Source: Thalassobaculaceae bacterium
GTDB taxonomy: Bacteria; Pseudomonadota; Alphaproteobacteria; Thalassobaculales; Thalassobaculaceae
NCBI GenBank assembly: GCA_965228875.1
Contig: OZ245843.1
Coordinates: 602,616-666,615, forward strand
Direction: 5' to 3'
DNA length: 64,000 nucleotides
The first letter of the stretch is position 1; each line of letters opens with the position of its first letter. Shown in pieces: positions 1 to 64,000 of this stretch. The position numbers were made by a program, and so were the translations under genes. The notes beneath the pieces were generated by a model. The model was not told the origin of the DNA, made no database searches, and saw only the letters and a program-made list of their open reading frames with translations.

Positions 1-683
1 AGCCAGCGGAGCTGGATGATCAGACTGGTCGACGTCAGCGCCGACCGCACCCCGCCGGCCACCAGCGGGATGTAGTCAAGTGACGGACCGAACACGAGGT
101 CCGGGATGTAGCCGATCCATCGCACGCGGTGCAGATCGCCGTCGCGGTCGAAGCCGCCATGGCGATCGATCACGGCGCGGGTGGCGTAGGCGCGAAGCCG
201 GTAGTCGGCGATCTTCTGCACGGTCAGCCGCCCGCTCGGCGGTGGCGAGACGGCGATGGCGAGGTCGGCCTCGCGCTGCGACAGGCTGAAGACCCGCGGC
301 AGGGCGACGACCTCGAGATCCAGGTCCGGGTTGGCGTCGCAGAGTTCGACGCAGATCTCCGACAGCAGAAAGTTCGCCACCCCTTCCGGGACGCCGATCC
401 GCACCGCTCCGGTGAGGACGCCGGCCGTCTGGCCGACCTGTTCGCGGGCGGCCTCGGCCGCCAGTTCCATGGCCTCGGCATGCTGCATGAGCGCTTGGCC
501 GGCCTCGCTCAGCGCGTAGCCCTTGGGGCTGCGTTCGAACAGCCTGGTCTCCAGGTTGCGCTCCAACGTCGTCATCCGCCGGCTGAGAGTGGCGACATCG
601 AGGCCGAGGCGGCGCGAGGCCGCAGTCAGCTTGCCGAGGCGGCCGATGGCAAGGAACAGCTTAAGGTCGTCCCAATTCATCAT
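1..683 (-). CDS. LysR-family transcriptional regulator (3' end runs off the window)
   Basis: Hand translation of the minus strand: (M)MNWDDLKLFLAIGRLGKLTAASRRLGLDVATLSRRMTTLERNLETRLFERSPKGYALSEAG (LysR HTH), then GAVRIG...EADLAI. Missing from the ORF track because it is truncated. Confidence 0.92.
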   Translation of the reverse strand, partial: MMNWDDLKLFLAIGRLGKLTAASRRLGLDVATLSRRMTTLERNLETRLFERSPKGYALSEAGQALMQHAEAMELAAEAAREQVGQTAGVLTGAVRIGVPEGVANFLLSEICVELCDANPDLDLEVVALPRVFSLSQREADLAIAVSPPPSGRLTVQKIADYRLRAYATRAVIDRHGGFDRDGDLHRVRWIGYIPDLVFGPSLDYIPLVAGGVRSALTSTSLIIQLRW

Positions 684-723
684 CGGAAAGGCATATATCG
701 ACGAAATCGCAAAATCAATTTGA

Positions 724-2079
<1,356 letters not shown>

Positions 2080-2082
2080 GCC

Positions 2083-3096
2083 ATGACCCGGCGCACGATG
2101 ATCGAGGCCATCCGAGACGCCATGGACGTCGCCATGGAGCGCGACGACGACGTGGTGGTGTTCGGCGAGGATGTCGGCTTCTTCGGCGGCGTGTTCCGCT
2201 GCACGGCGGGACTGCAGAAGAAGTACGGGGCGTCGCGCTGCTTCGACACGCCGATCAGCGAATCCGGGATCGTCGGCGCGGCGATCGGCATGGCCGCCTA
2301 CGGGCTGCGGCCCTGCGTCGAGATCCAGTTCGCCGACTACGTCTACCCGGCCTACGACCAGATCGTGTCGGAGGCGGCGCGCATTCGCTACCGCTCGAAC
2401 GGGCAGTTCACCGCGCCGATGGTGATCCGCATGCCGACCGGCGGCGGCATCTTCGGCGGCCAGACCCACAGCCAGTCGCCGGAGGCGCTGTTCACCCACG
2501 TCTCCGGGCTGAAGACGGTGGTGCCGTCCAACCCCCACGACGCCAAGGGCCTGCTGATCGCGGCGATCGAGGACCCGGACCCGGTCATCTTCCTGGAGCC
2601 CAAGCGCCTCTATAACGGCCCGTTCGACGGCTACCACGACCGCCCGGTCAAGCCATGGTCAAGCTCGGAGCTGGGCGAGGTGCCGGACGGGCACTTCACC
2701 GTGCCGCTCGGCAAGGCGGCGGTGGTCCGCGAAGGGGCGTCGGTCTCGATCCTGACCTACGGCACCATGGTGCACGTCTGTCTCGCCGCGGCGGAGGCGA
2801 CAGGCATCGACGCCGAGGTCATCGACCTGCGCACGTTGCTGCCGCTCGACCTGGAGACGGTGAAGGCCTCGGTGCTGAAGACCGGGCGCTGCGTCGTGGT
2901 GCACGAGGCGACCCTGACCTCCGGCTTCGGGGCCGAGCTTGCCAGCCTCGTCCAGGATGAGTGCTTCTTCCACCTGGAGGCGCCGGTGCGCCGGGTCGCC
3001 GGTTGGGACACGCCCTATCCGCATGCCCAGGAATGGGACTATTTCCCCGGCCCCGAGCGCGTTGGCCGGGCGCTGCAAGAAGTGCTGGAGGTCTGA
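2083..3096 (+). CDS. bkdA2: Branched-chain 2-oxoacid dehydrogenase E1 beta subunit
   Basis: FGEDVGFFGGVFR, DTPISE, EIQFADY, HSQSPE motifs; operon position. Confidence 0.95.
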   Translation: MTRRTMIEAIRDAMDVAMERDDDVVVFGEDVGFFGGVFRCTAGLQKKYGASRCFDTPISESGIVGAAIGMAAYGLRPCVEIQFADYVYPAYDQIVSEAARIRYRSNGQFTAPMVIRMPTGGGIFGGQTHSQSPEALFTHVSGLKTVVPSNPHDAKGLLIAAIEDPDPVIFLEPKRLYNGPFDGYHDRPVKPWSSSELGEVPDGHFTVPLGKAAVVREGASVSILTYGTMVHVCLAAAEATGIDAEVIDLRTLLPLDLETVKASVLKTGRCVVVHEATLTSGFGAELASLVQDECFFHLEAPVRRVAGWDTPYPHAQEWDYFPGPERVGRALQEVLEV

Positions 3097-3097
3097 G

Positions 3098-4381
3098 ATG
3101 GGCGAACACACCGTCAAGCTTCCGGATGTCGGCGAGGGGGTCGCGGAGGCCGAACTCACCGAATGGCAGGTCGAGATCGGCCAGATCGTGCGCGAGGACG
3201 ACATCCTTGCCGTGGTGATGACCGACAAGGCGGCGGTGGAGATCCCGTCGCCGGTCACCGGCCCGGTGCTGTGGCTGGGCGCGGAGATCGGCGAGGTGGT
3301 CGCCGTCGGCGCGCCGCTGGTCCGCATCGAGGTCGAGGGCGAAGGCAATACGGTGGCCGAGCCGGAGCCGAAACCGGCGCCCGTGACGAAGCCGGAGCCG
3401 AAAACCGAGACGCCCGCCGCCGAGGCGCCGGCCAAACCGAAGCCCGCATCCAAGGCGGCCCCCAAGACCGCGACGCCGGGGCCCGCCGCCGGTCCGGTGC
3501 GCGGCGAGCATGATCGTCCGGTCGCCGCCCCCTCGGTGCGCCGGCGTGCCAAGGAGGCGGGCGTCGACCTGCGCCAGGTGCGCGGCACCGGTCCCGCCGG
3601 GCGCATTACGCACGAGGACCTTGAACTGTGGTTCAGCGGCTCTGGCGATGCGCGCACCCCCGCCGGCCGCGTCGCCAACACCTCGGTGCAGGAGGTCAAG
3701 GTCGTCGGCCTGCGCCGCCGCATCGCCGAGCGCATGGCCGCCGCCAATGCCGCCGTGGCCCACATCACCTATGTCGACGAGATCGACATGACCGAGCTGG
3801 AGAAGCTGCGCGAGACCCTGAACGCCGAACACGGCGGCGAGCGGCCCAAGCTGACCGTCCTGCCGTTTCTGATGCGCGCCATGGTCAATGCCATCGCCAA
3901 ACAGCCGGCGATGAACGCCCATTACGACGACGATGCCGGCGTGATCCGCCAGTTCGGCGGCGTGCATATCGGCATCGCCACGCAGACGCCGGGCGGGCTG
4001 ACCGTGCCGGTGGCGCGGCATGTGGAGGCGCGGGGGCTGTGGGACAGTGCCGCCGAGGTTTCGCGGCTTGCCGAGGCGGCGCGCACCGGCGCGGCGAGCC
4101 GGGACGAGCTCTCGGGCTCGACCATCACCATCACCTCGCTCGGCGCGCTCGGCGGCATCGCGACGACGCCGATCATCAACCGGCCCGAGGTCGCCATCGT
4201 CGGCGTCAACAAGATGCAGGTCCGCCCGGTCTGGGACGGCCGCCAGTTCGCGCCGCGCAAGATGATGAACCTGTCCTCCAGCTTCGACCATCGGATCATC
4301 GACGGCTGGGATGCCGCCATCTTCGTCCAGGCGATCCGCAAGCAGCTGGAGAACCCGGCCACCCTGTTCGTGGAGGACTGA
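3098..4381 (+). CDS. bkdB: Dihydrolipoamide acyltransferase E2
   Basis: Lipoyl domain (KLPDVGEG...MTDKA), Pro/Ala linker, E3-binding GTGPAGRI, catalytic FDHRIIDG. Confidence 0.95.
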   Translation: MGEHTVKLPDVGEGVAEAELTEWQVEIGQIVREDDILAVVMTDKAAVEIPSPVTGPVLWLGAEIGEVVAVGAPLVRIEVEGEGNTVAEPEPKPAPVTKPEPKTETPAAEAPAKPKPASKAAPKTATPGPAAGPVRGEHDRPVAAPSVRRRAKEAGVDLRQVRGTGPAGRITHEDLELWFSGSGDARTPAGRVANTSVQEVKVVGLRRRIAERMAAANAAVAHITYVDEIDMTELEKLRETLNAEHGGERPKLTVLPFLMRAMVNAIAKQPAMNAHYDDDAGVIRQFGGVHIGIATQTPGGLTVPVARHVEARGLWDSAAEVSRLAEAARTGAASRDELSGSTITITSLGALGGIATTPIINRPEVAIVGVNKMQVRPVWDGRQFAPRKMMNLSSSFDHRIIDGWDAAIFVQAIRKQLENPATLFVED

Positions 4382-4384
4382 GCC

Positions 4385-5773
<1,389 letters not shown>

Positions 5774-5794
5774 GGCCCCCGCCCGACATGCGAA

Positions 5795-5819
5795 AGCGGC
5801 CGGCAAGATGCCGGCCGCT
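5795..5819. terminator. Hairpin between convergent genes, probable bidirectional terminator
   Basis: AGCGGCCGGCA-aga-TGCCGGCCGCT perfect 11-bp stem; no strong U tract. Confidence 0.6.
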
Positions 5820-5847
5820 CCCTGTATGCGCCTGCGGATCGGGTCGA

Positions 5848-8478
5848 TCAGCCGAACGTGAACCAATCGGCTTCCAGGTCCGAGGTCGTCACGCCCATGA
5901 GCGTCAGCGAGTTGCCGTCGCCGAGCGCGAACTGGACGTTGCCGTCGTCGGTGTCGGTGGCCGCCGCCGTCAGTTCGAGGAAGCTGTCGATCGTCGTCTC
6001 GTTCAGGTTCGACGTGAACACGATCCGGTCGCCGTCGGCGCCCGAGAAGTCGATGATCATGTCCTCGCCGGCGGTGCGCCCGACCATGATGGAGTCGGCT
6101 CCGTCGCCGGTCACCATGACGTCGTTCCCCTTGCCGCCGATGAGCACGTCGCCGCCGAGCCCGCCGTACAGGAAGTCGTCGCCGGCCCCGCCGTACATGG
6201 TGTCGTCGCCCTGACCGCCGTACACGGTGTCGTCCGCCATGTTGCCGTACACCACGTCGTCGGCGAAGTTGCCGTAGACCACGTCGGAGTCCTGGCCGCC
6301 GAACATGGTGTCTGAGTCCTGACCGCCGAACATCGTGTCGTTGGCCTGGTTCCCGTACATCAGGTCGTCGTTGGTGTTGCCGTAGACGACGTCGCTTTCG
6401 CTGCCGCCCCAGACGGTGTCGTTGCCACTGCCGCCGATCACCGTATCGGAACCGCCGTCGCCGAACAGCGCGTCGTTGCCGGCGGCGGAACCGATCGTGT
6501 CGTTGCCGTCGCCCCCGTACAGCGTGTCGTCACCCTCGCCGAGGGAGATGAACTGCGCGCTGTCGTCACCGACCGCGTAGTTGTTGCCGGCTCCACCGTT
6601 GACCGTGGCGTTGCCGATGATCGAGGCGAACTCGATGTTGTCGAGCTGCAGGGTCTTGCCGGGAGCCGAGCGCATGTCGATCACGAACGCCTCCGACTGG
6701 CCGGTGGAGCCTGTTCCGGAGATCACGATCGGGTCGCTGTTGGTGATGCCCGTACCCACCGACGGGATGATCGTGCGCACGTCCAGCATGGTCGTGGTGG
6801 CAAGGCTCTTCAGGTAGGTCTGGGCATTGCTGACCAGAACGGTTTCCGCGGCCGAGTCCCGCGCGTCGATGGCGCTGACCAGCGTGGTCAGGGCTTCGTC
6901 GCCGGTCTGCGCGGTCGACGGCCCCTCCGACGTGATCGACACCGAGGCCGGCAGGGTGGCGGTTACCACGTTGCCGTTGTTCAGCGTGTTGTGAACGATG
7001 GGGGCCGATCCGGTGTCGGTGCCGCTGTTGGTGAACGTGCCGGTGGTGATCGAGGTTCCGGTGTTGTTGGTCGTCGTCGTCTCGCTGCCGCCCACCGAAC
7101 TGCTGCTGCTGCCGCTGTCGTCGCTGCCACCGCTGGCAGCGACGGTATAGGTGATCTCGGTGCTGCCGCCGACCAGGACGGCGTTCCAGGTTCCGCTCTG
7201 TGCCGTGATGCCCGTGAGCGTCAGGGTTCCGCCGCCGACGCTGATGGTACCGCTGGTCGCGGTCCCGTTGAGCGACGTCAGGTCGGTGCTGGTGACGATG
7301 ATTTTGTCTTCGGTGCCGAAGTCGGAGATCGTGTCGCCGCGGTGGTTGGCGGCCGAACCGGTGAAGGTGTCGGCGCCGGCGCCCCCCGACATGGTGTCAT
7401 CGTTGGCGCCGCCGCGCAGCACGTCGCTTCCGTCACCGCCGAACAACATGTCGTCGCCGCTACGACCGGAAAGGACGTCGTTTCCGCCGTCGCCGTACAG
7501 GGTGTCGGCGCCGTCGCCGCCGGTCATCGTGTCGGTACCGAGGCCGCCGTAGAGCAGGTCGTCGCCCTTACCGCCCCAAACCCAGTCGTTTCCGGCGCCG
7601 CCGAACAGGCGGTCCGCCCCAGAACTGCCGATCACGGTATCGTTGCCGTCGCCGCCGTAGAGCGTGTCGCTGCCATCGGCACCGGACACGGCGTCGTTGC
7701 CGTCACCGCCATAGGCGAGATCGTTGCCGGTGTGGCCGTACAGGTAATCGTTGCCGGCACCGCCGGTGAGCGTGTCTTGACCGCCCCCGCCGTACAGGGT
7801 GTCGTTACCGTCGCCGCCGAACAGCGAGTCGTCGCCGTCCAGTGCCGTAATGGTGTCGTTCCCGGCCAGGCCGCTGATATCGTCGTTGGCGGCCGTACCG
7901 GTCAGAGCGTCACCGCCCGCGGTGCCGGTGAAACTGCCGAGCAGACCCGGGAAGGCCGCGCGCGCCGCTGCCGTGAAGCCGATCTCGATCGGCGCCCCGC
8001 CGGCGACGTTCACGTCCCAGGTTCCGCCGAGCTCCGCGGCGCCGACCGGATCAGACGCGGCCGCGACCCGGGCGCCGAGCGCAAGTTCCAAGGATTCGAC
8101 GAATGCACGGCCCTCGCTACCGTCAGCGACCGAGCACCCATAGAGAACCACATCGGCATCGTCCGACAGCGCGGCGGCGATGGTGTCGAGCGTCGCGGCC
8201 TGATCGGTAAGGACAGTCCGGTCGACCGGGCCGGCGGCGAACGTCAGACTGCCGGGAACGCCATGGCTCAGAACATGCAGTCCGTCCAGACCGCGACGGC
8301 CGGCCAGGTGCGCGGCCATCTGCTCCAGCGCCGGAGTGTCGGCGGAGAGCCGATGCACTTCCAGGCCGGCCACGCGACCGTCGATGAGAACCTCGGCATG
8401 CATGACCGAGGGATCGACGAAGAGGATCTGCCGAGATGCATTGGTCGCTTCGTGCGACATGTGGGGGGCATGAGCCAT
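5848..8478 (-). CDS. DUF4347-domain RTX (Ca-binding nonapeptide repeat) secreted protein
   Basis: N-terminal ILFVDPSV...LHVLSHGVPGSL...LYGCSVA (DUF4347-like); two blocks of GGxGxD repeats; Ser/Thr-rich linker; AGGAG RBS. Confidence 0.85.
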   Translation of the reverse strand: MAHAPHMSHEATNASRQILFVDPSVMHAEVLIDGRVAGLEVHRLSADTPALEQMAAHLAGRRGLDGLHVLSHGVPGSLTFAAGPVDRTVLTDQAATLDTIAAALSDDADVVLYGCSVADGSEGRAFVESLELALGARVAAASDPVGAAELGGTWDVNVAGGAPIEIGFTAAARAAFPGLLGSFTGTAGGDALTGTAANDDISGLAGNDTITALDGDDSLFGGDGNDTLYGGGGQDTLTGGAGNDYLYGHTGNDLAYGGDGNDAVSGADGSDTLYGGDGNDTVIGSSGADRLFGGAGNDWVWGGKGDDLLYGGLGTDTMTGGDGADTLYGDGGNDVLSGRSGDDMLFGGDGSDVLRGGANDDTMSGGAGADTFTGSAANHRGDTISDFGTEDKIIVTSTDLTSLNGTATSGTISVGGGTLTLTGITAQSGTWNAVLVGGSTEITYTVAASGGSDDSGSSSSSVGGSETTTTNNTGTSITTGTFTNSGTDTGSAPIVHNTLNNGNVVTATLPASVSITSEGPSTAQTGDEALTTLVSAIDARDSAAETVLVSNAQTYLKSLATTTMLDVRTIIPSVGTGITNSDPIVISGTGSTGQSEAFVIDMRSAPGKTLQLDNIEFASIIGNATVNGGAGNNYAVGDDSAQFISLGEGDDTLYGGDGNDTIGSAAGNDALFGDGGSDTVIGGSGNDTVWGGSESDVVYGNTNDDLMYGNQANDTMFGGQDSDTMFGGQDSDVVYGNFADDVVYGNMADDTVYGGQGDDTMYGGAGDDFLYGGLGGDVLIGGKGNDVMVTGDGADSIMVGRTAGEDMIIDFSGADGDRIVFTSNLNETTIDSFLELTAAATDTDDGNVQFALGDGNSLTLMGVTTSDLEADWFTFG

Positions 8479-8929
8479 AACTTGGGTCTCCTAATGTACT
8501 CTCGCGGACGGGCCGCGTGTCCTTGCGCTCCGATCGAACCGAACGATCCTGTCGCCGCCCGCGTCCTTCGCTCACAGGGAACGGAGGATGCGGGTGACGT
8601 TGGCTCATCCGAGACGGCTACCGGATTTGTCAGGCTGACTATGCGCAGCGAATTACTAAAATTTTATCGGTGAACTAAGTTAATGAAAATTAGGAGTTTA
8701 TTGCCTTCTGGTTGACCTGAAGGTGATCATTTGCGACCCAGGGGCGGCGGGGGATGGGTGCAGCAATCCAGCGGTCTCCGCAGCGTCGAACCGTTCCGGC
8801 TCAAGGTGGAATTCCCGACGGTTCTAGCGGCTTTCGAGCCCTGTCGTTTGCTTAATGTGCAAACGTCGCGTTCAGTGGCATTTCGTCTCACCCGGTTCTG
8901 GCGTCGGCATGGATCGGACTAGGCGACCG

Positions 8930-10489
8930 CTAGATCTCCGCGCCGAGTTTCGCCAACCGCGCGCGCACGGCCTGGAGGTGACGGGCGTAGGGGCGCCACT
9001 GGTGCTGCACGGCCGGGTCGGCCGGTCGGCGGACCGCCAGGGCGCTGGCCGTGGTGATGTGCCGCCGAGCCCGATGGAACTCAAGGCAGTGCGGCTCCCA
9101 CGGGAGGCCGAGGGCGGCGACCATGGCGCGGGCGGTGCGCTCGGTATTCTCTACGAGATCCTCGAACCGCACGGAGTGGATCGAGTTCGGCCACAGGTCG
9201 GTCCAGTGCCGCATCAGCCGGTCGTGGATCGCGATGAAGCCGGCGATATCGTCCAGGTCGTAGGCGTAGTCGTGACCGTCGGTGAAGCGGCGACGGTACA
9301 GCGACCACGCGAGCGCCATCGGATCGCGCCGCAGATGCAGGATCGGCGCCTTTGGAAACAAACGGTGAATCAATCCGACGTACAGGAAGTTCGTCGGCAT
9401 CTTGTCCGTGAAGAGCGCGGTCGCCGGTGCCACTGCCTGCTCGACATCCCGCAGATACCGTGCCGCAAGGGCGTCGGCGTCGGCGTCGGCATCGCTTAGG
9501 GTGGAGAAGCGGTCGGGGTAGCCGGCGATCCGGTGGGCGGTGGCGCCGATCAGCCCGAGCTCGCCACCCGGCGTGACGGCGCTGTGCATGGCAAGAATGC
9601 TTTCGGCCATCGTTGTGCCGGACCCGGGCAGCCCGACGATGAAAATCGGGTGCCGTGTCGCGACCGTCGGACGCGGCACCGGTGTTGGCCACTCCGCGGC
9701 AAGGCAGCGGGCGAGAAACCGACGCAGCAGTGCCATGTCCGGCGGATTGGCGGCGCGGTGCGCGGCGTTGGCCACGGCATACCAGTGGAAGGCGCGGTCG
9801 GTCTCGCGAAGACGGTCATGGTGGCCGGCGAGCGCGAAGGCCGCGAATTCCCGCGCCTCTCCAGTCAGGTCGCCCCGCGTCAGGCGCGCCTCGGCGGCGG
9901 CCAGCAGTTCCGGAGCACGGTCGCCGGCTCCGGCCATGGACAGGCCGTAGAGCCCCGGCGCCGACGCCGGATCGACGCGCAGCGCCCGCAGGTAGGAGTC
10001 CGTTGCACCGGCCCGCTCGCCCCTCGAGAGCAGCGCGTCGCCGAGGATGGTCCAACTCCGCTCGCTCCGAGGGGCGAGAAGGGCGGGCCGTCGGAACACC
10101 GGGACCGGCCGGTCCGCGGCGGCGGTCCTCAGCTCGACCAGGGCCGCGACGGTGTTCGCCGGGAGCGAGCCGGGCGCGGCCGCCAGGGCCCGCCTCGCCT
10201 GTCTGCGGGCGTCGGCCGGTGCCGGCTCGCGTTGAGCCTGGGACAGCAGGACATAAGCCTCGGCCAGGCCGGGGGCGAGGGTGAGCGCGCGTCGTGATGC
10301 CGACCGGACGCGGCCGAGGTCCCGCGTCAGCGCGGACTGCGCTACGGCGAGCCAGCCCGCCGGTACGTCCGGCACCCGGCGGGTGATCTCCCGGGCCAGA
10401 GCCGCGGCCTCGGCGAACCGACCGGCCGAGCAGTCCCGGTCGATCCGGTCCAGCGCTTCCCGGAGCGACACGGTCCGCGTTCGCCCCAT
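8930..10489 (-). CDS. TPR-repeat sulfotransferase-family protein
   Basis: Ala-rich TPR-like N-half; PIFIVGLPGSGTT, FTDKMPTNF, HLRRDP, RFEDLV, TASALAVRRP motifs; start taken at MGRTRT. Confidence 0.85.
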   Translation of the reverse strand: MGRTRTVSLREALDRIDRDCSAGRFAEAAALAREITRRVPDVPAGWLAVAQSALTRDLGRVRSASRRALTLAPGLAEAYVLLSQAQREPAPADARRQARRALAAAPGSLPANTVAALVELRTAAADRPVPVFRRPALLAPRSERSWTILGDALLSRGERAGATDSYLRALRVDPASAPGLYGLSMAGAGDRAPELLAAAEARLTRGDLTGEAREFAAFALAGHHDRLRETDRAFHWYAVANAAHRAANPPDMALLRRFLARCLAAEWPTPVPRPTVATRHPIFIVGLPGSGTTMAESILAMHSAVTPGGELGLIGATAHRIAGYPDRFSTLSDADADADALAARYLRDVEQAVAPATALFTDKMPTNFLYVGLIHRLFPKAPILHLRRDPMALAWSLYRRRFTDGHDYAYDLDDIAGFIAIHDRLMRHWTDLWPNSIHSVRFEDLVENTERTARAMVAALGLPWEPHCLEFHRARRHITTASALAVRRPADPAVQHQWRPYARHLQAVRARLAKLGAEI

Positions 10490-10505
10490 GCCAACCGATC
10501 CCGGC

Positions 10506-11726
10506 CTATTGCGCCGCTTCGCGGGCCCGTCTGTGGCGCGCCAGGATGCGCAGGCGCGACCACAGCTCCTCGCGCTCGACATAGCAGCCGCGCAGCGCGC
10601 GCCCTCCGGTGGTCGGATCGTAGCCGGTGCGACCGTGAAGGATCCGACGATTGTCGAAGCCGAGCAGTTCGCCCGGCCGCAGGCGCACGGTCACGGTGTT
10701 CGCCGAGCTGCCGCCCAGTTCGAAGAGCCGGCGCAGCCCCTTGTAGATCTTGTCGGTGACATCGAACGCCGTCGTCAGCGGTGCCCTCAGCCACGGGTTC
10801 CAGCGGATCTCCATGGGCTCGCGCGTGTCCGGGTCGAGCCGGATCACCGGCACCGACCAGCGGTAGTCGGTGTCGACCGCCTTGTTCGCGGCGGTGACCG
10901 GAACCGTGGACAGGGCCTGGTAGAGGTCCGGCGCTTCGCGGCGCAGCCTGTCGACGATGAAGAAGCCGTCGCCCAGCAGGCTCTCGCCGCCGACCGCCCC
11001 GTTCTCGATGCAGTGCAGGAACTGCAGGCCGGGCATGTACTCGCGGGTGGCGAGATCGACATGGAGCGGCAGGCCCATGGAGGTGTAGGCGTTGGAATCC
11101 GCGTCGGGCTTGGAGATGACGTCGAACACCCGACCGAAATTGTTGTCGCGCAGCGGTCCGAGCAGGCCGGGGACCCTCTCGATCACCGATCGGTCGGTGC
11201 CCACGCCTTCGAGGATGGCGAAACCGTAGGTGTGCAGCGTCTCGCACCAGCGGGCGAGCTGCGCTTCGTCCTCCAGAATCCTCGATCCATCGACGCGGAC
11301 CGCCGAGAGGTCGAGATCGCCGCCCCACAGGACATGGGGTGGGATGTCGGTGTTGGGGGCTTCGTCGCGCGGCCGGTGGGCATGCAGCCAGCCGGGATGG
11401 TACCGGCTCTCGGTGCCATCGGAGAACCGAACGCTGACGGCGCCCGCAGCGTCCACGGCGGCGCTCTCGGCGACCAGATCGGCCGGAATCTCTATGAGCA
11501 TCAACGCCTGTTCGCGGGTCACCGGATGAGTGGTCTCCGGATCCGGCGCGTTCTCGCGGAGCACCATCTGGTGATAGCGGCTGCGGCTGCCGTCGTCCCA
11601 ATCGATGTCGACACCGCCCCCGGCCGCGCGCGCCGCCACCGGCCAGTGGCGGATCGGGTAGCTGTCGAAGTCGGGGGTGGCGGGCAGATCGCCGGATTCG
11701 GCGACGGGCTCGAGGACCTGTGCCAT
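10506..11726 (-). CDS. Gamma-butyrobetaine dioxygenase-like Fe(II)/2-oxoglutarate enzyme (paralog 1)
   Basis: GBBH-type N-domain (WDDG...VTREQ...YHPGWLHAH); NFGRVFDVISKPDADSNAYT, LPLHVD (HxD), GLQFLHC, FDNRRILHGR. Confidence 0.88.
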   Translation of the reverse strand: MAQVLEPVAESGDLPATPDFDSYPIRHWPVAARAAGGGVDIDWDDGSRSRYHQMVLRENAPDPETTHPVTREQALMLIEIPADLVAESAAVDAAGAVSVRFSDGTESRYHPGWLHAHRPRDEAPNTDIPPHVLWGGDLDLSAVRVDGSRILEDEAQLARWCETLHTYGFAILEGVGTDRSVIERVPGLLGPLRDNNFGRVFDVISKPDADSNAYTSMGLPLHVDLATREYMPGLQFLHCIENGAVGGESLLGDGFFIVDRLRREAPDLYQALSTVPVTAANKAVDTDYRWSVPVIRLDPDTREPMEIRWNPWLRAPLTTAFDVTDKIYKGLRRLFELGGSSANTVTVRLRPGELLGFDNRRILHGRTGYDPTTGGRALRGCYVEREELWSRLRILARHRRAREAAQ

Positions 11727-12114
11727 GTCGAAGTTCTCCCAGGGATCGGGGTGGGTTTTCGAGCCGCCGCCTTGTGCCGCACCGGCTCCGCGTGCAGTGT
11801 GGCCGAAGGCATTCGGCGACGAAAGGGAATTGACAACGACCTGTCCGCCGCTCCCGTTCTGGCCCCTTCGGTTGACTCCGTCGCGGGATCGCGGCTCGAA
11901 TACGCCTCCGGCCGCGAGACGCGGTCCGGCGATTGGGGCGGCGTAAGCCGGCCGCCCCGAAGGACGGTGTCAGTGCCGCATTGGCGTGTTGGCCGTCGCG
12001 CGCGTCTGTTTCGATCCGCAATCGGCGGCGATCGCCCGGGATCAGGACTGCGCGCCGGCCCGACGATGCCGCCGCGGACGCCGCAGGGAAAGGCTTCATA
12101 AAAGGGGACTTGAA

Positions 12115-13668
12115 ATGACCAGACTTCTGCACGGCGGCTTCGACCGCCGCCGGTTCATGCAGACCACGGCCGCCGCAGGGCTGGCGGCCAGTCTGCCGCT
12201 CGGTTCGGCCCAGGCCGCGCCGAAGCGGGGCGGGACCATCAAGGTGGGCATGGCCCATGGCCAGTCTGCCGACACGCTCGACCCCGGGACGTCGGAAAAC
12301 GGCTTCACGCTGTCCCTGCTGTTCGGAATCCACGGCTACCTGACCGAGGTCGGGCCCGACGGCAGCCTGCAACCCGGCGTCGCCGAGAGCTGGGACGCGT
12401 CGGACGACGCTTCGGTGTGGCGTTTCAAGCTGCGCAAGGGGGTGACGTTCCACGATGGTCGGGAACTGACCGCCGAGGATGTGGTCATCGCGATCAACCA
12501 TCACCGCGGCGCGGACTCGACGTCGGCGGCCGGTCCGATCGTCAAGGCGATCACGGACATCAGGACCGAGGGCGGGTCCACCGTCACCTTCGTGCTCGAT
12601 GGGGGCAACGCCGACTTCCCGTTCGTGCTGAGCGACTATCACCTGGCCATCGGTCCGTCCAAGGACGGCAAGCTGGACTGGCGCTCCGGCATCGGCTGCG
12701 GCGCCTACAAGCTGAAGCGGTTCGAGCCGGGCGTGGTCGCGGAGTTCGAGCGGTATGAAGGTTTCTGGGACAGCGGACGGGCGTTCTTTGATGCCGCCGA
12801 GACCCTGAGCCTCGTGGACCTGAACGCCCGCACCACCGCCCTGGTCTCGGGCAAGGTGCACGCCATCGATCGGCTGGACCTCAAGACCACGGGCCTGCTG
12901 GGCCGCAAGCCCGGCGTCAATATCCACTCCGTGCCGGGTACCCAGCACTACACCTTCGCCATGGATTGCCGCGCGGCGCCGTTCAACGACGTCAACGTCC
13001 GCCGGGCGCTGAAATATGCGATCGACCGCGAGGAGATGGTCGAGAAGATCCTGTTCGGTTACGGCTCGGTCGGCAACGACGTGCCGATCGGCCGGGGTCA
13101 GCGGTTCTTCAACCACGACATGCCGCAGACCTCCTACGACCCCGACAAGGCCAAGTTCTACCTGAAGCAGGCCGGCCTCGACTCGCTCGCAGTCAATCTG
13201 TCGGCGTCCGATGCGGCGTTCGGCGGCGCCGTCGACGCGACGGTCCTGTACCAGAACTCGGCGAAGGCGGCGGGCATCGATATCACGCCGGTGCGCGAGC
13301 CGAACGACGGCTACTGGTCCGATGTCTGGATGAAGAAGCCGTTCTGCGCCGTGTACTGGGGCGGCCGGCCGATCGAGGACATGATGTTCTCGACCGCGTA
13401 CCAGAGCGGGGTCGCCTGGAACGACAGCTACTGGTCGAACGCGCGGTTCGACGAGCTGCTGCTCAAGGCGCGGGCCGAATTGGACGAGGCCAAGCGGCGG
13501 GAGATGTACTACGAGATGCAGCTGATCCTGAACCAGGACGGCGGCGTGGTGATCCCGATGTTCGCCTCCTACGTCTTCGCCACCACCGACGCCATCGGCC
13601 ACAACCAGTTCGGCTCGAACTGGGATCTGGACGGTGCCCGCTGGATGGAGCGCTGGTGGTTCGCCTGA
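12115..13668 (+). CDS. ABC transporter substrate-binding protein, family 5 (OppA/DppA-like), Tat-exported
   Basis: FDRRRFMQTTAAAG twin-arginine signal; LRKGVTFHDGRELTAEDV family-5 signature; no permease genes adjacent. Confidence 0.9.
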   Translation: MTRLLHGGFDRRRFMQTTAAAGLAASLPLGSAQAAPKRGGTIKVGMAHGQSADTLDPGTSENGFTLSLLFGIHGYLTEVGPDGSLQPGVAESWDASDDASVWRFKLRKGVTFHDGRELTAEDVVIAINHHRGADSTSAAGPIVKAITDIRTEGGSTVTFVLDGGNADFPFVLSDYHLAIGPSKDGKLDWRSGIGCGAYKLKRFEPGVVAEFERYEGFWDSGRAFFDAAETLSLVDLNARTTALVSGKVHAIDRLDLKTTGLLGRKPGVNIHSVPGTQHYTFAMDCRAAPFNDVNVRRALKYAIDREEMVEKILFGYGSVGNDVPIGRGQRFFNHDMPQTSYDPDKAKFYLKQAGLDSLAVNLSASDAAFGGAVDATVLYQNSAKAAGIDITPVREPNDGYWSDVWMKKPFCAVYWGGRPIEDMMFSTAYQSGVAWNDSYWSNARFDELLLKARAELDEAKRREMYYEMQLILNQDGGVVIPMFASYVFATTDAIGHNQFGSNWDLDGARWMERWWFA

Positions 13669-13698
13669 TCCGGCGACTCACAGTCTGACGACGACGCG

Positions 13699-13731
13699 GC
13701 GGCGGGCCTTCGGGCCCGCCGCTTCCCGTTT
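13699..13731 (+). terminator. Stem-loop after the binding-protein gene (terminator or mRNA stabiliser)
   Basis: GCGGCGGGCC-TTCG-GGCCCGCCGC perfect 10-bp stem with a UUCG tetraloop, followed by a weak U tract TTCCCGTTT. Confidence 0.7.
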
Positions 13732-13959
13732 GGCGACGCTTGTTCGCTGGGGCCTGCAGGCGTAGGGTCGTCGGGCGGAACGGCCGGAGGGCGGTACAGC
13801 GATGCGTCCAGCGGCGCCGGAAACATCGAGAATGGCGTTCGGCCGGTCTCCTGCCGCGCCCTATGGCAAATGCGAATGGTGGTGGCCGTCCGGACGGACG
13901 GTGTGACGCGTCCCGGCCACGGCCGGTCGATAGTCCCCCATTCGCAGGAGCCCCGTCCC

Positions 13960-15084
13960 ATGATCTCCGCCGAACTGAACGCCGCCGCGCGCTGCGTGCG
14001 CGTGCGCTGGCCCGATGGCGAAACCGCCGACTTCCCCTTTCTCTGGCTGCGCGACAACTGTCCGAGCGACCTGCACCCACAGACCCGCGAACGGCAGTTC
14101 GACCTGCTGAGCGTGACCGAGGACATCCACCCCGTCGTCCTTGGCGAGGACGACGGCGGTATCCGCGTGACCTGGTCCGAGGCGGGACATGTCAGCCGGT
14201 ACGACGGCGACTGGTTGCGATGCCATCGCCCGGGCCGGCGGGCGCCGGATCCGGCGGCGATCGCTCCGGCGCCGTGGCGCGCCGATCTCGACCGCGACGC
14301 CATTCCGCGCGCCTCCGCCGACGCACTCCTGAAGGATGACCGTGCCCTGCTGGAATGGCTGATCGCGGGCAAGCGGCTGGGCATCGCGCTGGTCGACGGA
14401 CTGGACGACGGACTCGACGACCGCGCCGAGGCGGGAATGGAGGTCGCGCGGCGTATCGGATTCCTGCGCGAGACCAACTTCGGCACCACGTTCGAGGTGG
14501 TCTCCAAACCCGACCCGAACAACCTCGCCTACACCGCCGAGGCGTTGCCGCTGCACACCGACTTGACCAACCAGGAACTGCCGCCCGGGTTCCAGTTCCT
14601 GCATTGCATCGTCAACGGGGCGACGGGCGGCGGGTCGATGTTCTGCGACGGGTTCGCCGTGGCGGAGGAACTGCGCGCGTGCGACCCCGAGGCTTTCGCC
14701 CTGCTGAGCGACGTCGAGATCCCCATGCGCTTCCACGACGGCGCGGTCGACATTCGCCGCCACGACACGGTCATCGAGACGAACCGCGCCGGTGATCTGG
14801 TCCAGCTCAGGTTCAACGCCCATCTAGCGGGAATCTTCGACATGCCCGTCGGACAGATGGCCGACTACTACCGGGCCTATCGCCGGCTCATGGCCCTGAC
14901 CCGGCATCCGGATTACGCGGTCGCCCTGCGGCTGGCGGCGGGCGAGATGGTGGTGTTCGACAACCGCCGGGTCTTGCACGGCCGCCAGGCGTTCGACCCG
15001 TCGACCGGACGCCGCCACCTGCGCGGCGCCTACGTCGACCGTGGCGAATGGGACAGCCGGATCCGCGTGCTGTCGCGGGCGTGA
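13960..15084 (+). CDS. Gamma-butyrobetaine/trimethyllysine dioxygenase-family Fe(II)/2OG enzyme (paralog 2)
   Basis: LWLRDNCP...HPQTRER N-domain; RETNFG, LAYT, LPLHTD, FQFLHC, FDNRRVLHGR; CAGGAG RBS before ATG 13960. Confidence 0.88.
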   Translation: MISAELNAAARCVRVRWPDGETADFPFLWLRDNCPSDLHPQTRERQFDLLSVTEDIHPVVLGEDDGGIRVTWSEAGHVSRYDGDWLRCHRPGRRAPDPAAIAPAPWRADLDRDAIPRASADALLKDDRALLEWLIAGKRLGIALVDGLDDGLDDRAEAGMEVARRIGFLRETNFGTTFEVVSKPDPNNLAYTAEALPLHTDLTNQELPPGFQFLHCIVNGATGGGSMFCDGFAVAEELRACDPEAFALLSDVEIPMRFHDGAVDIRRHDTVIETNRAGDLVQLRFNAHLAGIFDMPVGQMADYYRAYRRLMALTRHPDYAVALRLAAGEMVVFDNRRVLHGRQAFDPSTGRRHLRGAYVDRGEWDSRIRVLSRA

Positions 15085-15195
15085 TCGTGCCGGCGGGCGT
15101 TGAGATGGGGTGATGAGACCGACGCGCCGTATTGGCGCCGGGGACGCTTCGCGGTATCCGTGAGGCGCCCCCCATCCGGAGTCCAGGAGCCGCCA

Positions 15196-16257
15196 ATGTC
15201 CGCCGTCGCCTTTCGCGAGGTTTCCGCCGCCAACCGCCCGCTCGACCTGCGCAGCGACACCGTCACCCAGCCGACGCCGGCCATGCGCGAGGCGATGGTC
15301 CGGGCCGATGTCGGCGACGACGTGTTCGGCGAGGATCCGTCTGTTCTGGCGCTGGAGGCCAAGGTCGCCGGAATCATGGGCAAGGAGGCGGCGCTGTTCG
15401 TCTCTTCGGGGACCCAGAGCAACCTGCTCGGTGTCCTGGCCCACTGTCAGCGCGGCGAGGAGTTCCTGATCGGCGACTGCTACCACGTGTTCCAGTACGA
15501 GGCGATGGGAACGGCGGTGCTCGGAAGCGTCGCCGCCTATCCGCTGCGCACCGACGCCCGCGGCGGGCTGGAGCCGGACCAGGTGATCGCCGCGATCAAG
15601 CCCGACGACGTGCACAAGCCGATGACCCGGCTGCTTTCGCTGGAGAACACGGTCGCCGGCCGGGTGCAGCCGCAGGAGCGGATCGACGCCCTTGCCGACG
15701 CCGCCCGCGCCCACGGTCTCAAGGTGCACATCGACGGCGCCCGCCTGATGAATGCCGCGGTCAAACAGGGTCTGAAGCCGGTCGATATGGTCGCGAAGAT
15801 CGATACGGTCTCGCTCTGCCTGTCCAAGGGACTCGGCGCCCCGGTCGGCTCCGTGTTGAGCGGCCCGGCGGATTACATCGCGCGGGCCCGGCGGCTGCGC
15901 AAGATGCTGGGCGGCGGCATGCGCCAGGCCGGGATCCTCGCGGCGGCCGGCCTGCACGCGCTGGAGCACCATGTCGAACGGATGGCCGAGGATCACGCCA
16001 ACGCCCGGCGCCTCGCGGAAGGGCTGGCGGCGATCGGCCGTATCGGCGTGGATGTCGACGATATCGACACCAACATGCTGTTCGTCGAACCGGCGGCCGA
16101 GGATGTCGAGCCGCTTCACGCGCACCTCAAGGAGTCGGGCATCGTGCTCGGCGCCCCGCGGCCGTCGAAGATCAGGGTGGTGACCCATCTCGACATCACC
16201 GCCGATGACGTCGACCGGATCGTCGAGACGGTGAAACGCTTCTACGCCGGACGATAG
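15196..16257 (+). CDS. ltaE: Low-specificity L-threonine aldolase family (PLP-dependent)
   Basis: DLRSDTVTQPT, VGDDVFGEDP, SGTQSN, LENT, HIDGAR, CLSKGLGAPVGS (PLP lysine), GGGMRQAG. Confidence 0.93.
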   Translation: MSAVAFREVSAANRPLDLRSDTVTQPTPAMREAMVRADVGDDVFGEDPSVLALEAKVAGIMGKEAALFVSSGTQSNLLGVLAHCQRGEEFLIGDCYHVFQYEAMGTAVLGSVAAYPLRTDARGGLEPDQVIAAIKPDDVHKPMTRLLSLENTVAGRVQPQERIDALADAARAHGLKVHIDGARLMNAAVKQGLKPVDMVAKIDTVSLCLSKGLGAPVGSVLSGPADYIARARRLRKMLGGGMRQAGILAAAGLHALEHHVERMAEDHANARRLAEGLAAIGRIGVDVDDIDTNMLFVEPAAEDVEPLHAHLKESGIVLGAPRPSKIRVVTHLDITADDVDRIVETVKRFYAGR

Positions 16258-16398
16258 GGCGGAGGAACGGGTCGCCATCGGCGTCGCCCGGGGACGCTAT
16301 TTCGACGATTGTGGGAAAACAGTTCTGGCCTATCCGGCGTCCATGCCCCATATCGGGTGCACGGTCGGAAGATCGGCCATTCGAACGCTGGAGTCCCC

Positions 16399-18255
16399 AT
16401 GTCGTCCACCCCGGACAGTCGCCCCGCCGCCTCGGGTGACTGGAACACCATCGGCACGCTGCTGCCCTATCTCTGGCCGGCCGGTCAGATCGGCATCCGT
16501 GCCCGTGTGGTCGCCGCCCTTCTGTGTCTCGTGGCGGCCAAGGTCGCGACCGTCTACGTGCCGATCCTCTACAAGCAGGCGGTGGACCTGGTCTCGGACG
16601 GGACCGACTTCGCCATCGCCGCCCTGATCGCCATCGTCGTCGGCTACGGGGTGGTCCGCGTCGCCCAGCAGGCGTTCGGCGAATTGCGCGAGTTCTTCTT
16701 CGCCCGCGTGGCCCAGCGGGCGATCCGCACGGTCGCGATGAAGACGTTCCAGCACCTGCACGCGCTCTCTCTGCGGTTTCATCTCGACCGTCAGACCGGC
16801 GGGCTGTCGCGGGCGATCGAGCGGGGGGTGAAGGGGATCGAGTTCCTGCTGAACTTCATGCTGTTCAGCATCCTGCCGACGCTGATCGAGATCGCGCTGG
16901 TGTGCGGCATCCTCTGGTATCTGTTCGACTTCCGCTATGCCCTGGTGACGTTCGTGACGATCGCCGGCTACATCGCGTTCACGATGGTCGTCACCGAGTG
17001 GCGCCTGAAGTTCCGCCGCCGGATGAACGAGCAGGACCAGACCGCCAATACCCGTGCGATCGACAGTCTGCTGAACTTCGAGACGGTGAAGTATTTCGGC
17101 AACGAGGTCCACGAGGCGGAACGGTACGACGGCTCGCTGCGGCGGTACGAGGATGCGGCGGTCGCTTCGCGCACGTCGCTGTCGCTGCTCAACATCGGTC
17201 AGGGTTTCATCATCGCCGGTGGCCTGATCGCCCTGATGGCGATGGCCGGCTACGGCGTCAAGGTCGGGGCGATGACCGTCGGCGACTTCGTGCTGGTGAA
17301 CACCTACCTGATCCAGCTGTTCCTGCCGCTGAACTTCCTCGGCTTCGTCTATCGCGAGATGAAGCAGTCGCTGGCCGACATGGAGGCGATGTTCCGGCTT
17401 CTCAACGTGGAGCGCGAGATCGCGGACAGACCCGGCGCACCGGCGCTGTCGGAGGGCACGGGGCGGATTGTGTTCGACGATGTACATTTCGCCTACCGCG
17501 AAGACAGGCCGATCCTGGACGGCATCACCTTCACGGTGGAACCGGGCCAGACGGTCGCCATCGTCGGACCGAGCGGGGCCGGCAAGTCGACGATCTCGCG
17601 CCTGCTCTTCCGCTTCTACGACGTGACCGCCGGTGCGGTGCGCATCGACGGTGCGGACATACGCGACGTCACCCAGTATAGCGTGCGCGCCGCGCTGGGG
17701 ATCGTCCCGCAGGACACGGTGCTGTTCAACGACACGATCTACTACAACATCGCCTACGGCCGGCCGAGTGCGACGCCGTCGGAGGTGGAGGCCGCCGCCC
17801 GCCATGCCAGCATCCACGACTTCGTCATGGGCCTGCCCGACGGCTACCAGACCTCGGTGGGCGAGCGCGGGCTGAAACTGTCCGGCGGTGAAAAACAGCG
17901 GGTCGCCATCGCCCGGACAATTCTCAAGAATCCACGGATTTATCTGTTTGACGAAGCCACGTCGGCGCTGGACAGCCACACCGAGCGCGCCATCCAGCAG
18001 AGCCTCCGCGAGGTGTCCCGCGACCGGACCACCCTTGTCATCGCCCACCGGCTGTCGACCATCGTCGACGCGGACCAGATCCTGGTGCTGGAGGCTGGCC
18101 GGATCGTCGAACGGGGCCGGCACGACGACCTACTGCTGCGCGACGGCAAGTACGCCGCGATGTGGCGGCGGCAGTTGGAAACGCGGGAAGGGGCGGGCCA
18201 GGACGACGACGCGCCGGCGCCGGACGCGGTGGACGGGGTCGTGGCGGCAGGCTGA
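16399..18255 (+). CDS. ABCB/Atm1-type ABC exporter (fused permease and ATPase)
   Basis: LSLRFHLDRQTGGLSRAIERG, DSLLNFETVKYF, PLNFLGFVYRE, GPSGAGKS, LSGGEKQR, DEATSALD. Confidence 0.92.
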   Translation: MSSTPDSRPAASGDWNTIGTLLPYLWPAGQIGIRARVVAALLCLVAAKVATVYVPILYKQAVDLVSDGTDFAIAALIAIVVGYGVVRVAQQAFGELREFFFARVAQRAIRTVAMKTFQHLHALSLRFHLDRQTGGLSRAIERGVKGIEFLLNFMLFSILPTLIEIALVCGILWYLFDFRYALVTFVTIAGYIAFTMVVTEWRLKFRRRMNEQDQTANTRAIDSLLNFETVKYFGNEVHEAERYDGSLRRYEDAAVASRTSLSLLNIGQGFIIAGGLIALMAMAGYGVKVGAMTVGDFVLVNTYLIQLFLPLNFLGFVYREMKQSLADMEAMFRLLNVEREIADRPGAPALSEGTGRIVFDDVHFAYREDRPILDGITFTVEPGQTVAIVGPSGAGKSTISRLLFRFYDVTAGAVRIDGADIRDVTQYSVRAALGIVPQDTVLFNDTIYYNIAYGRPSATPSEVEAAARHASIHDFVMGLPDGYQTSVGERGLKLSGGEKQRVAIARTILKNPRIYLFDEATSALDSHTERAIQQSLREVSRDRTTLVIAHRLSTIVDADQILVLEAGRIVERGRHDDLLLRDGKYAAMWRRQLETREGAGQDDDAPAPDAVDGVVAAG

Positions 18256-18360
18256 TTCCGATCGGCGCCACCTCGAACCGGCTTCACATTTCCGCAATCC
18301 TCCATACACTTTCTCTCAACAAGTGGGAAAAATCCTGCGGTCTTCGGGAGGAGAGTGGAG

Positions 18361-19692
18361 ATGCGGTACGCGAGTCTGGCCGTGGTCGGCGCGGCGGTCC
18401 TGGTGGCGACGCACGGCGATGAGGCGGCGGCTTCCGGCTTTCAGCTTAAGGAACAGAGCACCAGCAAACTCGGCAACGCCTTCGCCGGCGCCGGTGCGTC
18501 CGGCGACGATGCCTCGATCATGTTCTTCAATCCGGCCGGCATCTCTCTCTTCAAGACGCCGCAGGCGCAGGCCGGGGTTTCGGCGATCCGGCCGCGCTCG
18601 GAATTGGATGTGACCGCCGCGACCGACGGCACCGGCAGCGCCATGACCGGCGGCGACGGTGGCGATGCCGGAAGCCTGGCGGCCGTCCCGAGCGCCTACC
18701 TGGTCGCACCGCTGAGCGAGGACGTGAATGTCGGCATCGCCCTGAACGTGCCGTTCGGTCTGGTGACCTCGTATGACGACGACTGGGCCGGCCGCTATCA
18801 TGCCATCACCTCGGACCTGGAGACGGTGTCGGTGACCGGCGTCGCCTCGCTCAGGATCAACGACAAGCTCAGCATCGGCGGCGGTCCGTCGATCACCTAC
18901 GCCAAGGCGCGTCTGACAAACGCCATCGACTTCGGCACGATCTGCGTCGGTTCGCTCGGGGTCGGCACCTGTTCGGCCCTCGGCGCGCTGCCGCAGCAGG
19001 CCGATGGAAAGGTCGACCTGCAGGGCGACGACTGGGCCTTGGGGGCGACGGCCGGCCTGCTCTACGAACCGGTCAAGGGCACCCGGTTCGGCCTGTCCTG
19101 GCGCAGCCAGACCAAGCTCAGTGTCCAGGGCGACGCGGATTTCGACGTACCGTCCAACGCCAGCGCCCTGACCTCCGCCGGCACCTTCACCGACAGTGAC
19201 GTGACCAGTTCCGTCACCCTGCCGGAGACCATCGGCCTCAGCGTCCACCATGACATCAACGACGAGTTCGCCATCATGGGCGACGTGGTGTGGACGGCGT
19301 GGAGCCGGTTCGAGGAACTGCGTTTCGTGTTCGACAACCCGGCACAGCCGGACAGCGTCACGCCGGAGAACTGGAACGACACGTTCTTTTTCTCCCTCGG
19401 CGCGACCTGGAAGCCGGACGAGCACTGGACCCTGCGGACCGGCGTCGCCTACGACCAGAGCCCGGTTGACGACAACTACCGCACGCCCCGCATCCCCGAT
19501 GAGGACCGCACCTGGATCGCGCTTGGCGCCGACTATACCGTGGACGAGCGCTGGAGCGTTTCGGCCGGTTACACGCATATCTTCGTCGACGACGCCTCGC
19601 TCGATCAGTCGAGTTCGACCGCCGGTGTCCTGCGCGGCAACTACGACAGTTCCATCGACATTCTCACCCTGGGGGCCACTTTCCGGTTCTGA
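18361..19692 (+). CDS. FadL/OmpP1-family outer-membrane transporter
   Basis: Signal peptide, ASGFQLKEQS...GNAFAG...NPAG hatch motif, RTPRIPDEDR, C-terminal Phe. Confidence 0.9.
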   Translation: MRYASLAVVGAAVLVATHGDEAAASGFQLKEQSTSKLGNAFAGAGASGDDASIMFFNPAGISLFKTPQAQAGVSAIRPRSELDVTAATDGTGSAMTGGDGGDAGSLAAVPSAYLVAPLSEDVNVGIALNVPFGLVTSYDDDWAGRYHAITSDLETVSVTGVASLRINDKLSIGGGPSITYAKARLTNAIDFGTICVGSLGVGTCSALGALPQQADGKVDLQGDDWALGATAGLLYEPVKGTRFGLSWRSQTKLSVQGDADFDVPSNASALTSAGTFTDSDVTSSVTLPETIGLSVHHDINDEFAIMGDVVWTAWSRFEELRFVFDNPAQPDSVTPENWNDTFFFSLGATWKPDEHWTLRTGVAYDQSPVDDNYRTPRIPDEDRTWIALGADYTVDERWSVSAGYTHIFVDDASLDQSSSTAGVLRGNYDSSIDILTLGATFRF

Positions 19693-19765
19693 GGCATGTT
19701 CGCCGGGTCACCCGGTCGGGCTCCTATGGTAGTACCGGGGTCTGAACCGTCGGAAAGGTGTCGGA

Positions 19766-22156
19766 ATGGCGAAACGTGCGGCCAACAAGGTGCCCGGGCT
19801 CGGGGCGATTGATCCTCAGAAGCTCGAGATCCTCAGCGCGCTTGAGCGCAAGGTGCTGTGGCTGGCGATGTGGACGATCCACAACGCCAACCACATCCGC
19901 GAGAGCCGCGACGGGCTGAAGGTCGGGGGCCACCAGGCTTCCTGCGCCTCGCTCAACACCATCATGACGGCGCTCTACTTCGACGTGCTGAAGGCGCAGG
20001 ACCGGGTCGCCGTGAAGCCGCATGCCAGCCCGGTCTTCCACGCCATCCAGTACATGATGGGCCGCCAGTCGCTGGACGCGCTTAAGCGTTTCCGTGCCTA
20101 CGGCGGCGCCCAGTCCTATCCCTCGCGGACCAAGGATGCCGACGAGGTCGACTTCTCCACCGGCTCGGTCGGGCTTGGCGTGGCGATGACCCTGTTCTCC
20201 TCGATGGTGCAGGACTACGTGCGCATGCAGCACCTGGTCCAGGATCCGGACCGCATGGGCGAGAGCCCGGGTCGGATGGTCGCCCTGGTCGGCGATGCCG
20301 AGCTGGACGAGGGCAATGTCTACGAGGCCATGCTGGAGGGCTGGAAGTACGACGTCCGGAATCTCTGGTGGGTGATCGACTACAACCGCCAGAGCCTCGA
20401 CGGCGTCGTCTCCGACGGTCTGTTCCAGAAGATCCGGCAGTTCTTCGGCACGGTCGACTGGGAAGTCGTCATGCTGAAATACGGCAAGCGCCTGGAGAAG
20501 GTGTTCCCGCTGGCCGGCGGCGACAGCCTGCGCAACTGGATCGACGAATGCCCGAACGACCTCTATTCGGCGCTGACCTTCAAGGGCGGCGCCGGAGAGC
20601 CGGGCGTGTGGCGCGAGCACCTGAAGAAGGACCTGCGCGGCGTCACCGGCATAAAGGCGATCCTCGACGACCACGACGACGTCGCGCTGCACAAGCTGAT
20701 GACCAACCTTGCCGGCCAGGACATGGAGGCGGTGCTGGAGGCGTTCCACGGCGTCGCTGACGACCGGCCGCGCTGCTTCATCGCCTACACGGTCAAGGGC
20801 CACAACACGCCGCTGGCCGGCCATAAGGACAATCACGCCGGCCTCATGACGCCGGAGCAGATGGCCCGCTTCAAGGCCGAGCACGGCATCGAGGACGGCG
20901 AGGAATGGGAGCCGTTCGCCAAAGCCGGCATGGAGGAGGAGACCCTGCGCGAGTTCGTGCAGGTGGTCGACTTCAACGCGCCGGGTTCGCGTGTCCACAA
21001 GGCCGACAGGGTCGAGCTGCCGACCTTCCTGCCGTATCGCGGTCAGAAAACGACCTCGACCCAGATGGCCTTCGGATCGGTCATGCACGAGCTGTCGCGC
21101 GGCAACTCGCAACTCGCCTCGCGTATCGTGACGACGTCGCCGGACGTGACGGTCTCGACCAACCTCGGCGCCTGGGTGAACCAGCGCGGCATCTTTTCCC
21201 TGGACGTGCGCAACGACGTGTTCCGCCAGGAACAGGTGGCCTCGGCGCAGAAATGGATGCGCCACGGCGGCGGCCAGCACATGGAGCTCGGCATCGCCGA
21301 GAACAACCTGTTCATCCTGCTGGCGGCGATGGGCCTGTCCGGTCCGTTGTTCGGCACCCGGCTGCTGCCGGTCGGCACCCTGTACGACCCGTTCATCGCC
21401 CGCGGCCTCGACGCCCTGAACTACGCCGCGTACCAGGACGCAAGGTTCATGGTGGTGGCGACCCCGTCCGGCGTGACCCTGGCGCCGGAGGGCGGGGCGC
21501 ACCAGTCGATCTCGACCCCGCTGATCGGCATGGGCCAGCCGGGGCTGACCATGTTCGAACCGGCCTATGCCGACGAACTGGCGCTGATCATGCGCTGGGG
21601 CTTCGAGCACATGCAGGCCGATGACGGCGGGTCGGTGTACCTGCGCCTCTCGACCCGACAGATCGAGCAGCCGGTGCGCCCGTTCGAGGAGCGCATGGCC
21701 GCCGACATCCTTGCCGGCGCCTACTGGCAGGTGGAGCCGGGGCCGGAAGCGGAGCTGGCCCTGGTCTACAGCGGCGCCGTCGCGCCCGAGGTGATGGCCG
21801 CCTACGAGGAGATGGCCGACGACGTGCCGGGGCTTGGCGTGCTGGCGGTGCCGTCGGTCGACCGGCTGTACCACGGCTGGCAGAAGAGCCTGCGGGGGCG
21901 GAACGGGTCGGGACCGGGGTCGAGCCATGTGGAGACGCTGCTGTCCCGCCTGGCGCCGGGCGCGGCCCTGGTGACGGCTCAGGACGGCCATCCGGCGACG
22001 CTCAGTTGGATCGGCTCGGCGACCGGGCGGCGGGTCTACCCGCTCGGCATCACCGGCTTCGGCCAGTCCGGCGACATTCCGGACGTCTACGCCCATTACG
22101 GCATCGACACCGCCGCGATCGTCGACATGGCGGCGGCGGCGTGCCTCGGGCGGTAG
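19766..22156 (+). CDS. AceE-like single-chain ThDP-dependent 2-oxoacid dehydrogenase E1 / transketolase-family protein
   Basis: KVGGHQAS, KPHASP, QSYPSR, STGSVGLG, GDAELDEG...N, LGIAE, EGGAHQS, FGQSG. Confidence 0.85.
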   Translation: MAKRAANKVPGLGAIDPQKLEILSALERKVLWLAMWTIHNANHIRESRDGLKVGGHQASCASLNTIMTALYFDVLKAQDRVAVKPHASPVFHAIQYMMGRQSLDALKRFRAYGGAQSYPSRTKDADEVDFSTGSVGLGVAMTLFSSMVQDYVRMQHLVQDPDRMGESPGRMVALVGDAELDEGNVYEAMLEGWKYDVRNLWWVIDYNRQSLDGVVSDGLFQKIRQFFGTVDWEVVMLKYGKRLEKVFPLAGGDSLRNWIDECPNDLYSALTFKGGAGEPGVWREHLKKDLRGVTGIKAILDDHDDVALHKLMTNLAGQDMEAVLEAFHGVADDRPRCFIAYTVKGHNTPLAGHKDNHAGLMTPEQMARFKAEHGIEDGEEWEPFAKAGMEEETLREFVQVVDFNAPGSRVHKADRVELPTFLPYRGQKTTSTQMAFGSVMHELSRGNSQLASRIVTTSPDVTVSTNLGAWVNQRGIFSLDVRNDVFRQEQVASAQKWMRHGGGQHMELGIAENNLFILLAAMGLSGPLFGTRLLPVGTLYDPFIARGLDALNYAAYQDARFMVVATPSGVTLAPEGGAHQSISTPLIGMGQPGLTMFEPAYADELALIMRWGFEHMQADDGGSVYLRLSTRQIEQPVRPFEERMAADILAGAYWQVEPGPEAELALVYSGAVAPEVMAAYEEMADDVPGLGVLAVPSVDRLYHGWQKSLRGRNGSGPGSSHVETLLSRLAPGAALVTAQDGHPATLSWIGSATGRRVYPLGITGFGQSGDIPDVYAHYGIDTAAIVDMAAAACLGR

Positions 22157-22336
22157 CATTGCCGACGATCGATCGCGGTTTCGCGGGATCGTAGCGCGGC
22201 GAACCGCACCCGGATCCGCGAAGGTCCGGCCAAATCCGCGCTTGCCCTTGTGGGGCTTGGGCGCTGGAATGCCGTGTCCAGCGGCAGCATCGACGATGCG
22301 CCCGGGCGACCGCACCAAGCAATTGAGGACGGTGCC

Positions 22337-23707
22337 ATGAACGAGCAATCGACCAGGATCTTCCGCGCCGCCAGCCGGGCCAGGTACAACGAAGGCTACA
22401 TGCCCGGCTTCGGCAACGACTTCGAGACCGAGGCGCTCGAGGGGGCGCTGCCGGTCGGGCAGAACTCGCCGCAGCGCTGCCCCTACGGCCTCTATGCCGA
22501 ACAGCTTTCGGGCACGCCGTTCACGGCGCCGCGCGAGACCAACAAGCGGTCCTGGCTGTACCGGATGCGGCCGACGGTGAAGCATATCGGCGACATGGCG
22601 CCGCTGGACCTGCCGTACTGGCGCTCGGCGCCGACGGTGGGGGAGAGCGGGCTGCCGCTGGCGCCGATGCGTTGGGATCCGGCGCCGATCCCCGAGGATG
22701 CCGGCACCTTCCTGACCGGTATGCGCACGATCTCGACCGCCGGCGACGTGTTCACCCAGACGGGTTTCGCGATCCATACCTACGCAGTCACCGAGAGCAT
22801 GGACGCGGAGGTGTTCTGGAACGCCGACGGCGAGATGCTGGTCGTGCCGGAGGTCGGGGCGCTGCGCATCTTCACCGAGATGGGGCTGATCGACATCGCG
22901 CCCGGCGAGATCGCCGTGCTGCCGCGCGGCATCAAGTTCAAGGTCGAACTGGCGGGCGACGAGGCGGCCCGCGGGTACATCTGCGAAAACTATGGCCAGG
23001 CCCTGACCTGTCCCGAGCGCGGGCCGATCGGGGCCAACTGCCTGGCGAACCGACGCGACTTCCTCACGCCGGTGGCGGCGTACGAGCGACGCGACGACAC
23101 TCCCCACCGGGTCGTGGTCAAGTGGTGCGGCGGCTTCAACGCCTGCGAGATCGGACACTCGCCGCTGGACGTGGTCGCGTGGCATGGCAACTACGCGCCG
23201 TACAAGTACAACCTGCGCCATTTCTCGCCGGTCGGACCGGTCCTGAACGATCATGCCGATCCGTCGATCTTCACCGTCCTGACCGCGCCGTCGGGCACGC
23301 CGGGGACGGCCAACATCGACTTCGTGATCTTCCCGCCGCGCTGGATGGTGGCCGAGGACAGCTTCCGCCCACCCTGGTATCACATGAACGTGATGAGCGA
23401 GTTCATGGGGCTGATCGAGGGCGTGTACGATGCCAAGCCCCAGGGCTTCGTGCCGGGCGGCATGTCGCTGCACAACATGATGCTGCCGCACGGCCCCGAC
23501 GCCGAGGCGTTCTACGGCGCGTCGTTCAAGGACCTGAAGCCGGAGAAGCTGGACAACACGCTGGCGTTCATGTTCGAGACCCGCTTCCCGCAGCAGCTGA
23601 CCCGCTATGCCGCCGACCTGCCGACGCTGCAGACCGGGTATCCGGACTGCTGGGGGCCGCTGCGCAACCACTTCGATCCGGCGCGGCCCGTCTGGACCGG
23701 GGAATAG
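22337..23707 (+). CDS. hmgA: Homogentisate 1,2-dioxygenase
   Basis: [56 protein letters not shown]. Confidence 0.96.
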
Positions 23708-23853
23708 CGCCAGTGGGCGGTCGGCGCCAGGGACTGCCCAGGGGGCGGATCAGGACCGGTGGACAATCCGCGCTTCAGCCAAGGCTCGTGCGTACCGAAC
23801 AGCCGGGACCGTCGGCCGATGCCGGCGTCGAGGGCAGGGAGGGCGGCACGCCG

Positions 23854-24390
23854 GTGGAGTGGCGCTACACCATGTGCCGGCTCGACACCAATGCCGCGTG
23901 TTTCGGGCCATTCCGCGGTCTGGTCGAGAAATGGCGGTCGCGGATCGACGACGGTCGCCGGCTGCCGCGGCGCGGCGATTTCCATTTCGAGGATTTCGCC
24001 GACTGGCTCGGCCGGGTCTTCATCGCCAAGGTCGAGCGCGATCCCTTCAACCTTCGTTTCACCCTGTGGGGCGTCAAGCTGGTCGAGTGGTGGCGGGTCG
24101 ACTACACCAACAGGACCCTGGGCGAGCTGTCGAACAATCCGGAGCTCTGGCAGCTCACCGAGATCCAGTACTTCGCCCGTATGGACGAGGACCCCTTCAT
24201 CGGCGTCGCGTCGGGCTATCTCTCGCAGCACGGCCGCGGCCATATCAAGGTGCTCGGCCTCGACCTGCCGTTTTCCGACGGCGAGGGACTGACGCACGTC
24301 ATCTCCACGCACATGAAGATCGATCTCGCCGAGAGCATCGAGAATGTGCTCCCCGACTGCCCGATCGAAGATTTCGTGGTCGATACCTGA
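23854..24390 (+). CDS. PAS-fold (PAS_5-like) standalone protein
   Basis: W...RRLPRRGDF..EDF..WLGRVFI..VE...LRFTLWG pattern; GTG start after GGGAGG; real 3' part of the 572-aa track ORF. Confidence 0.6.
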   Translation: MEWRYTMCRLDTNAACFGPFRGLVEKWRSRIDDGRRLPRRGDFHFEDFADWLGRVFIAKVERDPFNLRFTLWGVKLVEWWRVDYTNRTLGELSNNPELWQLTEIQYFARMDEDPFIGVASGYLSQHGRGHIKVLGLDLPFSDGEGLTHVISTHMKIDLAESIENVLPDCPIEDFVVDT

Positions 24391-24657
24391 TCCGACGGCG
24401 CGCGGTCTTTGCCTGGATTTCGGGCAGGTTTTGGCAAATGATTGTGCATGGGATGGTGCTGCCTGGCACTTGGGCAGGCCGTACCTCCCGGATCCCGCAG
24501 GCTGGCGCCCCTGGTCTCGTTTTTGCACCTGCGAACGGTGCCCGTGCGCTCTCCCGTTTGGCCGACACGGCTCCAGGGGAAGGGAGAGGTTCAACGCACG
24601 GCGCAACCAGATGCCCGGCCCATGCGGTCGGGCATGAGACATTCAGGAGAGAGGACC

Positions 24658-25638
24658 ATGGGGATCTTTAGGAACACGGTGATGTCGGCGGTGGCCGGCG
24701 CGTCCATCGCGCTGGCGGCCGGTCAGGCCGCGGCCGCCGACTGGATCATGGCGTCGGGCTATCCGGACAGCAACTTCCACACCCAGAACATCGTGAAGTT
24801 CATCGAGGACGTGGAGGCGACCACCTCGATCAAGATCCAGCTGAATTCCAACGACACGCTGATCAAGCTGGATGCGATCAAGACCGCCCTGCAGCGCGGT
24901 CAGATCCCCATCGGCGAGATCCGTCTTGGCGTCTATGGCAACGAGGATCCGATGTACATCCTCGCCGGCCTGCCGTTCATCGCCGCCAACTACGGCGAGG
25001 CGTGGCTGCTGAAGGATCTCCAGAAGGGGTACTTCGACAAGATCTTCGCCGAGCAGGGCCTGCGCATCCTGTACTACGCGCCGTGGCCGGGTCAGGGCTT
25101 CTACACCAAGTTCCCGGTGACCAGCGTCGAGGACTTCAAGGACAAGAAGCTCCGCATCTATTCGACCGCGACCCAGCAGATGGGTGAGATGCTCGGCTTC
25201 AACGCCACCATCCTGCCGTTCGCCGAGATTCCGCAGGCGTTCTCCACCGGCCTGATCGAGGCCCTGTTCACCAGCCCGCAGACCGGTATCGACATCCAGG
25301 CCTGGGACAACACCTCCAACTTCACCTATGCCGGTGCGATCTTCTCCAAGAACGCCGTCGTCGTGAACGAGTCCTACTTCTCGGCGCTGCCGCTGGAGGA
25401 GCAGATGGCGATGCTGAAGGCCGCCGAGGCCGCCGAGCTGCGGGCCTGGGAGATGAGCGCACAGACGACCGCTGCGCAGATGAAGATCCTCGCCGACAAC
25501 GGCATGGAGACAGCCAGCGCGCCGCCGGCGGTCATCGCCAAGATGAAGGAGATCGGCTCGGCGATGATGGAGACCTGGCGCAAGGATGCCAGTCCCGAGG
25601 CGATCGCGGTTCTCGACCGCTACCTCGCCCTGCAGTGA
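24658..25638 (+). CDS. dctP: TRAP transporter substrate-binding protein
   Basis: Signal peptide, ASGYPDSNFHT, WPGQGFY, KKLRIY, FAEIPQAFSTG. Confidence 0.9.
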   Translation: MGIFRNTVMSAVAGASIALAAGQAAAADWIMASGYPDSNFHTQNIVKFIEDVEATTSIKIQLNSNDTLIKLDAIKTALQRGQIPIGEIRLGVYGNEDPMYILAGLPFIAANYGEAWLLKDLQKGYFDKIFAEQGLRILYYAPWPGQGFYTKFPVTSVEDFKDKKLRIYSTATQQMGEMLGFNATILPFAEIPQAFSTGLIEALFTSPQTGIDIQAWDNTSNFTYAGAIFSKNAVVVNESYFSALPLEEQMAMLKAAEAAELRAWEMSAQTTAAQMKILADNGMETASAPPAVIAKMKEIGSAMMETWRKDASPEAIAVLDRYLALQ

Positions 25639-25683
25639 TGCCGGTGCAGTGATGCCCGCGCAGTGATGCACGCGCAGTGATGC
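25632..25683 (+). repeat. Four copies of GCAGTGATGC at a 14-bp period
   Basis: Copies start at 25632, 25646, 25660 and 25674, with spacers cggt/ccgc/acgc; the first copy contains the dctP stop codon. Confidence 0.9.
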
Positions 25684-25754
25684 TTGCGACCGCCGGCTCA
25701 CGGACCGAGCCGGCGGTCCCCTCCGTCTGACCCCCACCAGCAGGACGCGCTCCC

Positions 25755-26309
25755 ATGCGCCACACGCTCAACCGCCTCTATCTCTGGAGCGGATACCTTT
25801 CGGCCGTCTTCCTCGTCGGCATCGCGCTCACCATCGTCGCCCAGGTCGTCGCCCGGTTCTTTCCCAAGCTGATCGTCATCGATTCGACGGAGAGCGCCGG
25901 GTTCTGTCTCGCCGCCTCGACCTTTCTCGGCCTCGCCTACACGTTCCGTCACGGCGCCCATATCCGGGTGACGCTGGTGACACGGCTGGCGGCCGGAGCG
26001 CTCGACCGGCTGGTGCACATCTGGAGCCTGACGCTGTTTGCGCTGGTCATGGGGACGATGACCTACTGGTCCTTCGATCTCGTCTATTTCTCGTACAAAT
26101 TCAACGACATCAGTCCCGGTCTGCTGGCCATTCCCTTCTGGATCCCGCGCTCGGCCATGGCGATCGGATCGCTGATCCTGCTGATCGCGCTGATCGACGA
26201 ACTGATTTCGGTCATCCGCGGCCGGGTGCCGATCTACGTGGAGAACGACATGCCGGCCTTCGAGGCCCATGACGACACGCCCGCCTCCCTGGACGAGGAG
26301 CGCCGCTGA
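25755..26309 (+). CDS. dctQ: TRAP transporter small permease
   Basis: Four TM segments, GAHIRV motif, operon position. Confidence 0.9.
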   Translation: MRHTLNRLYLWSGYLSAVFLVGIALTIVAQVVARFFPKLIVIDSTESAGFCLAASTFLGLAYTFRHGAHIRVTLVTRLAAGALDRLVHIWSLTLFALVMGTMTYWSFDLVYFSYKFNDISPGLLAIPFWIPRSAMAIGSLILLIALIDELISVIRGRVPIYVENDMPAFEAHDDTPASLDEERR

Positions 26310-27613
26310 TGGATGCCGGTCTGATCTCCGCGATCCTGTTCGTGCTGCTGCTGGCGCTGCTGGCCTCCGGGCTCTGGGTGGCGCCGACCCTGATCGCCGT
26401 CGGCTACGTGGCGCTCGGCTATTTCTCGCCGGCTCCGGCGGGAACGCTGCTGGCCAGCAGCGTGTGGGATGCGAGTTGGAACTGGGCGCTGACCGCGCTG
26501 CCGCTTTTCGTGTGGATGGGAGAGATCCTGTTCCGCACCCGGCTGTCGTCGGACATGTTCAACGGTCTCGCACCGTGGACGTCGCGGCTGCCGGGCGGGC
26601 TGCTGCACGTCAACATCCTGGGCTGCGGCGTCATGGCGGCGGTGGCCGGCTCCAGCGCGGTGACCTGCGCCACGGTCGGCCGGATGAGCATGCCGGAGCT
26701 GCGCAAGCGCGGCTACGATGAGGGCCTCGCGATCGGCACGCTCGCCGGTTCGGGGACGCTCGGTCTCCTGATACCGCCGTCGATCATGCTGATCGTCTAC
26801 GGCGTCGTCGCGCAGGTGTCGATCTCGCGCCTGTTCATCGCCGGCATCGTGCCCGGCATCATGATCATCGCGATCTTCATGGGCTATGTGGCGATCCGGG
26901 CATCGCTGAACCCCTCCCTCGCGCCGAAGCCCGACCGCCACATGGGGTTCGCCGAGAAGCTCTGGGCGTCGCGCTTCCTGATTCCGGTCATGGGCCTGAT
27001 CTTCGTCGTGCTTGGCTCGATCTACGGCGGGTTCGCGACGCCGACCGAGGCCGCGACAATCGGCGTGATCGGTGCGCTGATCCTGGCGGCGATCACCCGG
27101 TCGCTCACCTGGTCCTCCTTCATGGAGAGCCTGATGGGGGCGGTGCGGACCTCCTGCATGATCGCCTTCATCCTGGCGGGTGCGGCCTTCCTGTCCATCG
27201 CCATGGGCTTTACCGGCGTGCCGCGGGTTCTGGCCGGCTATGTCGAGGCGTGGAACCTGTCTCCTTTCGCGCTGATCGCGCTGCTGACGGTGCTGTACAT
27301 CTTCCTCGGCTGTTTCCTCGACGGGGTCTCCATGATGGTGCTGACCGCGGCGGTGGTGCTGCCCATGGTGGAGAAGGCGGGGATCGACCTGCTGTGGTTC
27401 GGTATCTTCACCGTCATCGTGGTGGAGATGGCGCAGATCACGCCGCCGGTCGGCTTCAACCTGTTCGTGCTCCAGGGCATGACCGGGCGCGACATCCTGA
27501 AGGTCACGAAGGCGGCGATGCCGTTCTTCGCCCTGATGCTGCTCGGCATTCTCATCATCACCCTGGTGCCGGAGATCGTGCTCGCCCCGGTGCAGTTCAT
27601 GATCAGCCGGTAG
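26309..27613 (+). CDS. dctM: TRAP transporter large permease
   Basis: ALPLFVWMG, GTLGLLIPPS, TPTEAA, ITPPVGFNLFV. Confidence 0.93.
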   Translation: MDAGLISAILFVLLLALLASGLWVAPTLIAVGYVALGYFSPAPAGTLLASSVWDASWNWALTALPLFVWMGEILFRTRLSSDMFNGLAPWTSRLPGGLLHVNILGCGVMAAVAGSSAVTCATVGRMSMPELRKRGYDEGLAIGTLAGSGTLGLLIPPSIMLIVYGVVAQVSISRLFIAGIVPGIMIIAIFMGYVAIRASLNPSLAPKPDRHMGFAEKLWASRFLIPVMGLIFVVLGSIYGGFATPTEAATIGVIGALILAAITRSLTWSSFMESLMGAVRTSCMIAFILAGAAFLSIAMGFTGVPRVLAGYVEAWNLSPFALIALLTVLYIFLGCFLDGVSMMVLTAAVVLPMVEKAGIDLLWFGIFTVIVVEMAQITPPVGFNLFVLQGMTGRDILKVTKAAMPFFALMLLGILIITLVPEIVLAPVQFMISR

Positions 27614-27632
27614 GAGGGAGGGCCGCCGCCCG

Positions 27633-28544
27633 CTATGCGGGATCGGGAAACGCCGGCAGGCCCTCCAGTCGGCGCCAATGGCGGGCGATGTCGTCGCGTC
27701 GCGCGATCCAGATACCGCCCTTGGCGGCGATGTGGTCGAGCACCTGGGCGAGGCCGGCGATCCGGCCCGGCCGGCCGATGATCCGCAGGTGCAGGCCGAT
27801 GGTCATCATCTTCGGCGCCGTGCGTCCTTCCTCCCACAGCCAGTCGATGGCGTCGCAGCAGTAGCGCGCGAAGTCGCTGGCGAAGTGGAAACCGCCGGCG
27901 CGCTGGAAGCGCATGTCGTTGGTGTCGAAGGAATAGGGCAGAACGACGTGCGGCCGGTCGGCGACATCGAGCACGAAGGGCAGGTCGTCGCCGTAGTGGT
28001 CGCTGTCGTAAAGGAAGCCGCCCTCCTCGACCAGCAGGCGGCGGGTGTTCGGGCTGGCGGCCGAGCGGGTGTGCCAGCCCACCGGTCGAATCCCGGCGGC
28101 GGCGCGGATCTCGTCGACGCAGCGCGCGATCAGCGTCCGCTCGTGATCTTCCGCCATGTTGGCGTGCCGCTCCCATCGATAGGAGTGGCAGGCGATCTCA
28201 TGACCGCGCGCGACCGCGTCCTCGGCGAGCCAGGGCGACAGGGTGAGGGCGCGGGCGCAGCAGTTCATCTGCGCCTTGGCCCCGTGCCGATCGAACAGAT
28301 CCATGATCCGCCAGTAGCCGGCCCGGGTGCCGTAGTCGAAATGGGTGTCCTTCGCCGGGTCCGGCGCGCCCGTCACCTCCTCGACGATTTCGTAGACCGC
28401 CTCGTTGCGCTCGTCACCGAGGGACACGGAAAGCTCGGCACCTTCCTCGACATTGACCACGAACGAGACGGCGAGGCGCGCGTCGCCCGGCCAGCGGGGG
28501 TGCGGCGGGGTGCCGCCATAGCCTTTCAGGTCGCGGCCCGTCAT
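27633..28544 (-). CDS. Polysaccharide deacetylase family, PuuE (allantoinase)-like amidohydrolase
   Basis: RDLKGYGGTPPHPRWPGDARLAVSFVVNVEEG, HEIACHSYRW, YDSDHYGDDLP, PYSFDTNDMRF, GLHLRIIGRPGR. Confidence 0.85.
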   Translation of the reverse strand: MTGRDLKGYGGTPPHPRWPGDARLAVSFVVNVEEGAELSVSLGDERNEAVYEIVEEVTGAPDPAKDTHFDYGTRAGYWRIMDLFDRHGAKAQMNCCARALTLSPWLAEDAVARGHEIACHSYRWERHANMAEDHERTLIARCVDEIRAAAGIRPVGWHTRSAASPNTRRLLVEEGGFLYDSDHYGDDLPFVLDVADRPHVVLPYSFDTNDMRFQRAGGFHFASDFARYCCDAIDWLWEEGRTAPKMMTIGLHLRIIGRPGRIAGLAQVLDHIAAKGGIWIARRDDIARHWRRLEGLPAFPDPA

Positions 28545-29233
28545 CCGATCCCTCCCGCAGCGAGCCGGGTCTTCAGCGCCCGCGCCGCCGCCGGTACCGG
28601 CTCGACCACGGGGAGGTCCGCCTCGGCAACCAGCGTCCGCGCCGCCTGGGCCAGCGGGCCACCGCCGACGATAACCGCACCGACCGACAGCCGCGTCGCC
28701 GCGTCGGCCAGCATCGCCCGAAGCGTCGACAGCAGCAGCGCCGGATCGCCCATGACCCGGTGCGGATCGCCCTCGATCGTGAGGATCCCGGCAAGCCGCT
28801 CCGCTTCGCCGTAGCGCGCGGCCAGATCGCGCATTCGGGCGTCCAGATCCGGTGTCGTCGACAGGATGGCGAACCGGCCGTGGCGGCCAGCCTCGTGCAT
28901 GGCGGCCTCGGCGATGCCGACGACCGGCACGTCCAACAACGCCCGCAGCTCGGCCAGACCGGGGTCGAGGAAGGCGGAGAGGATCACGCCCTCCGCGGGA
29001 TCGTGTCCGGCGCCGAAGGTCCGCAGCAGGGCGGCGACCGCGCGCGCGGCGCCGGCGTCGTCGGTGATGATCGGCGGCGCGTCCGCGTTGGTCAGCGTCT
29101 CGAGCGTCCAGTTCGGTCCGAGGGTCTCGCGCGCGAAGGCGGCCATCATCTCGGTCGATGCCACGCTGCTGTTCGGGTTGACCAGAAGGACGCGGCGGCC
29201 TTCGGCCGGAGGCCGGACGGAACGGGCGCTCAC
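28541..29233 (-). CDS. Asp/Glu/hydantoin racemase-family protein lacking both catalytic Cys
   Basis: LLVNPNSS...T..M, SAFLDPGL, PVVGIAEAAM, IVGGGPL; overlaps the downstream gene by 4 nt. Confidence 0.82.
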   Translation of the reverse strand: MSARSVRPPAEGRRVLLVNPNSSVASTEMMAAFARETLGPNWTLETLTNADAPPIITDDAGAARAVAALLRTFGAGHDPAEGVILSAFLDPGLAELRALLDVPVVGIAEAAMHEAGRHGRFAILSTTPDLDARMRDLAARYGEAERLAGILTIEGDPHRVMGDPALLLSTLRAMLADAATRLSVGAVIVGGGPLAQAARTLVAEADLPVVEPVPAAARALKTRLAAGGIG

Positions 29234-29251
29234 GGAACCGGCGGCCAGGGG

Positions 29252-29668
29252 TCAGCCCTCCTCGAAGCGGATCGGCTGTGCGCCTTCCCACAGGCAGAGC
29301 CTGCCGAGCGCGGCGAGGTTCTCCAGGCCCGAGGTCAGGGTGATGAAGTGGTTGCCGGCGAGCTGGCCCATCTTCGAGGCGAAGTGGACGCCGCCATAGG
29401 CCAGCAGGATCTCCGTCTCGCTGATGCCGCCGGGATAGAGAATGATCTGGCCCGGCGCGGGATAGCTCGTGTGGTTCTCGTAGGAGACGCCGAAATCCAA
29501 GTCGCCGAGCGGCAGCCACACGCCTTCGCCGCTCCAGCGCACATGAACCGCCTTGCTGACGAAGGGCATCTGGGCGCGGAACGCGGCGACGGTCTTCGGC
29601 GCCAACTCCTCCTCGAACCTGGCATCGAAGGCGAACGGTCCGGCGGTCACGGTCAGGGAACTCGGCAT
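29252..29668 (-). CDS. DUF3830-family (cyclophilin-like fold) protein
   Basis: APKTVAAF...HVRWSGEGVW...ENHTSYPAPGQIILYPGGISETEILLAYG...GQLAGNHF. Confidence 0.85.
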   Translation of the reverse strand: MPSSLTVTAGPFAFDARFEEELAPKTVAAFRAQMPFVSKAVHVRWSGEGVWLPLGDLDFGVSYENHTSYPAPGQIILYPGGISETEILLAYGGVHFASKMGQLAGNHFITLTSGLENLAALGRLCLWEGAQPIRFEEG

Positions 29669-29863
29669 GGCGTATCCGGTGCGCGGAAGAGGAAAAGGCG
29701 TATGTGGCATAAGCCTGCCCCGCGGTTCGCTGCACTGCAAGATGGTTGGTGAACGCCCCGGTTCGAGGCGCGGGAATGTGAGGTTTCCACCGGTGGACAG
29801 GTTCCGGTGCCTGGTTCAGACTTTCCTGGGAGGTGGGGCGCCGACGTCCCTTGGGAGAAGCCC

Positions 29864-30439
29864 ATGAGAGAGTTCAAGGTGTCCATTCGGTCGGCCGAGA
29901 CCGCCGATGCGATCGGGTTGGCCCGGGTTCAGGTGGAGACCTGGCGCGATGCCTATGTCGGCGTGCTGCCGGACGAGTCGCTGGTCGATCTCGACGAGAT
30001 GCGGGCGGCGGTGCGCTGGACGCGGTTGGTTTCGATCCTCGAGGAGCCGGAGCGGCTGTCGGTCGCCGAGCTCGACGGCGATCTGGTCGGTTTCTGCCAC
30101 GGCGGCGAGGGGCGCCGCGCGGTGACCAAGGCGGTCGGCGCCGGCGATCGCATGGCCGAGGTCTACGCCCTCTATGTCGACCCCAACTACCAGGGCATGG
30201 GCATCGGGCGGGCGCTGCTCGGCCACGTGGCCCAGGGCTTCGAGTCGGACGGGTTCGAGGCGGTGACGATCCTCACCCTCGAGGCCAACCGCCATGGCCG
30301 GCGCTTCTACGAAAGCCTGGGCGGCGAGGCGGGCGAGGCGGTCGCCTCGGTCGTCAGCGGCGTTCCGGCGGAGCAGATTCCCTATCTCTGGACCGACCTC
30401 TCGTCGCTCGTGCGGCGGATCGAGATGGCCGGAGGGTGA
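29864..30439 (+). CDS. GNAT-family N-acetyltransferase
   Basis: ETWRDAY, EVYALYVDPNYQGMGIGRALL (motif A), N..GRRFYESLG. Confidence 0.88.
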   Translation: MREFKVSIRSAETADAIGLARVQVETWRDAYVGVLPDESLVDLDEMRAAVRWTRLVSILEEPERLSVAELDGDLVGFCHGGEGRRAVTKAVGAGDRMAEVYALYVDPNYQGMGIGRALLGHVAQGFESDGFEAVTILTLEANRHGRRFYESLGGEAGEAVASVVSGVPAEQIPYLWTDLSSLVRRIEMAGG

Positions 30440-30544
30440 GCTCCCGCACGACCCGTCGCGGCCGGCCTCAGACCGCGCTTGCCCGGCCCCTGAGCATGGA
30501 GTAGCTTCCGGCGCTTCCTGAGCTAACCGCCTTGGGGGCGCCCG

Positions 30545-32092
30545 ATGACCGATCGCGTACTCATTCTCGATTTCGGCAGCCAGGTCACCCAGCTGATCGC
30601 CCGCCGGGTTCGCGAGAACGGCGTCTACTGCGAGATCTTCCCCTTCAACGTCGAACCCGACCGGATCCGCGCGTTCGGACCGGCCGGCGTGATCCTGTCC
30701 GGCGGTCCTGCCTCGGTCTACGGCGAGAACGCGCCCCGCGCCCCGGAGATCGTGTTCGATCTCGGCGTGCCGGTCCTCGGCATCTGCTACGGCGAGCAGA
30801 TCATCTGCCATCAGCTCGGCGGCACGGTCGAGCAGAGCGACGAGCAAGAGTTCGGCCGCGCCGAGATCACGGTGACCGACACCTGCCTTCTGTTCGACGA
30901 CCTGTTCGTCGCCGGCACGGTCGAGCCGGTCTGGATGAGTCATGGCGACCGCATCGCCGCCATGCCGCCGGGCTTCAAGGTCGTCGCCAACAACCCGACG
31001 GCCCCCTATGCCGCCATCGCCAACGACGAGAAGCGGATCTACGGCGTGCAGTTCCATCCCGAGGTGGTGCACACCCCGCGCGGCGGCCAACTCCTGCGCA
31101 ATTTCACCCACAATGTGGTCGGCCTGAAGGGCGACTGGACAATGGCGGCGTTCAAGGACCAGGCGATCGCCCGGATCCGCGAGCAGGTTGGCGACGGCAG
31201 GGTGATCTGCGGCCTGTCCGGCGGCGTCGACAGTTCGGTAGCGGCCGTCCTGATCCACGAGGCGATCGGCGATCAGCTCACCTGCGTCTTCGTCGATCAC
31301 GGTCTGCTGCGTGCCGGCGAGGCGGAGGAGGTCGACCGTCTGTTCCGCCAGCACTACAACATCCCGCTGATCAGCCGCGATGCCAGCGACGTCTTCCTGA
31401 AGGAGCTCGACGGGGTCGAGGATCCGGAGGTCAAGCGCAAGACCATCGGCCGTCTGTTCATCGACGTTTTCGACGAGGAGGCCCACAGGATCGACGGCGC
31501 GCGCTTCCTCGCCCAGGGCACCCTGTACCCCGACGTGATCGAGAGCGTGTCGCCGACCGGCGGTCCGTCGGTCACCATCAAGTCGCACCACAATGTCGGT
31601 GGCCTTCCGGACTACATGAAACTGCAGCTGGTCGAGCCGCTGCGCGAGCTGTTCAAGGACGAGGTGCGCGAACTCGGCCGCGAGCTCGGCCTGCCGGAGA
31701 CCCTGGTCGGACGTCATCCGTTCCCGGGGCCGGGCCTCGCCATCCGCATTCCCGGCGCCATCACCCGCGAGAAGCTCGATATCCTGCGCAAGGCCGACGC
31801 GATCTATCTCGACGAAATCCGCAAGGCCGGCCTGTACGACGAGATCTGGCAGGCCTTCGCGGTGCTGCTGCCGGTGAAGACGGTCGGCGTAATGGGCGAC
31901 GCCCGGACCTACGACCATGTCTGCGCGCTGCGGGCCGTCACCTCCAGCGACGGGATGACGGCGGACTACTACCCGTTCCCCCACGACTTCCTCGGCCGCA
32001 CCGCCACCCGCATCATCAACGAGGTGCGCGGCATCAACCGGGTCACCTACGACATCACGAGCAAGCCGCCCGGCACGATCGAGTGGGAGTGA
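30545..32092 (+). CDS. guaA: GMP synthase (glutamine-hydrolysing)
   Basis: [43 protein letters not shown]. Confidence 0.98.
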
Positions 32093-32168
32093 GGCCGCAC
32101 CCGACCCCCACTCCCGCCCCATTCCCGTCGCCGATCCGCGGGACGGTCACTCAGACATCGGACCGCCG

Positions 32169-33071
32169 TCAGACCGGTTTTGCCGTGACGAGGCCCGCCG
32201 TCCGGGGTGACCGCGCCGGTGTCCGCGGCCTGCCGCCCCGCTGGCCGAGCCAGACGCTGGCCAGCACGATGGCGATGCCGGCGACCTGTGCCGCGGTCAG
32301 GGTCTCGCCGGCGACCAGCCAGCCGAGCAGGACCGCCGTGGTCGGGCTGAGGAAACCGAGCGTCGAGACCACGGAGGGGGCGATGCGTGCGACGCCGCGG
32401 AACCAGAGCACGTAGGTGAGGGCCGCACCGATCAGCCCGAGATAGGCAAGGCCGAGCAGGTTCTCGCCGGTGAGCGTCGGCAGCGGCGGCTCCAGCCAGA
32501 ACGCGACCGGGACCAGAAGCAGTCCGCCGGCGGTGAGCTGCCAGGCGGTGAAGGTCAGCGGCGAGACCGGCGGTTGCCAGCGTCGGGTCAGCACGGTGCC
32601 GAAGGCCATGGACACAGCCCCCGCCATCCCGGCCGCCACACCCACCGGGTCCAGGGCCGCCGCGGGCGTCAGGACGAGGAGGGCGACGCCGCCGGCACCC
32701 GCGATTGCGGCGACGACCGAAAGCGCCCGGATTTGCGCGCCGAGCAACTGCTGGGCGACGAACAGGACGACCAGCGGCTGGATGGCGCCGACCGTCGCGG
32801 CGACGCCGCCGGGCAGGCTGTACGCCGCCACGAACAGCATCGACCAGAAGATCGAGAAGTTCAGCGCACCCAGAAGGAACACCCGGCCCCACCAGATGCC
32901 ATCGGGAAGCTTTCGCACCAGCAGGAGCAGCAGCAGGCCAGCCGGCAACGCCCGCAGCATGGCGACGGTCAGCGGGTAGTCGGCCGGCAGGAGTTCGGTG
33001 GTCACGAGATAGGTGCTGCCCCAGATCGCGGGCGCGATCGCGGTCAGCGGCAGATCGAAGGCGCGGGACAT
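32169..33071 (-). CDS. pecM: EamA/DMT transporter, PecM-like
   Basis: TAIAPAIWGSTYLVTTELLP, RALPAG, LPGGVAATVGAIQP; divergent from a MarR gene. Confidence 0.85.
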   Translation of the reverse strand: MSRAFDLPLTAIAPAIWGSTYLVTTELLPADYPLTVAMLRALPAGLLLLLLVRKLPDGIWWGRVFLLGALNFSIFWSMLFVAAYSLPGGVAATVGAIQPLVVLFVAQQLLGAQIRALSVVAAIAGAGGVALLVLTPAAALDPVGVAAGMAGAVSMAFGTVLTRRWQPPVSPLTFTAWQLTAGGLLLVPVAFWLEPPLPTLTGENLLGLAYLGLIGAALTYVLWFRGVARIAPSVVSTLGFLSPTTAVLLGWLVAGETLTAAQVAGIAIVLASVWLGQRGGRPRTPARSPRTAGLVTAKPV

Positions 33072-33086
33072 GGCGGGCTCCAGAAT

Positions 33087-33146
33087 TCTTGAGGTCAAGA
33101 TAGTTGTCTTGACGCCAAGATAAGAATGAATTTCTTGACGTCAAGA
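33087..33146. promoter_or_regulatory. Three palindromic operator boxes (TCTTGACGTCAAGA), probable PecS sites
   Basis: TCTTGAGGTCAAGA 33087-33100, TCTTGACGCCAAGA 33107-33120, perfect TCTTGACGTCAAGA 33133-33146. Confidence 0.85.
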
Positions 33147-33170
33147 GATCTGGCGTCTCATGTTTCGCCG

Positions 33171-33665
33171 ATGGATCATGTCGACCGAATCATCGCTCAG
33201 TGGAACCGCGAGCGTCCCGACCTCGACGTCGCCCCGATGGCGCTGATCGGCCGGATCGGCCGGATCGCGCGCTGGCTCGGTCAGGAGATGGAGAAGACGC
33301 TTGGCACGCACGGTCTCAACCGTGCGACCTTCGATCTCTTGGCGACATTGCGCCGTTCCGGGCCGCCGTTCCGGCTTCTGCCGGGCGACCTGATCGAGAT
33401 GTCCATGGTCACGTCAGGAACCGTCACCAATCGGGTAGACCGTCTGGTGGCCGTCGGACTCGTGGAGCGGATCGGCAATCCCGAGGATGGGCGAAGCGTG
33501 TTCGTCGGCCTCACGCAGAAGGGACTGGCGACGATCGACGCCGCCGTGACCGATCACGTCGCGACCCAGGTGCGCCTAGTGTCGGTTCTGTCACCCCAGG
33601 AGCGGGGGGCTCTGGACGGTCTGCTGGCGTCCTATCTCGCGGCGATCGAGGAGGTGGAGCGGTGA
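33171..33665 (+). CDS. pecS: MarR-family regulator, PecS-like
   Basis: DHVDRIIAQWNRERPDLD, FDLLATLRRSG, SGTVTNRVDRL, DGRS. Confidence 0.85.
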   Translation: MDHVDRIIAQWNRERPDLDVAPMALIGRIGRIARWLGQEMEKTLGTHGLNRATFDLLATLRRSGPPFRLLPGDLIEMSMVTSGTVTNRVDRLVAVGLVERIGNPEDGRSVFVGLTQKGLATIDAAVTDHVATQVRLVSVLSPQERGALDGLLASYLAAIEEVER

Positions 33666-33671
33666 GCGCTC

Positions 33672-34628
33672 CTAACCGGCGTAGTCCGGATCGATGCGGG
33701 TGAAGTCCACCGTCGGATACTGGGCGTAGAGCTCGCGCACCAGATTCTTCTCGTCCTCGGTGAAGTCGTTCGGCGGGGTCAGCGGATCTGGCGGCAGCCC
33801 GTGCATCGCGGCCTCGACGGTCTCCCGGCTGACCGTGCCGCCGCGCTCCTGGAGAATTTTCCGGGTGTAGCCGACCCAGTCGTCGGCGATGTCCTCGTAC
33901 ACGTCGACACGGAGCATGCGCGGGTTCAGCTTCGCCAGAACGGACCACGACGCATAGAAATCGACCACATCGACGGCGTTGCGGAGCAGCAGCACGCGGC
34001 GCTGCCGGGCGCGGTCGAGCCGGTCGAAGCGATGGCCAAGGGCGATGAAGTAATTGTCGCCGACATAGCTGGCCAGCGTGTCGAAGATGTTGCGCACGAT
34101 CAGCACCGGCCGCAGACGCAGCAGGTTGAGGCTCGCGCGCATGCGCAGGCCGGCGGGGACATGGGCGCGGACCAGTCGGCCGTCGAGCAGCTCGCGCCGG
34201 GCCTGCACAGGGTCGAAGGCGGCGGTACGCAGCTCCCCGTGCACATGCAGGCCTCCGCGCTGCAGGCGCATCAGCCGGATGAGTGCCGCCTCCAGCGGCA
34301 GAGTGGGGACCCGCGGCAGGGTATTGACCAGAATGAGATTGCGGGGCGTCGACGCCGTGTAGCCGAGCACGGCGCAGGCCGTCGGGTTGATCCCGGCGGA
34401 GAATCCCCGCTCGGCGGCCACCGTCTCGATCCACAGCGGGTCGAGCGTATGGGTGACCGCGGCCAGCGCCCGGTCGACCCAGGGGCCGATGCGGCCGGTC
34501 CGGTCGCGGGCGTACCGATCGGCGACGAAGCCGCGCCATGCCTCCCTGTCGTCGGGAAGATCGAGCAGGCGGCGGCGCCAGTCGTCCTCGGGGTAGGGGC
34601 GCCCGGTCCCGCCCGTGTCGCTCACCAC
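33672..34628 (-). CDS. Hypothetical protein, possibly a divergent sulfotransferase fold
   Basis: Only long ORF with coding-like composition here; ILVNTLPRVPT, LIVRNIFDTLAS and VYEDI resemble sulfotransferase motifs. Confidence 0.55.
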   Translation of the reverse strand: MVSDTGGTGRPYPEDDWRRRLLDLPDDREAWRGFVADRYARDRTGRIGPWVDRALAAVTHTLDPLWIETVAAERGFSAGINPTACAVLGYTASTPRNLILVNTLPRVPTLPLEAALIRLMRLQRGGLHVHGELRTAAFDPVQARRELLDGRLVRAHVPAGLRMRASLNLLRLRPVLIVRNIFDTLASYVGDNYFIALGHRFDRLDRARQRRVLLLRNAVDVVDFYASWSVLAKLNPRMLRVDVYEDIADDWVGYTRKILQERGGTVSRETVEAAMHGLPPDPLTPPNDFTEDEKNLVRELYAQYPTVDFTRIDPDYAG

Positions 34629-34635
34629 CGGTGGA

Positions 34636-34851
34636 TCACAGCGCGTCGAGATCGATGTCGAGGACCGTCATGTTGAACTGGTAGCAGATCTCGCCGTCCT
34701 CATCGTCGCGGAAGATCACGCCGAGGAACTCGTCGTCGAGCATGACCTCGACGGAGTCCGCCTTGTTGGCGCGCGGTACGAGCACGATCCGATTGTTGGT
34801 GAAGCGATTGCGCAGGTACGCCTGAACCTGGGCGATTTCCTTCGGCGTCAC
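34636..34851 (-). CDS. DUF3126-family protein
   Basis: QAYLR..F...DSVEV...EFLGVIFRDDEDGE..YQFNMTVLDIDL; GGAG RBS before the GTG start. Confidence 0.85.
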   Translation of the reverse strand: MTPKEIAQVQAYLRNRFTNNRIVLVPRANKADSVEVMLDDEFLGVIFRDDEDGEICYQFNMTVLDIDLDAL

Positions 34852-34995
34852 GTCGATCTCCTCGTCGCGCGGTGATGTCCGGTGCGGTGTGCCCCCGGCT
34901 TATCCCACACTTGGGCGGTCGCGCAACCGCGATGGGCATTTGGCAGCGACGCGCGATCGCGTAGAAGAGGGGCGATCACCCTGTGCGAGACCGAT

Positions 34996-35943
34996 ATGGC
35001 CAGCTCTTCAGACATACCGACCGACATCGTCATAGACTGCGATCCCGGGATCGACGACGCGATCGCGATCCTGCTCGCGGCCGCCTGCCCGGAGCGGGTC
35101 CGTATTGCGTCGATCATCGCGACCCATGGCAATGTCGGACTGGATCTGACGGCGCGTAACGCCTGCCGCGTGCGCGCACTGGCCGGCCGGCCGGACATTC
35201 CGGTTCATGCCGGCTGTCCGCGCCCCCTGACCGCGCCGGTTCACGACGCCGCCCACATCCACGGCGACAACGGGCTCGGCGGGGTAACGCTGCCGGAAGG
35301 CGAGGGCGGTCTGGCGGCGGGACATGGTGTCGACGCGCTGATCGCCGGCGGGGAGCGGGGCGATACGCTGGTTGCCGTCGGGCCGCTGACCAACGTTGCC
35401 GTCGCCCTGGTCAAGCGCCCGGACATGGCGCCGCGCTGGCGCCGGTTGGTGGTCATGGGCGGCGGACTCACGAAGGGCAACGTGACGCCGGCTGCCGAGT
35501 TCAACGTGTTCACCGATCCGGAGGCGGCGCGCACGGTTCTGACCACCACCGAATGGCCGGTGCAGGCGCGGCCGGTGATCTTCACCCTGGACGCCACGCA
35601 CCAGGCGCTGCTGTCGCCCGACTGGATCGCCGATCTGGCAGGTTCCGGCGGGGCCGTCTGCGCCGCCGCGGCCGCGATGCTCGGCGGCTACGAGACACCC
35701 AGCACCGCCCGATCTGGCGGCAAGTGCGTGCACGACGCCATGGCGGTGGCCTGGACCATCCGTCCGGAGTTGTTCGAGAGCCGGCCGGCCCGGATCGACG
35801 TGGTCACCGACAGCGGCGGCGAGCGCGGTCGCACGGTCGCGGACTTCGCCTCGGTCGAACCGACCGCCGAGGTGGTCACCGGGGTAGACGCCGAGGCCTT
35901 CACCGCCTGGCTGAAAGAACGCCTGGTCGCGCTCGACGCATGA
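34996..35943 (+). CDS. Inosine/uridine-preferring nucleoside hydrolase
   Basis: IDCDPGIDDAIA, HGDNGLG, GPLTN, GNVTPAAEFN, VHDA. Confidence 0.92.
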   Translation: MASSSDIPTDIVIDCDPGIDDAIAILLAAACPERVRIASIIATHGNVGLDLTARNACRVRALAGRPDIPVHAGCPRPLTAPVHDAAHIHGDNGLGGVTLPEGEGGLAAGHGVDALIAGGERGDTLVAVGPLTNVAVALVKRPDMAPRWRRLVVMGGGLTKGNVTPAAEFNVFTDPEAARTVLTTTEWPVQARPVIFTLDATHQALLSPDWIADLAGSGGAVCAAAAAMLGGYETPSTARSGGKCVHDAMAVAWTIRPELFESRPARIDVVTDSGGERGRTVADFASVEPTAEVVTGVDAEAFTAWLKERLVALDA

Positions 35944-35968
35944 CGGCTATCCGAATTCTTGGCATGGT

Positions 35969-36856
35969 ATGGCAATGACTCTGACCGATCCCCTGATCGC
36001 CACACTGGCCGTTCCCGTCCTCGTCACGGTGATCGCCGCGGTTCTGTTGCGGCTGCTCGGCGGCGCCGGCCTCGGGGGGCGGATCGCGGCGCTCGGCATT
36101 CCGCTGGCCGTCGTCGTGTCGGTGGCGCTGCTGCCCGGACTGTCGCCGACCCCGCCGGTCACGGCGATGGAGAAGCTGGTCTGGCTGGCGGCGGCCGGCG
36201 GCTTGCTCGGCGTGCTCATTGAGATGGTGACCAGCACCAGGCTGATCTCCGGGATCGCGGTGTTCTTCTGGCCGTTCCTGGCGGTCGTGTGGATCTCCGG
36301 CATCGACGTCGGCGCCGTCGTTTCCGGCGAGACGGCGGGCCACCCGTTCCCCTATCGGGTGTTCGAGGTCTCGGCGGTGGCCGGCCTGGTGACGGCGCGG
36401 CTGCACCAGATCGCCGAGATCGAGCTGGAGACGCCGGTGGTCATGGCCGTGATCGCCGCCGGCCTGGGATCTCTGGCGCTGGTGAGCGGCGTCGGGTACG
36501 CCTCGGCGATCGGGTTGCCGCTGGCAGCGGCCGGTCTCGGCTGGCTGGTGTGCAACTGGCCGAATCGGCGCCTGCCTTTCGGTGGGCCGGGCGAGATCGG
36601 CGGCGTCGGCACAGCGGTCGCCCTGGCCGCGGTTCTGGTCTATCAGGCCCGGGTGCCGGTGTTCCTGGTTCTTCTGGTGCTCTCGGCCCTGGCGTTGGAG
36701 CCGCTCGCGCGGCGGTTCGTGGCGACCAGTGCGCTGACCAAGGCGGAGGCCGTTCGGCCTCTCGCCCTGGCCCTGATCCTGGCCCTTCCGGCGGCGCTGG
36801 CGGTGGTGCTCGCCGCGTTCGCCCCGGCTCTGGTGCCGGTGATCTACCGGCCCTGA
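35969..36856 (+). CDS. Hypothetical multi-pass membrane protein
   Basis: About 9-10 hydrophobic segments; follows the nucleoside hydrolase closely. Confidence 0.7.
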   Translation: MAMTLTDPLIATLAVPVLVTVIAAVLLRLLGGAGLGGRIAALGIPLAVVVSVALLPGLSPTPPVTAMEKLVWLAAAGGLLGVLIEMVTSTRLISGIAVFFWPFLAVVWISGIDVGAVVSGETAGHPFPYRVFEVSAVAGLVTARLHQIAEIELETPVVMAVIAAGLGSLALVSGVGYASAIGLPLAAAGLGWLVCNWPNRRLPFGGPGEIGGVGTAVALAAVLVYQARVPVFLVLLVLSALALEPLARRFVATSALTKAEAVRPLALALILALPAALAVVLAAFAPALVPVIYRP

Positions 36857-36869
36857 GGACCCTGTCCGG

Positions 36870-37646
36870 CTATGACAGCCCCTCGAGGCCGGCATCGACG
36901 CTCAGCGACTGGCCGGTGACGTTCCGTCCGGCATCCGAGCAGATGAACAGGATCTGGTTGGCGATGTCGCCGGCCGACACGAAGCGCTTCATCAGGGTGA
37001 TGTCCGCCATCTTCGAGCGCATCTCGTTGTCGGAGAGGCCGGCGGCCTCGGCCTTGGCCTTGATGACGCGGTCGATGCGGTCGCCCTCGACCGGTCCCGG
37101 CTGAATGCAGTTGACGCGGATGCCGTGGGGGCCGAGCTCCATCGCGCAGGTGCGGGTGAAGCCGACGATTCCGAACTTCGCCGCCGAGTAGGGACTGCGC
37201 AGCGGGAAGCCGAACTTACCGGCCGCCGAGGACAGGTTGACGATGCTGCCGCCGCCGGACTCGATCAGCGCCGGTACCGCCTTCTGGGTGCCGAGAAAGG
37301 CGCTGGTCAGGTTCACGGTCAGGCAGGCGTTCCAGTCGTCGAGCGAGACTTCCTCCACCGGCGCGGTGGGGCCCGCGGTACCGGCGTTGTTCACCATGAT
37401 GTCGAGCCCGCCGAGCGCCTCGATCCCGCGGTCCATGAAGTCCTGGAAGGCCGTCGCGTCGCCGACGTTGCAGGGGACGCCCTGCAGGCCGGGGATCGCC
37501 GCCTTGGCGGCTTCCAGCGCGTCGACATCGATGTCGCAGGTGTAGACGGTGGCGCCGGCGGCGGCGAACACTTCCGCCGTCCTGCGCCCGATGCCCTGGG
37601 CGCCGGCGGTGATGATGGCGCGCTTGCCCGTCAGGTCGAGCTTCAT
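36870..37646 (-). CDS. Short-chain dehydrogenase/reductase
   Basis: TAGAQGIG, NNAG, YSAAK; GGAGG RBS. Confidence 0.92.
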   Translation of the reverse strand: MKLDLTGKRAIITAGAQGIGRRTAEVFAAAGATVYTCDIDVDALEAAKAAIPGLQGVPCNVGDATAFQDFMDRGIEALGGLDIMVNNAGTAGPTAPVEEVSLDDWNACLTVNLTSAFLGTQKAVPALIESGGGSIVNLSSAAGKFGFPLRSPYSAAKFGIVGFTRTCAMELGPHGIRVNCIQPGPVEGDRIDRVIKAKAEAAGLSDNEMRSKMADITLMKRFVSAGDIANQILFICSDAGRNVTGQSLSVDAGLEGLS

Positions 37647-37743
37647 GGTGGTCCCTCCGAAAGTCGGTTCTCTTGCCGCGTGGACTATAGCGGGGTGCGG
37701 ATCGGCGCGTCAGCGTCCGATCGGCGGGGCCGGTCGGACCGGG

Positions 37744-38385
37744 TCACTGGTCCAGGTTGAGCTTGTCCCGGACTTCCTTGCGGATGGTCTCGACATCCTT
37801 GCCGCTGAGCATCAGGCCGGCGATGACAAAGGCGAGCGCCAGGCCGAAGGCGGACATCATCGCGCCCGTGCCCAAGGCCGGGCCGTAGGTCCGCCAGATG
37901 AACACGGTCCCGAACCAGAAGCCGGCGAAGGAGGCCAGGGACGCCAGAAGCAGGAAGCCGACCCGGATGCACAGGCCGCCGATCCGGGTCGCCGACATCA
38001 GTTCGCGGAACATGGCCGAGGCCTCGGCCTCGGCGATGGCGCGGGTGATCTTCTTGCGGGCGATCTTGGCCCAGTCGCCGTAGGCCAGGCCGGTGCTGCC
38101 GTCGAGGCGGCCGGGATTCAGGATCGCCTCCTTGAGGTCGACGATGATGGCATCGGCCCGTTCCGCCGGGGTTCTGCGCTTCAGGCTGGGATAGACCGGC
38201 GCGTCGTCACTGTTCGCAGGCGCTTCGCGTCCCGATGCTGCGAAGCCGCCGCCCGTCAGACCGCCTGTCGCGCCGTTGCCCGGCGCACCACGGGTTGCTC
38301 CGCCGGCCCCTCGACGGTTGAGGGGCGCGGCCGGGGGGCGGTTGTTCGACGGTTGGCGCATGCGCAGGTCCGCTCGTGGAGACAC
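37744..38385 (-). CDS. Hypothetical protein with two C-terminal TM helices (start uncertain)
   Basis: Low-complexity N-terminus, helical middle, two hydrophobic segments. Confidence 0.6.
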   Translation of the reverse strand: MSPRADLRMRQPSNNRPPAAPLNRRGAGGATRGAPGNGATGGLTGGGFAASGREAPANSDDAPVYPSLKRRTPAERADAIIVDLKEAILNPGRLDGSTGLAYGDWAKIARKKITRAIAEAEASAMFRELMSATRIGGLCIRVGFLLLASLASFAGFWFGTVFIWRTYGPALGTGAMMSAFGLALAFVIAGLMLSGKDVETIRKEVRDKLNLDQ

Positions 38386-38400
38386 CGGCGGCGTCCGCGG

Positions 38401-38754
38401 TCAGACGGCGCCGCGGATCAGCCGCTCACGAAAATACCGGTTCAGGGTATCGAAGGCGACCGAATCCAGTTCGCGGAAGGCGACGCCGACCGATCCGTCG
38501 CCGTCATCCTTGCGCCGGACCTCGCCGTCGGTGCGGAACAGCGCCCCGGGACCAGCGGTCGGCACGAAGACGCGCATTGGCGTGCTGTCGCCCGGTTCCA
38601 GCGCACCCGAGTACTCGAGAACCCGGACGCCGCCGAGGCTCCAGTCGCCGATGGCATAGGGCGCATTGCCGATTACCACGGTCATGGGGGCGGAGATCCG
38701 GCGGGCCTGCCGGCGGTCCGACGGCCGGCTGCCTGAGGTGAGGGTGGCTGACAT
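38401..38754 (-). CDS. Standalone PilZ-domain (c-di-GMP receptor) protein
   Basis: RRQARR (RxxxR) and DWSLGG (D/NxSxxG) motifs; GGAG RBS. Confidence 0.8.
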   Translation of the reverse strand: MSATLTSGSRPSDRRQARRISAPMTVVIGNAPYAIGDWSLGGVRVLEYSGALEPGDSTPMRVFVPTAGPGALFRTDGEVRRKDDGDGSVGVAFRELDSVAFDTLNRYFRERLIRGAV

Positions 38755-38950
38755 GAGGTCATCTCCGGTTTGTGCTGCTTCGTGTCTGGGCGGAGGCGGC
38801 GCCGGTGAGACGCGCTTCCGCCCGTCATGCAGCAACCGGCGTGCCAGAGGATGGGGCGTTGAATTCCAACGATTCGCGCAGGCGGCCGGCGGGGCGACGG
38901 CAGATTCTGCCCGGCCATCGGCCGCCGGGCGGTTCGCCTTTTGCCCAGTT

Positions 38951-39052
38951 CGCCGGGAGTCCGCTGGGAGTCCGCCGGGAGGCCCCGGGCGTCTGCCGGG
39001 TGGCCGAGGGGGAGCAGCCGAGGGGAGCCGCCGGGGAGGGGATGGGGTCGGG
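38951..39052. repeat. Degenerate ~11-bp G-rich tandem repeat
   Basis: cgccgggagtc / cgctgggagtc / cgccgggaggc / cccgggcgtc / tgccgggtggc / cgagggggagc ... Confidence 0.55.
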
Positions 39053-39057
39053 CGGCG

Positions 39058-39339
39058 TCAGGCCGTGTGTTTGGTGATCTGGCCCTGGCTCGGCCAGGCC
39101 GGACGGGTTGCCACGTCCTTCGATCCGCAGGCGCTGCAGCGCATTCGGGCGCCGATCTCCGGTACCGGGAAGTCCGGCCCGAGCTGCGCCACCAGCATCG
39201 CCGTCGCCGCCTCGGCATTGTGGCCGCAGCGGTTGCACCAGCAGAACACGCCGACCTTGGCGGCCAGCAGATCGCCGAGTTGGGCCGCGCGCTGGGTGCG
39301 GTCCTTCTTGTCCATCATCTCCCGTTTGAGCCGTCCCAT
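39058..39339 (-). CDS. Small zinc-ribbon protein of unknown function (alternative start 39357)
   Basis: CWCNRCGH...RMRCSACGSKDV: two CxxC pairs; AAGGA RBS before ATG 39339. Confidence 0.75.
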   Translation of the reverse strand: MGRLKREMMDKKDRTQRAAQLGDLLAAKVGVFCWCNRCGHNAEAATAMLVAQLGPDFPVPEIGARMRCSACGSKDVATRPAWPSQGQITKHTA

Positions 39340-39374
39340 GGCGCGACCGTCCTTCATCCCGTCACTTGGAATGA

Positions 39375-39389
39375 GAACATATCAGGAAC
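39375..39389 (-). promoter_or_regulatory. Alphaproteobacterial LexA (SOS) box GTTC-N7-GTTC
   Basis: Plus strand GAAC-ATATCAG-GAAC, i.e. GTTC-CTGATAT-GTTC on the minus strand, in the short intergenic region upstream of the Zn-ribbon gene. Confidence 0.72.
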
Positions 39390-39437
39390 ATTCGAGGTGA
39401 ACAATGCGAAGCGATTCTCAACCGCGCCGGACGGCGT

Positions 39438-39776
39438 TCAGCTCTGGACGAGACGGGGAAGCTTCTCGAAGGTGGCGAGCACGTCGAGCAGGCTGGAACT
39501 GCTCTTCAGCCGCTTCGGTCCTGAGAACAGCGCGTAGGTCGGCCGTTTCTGACCGCGACGCTGGGTCTTGGAGACGGAGTAGAGCGGGCGCTCGTGGGTG
39601 TGCCGAAAGATCGAAAACACCGCCATGTCGTCCTGCCGGTCGAGCGCGTAGTCCCGCCACTCGCCGGCGGCGACGCGGCTGGCGTAGAGTGACAGCAGCT
39701 GACTGAGTTCATGGCGGGTGAAGAAGAAATGCCGGGCGGACTTGCGCGTGCTCGGGAGACGGATCAGATTTTCCAT
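39438..39776 (-). CDS. DUF2794-family protein
   Basis: FTRHELSQLLSLY...VAAGEWRDYALD...AVFSIFR...ERPLY. Confidence 0.85.
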   Translation of the reverse strand: MENLIRLPSTRKSARHFFFTRHELSQLLSLYASRVAAGEWRDYALDRQDDMAVFSIFRHTHERPLYSVSKTQRRGQKRPTYALFSGPKRLKSSSSLLDVLATFEKLPRLVQS

Positions 39777-40014
39777 CGGCCGGCGGGTATCCTTGCATTA
39801 CCTAGCCTGTCTGTTCGCAAGTCTTCCCGAATTTGCCGGTCGGGTAAACCCCCTGCCGACAATCGGTTGCGGCAGGCTCGGAGATCACCCCGGGACGGCG
39901 GTGCGCGTTGATTTCCGCCGGCCCCGCCGCTAGGTTGCGCGACCGTCACGTGACACCGACGGCGCCGTCCGGTGGCGACAGGCGAGCCGGACACCTGGAT
40001 TGGAGAAGAATGCC

Positions 40015-40659
40015 GTGGCCGACATCTTCCGCGAAGTCGACGAGGAACTGCAGCAGGAACGCGCGGCGACTCTGTGGAAAAAGTACGGAGGCTGGGTGAT
40101 CGCGGTCGCCGTCGGCATCGTGCTCGCGGTCGCCGGCAACGTGTTCTGGCGCGAGTATCAGGCCGGACAGCGGGCCGAGCAGTCCGCCGCCTATGCCGAG
40201 GCCGCCGGGCTGCTTGGCGAGAACAAGCCGCGCGAGGCGGCCGACGCCTTCGCCACCCTGGCCGAGAGCGGCGACGCCGGCTACGCGGCCATCGCGAGTC
40301 TCAGCCGGGCGGCGGCGCTGGTCGAGGCCGGCGACGTTCCGGCTGCTGCCGACGCCTACATGGCGATCGCCGCCGACGGGTCGGTGCCGGCGCCGTATGG
40401 TGATCTGGCCCGCCTGCACGGGGTCCGGCTGCGGATCGGCAGCGCCGACGCGTCGGCGTTGCGCGGCGACCTGGCGTCGCTCCTGGTCCCAGGCAATCCG
40501 TGGCTGCCGTTGGCCCGCGAGGCCGAGGCGGCGATCGCGATCGCCGCCGGCGAGACCGATGCGGCGGTGGAGGCCCTGAAGCTGCTGACCGACGATCCGG
40601 CGACGCCGGGCCGGCTGCGTCAGCGGGCCAGCGAACTCCTCCAGGCTCTGGGCGGGTGA
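40015..40659 (+). CDS. YfgM-like membrane-anchored TPR protein
   Basis: ADIFREVDEELQQER...LWKKYG, one TM helix, TPR-like helices; upstream of bamB-der. Confidence 0.85.
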   Translation: MADIFREVDEELQQERAATLWKKYGGWVIAVAVGIVLAVAGNVFWREYQAGQRAEQSAAYAEAAGLLGENKPREAADAFATLAESGDAGYAAIASLSRAAALVEAGDVPAAADAYMAIAADGSVPAPYGDLARLHGVRLRIGSADASALRGDLASLLVPGNPWLPLAREAEAAIAIAAGETDAAVEALKLLTDDPATPGRLRQRASELLQALGG

Positions 40660-40666
40660 GGCCGAC

Positions 40667-42004
40667 GTGACTCGCTTCGGCGCCAGACTTTCCCTCACCG
40701 CCGTCCTGACCGCCAGCCTGGCGCTTGCCGCCTGCGGTGCCGGCGACTTCTTCGGCGAGGATACGGAAGTCCCGCTCCCCGGCGAGCGGATTTCGGTTCT
40801 GGCCAACGACGAGGGGCTGCAGGCCGACCCCGCGTTGGCGGAGGTTCCGATCGTGCTGCCGCGACCCTATGTCAACGCGTACTGGTCGCAGCCCGGTGGC
40901 AACGCGACCAAGGCCCTCGGCCATGTGGACGCCGGTGATGTCCTCTCCCAGGCGTGGTCGGTGTCGATCGGCAGCGGCGGCGATGACGAGACCTCGCTGC
41001 TGACCCAGCCGCTGGTGGTTGGCGACACGATCCTGGTGCTCGACAGCGAGGCGTATCTGCGGGCGCTGAACGCCGCCGACGGCAGTGAGCGCTGGTCTCG
41101 CGAGTTGCGGCCGCAGGAGGAGGACGACGCGGTCTATCCGGGCGGGATCGTCGCCGATGCCGAGAATGTCTATGCCGCGACCGGATTCGGCGAGGCGATC
41201 TCGTTCTCGATCGCGGACGGAACCGAGCGCTGGCGCGTGCGCCTGCCGGGCCCGGTACGCGGCGCCCCGGCGATCGCCGACGGCCGGCTGTTCGCGATCA
41301 CCCTGGAGAACCGCACGGTGGCCATGTCGACCACCGACGGGGCGCGGATCTGGGAGCATCAGGGCATCACCGAGGTGGCCTCTCTGCTCGGTGGAGCGGC
41401 TCCGGCCGTCGCCGGCTCGACGGTCCTGGTCCCGTACTCCTCGGGTCAGCTTTTCGCTCTGCGGGTCGAGACCGGCCGCGTCGTGTGGCTCGAGAACCTG
41501 TCCAGCCTGCGTGCGCTCGACGCCATCTCCCGGCTGTCCGACATCCGCGGCAACCCGGTGATCGATGGCGACATCGCCTTCGCGGTCAGCCATTCGGGCC
41601 GCATGGCGGCGATCGACATGCGTTCGGGCCGGCGGATCTGGGAGCGCTCGATCGGCAGCACCCACATGCCCTGGGTCGCTGGAGAGTTCGTATTCGTGGT
41701 CAGTCTGAGCGGCGAGGTGGTGGCGCTGACCAGGCGCGACGGCCGGGTGCGCTGGGTGCACCGCCTGCCGCGCTACGAGGATCCCGAGGACAAGGACGAC
41801 CCGATCCAGTATGCAGGCCCGGTGCTGGTCGGAGACCGTCTGCTGGTCGGATCGTCGGACGGTTTCGTCTACGCGCTTTCGCCGTATTCCGGCGATCTGA
41901 TGGGCCGCATCGAGGTCGGGGACGAGGTGTACGTCGCTCCGGTCGTCGCCGGCGGCACGGTGTACGTGCTCTCCAACGACGCGCAGCTTCGCGCGTACCG
42001 CTAG
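40667..42004 (+). CDS. bamB: BamB-like PQQ-repeat beta-propeller lipoprotein
   Basis: Lipobox LAAC, repeated xxDGxxxW propeller motifs, position between yfgM and der. Confidence 0.82.
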   Translation: MTRFGARLSLTAVLTASLALAACGAGDFFGEDTEVPLPGERISVLANDEGLQADPALAEVPIVLPRPYVNAYWSQPGGNATKALGHVDAGDVLSQAWSVSIGSGGDDETSLLTQPLVVGDTILVLDSEAYLRALNAADGSERWSRELRPQEEDDAVYPGGIVADAENVYAATGFGEAISFSIADGTERWRVRLPGPVRGAPAIADGRLFAITLENRTVAMSTTDGARIWEHQGITEVASLLGGAAPAVAGSTVLVPYSSGQLFALRVETGRVVWLENLSSLRALDAISRLSDIRGNPVIDGDIAFAVSHSGRMAAIDMRSGRRIWERSIGSTHMPWVAGEFVFVVSLSGEVVALTRRDGRVRWVHRLPRYEDPEDKDDPIQYAGPVLVGDRLLVGSSDGFVYALSPYSGDLMGRIEVGDEVYVAPVVAGGTVYVLSNDAQLRAYR

Positions 42005-42013
42005 GAGGCTGCA

Positions 42014-43435
42014 GTGGCGCTCAAAGTCGCCATCATCGGCCGGCCGAATGTCGGCAAGTCGACGCTGTTCAACCGGCTGACGGGGACCCGTCATGCCCTG
42101 GTCGACGATACGCCGGGCGTGACCCGCGACCGGCGGGAGGGCGACGGCAGGATCGCCGACCTGAATTTCCGCATCATCGATACCGCCGGCCTCGAGGAAG
42201 CGCGCGACGACTCCCTCGAAGGCCGGATGCGGCGCCAGACCGAGCTGGCGGTCGAGCAGGCCGACCTGGTCATGATGATGATCGACGCCCGCGCCGGCGT
42301 GACGCCGCTGGACGCCCATTTCGCCGACTGGCTGCGCCGGGTCGAGGTGCCCGTCGTGCTGCTGGCGAACAAGTGCGAGGGGCGCGGCGGCATCGCCGGA
42401 CTGGGCGAGGCGTACGCGCTGGGCCTCGGGGAACCGGTGCCGATCTCGGCCGAGCATGGCGAAGGGATGGGCGAACTCTACGACATCATCCGCGCCCGCA
42501 TGGAGTCCGATCCGGCGTTCGCCGGGGATCTCGCGCCCGACGAGGAACCGTTTCCGGATGAGGCGTTCCCGGAAGCGGACGGGGAAGACGGCGACGAGAT
42601 GGAGGCGGACAGCGGGCCGCAGGGGCCGCTGAAGCTCGCCATCGTGGGCCGACCGAACGTCGGCAAGTCGACCCTGGTCAACCGGCTGATCGGCGAGGAT
42701 CGACTGCTCACCGGGCCGGAGGCCGGGATCACCCGCGACGCCATCGAGGTGCCCTGGACCTACAAGGGGCGGACCATCCACCTGATCGACACCGCCGGCC
42801 TGCGCCGCAAGGCGAGGGTGGTCGAGAAGCTGGAGCGGATGTCGACCACCGACAGCTTGCGCGCCGTGCGGTTCGCTCAGGTCGTGATGCTGGTGCTCGA
42901 CGGCGAGCTGATGCTGGAGAAGCAGGATCTCGCCATCGCCCGCACCGTGCTCGACCAGGGCCGGGCCCTGATCATCGCCGTCAACAAGTGGGACGCGGTC
43001 ACGGACAAGAGTGCCGCCGGCAAGCGTCTGCGCGACCGTCTGGACACCTCGCTCGCCCAGGTGCGCGGCGTGCCCTGGATCCCGGTGTCGGCCCTGCGCG
43101 GCTCCAATCTGGACAAGCTTCTCGACGCCGTCCTGAGTATCTACGACGTCTGGAACACGCGTATTCCGACCAGCCAGCTCAATCGCTGGCTGGAGCGCAT
43201 GGTCGAGTTGCATCCGCCGCCGCTGTCCAAGGGGCGGCGTCTGCGGCTGCGCTACATGACCCAGGTCAAGGCCCGGCCGCCGACCTTCGCGGCCTTCGTG
43301 AGCCAGGCCGACGAGTTGCCGGAAAGCTACATCCGCTACCTGGTCGGCGGGCTGCGCGACGATTTCGGGCTGGTCGGGGTGCCGATCCGGGTTAACCTGC
43401 GCAAGCGGCGCAACCCCTACGTCGACGAGAAATAG
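42014..43435 (+). CDS. der: Ribosome biogenesis GTPase Der (EngA)
   Basis: Two GRPNVGKS P-loops, TRD, DTAG and NKx motifs, acidic linker, KH-like C-domain. Confidence 0.97.
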   Translation: MALKVAIIGRPNVGKSTLFNRLTGTRHALVDDTPGVTRDRREGDGRIADLNFRIIDTAGLEEARDDSLEGRMRRQTELAVEQADLVMMMIDARAGVTPLDAHFADWLRRVEVPVVLLANKCEGRGGIAGLGEAYALGLGEPVPISAEHGEGMGELYDIIRARMESDPAFAGDLAPDEEPFPDEAFPEADGEDGDEMEADSGPQGPLKLAIVGRPNVGKSTLVNRLIGEDRLLTGPEAGITRDAIEVPWTYKGRTIHLIDTAGLRRKARVVEKLERMSTTDSLRAVRFAQVVMLVLDGELMLEKQDLAIARTVLDQGRALIIAVNKWDAVTDKSAAGKRLRDRLDTSLAQVRGVPWIPVSALRGSNLDKLLDAVLSIYDVWNTRIPTSQLNRWLERMVELHPPPLSKGRRLRLRYMTQVKARPPTFAAFVSQADELPESYIRYLVGGLRDDFGLVGVPIRVNLRKRRNPYVDEK

Positions 43436-43463
43436 GCCGCCACGGGATCGCCACGGAGCTGCC

Positions 43464-43790
43464 ATGCGAGGCCGAGGGAAGACGAAGCTGGAAGCCAGGG
43501 TCTCGATCGCGGATCTCGCGCGGATGTATGACCGGCGCAGCGCCGGCAAATCGCCGACCCATCGCTACAGGAACGGCGACCTGCCGATTGGCCGCGGGTC
43601 GATGAACAAGGGCTTCACCGTGAGCCAGGGCGACACCCGGCTGGCGCGTCTGAAGGCCCGCGCTTCCGGCATCCGTTACGCGTTGCAGACCGAGGCGATG
43701 GATCGCAGCAAGACCCGGGAACTCGAGCAGGTGCTCAAGAACCTGGAACTGGCGATCCGGGGCATGGAAGACTCGCTTAAGAACGGGTGA
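43464..43790 (+). CDS. Hypothetical small protein with a coiled-coil-like C-terminus (start uncertain)
   Basis: Fills the gap between der and the next gene; amphipathic RELEQVLKNLELAIRGMEDSLK. Confidence 0.55.
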   Translation: MRGRGKTKLEARVSIADLARMYDRRSAGKSPTHRYRNGDLPIGRGSMNKGFTVSQGDTRLARLKARASGIRYALQTEAMDRSKTRELEQVLKNLELAIRGMEDSLKNG

Positions 43791-43794
43791 TGCG

Positions 43795-44331
43795 ATGACC
43801 GACGGCGTGCTCTCGAAACTGGTCGCGGCGTGCCGCGCGGCGGCTGCGTCCGACGATCCGGTGGCCGGGTTCCGCCGCGCGCTGGAGCCGATTGCCGCGG
43901 CGCCGGCGGCGGCGCTTCGGGAAGTGCCGGAGTTCGAAGGCGAGGATCACGCGCTGCTGTCCGAGGACGGGCTGTCGGTGTTCCTCGTGCGCCAGTCGCC
44001 GAACACGGCGGGCCCGCCCCACGACCACGGAATGGTGGCGGTGATCGCGATGCTGGACGGTGTCGAGATCCATCGCCATTACCGTCGCCGGGCGGACGGA
44101 GAGGGCGTGGCGTTGGATCGCGAGACACGGCTGGAACCCGGCGGCGTTCTCGCACTCGGTGCACGTGACGTGCATGCGATAGCCAATCCCGACGATACGC
44201 CGTCGATCGGCATTCATGTCTACCTGGGAGATATCGCCGGCTGCGATCGCACCCTGTGGGACCCGGTCTCCGGCGCGGCGACGGCATTCACGGTGCCGGC
44301 CTACGACAGCATGGTCACCGCCTATCGCTGA
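43795..44331 (+). CDS. Cysteine-dioxygenase-like cupin (thiol dioxygenase family)
   Basis: PPHDHG...G.E...Y, DVHAIANP, SIGIHVY (3-His site plus S-H-Y-like motif). Confidence 0.75.
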   Translation: MTDGVLSKLVAACRAAAASDDPVAGFRRALEPIAAAPAAALREVPEFEGEDHALLSEDGLSVFLVRQSPNTAGPPHDHGMVAVIAMLDGVEIHRHYRRRADGEGVALDRETRLEPGGVLALGARDVHAIANPDDTPSIGIHVYLGDIAGCDRTLWDPVSGAATAFTVPAYDSMVTAYR

Positions 44332-44507
44332 CGGGGCCGGAGCTGCGGCCCGCAGGGCTTCGTATCGGATTGCAGACTGCGCCCCGGCGCCCGAAATCGG
44401 GCGCGAATCCAGCCAATCCATTTGAGCACTGAAAGTCTGTCCGACATGCGGGTATGCTCAAGGATCTCGACAGTGAGGATCCTCCGCGACCCGGGATAGG
44501 CGCCCGC

Positions 44508-46913
44508 ATGCAGCTCAAATGGCTGGTCGTTCTCGTAGTGGTAGGCGTGCAGGTCCTGACGGCCGGCATCGTCGCGGTGACCGCCTGGGCGGTTGTCACC
44601 GACGCGGTCGAGACCAACCTGGCGAGGGCCACCCGGGCCGTCGCGGACACGGTCCGGCTCCGCTATGACCGGTTCGTCGATCCGGCGACCGATGCCGTCG
44701 ACCTGGCACGCTTCCTTCTGCAGCAGCACGGGTCGCTCGACGTCTCTCTCGACACGTTCGAACGGTTTCTGTTCAACCAGCTCGGCGACCATCCGGTGGT
44801 CGACGCCCTCTATTTCGGGCGGTCGACGGGCGAGTTCCTCATGGTCAAACGGGTGCATGCCCCGGGCGCGCCGACCTTCCTGACAAAGCACATTCAGGGG
44901 ACGGCGGACGCCCGCACCGTCGAATTCCGCCTCCGCGACCGGCAGTTCGAGCCGATCCGGACCTGGCGCGACGACGACGACACGTTCGACCCGCGCACCC
45001 GTCCCTGGTATCGCGCGGCAAGGGAGCAGGCCGATGACGGCGACCGGGCCTGGACCGAGCCCTATGTCTTCTTCACCTCCGGTCAGCCGGGAGTAAGCAC
45101 GGCCAACGCCGTGATCGGCGACTCTCCGGAGAACTGGGGAGCGGTCTCCGTCGATATCGAGACGGCATCGTTCTCCCGCTTTCTGTCGACGCTGGCGCTG
45201 CCCGGCGGCGGCGAAGCGCTGATCGCCGACTGGCAGGGCGAGGTCATCGCCCTGCCGTCTTCCCTCGGCCCGACCGGCCGCACACTGTTCGCCGAAACCG
45301 AGACGGGCGGGCGACCGGCCATCCTGGAGGCCCTGAACGAGACCGATCCCAGCCTGCTGGCGGCGGCTCGCGACGGCATCGTGCTGCGCAATCTGCAGGT
45401 TGGGGGAGAGGCCTTCATTGTCCAACTGCTCGGCTTCGAGGATGCAGGCATGCCGTGGAGCATCGTCGTGGCTGTGCCGGAGGAGGCGGTGTTCGGCTGG
45501 ATCTACGACCTGCGGGACACGATCGTCGCCGTGTGTCTGTCGGCGGGCATCCTCGCCGTCGCCAGTTTGATGGTGTTCTGGCGTCGGGCGATCGAACGGC
45601 CGGTTGCGGCCATCGGCGCCCGTCTGGACCGGATCGCCCGCGGTCCGGATAGCGCCGAGCCGTCCACCGACGGGGCGTCGGTCGACGCGAGACTGATCGA
45701 TGCGGCGCCGGAACTCAGGCGGATCGACGCGGCTGTGATGGCTGCCGGCGAGATGATCGCCGAGCGGGAACGGGCACGGCGGGAGGTCATCGACCGGCTA
45801 TCGGATCTGGTGGAGGCGATGGAGCGGGCGCCCGTCGGCATCGCCATCCTGGAGCCCGATCGCCGTGTCGTCTTCGCCAATCGACAGGTGCGCGATGCCC
45901 TGTCCATCGCCGAGGATACCACGGCGCGTCTCGAGGCGGCTTCCCTCGGCGTGTCTGCGTCGGAGCTTGAAGCGAAGATCGCCCTGGTCGGGGCTGGCCG
46001 GACGGTCCGCAGTGAAGTCCGGCTGATTTCACCGGACGGGGTCGAGACCGACGTCACCCTCTTGATGGCCCCGCTCGGTTCCGGGGAAACGGCGGGTCTG
46101 GTGGTGGTCCTCGAGGACGTCTCCGCCGCCAAGCAGCTTGAATCCGGCCTCATCGACGCCCGGGAGGCGGCCGAACGCAGCGACAAGGCGAAGACCCTGT
46201 TCCTCGCGCAGATGAGCCACGAGTTCCGCACGCCGTTGAACGCCATCGTCGGATTCTCCGAGCTGTTGCGCGATGTCGACCCGTTCGACCGCGCCCGAGC
46301 GTCGGAGTACGTCACCCATATTCATGGCAGTGCCGCGGTCCTGCTGTCGATGATCGAGCGGATCCTGGAATACGCACGGTACGAGAGCGGCGAGGCCGGT
46401 GCCGCGCCGATGCCGACGGACGTCGTGGCGGCCGTGCGTGACGCCGTCGCCGCCGTCCAGGCGCAGGCCGACGCGGCGGGTGTGACGGTGGAACTCGATC
46501 TCCACGGCCGGCTGGATCCCGTCGCCGGCGACAGCGGCCTGCTGTCGCGGGCCTTCGAGCAGTTGCTGTCGAACGCGATCAAGTTCTCCGCTCCCGGGGA
46601 CTCCATCGCCGTCGCCGTCGCACCGCACCGGGCCGCCGGCATCCGCCCATCGGTGGTTGTCGGCATCGCCGATCGCGGCTGCGGAATCGGATCCGCCGAC
46701 CTGCCCCACATTTTCGAACCGTTCTGGAAGAGCGCTTCGCATCTGCGGGCCAATCCCGACGGCGCCGGCCTCGGACTGGCCATCGCGCGGCGCATCATCA
46801 CCGGGTTCGGGGGTCAGATCGAGGTCGACAGCGCGCCCGATCAGGGCACGCGGGTGGTGGCCTCGCTACCGATAGCCGCCGCGGCGGGCGGTCGCCGCTC
46901 GAACGACAATTAG
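44508..46913 (+). CDS. Membrane sensor histidine kinase (Cache sensor, PAS, HisKA, HATPase)
   Basis: Two TM helices flanking FDPRTRPWY...WTEPYVF (dCache); MSHEFRTPLNAI, LLSNAIKF, DRGCGI, GAGLGL. Confidence 0.9.
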   Translation: MQLKWLVVLVVVGVQVLTAGIVAVTAWAVVTDAVETNLARATRAVADTVRLRYDRFVDPATDAVDLARFLLQQHGSLDVSLDTFERFLFNQLGDHPVVDALYFGRSTGEFLMVKRVHAPGAPTFLTKHIQGTADARTVEFRLRDRQFEPIRTWRDDDDTFDPRTRPWYRAAREQADDGDRAWTEPYVFFTSGQPGVSTANAVIGDSPENWGAVSVDIETASFSRFLSTLALPGGGEALIADWQGEVIALPSSLGPTGRTLFAETETGGRPAILEALNETDPSLLAAARDGIVLRNLQVGGEAFIVQLLGFEDAGMPWSIVVAVPEEAVFGWIYDLRDTIVAVCLSAGILAVASLMVFWRRAIERPVAAIGARLDRIARGPDSAEPSTDGASVDARLIDAAPELRRIDAAVMAAGEMIAERERARREVIDRLSDLVEAMERAPVGIAILEPDRRVVFANRQVRDALSIAEDTTARLEAASLGVSASELEAKIALVGAGRTVRSEVRLISPDGVETDVTLLMAPLGSGETAGLVVVLEDVSAAKQLESGLIDAREAAERSDKAKTLFLAQMSHEFRTPLNAIVGFSELLRDVDPFDRARASEYVTHIHGSAAVLLSMIERILEYARYESGEAGAAPMPTDVVAAVRDAVAAVQAQADAAGVTVELDLHGRLDPVAGDSGLLSRAFEQLLSNAIKFSAPGDSIAVAVAPHRAAGIRPSVVVGIADRGCGIGSADLPHIFEPFWKSASHLRANPDGAGLGLAIARRIITGFGGQIEVDSAPDQGTRVVASLPIAAAAGGRRSNDN

Positions 46914-46977
46914 AGCGCGATCGGGGACGTCTTCCGGCGGACGTCAGGCGCATCCGGAAGCACCTGATTGTGTCAAT

Positions 46978-46992
46978 TTAATCTGGTTTTAA
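46978..46992. promoter_or_regulatory. CtrA full-site consensus TTAA-N7-TTAA
   Basis: TTAA-TCTGGTT-TTAA in an AT-rich intergenic patch about 100 bp upstream of the PAS-protein ATG at 47093. Confidence 0.62.
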
Positions 46993-47092
46993 TATGTCGG
47001 CGCTTAGTTGGTTCAGATCGATCCGCACTGAAACGATCATGTCCATGCGGCTGGCGAGGCCCGAGAAAACCGCTGCCATTGAAGAGGCGAGA

Positions 47093-47587
47093 ATGCTGAA
47101 GCCCGAGATGTTCGTGTCCGTCAACGAGGACATCGACCTCGCATCAATCGAAGACTATCCCGTACTGGCCGGCGTCATGGAGGAATGGAAACGGCGGTCG
47201 GACGATCGGGCGCCGGTGGCGGTCGACCCGTTGGACCTCTCGCCGCGCGCACTTCCCTATCTGATGCTGGTCGACCTGGTAGGCCAGGACGACGCCGTGA
47301 TCAGACTTGCCGGAACGGCGGCGTGCGACCTCTATGGTCGCGAGTTGAAAGGCACGTCGGTCCACGAATTCTTCGGTTCGCGCGATGCGCGTCAGGTTCT
47401 CGACGATTTTCATGAAGTCGCCCGGACCGAGCGTCCCTCGCTGACCCGTCGCGCCTACGTCTCGATCAATGGAAAGCCCTGGAGCTATGTACGCCTGCTG
47501 TTGCCGCTGCGGCCGGACGATGCGGGCGTCACCCGTTTCCTCAAGGCGCTGGAACCCGACCGGTTCGCTGCCGAGGGTGGACGGTAG
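47093..47587 (+). CDS. PAS-fold (PAS_5-like) standalone protein (alternative starts 46994, 47039)
   Basis: EEW...DPLDL...LPYLMLVD...RLAGT...YGRELKG...YVRLLLPL. Confidence 0.72.
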   Translation: MLKPEMFVSVNEDIDLASIEDYPVLAGVMEEWKRRSDDRAPVAVDPLDLSPRALPYLMLVDLVGQDDAVIRLAGTAACDLYGRELKGTSVHEFFGSRDARQVLDDFHEVARTERPSLTRRAYVSINGKPWSYVRLLLPLRPDDAGVTRFLKALEPDRFAAEGGR

Positions 47588-47665
47588 GGAGGCCGGTCGA
47601 GAAAGGCACCGCTGCGCGGTCCGACGGTCCGCGTCGGTGTGAGGGCGCCCGGTCGGCGTCGACTC

Positions 47666-48376
47666 TCACCCCTGGGCGTCGATCCGTTCGCCATGGGCGA
47701 CGCAGTCGGGCGCGGCGAGGGGCAGGAAAGCCTCGGCGATCTCCTCCGCGGTCTTCAGCGTCATCGGGTCCTCGCCGGGGAAGGCGGCCGCCCGCATCGA
47801 CGTCCGGGTGGCGCCCGGGTTCAGCAGATTGACCCGAAGGCTGGTGCGCCGGGTCTCGCCGGCATAGGCGCGGACCATGGCCTCGAGCGCGGCCTTGGAG
47901 ACCGCATAGGCGCCCCAGTTCGGCCGTTCGCCCACGGCGGCGCCGGACGTCACGAAGATCGCCCGACCGGCATCCGACTGCCTGAGCAGCGGGTCCAGGC
48001 TCCGCACGAGCCGCTGGCAGGCGGTGAGATTGACCGTCATCACCTCCTCCCACAGCGTCGGATCGTAGTGGGCGATCGGGCTGAGCACGCCGAGCAGGCC
48101 GTGGTTGGCGACCAGCACGTCGAGTTTTCCCCAGCGCTCGAAGATCGATGCGCCCAGGCGGTTGATCGCCTCGAAGTCGCTCAGGTCGAGCGGCACCAGT
48201 GTGGCCTGGCCGCCGGCGGACTTCACCCGGTCGTCGGTCTCCTCCAGACCGCCGGTCGTGCGTGCGACCAGGATCAGGTGGGCGCCTTCGCGGGCGAAGG
48301 CCTCTGCGACCGCGGCGCCGATGCCGCGCGACGCGCCGGTGATGAGCGCGACGCGCCCGTCGAGAATGCCGGTCAT
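47666..48376 (-). CDS. SDR oxidoreductase (conserved downstream of purF in Alphaproteobacteria)
   Basis: TGASRGIG, YAVSK, NPGATRTSMRAAAFPGEDP. Confidence 0.9.
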   Translation of the reverse strand: MTGILDGRVALITGASRGIGAAVAEAFAREGAHLILVARTTGGLEETDDRVKSAGGQATLVPLDLSDFEAINRLGASIFERWGKLDVLVANHGLLGVLSPIAHYDPTLWEEVMTVNLTACQRLVRSLDPLLRQSDAGRAIFVTSGAAVGERPNWGAYAVSKAALEAMVRAYAGETRRTSLRVNLLNPGATRTSMRAAAFPGEDPMTLKTAEEIAEAFLPLAAPDCVAHGERIDAQG

Positions 48377-48383
48377 GGAGTCC

Positions 48384-49844
48384 TCAGGAGGCTTCGGCGA
48401 GCAGGGAAAGCTGGCGGCTGCGGCCACCGGTCTGATCGGTCAGCGCGATCGGATAGTCGCCGGTGAAGCAGGCGTCGCAGTACTGCGGCTGGTCGCTGTC
48501 GCGGCCGGCCTCGCCCACGGCCCGGTAGAGGCCGTCAATCGAGATGAAGGCCAGGCTATCGACGCCAATGGTCCGGGCCATTTCCTCGACCGACATGCGG
48601 GCGGCGAGAAGCTTGTCCCGTTCCGGCGTATCGACACCGTAGAAGCAGGAATGGGTCGTCGGCGGGCTTGCGATCCGCATGTGGACCTCGGACGCTCCGG
48701 CCCGGCGGACCATCTCCACGATCTTCGTCGAGGTGGTGCCGCGAACGATGGAGTCGTCGACCAGAATGACACGCTTGCCGGCGAGCTGCCCGCGATTGGC
48801 GTTGTGCTTCAGTTTGACGCCCAGGTGACGGACCTGATCGGTCGGCTGGATGAAGGTGCGGCCGACATAGTGGTTCCGGATGATGCCGAGCTCGAACGGC
48901 AGCCGGGAGGCCTCGGCATAGCCGATCGCCGCCGGCACGCCGGAATCCGGCACCGGAACCACGACATCCGCGTCCACCCCGCTCTCGCGGGCGAGCTCGG
49001 CGCCGATGCCCTTGCGCGCGGCATAGACGCTGTGACCCTCGACCATGCTGTCGGGGCGGGCGAAGTAGATGTACTCGAAGATGCAGAAACGGCTGGGGCG
49101 TGGGCGGAACGGAAAGAACGACCGCATGCCCTTGGAATCGATGACGACCAGTTCGCCCGGCGTGATGTCCCGCACGAACTCGGCGCCGATGATGTCCAGC
49201 CCGCAGGTCTCGGAACACAGGATGTAGGCATCGCCGATCTTGCCGAGCACCAGCGGGCGCACGCCGTGCGGATCGCGCAGGCCGATCAGCATATCCTTGC
49301 TCATGCAGACCAGCGCGTATCCACCCTCGACCTGTCCGATCGCCTCGACCAGTCGGTCGACGATCGAAGCCCGGCGCGAACGCGCGACCAGGTGGATGAT
49401 GACCTCTGTGTCCATCGTCGACTGGAAGATCGCCCCCTGGCGTACCAGGCTCTCGCGGACGTGCAGCGCGTTGGTCAGGTTGCCGTTGTGGCATAGGGCG
49501 AAGCCACCGAACTCCAGGTCGGCGAACAGCGGCTGCACGTTGCGCAGCGCGGCCTCACCGGTGGTGGAGTAGCGGGTGTGCCCGATCGCCGCGTACCCGA
49601 CCAGTTGGTCCATGACCTCCTGGTTGTCCTCGCCGAAGTTCTCGCCGACATGGCCAAGGCCGCGGTGGGCGTTGAAGGCCGTCCCGTCGGTCGAGACGAT
49701 GCCGGCGGCCTCCTGGCCGCGGTGCTGCAGGGCGTGCAGGCCGAGCGCGGTGTGGGCAGCGGCGTCGGAGGTGCCGAAGATGCCGTAAATCGCGCACTCT
49801 TCGCGCAGGTGATCGTCGTCGTACGGGGAAGTCGTGAGCGTCAT
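48384..49844 (-). CDS. purF: Amidophosphoribosyltransferase
   Basis: Propeptide ...EE/CAIYG, LQHRGQE, GHTRYST, HNGN, VPDSG, PRPP motif LVDDSIVRGTT. Confidence 0.97.
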   Translation of the reverse strand: MTLTTSPYDDDHLREECAIYGIFGTSDAAAHTALGLHALQHRGQEAAGIVSTDGTAFNAHRGLGHVGENFGEDNQEVMDQLVGYAAIGHTRYSTTGEAALRNVQPLFADLEFGGFALCHNGNLTNALHVRESLVRQGAIFQSTMDTEVIIHLVARSRRASIVDRLVEAIGQVEGGYALVCMSKDMLIGLRDPHGVRPLVLGKIGDAYILCSETCGLDIIGAEFVRDITPGELVVIDSKGMRSFFPFRPRPSRFCIFEYIYFARPDSMVEGHSVYAARKGIGAELARESGVDADVVVPVPDSGVPAAIGYAEASRLPFELGIIRNHYVGRTFIQPTDQVRHLGVKLKHNANRGQLAGKRVILVDDSIVRGTTSTKIVEMVRRAGASEVHMRIASPPTTHSCFYGVDTPERDKLLAARMSVEEMARTIGVDSLAFISIDGLYRAVGEAGRDSDQPQYCDACFTGDYPIALTDQTGGRSRQLSLLAEAS

Positions 49845-49941
49845 TCGCGGTTCCGGTCCTCCGTCGAGGATTGTGTGCGTTTGGGGCGGGTCGGTCACCC
49901 GTGCGAACAGCATCGGCCCTCCAAAACGAAACAGCACCCAC

Positions 49942-50631
49942 CTATTGGGTGCTTTGGATGGCCCGGTTCAGTTCCTGACGTTCCTTGTCACTATACCCCT
50001 GATCGGCCGTCGGTGCATCGGGATTCGCCCGCGGCGATGCCGGCGCCGGACTCAGCAGCCTTTGTTTCAGCGCCTCGCGGGCCTGGTCCTCGGCCTGGCG
50101 GCGGGCGCGGGCGGCGGCGGTGTCGGCCTCGCTGCGCAGGTGATCCGGCACCAGGGCGACCAGCATGTCGGCGCCTTCGATCACCAGGGGCAGGGTCTTC
50201 GCCTCGATCAGCCAATCCGGATGATCCTCCGGATCGGGCTCGGCCCAGAGCACCAGCAGATAGGCGATGCAGACAACCACGGCACCCCGCAGCAGGCCGA
50301 ACAGGAAGCCGAGCGACCGGTCGACGGCGCCGAGCCCGGCCATCTGCAACGTGCCGCTGGCCAGCCGTGCCAGGACCATGAAGACGATCAGCGACACGAC
50401 GAACAGCACGCCGCCGGCGATCAGCTCGCCGAGGGCGCCGTCGATGCCGGTCAGCTCGACGATGTAGGGGGTCGCCGGCCGGTAGCCGTAGACACCCACC
50501 GCGAGCGCCCCGATCCAGGCGGCGATCGACATCACTTCGGCGACGAAGCCGCGTAGCAGGGCCAGAAGCCCTGACAGCACCAGCACGGTGATGACCGCGA
50601 GGTCTGTGACGTTGATCGGCAGCGATTCCAT
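49942..50631 (-). CDS. cvpA: CvpA-family membrane protein
   Basis: RGFVAEV, DRSLGFLFGLLRG; upstream of purF. Confidence 0.92.
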   Translation of the reverse strand: MESLPINVTDLAVITVLVLSGLLALLRGFVAEVMSIAAWIGALAVGVYGYRPATPYIVELTGIDGALGELIAGGVLFVVSLIVFMVLARLASGTLQMAGLGAVDRSLGFLFGLLRGAVVVCIAYLLVLWAEPDPEDHPDWLIEAKTLPLVIEGADMLVALVPDHLRSEADTAAARARRQAEDQAREALKQRLLSPAPASPRANPDAPTADQGYSDKERQELNRAIQSTQ

Positions 50632-50643
50632 GGCGGGTCCGGA

Positions 50644-50680
50644 TCAGGAGGCGCGGGTCAGGAGGCGCGGGTCATGAGGC
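50644..50680 (-). repeat. 14-bp tandem duplication at the radA stop codon
   Basis: Plus strand TCAGGAGGCGCGGG twice (50644-50657, 50658-50671), then TCATGAGGC (the radA end). Confidence 0.8.
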
Positions 50681-52075
50681 AACGACCCGACGGCCGATGC
50701 TGGCCTCGTCGCCGGGATCATGCAGCAGGTCGACCAGGTCATGTAGCCGGGCGATTTCGACCAAATCGAGGCCGCCGGTCGCCGCCTTTCCGCCTTTGCG
50801 CCGGGAGGCGGGCAGCAGTGCCCGCTCGAAGCCGAGCTTGGCCGCCTCCTTCAGCCGGGCCTCCGTCTGGGCGACGGCGCGCACTTCCGCCGACAGGCCG
50901 ATCTCGCCGAACACGACGGAGCCCTTCGGCACGGGAACGCCGGTCAGCGAGGAGACCAGGGCCGCCGCGACGGCAAGATCGGCCGCCGGTTCCGTCACCC
51001 GCAGCCCGCCGGCAACGTTCAGGAACACGTCGTTACCGGCAAGCGACAGGCCGCAGCGCGCTTCCAGCACGGCCGTGACCATGGCCAGGCGGTTGGAGTC
51101 CCAGCCGACCACGGCCCGGCGCGGGGTGCCGAACGGCGAGGGGGCGACCAGGGCCTGGATCTCGACCAGAACCGGGCGCGTTCCCTCGACGCCGGCGAAG
51201 ACGCAGGCGCCGGAGACGTCGTCCTGGCGGTCCGACAGGAACAGCGCCGACGGATTGGCGACCTCCATCAACCCGCCCTCGGTCATCTCGAACACGCCGA
51301 TCTCGTCGGTCGGGCCGAATCGGTTCTTCACCCCGCGCAGGATGCGGAACTGGTGGCCGCGTTCCCCCTCGAAGTACAGCACGGTGTCGACCATGTGCTC
51401 GAGCACGCGGGGGCCCGCGATCGCGCCCTCCTTGGTCACGTGACCGACCAGCAGCAGGGCGATGCCGCGCTTCTTCGCCACCCGGATCAGTTCCTGGGCC
51501 GAGGCGCGGACCTGTGCGACGGTGCCGGGGGCGCTGTCGAGCGCGTCGACGTACATGGTCTGGATCGAATCGATGACGACGATCTCGGGCCCGTCGGCGG
51601 ATTCCAGGCTGGCGATGATGTCGCGCACGCTGGTCGCCGCGGCGAGGCCGACCGGAGCGGCCGCCACGCCGAGACGCTGGGCGCGCATGCGCACCTGGTC
51701 CACCGCCTCCTCGCCGGAGACGTAGGCGCAGCGGTTCGCGCCGGAGAGACCGGCGACCACCTGCAGCAGGACGGTCGACTTGCCGATGCCCGGGTCGCCG
51801 CCGATTAGGGTCGCCGAGCCGGGAACCAGGCCGCCGCCGAGCACCCGGTCGAATTCGCCGATTCCGGTCACCCGGCGCGGCGTCTCCCGGCTCTGTCCGG
51901 CCAGTTCGACGAAGTCGATGCGTCGGCCGCCGCCGGGCTTAATGCCCTTGGGCGCGGTCTCGACCACCTCCTCGACCAGGGTGTTCCAGGCGCCGCAGGC
52001 ATCGCATTTGCCGGCCCACTTGGCGGAGACGGTTCCGCAGTCCTGGCAGACGTAGCGGCTGGTCGATTTCGCCAT
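50672..52075 (-). CDS. radA: DNA repair protein RadA/Sms
   Basis: C4 zinc finger CQDCG...CDAC, GDPGIGKS, KNRFG, Lon-like C-domain. Confidence 0.97.
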   Translation of the reverse strand: MAKSTSRYVCQDCGTVSAKWAGKCDACGAWNTLVEEVVETAPKGIKPGGGRRIDFVELAGQSRETPRRVTGIGEFDRVLGGGLVPGSATLIGGDPGIGKSTVLLQVVAGLSGANRCAYVSGEEAVDQVRMRAQRLGVAAAPVGLAAATSVRDIIASLESADGPEIVVIDSIQTMYVDALDSAPGTVAQVRASAQELIRVAKKRGIALLLVGHVTKEGAIAGPRVLEHMVDTVLYFEGERGHQFRILRGVKNRFGPTDEIGVFEMTEGGLMEVANPSALFLSDRQDDVSGACVFAGVEGTRPVLVEIQALVAPSPFGTPRRAVVGWDSNRLAMVTAVLEARCGLSLAGNDVFLNVAGGLRVTEPAADLAVAAALVSSLTGVPVPKGSVVFGEIGLSAEVRAVAQTEARLKEAAKLGFERALLPASRRKGGKAATGGLDLVEIARLHDLVDLLHDPGDEASIGRRVVAS

Positions 52076-52100
52076 CCTCGCCTCCTCGGCCCGGTGTCGC

Positions 52101-52877
52101 TCAGTCCCGCCGCACGGCCATCTTGATCGGCCCCTCGGCGTGGCCGTGGATGAACTGATCGACATAGGCGTTGCCGGACCTGTCGATGTCGGCGACCGGC
52201 CCCACCCAGATGATCCGGCCCTGGTAGAGCATGGCGACGCGGTCGGCGATCTTGCGGGCGCTGGCCATGTCATGGGTGATCGAGAGACCGGTCGCGCCAA
52301 GCTCGCGGGTGCACTTCACGATCAGGTCGTTGATGACGTCGGCCATGATCGGATCGAGACCGGTGGTCGGCTCGTCGAAGAAGATGATCTCCGGTTCGGT
52401 GGCGATGGCGCGGGCCAGGGAGACCCGCTTCTGCATGCCGCCGGACAGCTCCGACGGCGACAGCCGGGAGACTTCCTCGCCGAGCCCGACCTGTGCCAGC
52501 TTGTCCACCGCGATCCGCTGGGCCTCGGCGCGCGGCATCTGCTTGGCCGCCATGAGGCCGAAGGCCACGTTTTCCCAGACCGGCAGCGAGTCGAACAGGG
52601 CGCCGCCCTGGAACAGCATGCCGAATTTGCGCATGTAGGCCTCGCGCTCGGACCGGGGCAGGCCGACCACGTTCTCGCCGTCGATCTCGATGATTCCGGA
52701 ATCCGGCTCGATCAGGCCGATGATGCATTTCAGCAGGACCGACTTGCCGGAGCCGGAGCCGCCGATCACCACCACGCTCTCGCCGTCCCCGACATCCAGG
52801 TCGAGACCGTCGAGCACGACCTTGGAGCCGAAGCTCTTCCTCAGGTCGCGGATGCGGATCTTCGGGGTCTCGCTCAT
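52101..52877 (-). CDS. mlaF: MlaF/Ttg2A-type ABC ATPase
   Basis: GGSGSGKS, FQGGALFDS, LSGGMQKR, DEPTTGLDP. Confidence 0.9.
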   Translation of the reverse strand: MSETPKIRIRDLRKSFGSKVVLDGLDLDVGDGESVVVIGGSGSGKSVLLKCIIGLIEPDSGIIEIDGENVVGLPRSEREAYMRKFGMLFQGGALFDSLPVWENVAFGLMAAKQMPRAEAQRIAVDKLAQVGLGEEVSRLSPSELSGGMQKRVSLARAIATEPEIIFFDEPTTGLDPIMADVINDLIVKCTRELGATGLSITHDMASARKIADRVAMLYQGRIIWVGPVADIDRSGNAYVDQFIHGHAEGPIKMAVRRD

Positions 52878-52881
52878 CGGG

Positions 52882-53667
52882 TCACCCTGCGAAGAACAGC
52901 TCTGTGATGATGTAGTTCGCCACCAGGATCAGGATCGAGGCGGTGACGACGGCGTTCGTGGTGGCGGCGCCGACGCCCTGGGCGCCGCCGCGCGACCTGA
53001 AGCCGTGGTAGCAGCCCATCAGGGCCACCAGAAAACCGAACACGCCGGCCTTCACCAGGCCGGAGATCACGTCGATCCGCTCTAGGAACTGAACGGTCGA
53101 CTGGATGTAGGTGGCGGCGTTGAAGTCCAGCTTGTAGACGCCGACCACGTAGCCGCCGAACACGCCGATGATGTCGCCGAGCAGCACCAGGATGGGCAGG
53201 CTGACGGTGGCGGCGATCAGGCGGGGCGCGATCAGGTACTTGAACGGGTTGGTGGACAGGGTCGTCAGGGCGTCGATCTGCTCAGTGACCCGCATGGTGC
53301 CGATCTCGGCGGCCATGGCCGCGCCGACGCGCCCGGCCACCATCAGCCCCGCCAGCACCGGCGCCAGTTCGCGGGTCATCGACAGCACGACGACGGTGGC
53401 GACCGCGCCCTCGGCGGAGAACCGGGCGAAGCCGGTATAGCTCTGCAGCGCCAGGACCATGCCGGAGAACAGGGTGGTCATGCCCACCACCGGCAGCGAG
53501 TAGTAGCCGATCTCCAGGAACTGGCGGAGGACCAGCCGCGGATAGAACGGCGGGCGGACGCAGTGGCTGACCGCCGTGGCCGCGAACAGCATAATGCGCC
53601 CGGCGGTCGCCAGGATGGTCAGGAAGCCTCGGCCGATCGTCGCGAGAGGGTTCATCCGCCGGGCCAT
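52882..53667 (-). CDS. mlaE: MlaE-type ABC permease
   Basis: RELAPVL, AGRVGAAMAAEIGTMRVTEQIDAL, GAQGVGAATT. Confidence 0.92.
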   Translation of the reverse strand: MARRMNPLATIGRGFLTILATAGRIMLFAATAVSHCVRPPFYPRLVLRQFLEIGYYSLPVVGMTTLFSGMVLALQSYTGFARFSAEGAVATVVVLSMTRELAPVLAGLMVAGRVGAAMAAEIGTMRVTEQIDALTTLSTNPFKYLIAPRLIAATVSLPILVLLGDIIGVFGGYVVGVYKLDFNAATYIQSTVQFLERIDVISGLVKAGVFGFLVALMGCYHGFRSRGGAQGVGAATTNAVVTASILILVANYIITELFFAG

Positions 53668-53715
53668 CCCGATACTGCGTTTGCGCGTGCGATCCCGGCC
53701 GTCATGCCCGCCCCG

Positions 53716-54837
53716 TCACACCGTGCTGTCGACGTAGTGGCGCACGTAGCGGCTGCCGAGCCCGGTGAGCAGCTCGTAACCGATCGTGCCCGCCGCGTCC
53801 GCCATGGCGTCGGGGGTCACCGTCGGACCCAGAACCTCGACCATGCCGCCGGGAGCGGCGTCGGCCTCGGGTACGTCGGTCACGTCGACCGTGATCATGT
53901 CCATCGACACGCGTCCTACCACGTCGCAGAGCCGGTCACCAACCGCCACGCGCCCGGCCGAGGAGAGGGAGCGGATGTAGCCGTCGGCGTAACCCGCCGC
54001 GACCGTGGCGATCCGTGTCTCCCGCCCCGCGCGCCAGGAGCCTCCGTAGCCCACCGTCCAGGCCGGTTCGACCGTGCGGACCTGCAGGATCCGGCCCTCG
54101 ATTCGGATCGGGCAGGCCATCGGGTTGTCGCGCCCCGCCGCCGGCCGGCCGCCGTAGAGTGCGATGCCTGGGCGGGCGAGGTCGTAGTGGAAGGGCGCCC
54201 CGAGGAAGATGCCGGAGGAGTTGGCGAGGCTTGCCTTCATCGCGCGGGGCAGGGCTGCGCGCGCCCGCTCGAACCGCTCGCGTTGCTGGCCGCTCATCGG
54301 GTCGTCCGGGGCGTCGGCGGCGGCGAGATGGGAGATCACGTACAGCCAGTCGATACCGTCCAGCAGGTCCGGTGCCTCGGCAAGCCTCGCCATTTCGCGA
54401 CCGTCCAGGCCGAGCCGGTTCATCCCGGTGTCGACGTGAAGCATGGCGGGCAGGGAGGCGTCCCGCGCCGCGCCCAGGGCCCGCCACTGCCCGACCTGGT
54501 CGAGGGTATTGAGCACCGGCGTGATCGCATGCTCGACGAACACCGCCTCGCTGCCGGCGATCAGGCCGTTCAGGCAGGCGATCCGGGCCTCCGGAACGAT
54601 CTGGCGCAGGCGCACCGCCTCGTCGAGGGTGGCGACGAAGAAGACGCGGCAGCCTTCCTCGTACAGGACGGGGGCCACCCTGTCGGCACCGAGCCCGTAG
54701 CCGTCGGCCTTCACCACACCGGCGCAGGGCACGGCGCCCAGCTCCGCGCGGAGCCGGCGGTAGTTCCGCCGCACCGCCCCGAGATCGATCGTCAGGCGGG
54801 ACAGGGAAGCGTCGAAGGCGGAGGTTGTCGCGACCAT
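53716..54837 (-). CDS. alr: Alanine racemase
   Basis: VVKADGYGLG (PLP lysine), DTGMNRLG, ANSSG, RPGIALYG, GYADG, GRVSMD. Confidence 0.96.
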   Translation of the reverse strand: MVATTSAFDASLSRLTIDLGAVRRNYRRLRAELGAVPCAGVVKADGYGLGADRVAPVLYEEGCRVFFVATLDEAVRLRQIVPEARIACLNGLIAGSEAVFVEHAITPVLNTLDQVGQWRALGAARDASLPAMLHVDTGMNRLGLDGREMARLAEAPDLLDGIDWLYVISHLAAADAPDDPMSGQQRERFERARAALPRAMKASLANSSGIFLGAPFHYDLARPGIALYGGRPAAGRDNPMACPIRIEGRILQVRTVEPAWTVGYGGSWRAGRETRIATVAAGYADGYIRSLSSAGRVAVGDRLCDVVGRVSMDMITVDVTDVPEADAAPGGMVEVLGPTVTPDAMADAAGTIGYELLTGLGSRYVRHYVDSTV

Positions 54838-54938
54838 CAGGTCCGATATCAGGCGGGCGGGATCGGGACAAGCGACAACAGTGGGTTCACCGGCCGGTGA
54901 CTTCGCTCCATGCTCCGGAGAAAGAGGGAGGACCCACC

Positions 54939-55733
54939 ATGACCGACACCACCCGGATCGAGCGCGTCGCCGATGCCCTGTTCGCCCAGCATGCCGAAGG
55001 CGCACGCTACACGCCGCTGGAGGGGGATCTGGCGCTGCCCGATCTCGACGCCGCCTATGACGCCCAGCGCCGGCTGATCGCCAGATGGCAGGAGGCCGGG
55101 CGCGGTCCGATCGCCGGCTACAAGATCGCGCTCACCTCCAAGGCGGTGCAGGAGCTTTGCGGCGTGAGCCAGTCCCTGGTCGGCGCCATCTTCGCCTCGA
55201 CGGTGCACGCCTCGCCGATGACCGTGCGGCTGGGCGATTTCGTGCGGATCGGTCTTGAATTTGAGCTTTGCTTTAAGATGAAGTCAGAACTTACTGAAAA
55301 AAAAGAATTCTATACGGCCGACAATATCCGCGACGCGGTCGAGCTCGCGGTCCCGGCCTTCGAGCTGATCGAGGACCGGGACGCCGATTACAGCCGCCTG
55401 GACGGCGTCTCCATGGCCGCCGACAACGCCTGGAACGGCGGCATCGTCCTCGGCGATCCGGTCGGCGACTGGAGCAAGCTCGATCTGGCGACCAATCCGG
55501 TGCGGCTCGACTACAACGGCGAGATCGAGGAGGCGGTGACGGGGGCCGCCATGGACAACCCGCTCAACGCGCTCGCCTGGACCGCCAACCTGCTGGCCGA
55601 ACAGGGCCGCCCGCTGCAGGCGGGGCACTGGGTGATGACCGGCTCGACGGTGAAGACGCGGTATCCGAAGGCCGGAGACCGGGCGGTCTACACGGTCGAG
55701 GGGTTGGGGAGTGTTGAGGTCAGCGTGGTCTGA
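54939..55733 (+). CDS. 2-keto-4-pentenoate hydratase-like (MhpD/FAH superfamily)
   Basis: AYDAQ, GYKIALTS, LEFEL, AFELIEDR, AADNA, VMTGS; GGAGG RBS. Confidence 0.85.
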   Translation: MTDTTRIERVADALFAQHAEGARYTPLEGDLALPDLDAAYDAQRRLIARWQEAGRGPIAGYKIALTSKAVQELCGVSQSLVGAIFASTVHASPMTVRLGDFVRIGLEFELCFKMKSELTEKKEFYTADNIRDAVELAVPAFELIEDRDADYSRLDGVSMAADNAWNGGIVLGDPVGDWSKLDLATNPVRLDYNGEIEEAVTGAAMDNPLNALAWTANLLAEQGRPLQAGHWVMTGSTVKTRYPKAGDRAVYTVEGLGSVEVSVV

Positions 55734-55740
55734 GCTGCCG

Positions 55741-56586
55741 TTATCCGCCCTTGGCCAGTCGCTCGGCCCAGGCGATGGCCATAGGCAGGAAACCCGCCGG
55801 GATCGTGTGGCCGCCCGGGTGCAGGCAGAGCGCGACCTGTCGGCCGGTGCTGCAGCCGCGCCAGGTCTCGCAGCGGAGCTCGGCGACCTCGGTCACCACG
55901 CTCGGTTCATCCCGGCAGCCGTTCTGCGCGCGCCAGAATGCGATGCCTTCCAGCACGTCGCCCTGGTGGTAGACCTCGCGGATCGCCCGGCCGGCCATGG
56001 GCACCACCGTGTCGCCGGTGCCATGGACGTGCAGCAGGTTCACCGGTCCCGACGGGCAGCTCTGCGGGTGCGGCCGCCAGAAGGCGCCGGCGATCGGCAT
56101 GTAGGCGGTGAACAGGTGGCCGCTGAAACAGGCCAGGTGCCAGGTCATCGAGCCGCCGATGGAGAAGCCGGAGGCCCAGACCCGGGCGTCGTCCACCGGC
56201 CAGCGCCGCCTTGCGTCGGCGAGGACGGCCGCCACGAAGGCGTCGTCGTCGCGCAGGCGCTGGCGTGCGGGCGATCCCTGATGCGCCCAGCGCCTGTCCT
56301 GGCCGTCCGGGGCGATCACCAGCACCCCGTGGTCGTCGGCGAGGCGGTTCAGCGCCTTGTTGTTCATCACCAGCCCGCCGGTCTGGCCGTAGCCGTGGAA
56401 GAACATCAGCAGGGGCAGGGCGGCCCGCCCGTCCCAGGACCGCGGCGGATGGGCGCGGTAGGTGCCACCCTCGACAGGGTAGATGTCGGGGTGATGCGCG
56501 CCGGCGGGCGTCGCCGGAAGCGTGACGAACAGGAGAACCGCAAGCGCCAGGGCGGCGACGAAGGCGGTCGGGAGCTGGCGGCGCAT
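55741..56586 (-). CDS. Secreted alpha/beta-hydrolase, PHB-depolymerase/LpqC-like esterase
   Basis: Signal peptide, FFHGYG, GFSIGG nucleophile, HGTGDTVVP, GGH. Confidence 0.85.
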   Translation of the reverse strand: MRRQLPTAFVAALALAVLLFVTLPATPAGAHHPDIYPVEGGTYRAHPPRSWDGRAALPLLMFFHGYGQTGGLVMNNKALNRLADDHGVLVIAPDGQDRRWAHQGSPARQRLRDDDAFVAAVLADARRRWPVDDARVWASGFSIGGSMTWHLACFSGHLFTAYMPIAGAFWRPHPQSCPSGPVNLLHVHGTGDTVVPMAGRAIREVYHQGDVLEGIAFWRAQNGCRDEPSVVTEVAELRCETWRGCSTGRQVALCLHPGGHTIPAGFLPMAIAWAERLAKGG

Positions 56587-56933
56587 GGCGGTCTCGGATG
56601 GGGCGTGTAGGGGCGGACGCCGTCGGAGGCTGGCGCGCGGCGGGGAACGCGTCCAGTGACAAGCCCGTGTCCCGCCCCCGATCGAGGTGCTGTCGAGTGA
56701 TTCGGGCATACCAGGGGTGGTATGCTGCGATGCGTCGACCACACCACTATATTGGAATTATTGATGTTTTCGCCACGGTCTTGTCGCACGGGCGGTCAGA
56801 CCACACGCTTTCCTCGGTGCTCAGCCGTTCCAGGAGGTCGCGATTTGAATTTTCGCCGGTTCGCTGACGCCAATCGTCCGAAAATTCAGTCCGTACACCC
56901 TGGGTAGACCAACGAGTCCCGAGGAGTGTCTTT

Positions 56934-57047
56934 ATGTTGACTCTAGCTCAGAGAGGAGGTGATCCGATGACATCTAGTGAGACCCTGGTGCGGGACGAAC
57001 TCGAGTGCCTTGGCAAGTCGTCGGAGCAGCCTTCGGCGCCGATCTGA
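56934..57047 (+). CDS. Candidate small ORF (37 aa from 56934, or 26 aa from 56967) inside a structured RNA
   Basis: MLTLAQRGGDP-MTSSETLVRDELECLGKSSEQPSAPI*; GAGGAG precedes ATG 56934 and AGGAGGTGAT precedes ATG 56967. Confidence 0.45.
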   Translation: MLTLAQRGGDPMTSSETLVRDELECLGKSSEQPSAPI

Positions 57048-57118
57048 AGCACATTTCCCCGAGTTCGAGCCTCACTGGCTCACGGAAAGGCCGCCCACTG
57101 GCGGCCTTTCTTTGTGTT
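56950..57118 (+). ncRNA. Candidate structured small RNA (boundaries uncertain)
   Basis: Nested helices 56974-56981/57071-57078, 56996-57003/57060-57067, 57005-57008/57049-57052 and 57021-57024/57039-57042, followed directly by an intrinsic terminator. Confidence 0.5.
57085..57118 (+). terminator. Rho-independent terminator
   Basis: GAAAGGCCGCC-cact-GGCGGCCTTTC perfect 11-bp stem followed by TTTGTGTT. Confidence 0.88.
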
Positions 57119-57141
57119 GGGGCAGATCTTTGTGTTGGGGC
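57109..57141 (+). repeat. 15-nt direct repeat TCTTTGTGTTGGGGC, two copies at an 18-bp period
   Basis: Copies at 57109-57123 and 57127-57141. Confidence 0.8.
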
Positions 57142-57290
57142 GGGCGACGAGCCGGCTGGAGACAGTCCCGATGGGATGGGACGATCTGACCGTGTGAATT
57201 TTCTCTCTCTTTCTCGTCGCTTGGAGCGCGATCCGTGGACCTGGCCGTGACGCGAATGCCCGCGACCCCGGCCGAACTGCAAGCGATGGG

Positions 57291-57776
57291 TTAGCTCGGC
57301 AGATCGAGTCCGGCCTGTCGGGCCTTGTCGAGGAACTCGATCACCTTGGCCCGCTTCGTCCGCAATTCCGTCCGATCGAGCGGCAGCGCCTTGAGCCAGA
57401 TCCGAACGCGCTCGACGATCTTTTCCAGGCCTTCGTCCTTGAGGACGTAGTCATCGGCGCCGGCCTGAAAGCTGGTCAACAGCGAGCCCGGACTGCGGCC
57501 GCTGGTGGCCACGATAATCGGTACCGTCTGGCTGATCTTATTGCGCACCGTGGCGATGAACCGGTTCCCGGCTTCGTGGTGGTAGACACCGGGGCGGCTG
57601 AAGATACCGAGATCGACAACGCACAGGTCGATGCGCAGGCGTTCCATAATCGTGATGGCGTGGGCGGCGTCGGTGAAGTTGGAGACCGTCCCATGGACAC
57701 CGTCCACCGCCGCCCGGAACATCATGGTCTGGACCATGTCGTCCTCCAGAAGGAGGATCTGCCGGTCAATCGCCAT
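57291..57776 (-). CDS. Response regulator (receiver domain plus short helical tail, no recognisable output domain)
   Basis: ILLLEDD, VVD (phosphoacceptor), IIVATS, GADDYVLK. Confidence 0.85.
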   Translation of the reverse strand: MAIDRQILLLEDDMVQTMMFRAAVDGVHGTVSNFTDAAHAITIMERLRIDLCVVDLGIFSRPGVYHHEAGNRFIATVRNKISQTVPIIVATSGRSPGSLLTSFQAGADDYVLKDEGLEKIVERVRIWLKALPLDRTELRTKRAKVIEFLDKARQAGLDLPS

Positions 57777-57782
57777 CCGTGG

Positions 57783-59933
57783 TCACTCGGGCCGGGAGGA
57801 GGGGGCTCGGAGGTCGTCGATTTTTGCCAGCGCCTGTTCGACGGAAGCGATGAATGTCTGAACCTCGGCTTCGGACAGCGTGCCACCAGACACGATCCGG
57901 TCCTGAAAGCGGCGACTGAGCGTGCTGAGCCTGAGAAGGCCGATGTTGCCGGAGATCGAGATCAGCTTGTGCAGCGCCTGTCGCTTGTCGGCGGGCTCGA
58001 CGGACTCCGTCTGGACCTGGGCGCCCAACGCCTCGATCTGAACGGCGGCCTCCTTGAGAATCTGCTGCAGCGCGGCATCGGGCACGAGCTTCTGGAGGGT
58101 CTGATATCGCTCGGCGTCGAACTCGGCGACATCGACGGCTTCGCCCGCGTCCGCGGCGTCGCCGCCTTCCGCACGCAGGATGCCGCAGCGTGCGAGCGCG
58201 GCGTAGAGCGCGTCCCGCTCGACCGGCTTTGAAAGGTAGCCGGTCATCCCCGCGTCGAGGCAGGCGTGCATGTCGGCGCGCGAGGCATAGGCGGTCAGGG
58301 CGATGATGGGGACGGAGCGTGCCGGTTCCGGCGTCGTTGCGCGGCGGAGCACCCGCGTCGCCTCCAGGCCGTTCATCACCGGCATCTCGATGTCCATGAG
58401 AACCACATCGATACCGCCGTTGCGGACAATCTGGACGGCCTCGGCGCCATCGGCTGCGGTGACGACGGTACAACCGACCAGCTTCAGGAAGGCGCCGGCA
58501 ATCTCCGCGTTCGTCGGAACATCGTCGACCACCAGAACGCGCGCGGAGTCACGGGCCGGGACGTAGGTCTCGTTCTTGGACGGCCTGCGTGGCACGGTCG
58601 AGGGACCGTCTCCCGGTAGCGGACCGTGGACGACGACCGGCACCTCCACGGTCACGACCGTGCCTCCGCTCTGCGAAGAGTCGATCGAGATCGTGCCACC
58701 GAGGGCCGCCACCGACGCGCGCACGACCGCCATGCCCAGGCCGACGCCGGGGACCGGCGCCGTGCCGAGGCGCTCGAACGGCTCGAAGACCCGCTCGATA
58801 CTGTCCTGGGGGATACCGGGACCGGTGTCGCTCACCGCAATCGTCAGGCGCGCGTCGGAACCGGAACCCTCCACCGCCGTTCGCACGACGACATGGCCCT
58901 GCTGGGTGAACTTGACCGCGTTGGAGAGGATGTTGACCAGAATCTGGCGCAGCATCGGGCCATCGGTCTCGATAGCCAGGGCGGGCACACCTTCGCTGCT
59001 GCTGCGGACATCAAGGCCCTTCGCTTCGGCCTCGACGCGAAGCTCGTCGAGGGCACCGCCGACGACGGCCGGCAGGATACAGGGCGCCAGTTCGACAGGG
59101 GGAGGGGCGTCCTGCGACTGCGAAAACTGGATAATGCTGTCGATCAGACGCAGCAGATCCTTCGCCGATCCACTGAGGCGCCTCACCCGGTCGGCCTGTT
59201 TTTCGGTGAGCGCGTCGTCCCGCAGTAGCTGGGCATAGCCGAGAATGGCGTTCAGCGGCGTCCGGACCTCGTGACTCATCATGGCGATGAACCGGTTGCG
59301 CACGCTCAGTGCTTCTCGGGCGGCGGCTTCGCTTCGGCTCAGTGAGGCGAGCATGTCGCGCCGGTGTCGTTCCAGCGAGACCATCAGGCCAAGAATGGCG
59401 ACGCCCCCCACGTTGGTGAGCACCAGGACAGTCCCGACACTGGGCAAGAGCGACCAGGCGAGGTCGGTGTCCGGCAGCAGGAAAATCGACGGCAGCCCGA
59501 CAATGGTGGCGCCGGCGGCATAGATCAGGAGTACGGGGAAGGTGCGTTTGACGTTCCAGCGCTGCAAGGCGTACCAGGCGACGATGCTGCTCAGCGCCGA
59601 GACAACGAGGCCGGCCACGCCGGCTTCCATACCGATCCCGCCGATCCAGATTCGCATGAATACGGGCGGGATTACCGCGACGACCGCGGTTACCGGCCCG
59701 CCCAGGATCCCCGATAGGAGGATGGGCGCGGCGCGAGCGTCGAAGATCAGGCCCGGGATCAGGGTCACCGGTATCAGCATCACGATGGCGGAAACGCCGC
59801 CCAGGCCAAGGCCGATCGCCAGAAACCTCTGCATCGGGCTCCAGCCGTCCTCGATCCGCGGTGTTGCCGTGTAGAGCAGCGCGGCCAAGGCGAGGAGCGC
59901 TACGTTCTCGATAAGCGGCAGAACAGTTTCCAT
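57783..59933 (-). CDS. Hybrid sensor kinase (5TM-LytS-like input, HisKA, HATPase, REC, Hpt)
   Basis: PGLIFDAR...GGP (5TM-5TMR_LYT-like), MSHEVRTPLNAI, NAVKFT, DTGPGI, VLMDIEMPVMNG, ALHKLISISGNIG (Hpt-like). Confidence 0.9.
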   Translation of the reverse strand: METVLPLIENVALLALAALLYTATPRIEDGWSPMQRFLAIGLGLGGVSAIVMLIPVTLIPGLIFDARAAPILLSGILGGPVTAVVAVIPPVFMRIWIGGIGMEAGVAGLVVSALSSIVAWYALQRWNVKRTFPVLLIYAAGATIVGLPSIFLLPDTDLAWSLLPSVGTVLVLTNVGGVAILGLMVSLERHRRDMLASLSRSEAAAREALSVRNRFIAMMSHEVRTPLNAILGYAQLLRDDALTEKQADRVRRLSGSAKDLLRLIDSIIQFSQSQDAPPPVELAPCILPAVVGGALDELRVEAEAKGLDVRSSSEGVPALAIETDGPMLRQILVNILSNAVKFTQQGHVVVRTAVEGSGSDARLTIAVSDTGPGIPQDSIERVFEPFERLGTAPVPGVGLGMAVVRASVAALGGTISIDSSQSGGTVVTVEVPVVVHGPLPGDGPSTVPRRPSKNETYVPARDSARVLVVDDVPTNAEIAGAFLKLVGCTVVTAADGAEAVQIVRNGGIDVVLMDIEMPVMNGLEATRVLRRATTPEPARSVPIIALTAYASRADMHACLDAGMTGYLSKPVERDALYAALARCGILRAEGGDAADAGEAVDVAEFDAERYQTLQKLVPDAALQQILKEAAVQIEALGAQVQTESVEPADKRQALHKLISISGNIGLLRLSTLSRRFQDRIVSGGTLSEAEVQTFIASVEQALAKIDDLRAPSSRPE

Positions 59934-60137
59934 CTGGCCGAGCCTTTAATGGGGCGAACGATCGCTCTTGTCCTATATACCGCGTGGTTAAGAAACCAGA
60001 AACGGTCCTGTATTGAAGTCCTGTGTAGAACAGCCCCTCGGTTCTGTTCACCGCCATTGACACTCCATCATCCGCGCCGTTGAATCCCCTCAACGTTGTG
60101 CACCGCGAAAGGTGCCGGTTCAAAACAGGGGTTTCCG

Positions 60138-61226
60138 ATGACCGACCGCTTGCCGACCCAGCGTATCCTCTCCGGCGTTTCCCGCCGCTCGTTCCTAGCC
60201 GGAACCGGCGCGGTCGCGGCCGGTCTGACCTTCTCGCGCGATGGGTTCGCCGCCGAGGACAAGGTCGTCAACTTCTACAACTGGGATACCTACATCGGCG
60301 AGACGACGCTCGACGATTTCCAGGATGCGACGGGCGTCAAGGTGAACATGGATCTGTTCGCCGACAACGACGAGCTGTTCGCCAAGCTGAAGGCGGGCAA
60401 TCCGGGCTACGACGTCATCGTGCCGACCAACGACTATGTCGAGCGCATGGTCGCGGCCGAGATGCTGGTCAAGCTCGACCATTCGAAGATCCCGAACATC
60501 AAGAACATCGAGCCCGCCTTCATGAACCCGGCGCACGACCCGGGCCGGGTGTACTCGCTGCCCTACATGTGGGGGTCGATCGGGATCGGCTACCGCAAGA
60601 GCCGGGTGAGCAGCGTGCCGGACAGCTGGAAGGTGCTCTACGACAGTGACGAGTATGCGGGCAAGATCGCGCTCCTGGCGGCACCGAGCACGGTCCTGCA
60701 GATCGGTTGCAAGTATCTCGGCTATCCGCTGAACGAGAGCGACCCGGCGGTGCTGGAGAAGGTCGCCGACATGCTCATCAAGCAGAAGCCGAACATCAAG
60801 GTCTTCGCGGAAGACAACGGCCAGGATCTGCTGCTCTCCGGCGAGGTCGACCTGACCATGGAATGGAACGGCGACATGCTGCAGGTGATGGAGGAGGACG
60901 ACGACATCTCCTACGCCGTACCGAAGGAGGGCGGTCTGCTCTGGGAGGATACGCTCTGCATTCCGGTCGGCGCCCCGCATCCGGAGAACGCCCACGCCTT
61001 CATCAACTACATCCTGGATGCGGAGGCCGGCGCGGCGATCGCCGACTTTATCCAGTACGCAACGCCGAACGCGGCGGCCAAGGCGCTGATGTCTCCGGAG
61101 TATACCGGGAACCCGGCGATCTTTCCGACCGACGAGGTGATCAGGAACTCCGAGGTCGCGGTCTACCAGGGTTCCGACTACACCCAGCTCGTCGACCGGC
61201 TCTGGACCAAGATCGGCGCGGCCTGA
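60138..61226 (+). CDS. Polyamine ABC transporter substrate-binding protein (PotD/PotF family), Tat signal
   Basis: SRRSFL, FYNWDTYI, GYDVIVPT, PYMWGSIGI, PKEGG. Confidence 0.92.
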   Translation: MTDRLPTQRILSGVSRRSFLAGTGAVAAGLTFSRDGFAAEDKVVNFYNWDTYIGETTLDDFQDATGVKVNMDLFADNDELFAKLKAGNPGYDVIVPTNDYVERMVAAEMLVKLDHSKIPNIKNIEPAFMNPAHDPGRVYSLPYMWGSIGIGYRKSRVSSVPDSWKVLYDSDEYAGKIALLAAPSTVLQIGCKYLGYPLNESDPAVLEKVADMLIKQKPNIKVFAEDNGQDLLLSGEVDLTMEWNGDMLQVMEEDDDISYAVPKEGGLLWEDTLCIPVGAPHPENAHAFINYILDAEAGAAIADFIQYATPNAAAKALMSPEYTGNPAIFPTDEVIRNSEVAVYQGSDYTQLVDRLWTKIGAA

Positions 61227-61254
61227 TCGGCGCCGCGACGGCACGGGGGAGGCT

Positions 61255-62166
61255 GTGGAGGACTGGCGGCGGGGCCGATCCGCGTTCTGGCTGATCGGCC
61301 TCGGGCCGACCTTCTGGCTGGCCCTGTTCTTCCTGATCCCGCTGGGTATCGTCTGGCTCTACAGCTTCGCCGAGCTGCGGGGCGTGGTCGACATGGAGGT
61401 GACGGGTACGCTCTCGAACTACGCCCGTGCCGTCGACCCGCTCTACCTCGAGGTCTTCGGCAAGTCGGTTGTCTTCGCCGGGGTGACGACGGCGGTCTCG
61501 CTGGTGGTCGGCTTCCCGGTCGCGATCGCCATCGTGTTCTCCGGCCCGCGCTGGCGGCCGGTTCTGCTGCTGCTGGTGATCCTGCCGTTCTGGACCAATC
61601 TGCTGATCCGCACCTACGCGCTGATCGCGGTCCTGCGGATCCGGGGGGTCGCGAATTTCACCCTGGAATGGTTCTGGGAACAGTCGAACACGCTGCTGTC
61701 GCTACTCGGCCTCGGCTCCTACCAGCTTCTGGGTGAGCGGTTCGAGCCACTGGAACTGCTGTACAACAACACGGCCGTGATCATCGGGCTCGTCTACGTC
61801 CACCTGCCGTTCATGGTGCTCCCGCTCTACGCAGCGCTGGAGAAGCTCGACCGGTCGCTGATCGAGGCGGCGCTCGACCTCGGCGCCTCCCAGTGGCGGG
61901 CATTCCTCACGGTGGTCGTGCCGCTGGCGATGCCGGGGATCATCTCCGGCGCGATCCTCGTGTTCATCCCGGCGCTCGGATCGTTCCTGACGCCGGACCT
62001 GCTCGGCGGGACCGACAGCCAGATGATCGCCAACGTGATCGAGCGCCAGTTCAAGAGCGCGAACGACTGGCCGTTCGGGGCGGCCCTGTCCTTCCTGCTG
62101 ATGTACCTGACCTTCGCCGCGCTGGCGTTGCGGGCCGTGTGGGGCCGCAACGGGGACGGGATCTAG
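61255..62166 (+). CDS. Polyamine ABC permease (PotB/PotH family)
   Basis: LPFWTNLLIRTYA, LPFMVLPLY, EAALDLGAS. Confidence 0.9.
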   Translation: MEDWRRGRSAFWLIGLGPTFWLALFFLIPLGIVWLYSFAELRGVVDMEVTGTLSNYARAVDPLYLEVFGKSVVFAGVTTAVSLVVGFPVAIAIVFSGPRWRPVLLLLVILPFWTNLLIRTYALIAVLRIRGVANFTLEWFWEQSNTLLSLLGLGSYQLLGERFEPLELLYNNTAVIIGLVYVHLPFMVLPLYAALEKLDRSLIEAALDLGASQWRAFLTVVVPLAMPGIISGAILVFIPALGSFLTPDLLGGTDSQMIANVIERQFKSANDWPFGAALSFLLMYLTFAALALRAVWGRNGDGI

Positions 62167-62169
62167 CCC

Positions 62170-63000
62170 ATGGCAAGGACGCCGATCGGCCCGCTCGAAT
62201 ACACCCGCCGCACCTGGATGCGGCTGACGCTGCTCGCCACCTTCGTCTTCCTCTACGCGCCGATCGTCACGCTGATCGCCTTCAGCTTCAACGACAGCCG
62301 GCGCAACATCGTCTGGCGCGGCTTCACCACGAAGTACTACGAGAAGGCACTCGGTAACGAGGATCTGATCGAGGCCTTCGTGAACTCGTTGACCATCGCG
62401 CTGCTGTCGACCCTGATCGCCACGGTGCTCGGTGCCCTGACGGCCCTGTTGCTCTGGCGGTTCCGCTTTCCGTTCAAGGGGGCGTACGAGGGGGCGATGG
62501 CCCTGCCGATCGTCATTCCGGAGATTTGCATGGGCGTGGCGATGCTGGCGTTCTTCGCCAAGGTCGGCTGGCCGAGCGGCCTGCCCTGGCCGCTGTCGCT
62601 GTCGGCGATCATCATCGCCCATGTGTCGTTCAGCTTTCCGTTCGTCGCGGTCGTGGTGCGCGCCCGGCTCGCCGGGTTCAACCAGGAACTGGCCGAGGCG
62701 GCGCAGGATCTGGGCGCCAGCGAGTGGCGGGTGTTCTGGGACGTGATGGTGCCGTTCATGCGCCCCGGTCTGGTCGCGGGCGCGCTCCTGGCCTTCACCC
62801 TGTCGCTGGACGATTTCGTCATCACCTTCTTCACTTCCGGTCCGGACACGGTGACCTTCCCGGTGAAGGTCTACTCCATGGTCCGCTTCTCCGTGACGCC
62901 GGAGGTCAATGCCGCCTCGACGGTGCTGATCGTGCTGACCGTCCTGTTGACGGGCATCGCGCTGTGGATGCAGTTCCGCCCGCAGAAGGAGACACCATGA
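62170..63000 (+). CDS. Polyamine ABC permease (PotC/PotI family)
   Basis: FLYAPI...FSFN, EAAQDLGAS, FTLSLDDF, TPEVNA. Confidence 0.9.
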   Translation: MARTPIGPLEYTRRTWMRLTLLATFVFLYAPIVTLIAFSFNDSRRNIVWRGFTTKYYEKALGNEDLIEAFVNSLTIALLSTLIATVLGALTALLLWRFRFPFKGAYEGAMALPIVIPEICMGVAMLAFFAKVGWPSGLPWPLSLSAIIIAHVSFSFPFVAVVVRARLAGFNQELAEAAQDLGASEWRVFWDVMVPFMRPGLVAGALLAFTLSLDDFVITFFTSGPDTVTFPVKVYSMVRFSVTPEVNAASTVLIVLTVLLTGIALWMQFRPQKETP

Positions 63001-64000
63001 GCAGCAACGGGCCTTCGGGCGACGACGCGCCGATCATCGAGATCTCCGGGCTGAGCAAGCGGTTCGGCGACTTCGTCGCGGTGGGAGATGTCGACCTGTC
63101 GATCGACCGCGGCGAGTTCTTCGCCCTGCTCGGCCCCTCCGGCTGCGGCAAGACCACGCTTCTGCGTATGCTCGCCGGGCTGGAACTTCCGAGCGAGGGC
63201 AGCGTGCGCATCGACGGTCAGGACATGTCGTTCGTGCCGGCGAACAGGCGGCCGGTCAACATGGTGTTCCAGTCGTATGCCGTGTTCCCGCACATGTCGG
63301 TCCTCGACAATGTCGGCTACGGGCTGCGGATCGACGGCGTGCCCGGCGACGAGATCCGCCGTCGGGCCGAGGAGGCGCTGGAACTGGTCAAACTCTCGGG
63401 GTTCGGCAACCGGCGGCCGGATCAGCTCTCCGGCGGACAGCGTCAGCGCGTGGCCCTCGCCCGGGCCCTGGTCAAGCGCCCGAAGGTGCTTCTCCTCGAC
63501 GAGCCGCTCTCCGCGCTCGACGCCAAGCTGCGGGAGGCGATGCGCCTCGAGATGGTCAACCTTCAGGAGACCGTCGGCATCACTTTCGTCATCGTCACCC
63601 ACGACCAGTCGGAGGCGCTGTCCATGGCGACACGGATCGCCGTGATGGACCAGGGGCGGGTCCAGCAAGTCGCCCCGCCGGCTGAGCTCTACGAGTTTCC
63701 CGCCAGCCGCTTCGTGGCCGACTTCATCGGCTCGGTGAACCTGATCGAGGGGCGGGTCGAGGCGTCGGCGGACGGGCGGACTCGATTGGCGTGCCCCGGG
63801 ATTCCGGCGCCGATCGAGATGGAGCAGCCGGGCAGGCTGACGGTCGGTGGCACCGCCTGGGTCGCGCTGCGGCCGGAGAAGATCGACATCGCCAAGGAAC
63901 CGCCCGAGGAGGCCGGCGCCAACGCCGTCGCAGGCACCGTCGAGGAGATCACCTATCTCGGCGAGACCTCGGTCTATCACGTGCGCGTGGCTCCCGACCT
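62997..64000 (+). CDS. Polyamine ABC ATPase (PotA/PotG family), runs off the window
   Basis: ATGA overlap with the permease stop; hand translation gives LLGPSGCGKTT, VFQSYAVFPHM, LSGGQRQR, LLDEPLSALD, VTHDQ. Confidence 0.92.
   Translation, partial: MSSNGPSGDDAPIIEISGLSKRFGDFVAVGDVDLSIDRGEFFALLGPSGCGKTTLLRMLAGLELPSEGSVRIDGQDMSFVPANRRPVNMVFQSYAVFPHMSVLDNVGYGLRIDGVPGDEIRRRAEEALELVKLSGFGNRRPDQLSGGQRQRVALARALVKRPKVLLLDEPLSALDAKLREAMRLEMVNLQETVGITFVIVTHDQSEALSMATRIAVMDQGRVQQVAPPAELYEFPASRFVADFIGSVNLIEGRVEASADGRTRLACPGIPAPIEMEQPGRLTVGGTAWVALRPEKIDIAKEPPEEAGANAVAGTVEEITYLGETSVYHVRVAPD

Follow-up and report, generated by a model that had tools for sequence, protein, structure and literature searches.

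A probable rre-class small-mRNA gene with a 16-nt complement to the 16S rRNA 3' end in a Thalassobaculaceae genome, related to the CC2171 family below its Rfam cut-off

The closest described systems are the rre small mRNAs rreB and rreR (Hahn et al., RNA Biol 2016;14:1353; PMC5711450), for which we draw on part of that paper. Found in Bradyrhizobiaceae, rreB is a 165-nt mRNA in Bradyrhizobium japonicum that carries a 17-nt complement to the 16S rRNA 3' end and a 14-codon GTG frame, and analogues with 16-17 nt of complement are described from Caulobacterales, Rhizobiales, Rhodobacterales (rreR, 18 aa) and Rhodospirillales, where the genomic context is not conserved (PMC5711450). The ribosomal fraction contains most of the rreB RNA, which sediments together with 30S subunits, and translation of this RNA is weak, being hindered by both the long Shine-Dalgarno (SD) stretch and the GTG start (PMC5711450). 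Changing the rreB start codon to a stop codon stabilised the RNA, overproduction left growth unaltered, and synthetic RreB and RreR peptides proved unstructured; in the sections used here, the function of the rre genes is called elusive (PMC5711450).

A second description of this type of element is CC2171, which is filed in Rfam (RF01867) as a non-coding sRNA, whereas the family of the locus studied here and the wider class carry a conserved reading frame. CC2171 was reportedly first found in Caulobacter crescentus by Landt and co-workers in 2008. The available portions of later sources include a Northern confirmation of CC2171 in Methylorubrum extorquens (bioRxiv 10.1101/2022.01.24.477521) and a listing of RF01867 for Mesorhizobium huakuii (PMC5596092), and no CC2171-specific statement was found in the available main text of Schrader et al. 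2014 (PMC4117421). Together with rreB in Bradyrhizobiaceae (PMC5711450), the Mesorhizobium entry agrees with the suggestion, made in a preliminary description of our locus, that similar elements occur in rhizobial intergenic DNA. Neither "Rfam" nor "Landt" occurs in the accessible text of the rreB paper (PMC5711450), and neither "Shine-Dalgarno" nor "rreB" in that of the Methylorubrum CC2171 preprint (bioRxiv 10.1101/2022.01.24.477521); rre and CC2171 appear to be two unlinked names for one class. Follow-up work on rreB or rreR beyond the original paper was not found in a literature search that covered few subscription journals. A more distant parallel is provided by the STAB-SD elements of Bacillus mRNAs such as cry3A, in which an SD-like sequence near the 5' end stabilises the transcript through 30S binding. 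The likeness is that an SD-like sequence may, via the 30S subunit, mainly affect how the RNA fares and not how much protein is made; STAB-SD elements differ in being shorter, in having no following start codon and in lying within the leaders of long mRNAs, and homology is not implied.

The locus considered here lies in a stretch of 64,000 nucleotides, hereafter the window, from the genome of a Thalassobaculaceae bacterium. Positions 56950-57116, together with a leader from about 56817, very probably constitute a free-standing small-mRNA gene of the rre class, to which rreB, rreR and the Rfam CC2171 relatives belong, and this gene would act through a four-step docking mechanism. By its sequence, the element belongs to the published alphaproteobacterial rre/CC2171 family as a sub-threshold relative of RF01867, and what seems particular to the window copy is about 120 nt of extra leader and a downstream neighbour unlike those of its relatives. 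The novelty implied by the preliminary description is lost, because a described Rfam family (RF01867) and a dedicated paper (PMC5711450) already cover this type of element, an outcome for which that description had itself given novelty up.

The host genome, a single contig of 4,964,776 bases with 67.8% G+C, contains two 16S genes, both with 3' ends reading ...GGATCACCTCCTTTCTAAGG. The extended SD stretch AGAGAGGAGGTGATCC at 56950-56965 of the plus strand is complementary to this own-genome 3' end in 16 consecutive base pairs, of which 15 are Watson-Crick and one is G-U, with the mature end taken to be ...CCUUUCU; the 16-nt complement claimed in the preliminary description was recovered at the same place against the organism's own 16S ends. 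The contiguous complement of at least 16 nt spanning the SD that marks rre genes is present here with one wobble, given the assumed mature 16S end, and the rre paper speaks, in the part used, of perfect complementarity (PMC5711450). When up to two mismatches are allowed, the window contains a single occurrence of the motif, where 0.02 would be expected, and 2 of 100 shuffles have at least one match. SD-core sites throughout the genome were scored for the duplex that they form with the 16-nt 16S tail, and among the 100,146 sites that at 56950-56965 had the lowest energy (-30.5 kcal/mol), compared with -30.3 kcal/mol for the antisense of the rDNA end and -25.8 kcal/mol for the next-ranked site. 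The 12-mer AGGAGGTGATCC has six exact copies in the genome: two antisense of the 16S ends, the site at 56950-56965 and three others, which on reading by eye have no start codon 5-10 nt downstream. Ten of 12 family orthologues carry GAAAGGAGGTGATCC, the exceptions being one with a one-base shift before the SD (L014) and one that lacks an A (L018, GGAGGTGTCC), and relative to the genus relatives an A-to-G change in the window SD creates the G-U pair. The 16S-complementary stretch is not a product of chance.

One base beyond the 16S complement and 7 nt after AGGAGG, an ATG at 56967 opens a small ORF of 26 codons plus TGA on the plus strand (56967..57047, with the TGA at 57045-57047; peptide MTSSETLVRDELECLGKSSEQPSAPI), which was correctly read in the preliminary description. 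A short ORF starting at the 3' edge of the complement, as is typical of rre genes, is therefore present with its ATG at 56967 and its 26 codons. The same description had added a 37-aa extension from an in-frame ATG upstream, at 56934, for which there is no support because conservation with the relatives (BLAST) starts only at 56948-56951. The orthologues have frames of 25-26 codons with the peptide pattern MSS[DE]...SEQPS (for example MSSDLAMRGELVCLGAMSEQPSAAV), and the peptide of the AT-rich genome G014 retains MSSE...PEQPS. Compared with its genus relatives, the window copy has an ATG start instead of GTG and one additional codon (ACA). If the start of the esterase-like gene is the internal Met near 56587, about 700 bp would hold no convincing plus-strand gene.

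Most of this frame lies within a rod-like fold of 107 nt on the plus strand (56977-57083), closed by pairing of GUGAG (56977-56981) with CUCAC (57079-57083). All of the ORF from the fourth codon onwards, stop included, lies in the rod, as do the 36 nt after the stop, and the rod is present in every fold computed, in MFE and centroid structures alike. The stability of the fold is moderately unusual (z -1.9 to -3.7), with z -2.3 for the 174-nt unit, where 6 of 200 shuffles were equally stable, and z -3.7 for the 306-nt putative transcript, where 0 of 100 were. In the consensus fold of 13 sequences, 95.4% of cells were paired versus 31-50% with slid partners, and six pairs changed on both sides, a number equalled in 2 of 500 shuffles; covariation is weak (term -0.02), its score being equalled in 19 of 500 shuffles. 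Directly behind the rod, an intrinsic terminator with a U-rich tail (57084..57116, plus strand) is present in all 13 aligned sequences; its hairpin (57084-57111) has a 4-nt loop and a stem of 12 pairs, 8 of them G-C, and it marks the end of the similarity to relatives (BLAST). Both the rod around most of the ORF, here extending from the fourth codon through the stop, and the strong terminator closing the unit at 57084-57111 had been noticed in the preliminary description, and both hold.

The upstream part of the unit is where the window copy departs most from its relatives. In the genus relatives, GGAGG lies 8 nt past a conserved TTCAACCAAC-type leader, which is itself preceded by a TTG(T/C)(C/G)G box and a CACC(A/C)T box. 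The best local alignment placed window positions 56754/56768-56826 colinear with -80/-68 to -8 before GGAGG in 7 of 8 same-genus relatives (z 3.0-7.4); in the eighth, L009, the alignment falls elsewhere (z 2.5), and a more strictly scored local alignment of the upstream region gave mixed results (z -0.5 to 6.1). Promoter homology with the relatives is accordingly likely but not proven, as only the softer scoring maps consistently. The region 56768..56826 (plus strand) would then hold a putative promoter and the first part of the 5' leader, with a -35-like CTTGTC (56780-56785) and a -10-like CACGCT (56804-56809), and transcription would start near 56815-56820. Since a consensus scan of 56400-57500 found no sigma-70 site, the candidate promoter is drawn from the alignment to relatives, so that, of the own promoter and terminator that characterise an rre gene, the terminator is clear and the promoter is a putative one.

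Because the intact SD begins only at 56950, about 120 nt of the leader (56827..56947, plus strand), which cannot be aligned to the genus relatives, are extra. Within this segment lie an SD-like AGGAGGT (56832-56838), a hairpin of 10 bp (56846-56855 pairing with 56879-56888) and GAGGAG with an ATG (56921-56936), the source of the 37-aa reading, and in the MFE structure 56811-56925 forms one closed domain. The CAACAA-like 5' motif is missing from the window copy, and the leader region of this genome looks rearranged. Four runs, each from a different study, provide short contigs over the region, although contigs of this kind show no ends, strand or level: a 233-nt contig (X1, 56831-57063) identical to the window, whose RNA origin is a guess; a 283-nt contig from 56800 (X2), probably of DNA; and two contigs of 169 nt (X3, 56881-57050) and 222 nt (X5, 56837-57053) from two libraries recorded as RNA in two different studies. 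This cover fits a transcript with the extra leader included, and the contigs of the two RNA libraries provide a hint of transcription.

A BLAST search of the DNA of 41 genomes, made up of the one holding the window and 40 relatives, recovered the unit in 12 of 24 same-family genomes, comprising 8 of 10 from the same genus and 4 of 14 from other genera; the two same-genus genomes that lack it are each listed at 1.5 Mb. Identity was 75-80% for the genus matches and for three long other-genus matches, the match in the fourth other-genus genome (G014) covered just 32 nt at 88%, and those in G021 and G027 covered the terminator only. The similarity of the orthologues begins at window positions 56948-56951, with the SD, and stops at 57111-57115, with the terminator, and the unit is therefore best regarded as a gene in its own right. 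As in rre genes, RNA and small ORF are conserved together within the lineage (12 of 24 family genomes, 25-26 aa), and the conservation of extended SD and fold on which the preliminary description had made its reading depend was recovered by BLAST for the whole SD-terminator unit in these 12 of 24 genomes. The alignments indicate that reading frame and fold are both under selection in the family; the coding signal is a modest one.

The genomic setting is less stable than the unit, in that gene neighbours vary between relatives and the unit itself stays. On the other strand, downstream of the window unit, lie a response regulator and a 5TMR-LYT hybrid histidine kinase; at 6 of the 12 family loci the downstream gene is DnaB, and at the other 6 the frames chosen on that side had no informative domain. 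In B. japonicum, rreB adjoins a two-component hybrid sensor gene, according to the part of the paper used (PMC5711450). A link to such sensors was considered and rejected, with a HisKA neighbour at 1 of 22 class-sample loci (Pfam, 111 flanking frames) and DnaB in 6 of 12 family loci. Two other places in the genome that score better against RF01867 (24.8 and 20.5 bits) were likewise rejected as further copies, having no extended SD and looking like terminators or coding sequence, and no second copy of the unit was found in the 4.96-Mb genome.

Searching Rfam with the window copy gave a single weak hit, to RF01867 (CC2171), at 17.7 bits (E 0.31), which fails the gathering cut-off of 75 bits; the antisense of the 16S end reaches 16.5 bits, about the same. 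Since the score of the window copy is close to that of the SD motif alone, membership rests on transitive homology through the orthologues, all 12 of which match RF01867 positions 1-159 with 30.2-47.7 bits (E 4e-7 to 9e-3), so that significant full-length homology is found in the orthologues and not in the window copy itself. The same graded picture extends across the class. All 20 named loci, among them a Bradyrhizobium locus with a 14-aa frame next to a tRNA and Rhodobacterales loci with 18-aa frames, match RF01867 with scores that grade continuously from 97 to 24 bits, 2 of the 20 passing the cut-off, and in a class sample of 151 genomes a match at E <=0.01 was found in 25, 5 of them above the cut-off. 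Conversely, 22 of 27 fetched RF01867 loci showed a GGAGGTG[AG]TC-type SD with a frame of 18-32 codons behind it. Kinship of the window unit with the RF01867 and rre loci is thereby indicated at the sequence level.

A pattern scan of species-representative genomes added at least 120 loci, and by the titles of the matches listed, which we take as a guide to taxonomy, 98 are alphaproteobacterial, 13 are named as Proteobacteria/Pseudomonadota only and 9 belong to other groups. Burkholderiales loci were also encountered. Outside the search pattern, a CAACAA-like motif at -24 to -19 is conserved, and codon 2 is UCN in 137 of 145 loci and UCU in 107 of 145 (both among the matches listed). The start codon stands at a fixed distance in all class loci, this spacing being part of the pattern for 120 of them. 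The peptides are of lineage-specific types and wholly different between orders, such as a 14-aa type (MS..KRCHLAGIAR), which includes a Bradyrhizobium locus beside a tRNA, an 18-aa type of Rhodobacterales including Dinoroseobacter (MSR..LE.GVGT), an 18-aa type of Sphingomonadales (MSHGSA..) and a 21-27-aa type found in many Hyphomicrobiales and others (MSHC..). The 14-aa Bradyrhizobium frame by a tRNA and the 18-aa Rhodobacterales frames are as described for rreB and rreR. As a separate observation, the docking site, the start and the frame length are invariant across the class and the peptides are variable.

Compared part by part, the window unit resembles the rre genes in its predicted stand-alone small transcript closed by a terminator, in its 16-17-nt 16S 3'-end complement that includes AGGAGG and has the start codon at its end, in a very short frame kept within the lineage and not between lineages, and in a structured RNA body whose genomic context is variable outside the lineage. 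It differs in the 26 codons of its frame, whose peptide has no relation to RreB or RreR, in the position of the start, where the first base of the rreB/rreR GTG lies inside the complement and the window ATG (GTG in genus relatives) one base beyond it, in the one G-U pair of the duplex and in about 120 nt of extra 5' leader, with which the RNA would probably be near 300 nt. To CC2171 the likeness is one of architecture, with a GAAAGGAGGUGAUCC-type 5' end, AUG/GUG-UCN, an outer helix between the first codons and the pre-terminator segment, inner hairpins and a terminator in the same order. The window copy differs from CC2171 in having no CAACAA-like motif, and an internal SD complement of the CUGGAU type is found in 1 of 13 members of the window's family versus 28 of 32 members with "MSHC"-type peptides.

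On these grounds, a four-step mechanism can be proposed for the rre-class mRNA. The RNA would dock on the 30S subunit through the 16-nt duplex, which would consume the whole single-stranded 16S 3' tail, and a start codon one base past this duplex would open a frame of 26 codons leading into a long hairpin. Given the excessive length of the SD-anti-SD duplex and the structure in the frame, initiation complexes would form readily at 56967 and clear slowly, and little peptide would therefore be made. Finally, the presence of a ribosome at the start codon would set the lifetime of the transcript. The 30S binding, weak translation and ribosome-dependent decay of the window RNA are in this way predicted by homology to the measured Bradyrhizobium rreB. 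Two of the roles offered by the preliminary description fit this picture: a ribosome-binding RNA would match the 30S co-sedimentation of the homologous rreB, and a tightly controlled micropeptide mRNA its weak translation and start-codon-dependent stability, as given in the part of the paper used (PMC5711450). The third role offered there, a sponge for CCUCC-loop sRNAs, is speculative. Given the G-U pair in the SD, at which most relatives pair perfectly, and the long extra leader, the window RNA may behave differently from rreB.

A further reading, rather unlikely and offered tentatively, is that of a ribosome-gated RNA, in which the docking site would titrate or sense free 30S subunits and the act of translating the frame, not its product, would reset the fold and the lifetime of the RNA. 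The structured 5' domain of about 120 nt in the window copy, with its weaker SD-like site, would then represent a variant with altered gating.

Whether the small mRNA is translated at all bears on the next alternative, which we consider unlikely, namely that the unit is a purely non-coding regulatory RNA, either a ribosome-binding or ribosome-sequestering site or a decoy for anti-SD-like sRNAs, with a frame that is never productively translated. The pattern of conservation offers this reading some ground. Variable sites number 12, 9 and 14 of 24 by codon position, nucleotide conservation reaches most synonymous sites, and in the block TCG GAG CAG CCT TCG only the wobble site of CAG, among five, varies (to CAA or CAT); with so few wobble changes and a 3' untranslated part (GAGTTCGAGCC...GGCTCACGGAAAGGCC) as conserved as the frame, much of the constraint thus falls on the RNA. 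The complete difference of peptides between orders points the same way, as do the U at the wobble position of codon 2 in 107 of 145 loci among the matches listed, even in GC-rich genomes, and the unstructured state of the synthetic RreB and RreR peptides in the part of the paper used (PMC5711450). Against a frame that is never translated stand several features of the frame itself. Its stop occupies the same alignment columns across the orthologues and switches identity in place between TGA, TAA and TAG, and its only two indels are of 3 nt each, compared with 1- and 2-nt gaps in the 3' part (13 sequences). In the wider class, frame 0 stops after 10-33 codons in 145 of 151 loci and never before 10, against 63 and 40 of 151 for the shifted frames, counts that cover the matches listed and are descriptive because related genomes are not independent. 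The distance of the start codon is fixed in all loci (by the search pattern in 120), and in the sections of the rreB paper drawn on, rreB fusions were weakly translated and overproduction of the ribosome-binding RNA left growth unchanged (PMC5711450).

That the 26-aa peptide is the sole functional product of an ordinary small-protein gene, in which a long SD secures initiation in a genome where many genes have no good SD, is very unlikely. The frame and the MSS[DE]...SEQPS motif are conserved in the family, and pN/pS is below 1, at 0.53 in the frame versus 0.88 and 1.30 in the shifted frames (10 of 13 sequences, leaving out G000 and G014, which have an extra codon, and L012, whose ORF is identical to that of L011). 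A value of 0.53 is, however, weak for a strongly selected peptide. What is invariant in the class is a set of RNA features (the CAACAA-like motif, the 15-17-nt SD, AUG/GUG-UCN and the terminator) and not the peptide, and the extended SD of rreB lowers translation and does not raise it, in the portion of the paper used (PMC5711450). Finally, a role as cis-acting leader or attenuator for an adjacent gene, or a fortuitous origin of the SD-like stretch in decaying DNA, could be suggested by the long intergenic gap and the rearranged look of the leader region, but is hardly credible given the unit's own terminator, the placement of the next downstream genes on the other strand, neighbours that differ among relatives where the unit is conserved, and a chance expectation of 0.02 per window.

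The rre-class small mRNA therefore stays the preferred reading, and its meaning lies mostly at the level of the class. The rre/CC2171 class extends well below the Rfam cut-off, and curated annotation therefore misses most of it: of the 20 named loci 2 pass, and of the 25 genomes with a match 5. The window copy alone leaves the field unchanged; it would serve as a natural variant, with its G-U duplex, ATG start and long leader, that can be compared with its genus relatives. Many Alphaproteobacteria retain a single RNA complementary to the whole free tail of 16S rRNA, and the combination of an invariant docking site, start and frame length with variable peptides leaves room for the possibility that it is the act of translation, and not the peptide, that matters.

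The analysis of the bases directly after the start codon of the small open reading frame (window positions 56967-57047 in the present copy) reveals a preference for U at the wobble positions of codons 2 and 3, which carry it in 107 and 113, respectively, of the 145 loci listed for the rre/CC2171 class. Since this U is retained also in GC-rich genomes, the pattern points to a constraint acting at the nucleotide level. Moreover, 28 of 32 loci whose frames begin with MSHC (L032-L036 and 27 others) contain a hexamer of the type CUGG(A/G)(U/C) 32-44 nt past the start codon. This hexamer is the complement of the 3' portion of the Shine-Dalgarno (SD) sequence, and a self-occluding pairing between the two would be possible in these loci. 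The window's own family carries such a hexamer in only 1 of its 13 aligned sequences.

At the terminator (57084-57116) and in the same region of the relatives, the GAAAGG of the relatives' SD recurs in the 5' arm, GGAAAGGCC, and there is a resemblance between the final bases of 16S rRNA and the 3' arm with its tail, GGCCUUUCUU. When the 174-nt unit is folded in silico, this tail pairs with the bases immediately 5' of the SD. The 3' edge of the element is further distinguished by a perfect direct repeat, TCTTTGTGTTGGGGC, present in two copies of 15 nt spaced 18 nt start to start (57109-57141), the first of which overlaps the 3' arm and U-rich tail of the terminator. Because similarity to the relatives stops in this region, the repeat may mark a rearrangement junction. 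Downstream of the element, the minus strand (57291-59933) encodes a response regulator that consists of a single domain, along with a 716-aa hybrid histidine kinase that combines 5TMR-LYT, HisKA, HATPase_c and receiver domains; in 6 of the 12 family relatives this position is occupied by dnaB instead.

Across the wider class, contigs from Acetobacteraceae, Azospirillum and Geminicoccaceae (L102, L131, L170 and L172) carry the same extended SD ahead of longer frames, 48-60 codons in length, with N-termini that by eye appear hydrophobic and signal-peptide-like; judged from these sequences, the docking site is not restricted to mini-frames. Three contigs from Burkholderiales or uncultured Bordetella metagenome-assembled genomes (L106, L125 and L160) display the signature found elsewhere in the class, GAAAGGAGGTGATCC followed by N and GTG, ahead of frames of 24-27 codons sharing an MRD.QG start. 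This combination of signature and common start suggests an rre-like lineage in Betaproteobacteria, a group not among the orders that Hahn et al. (PMC5711450) listed.
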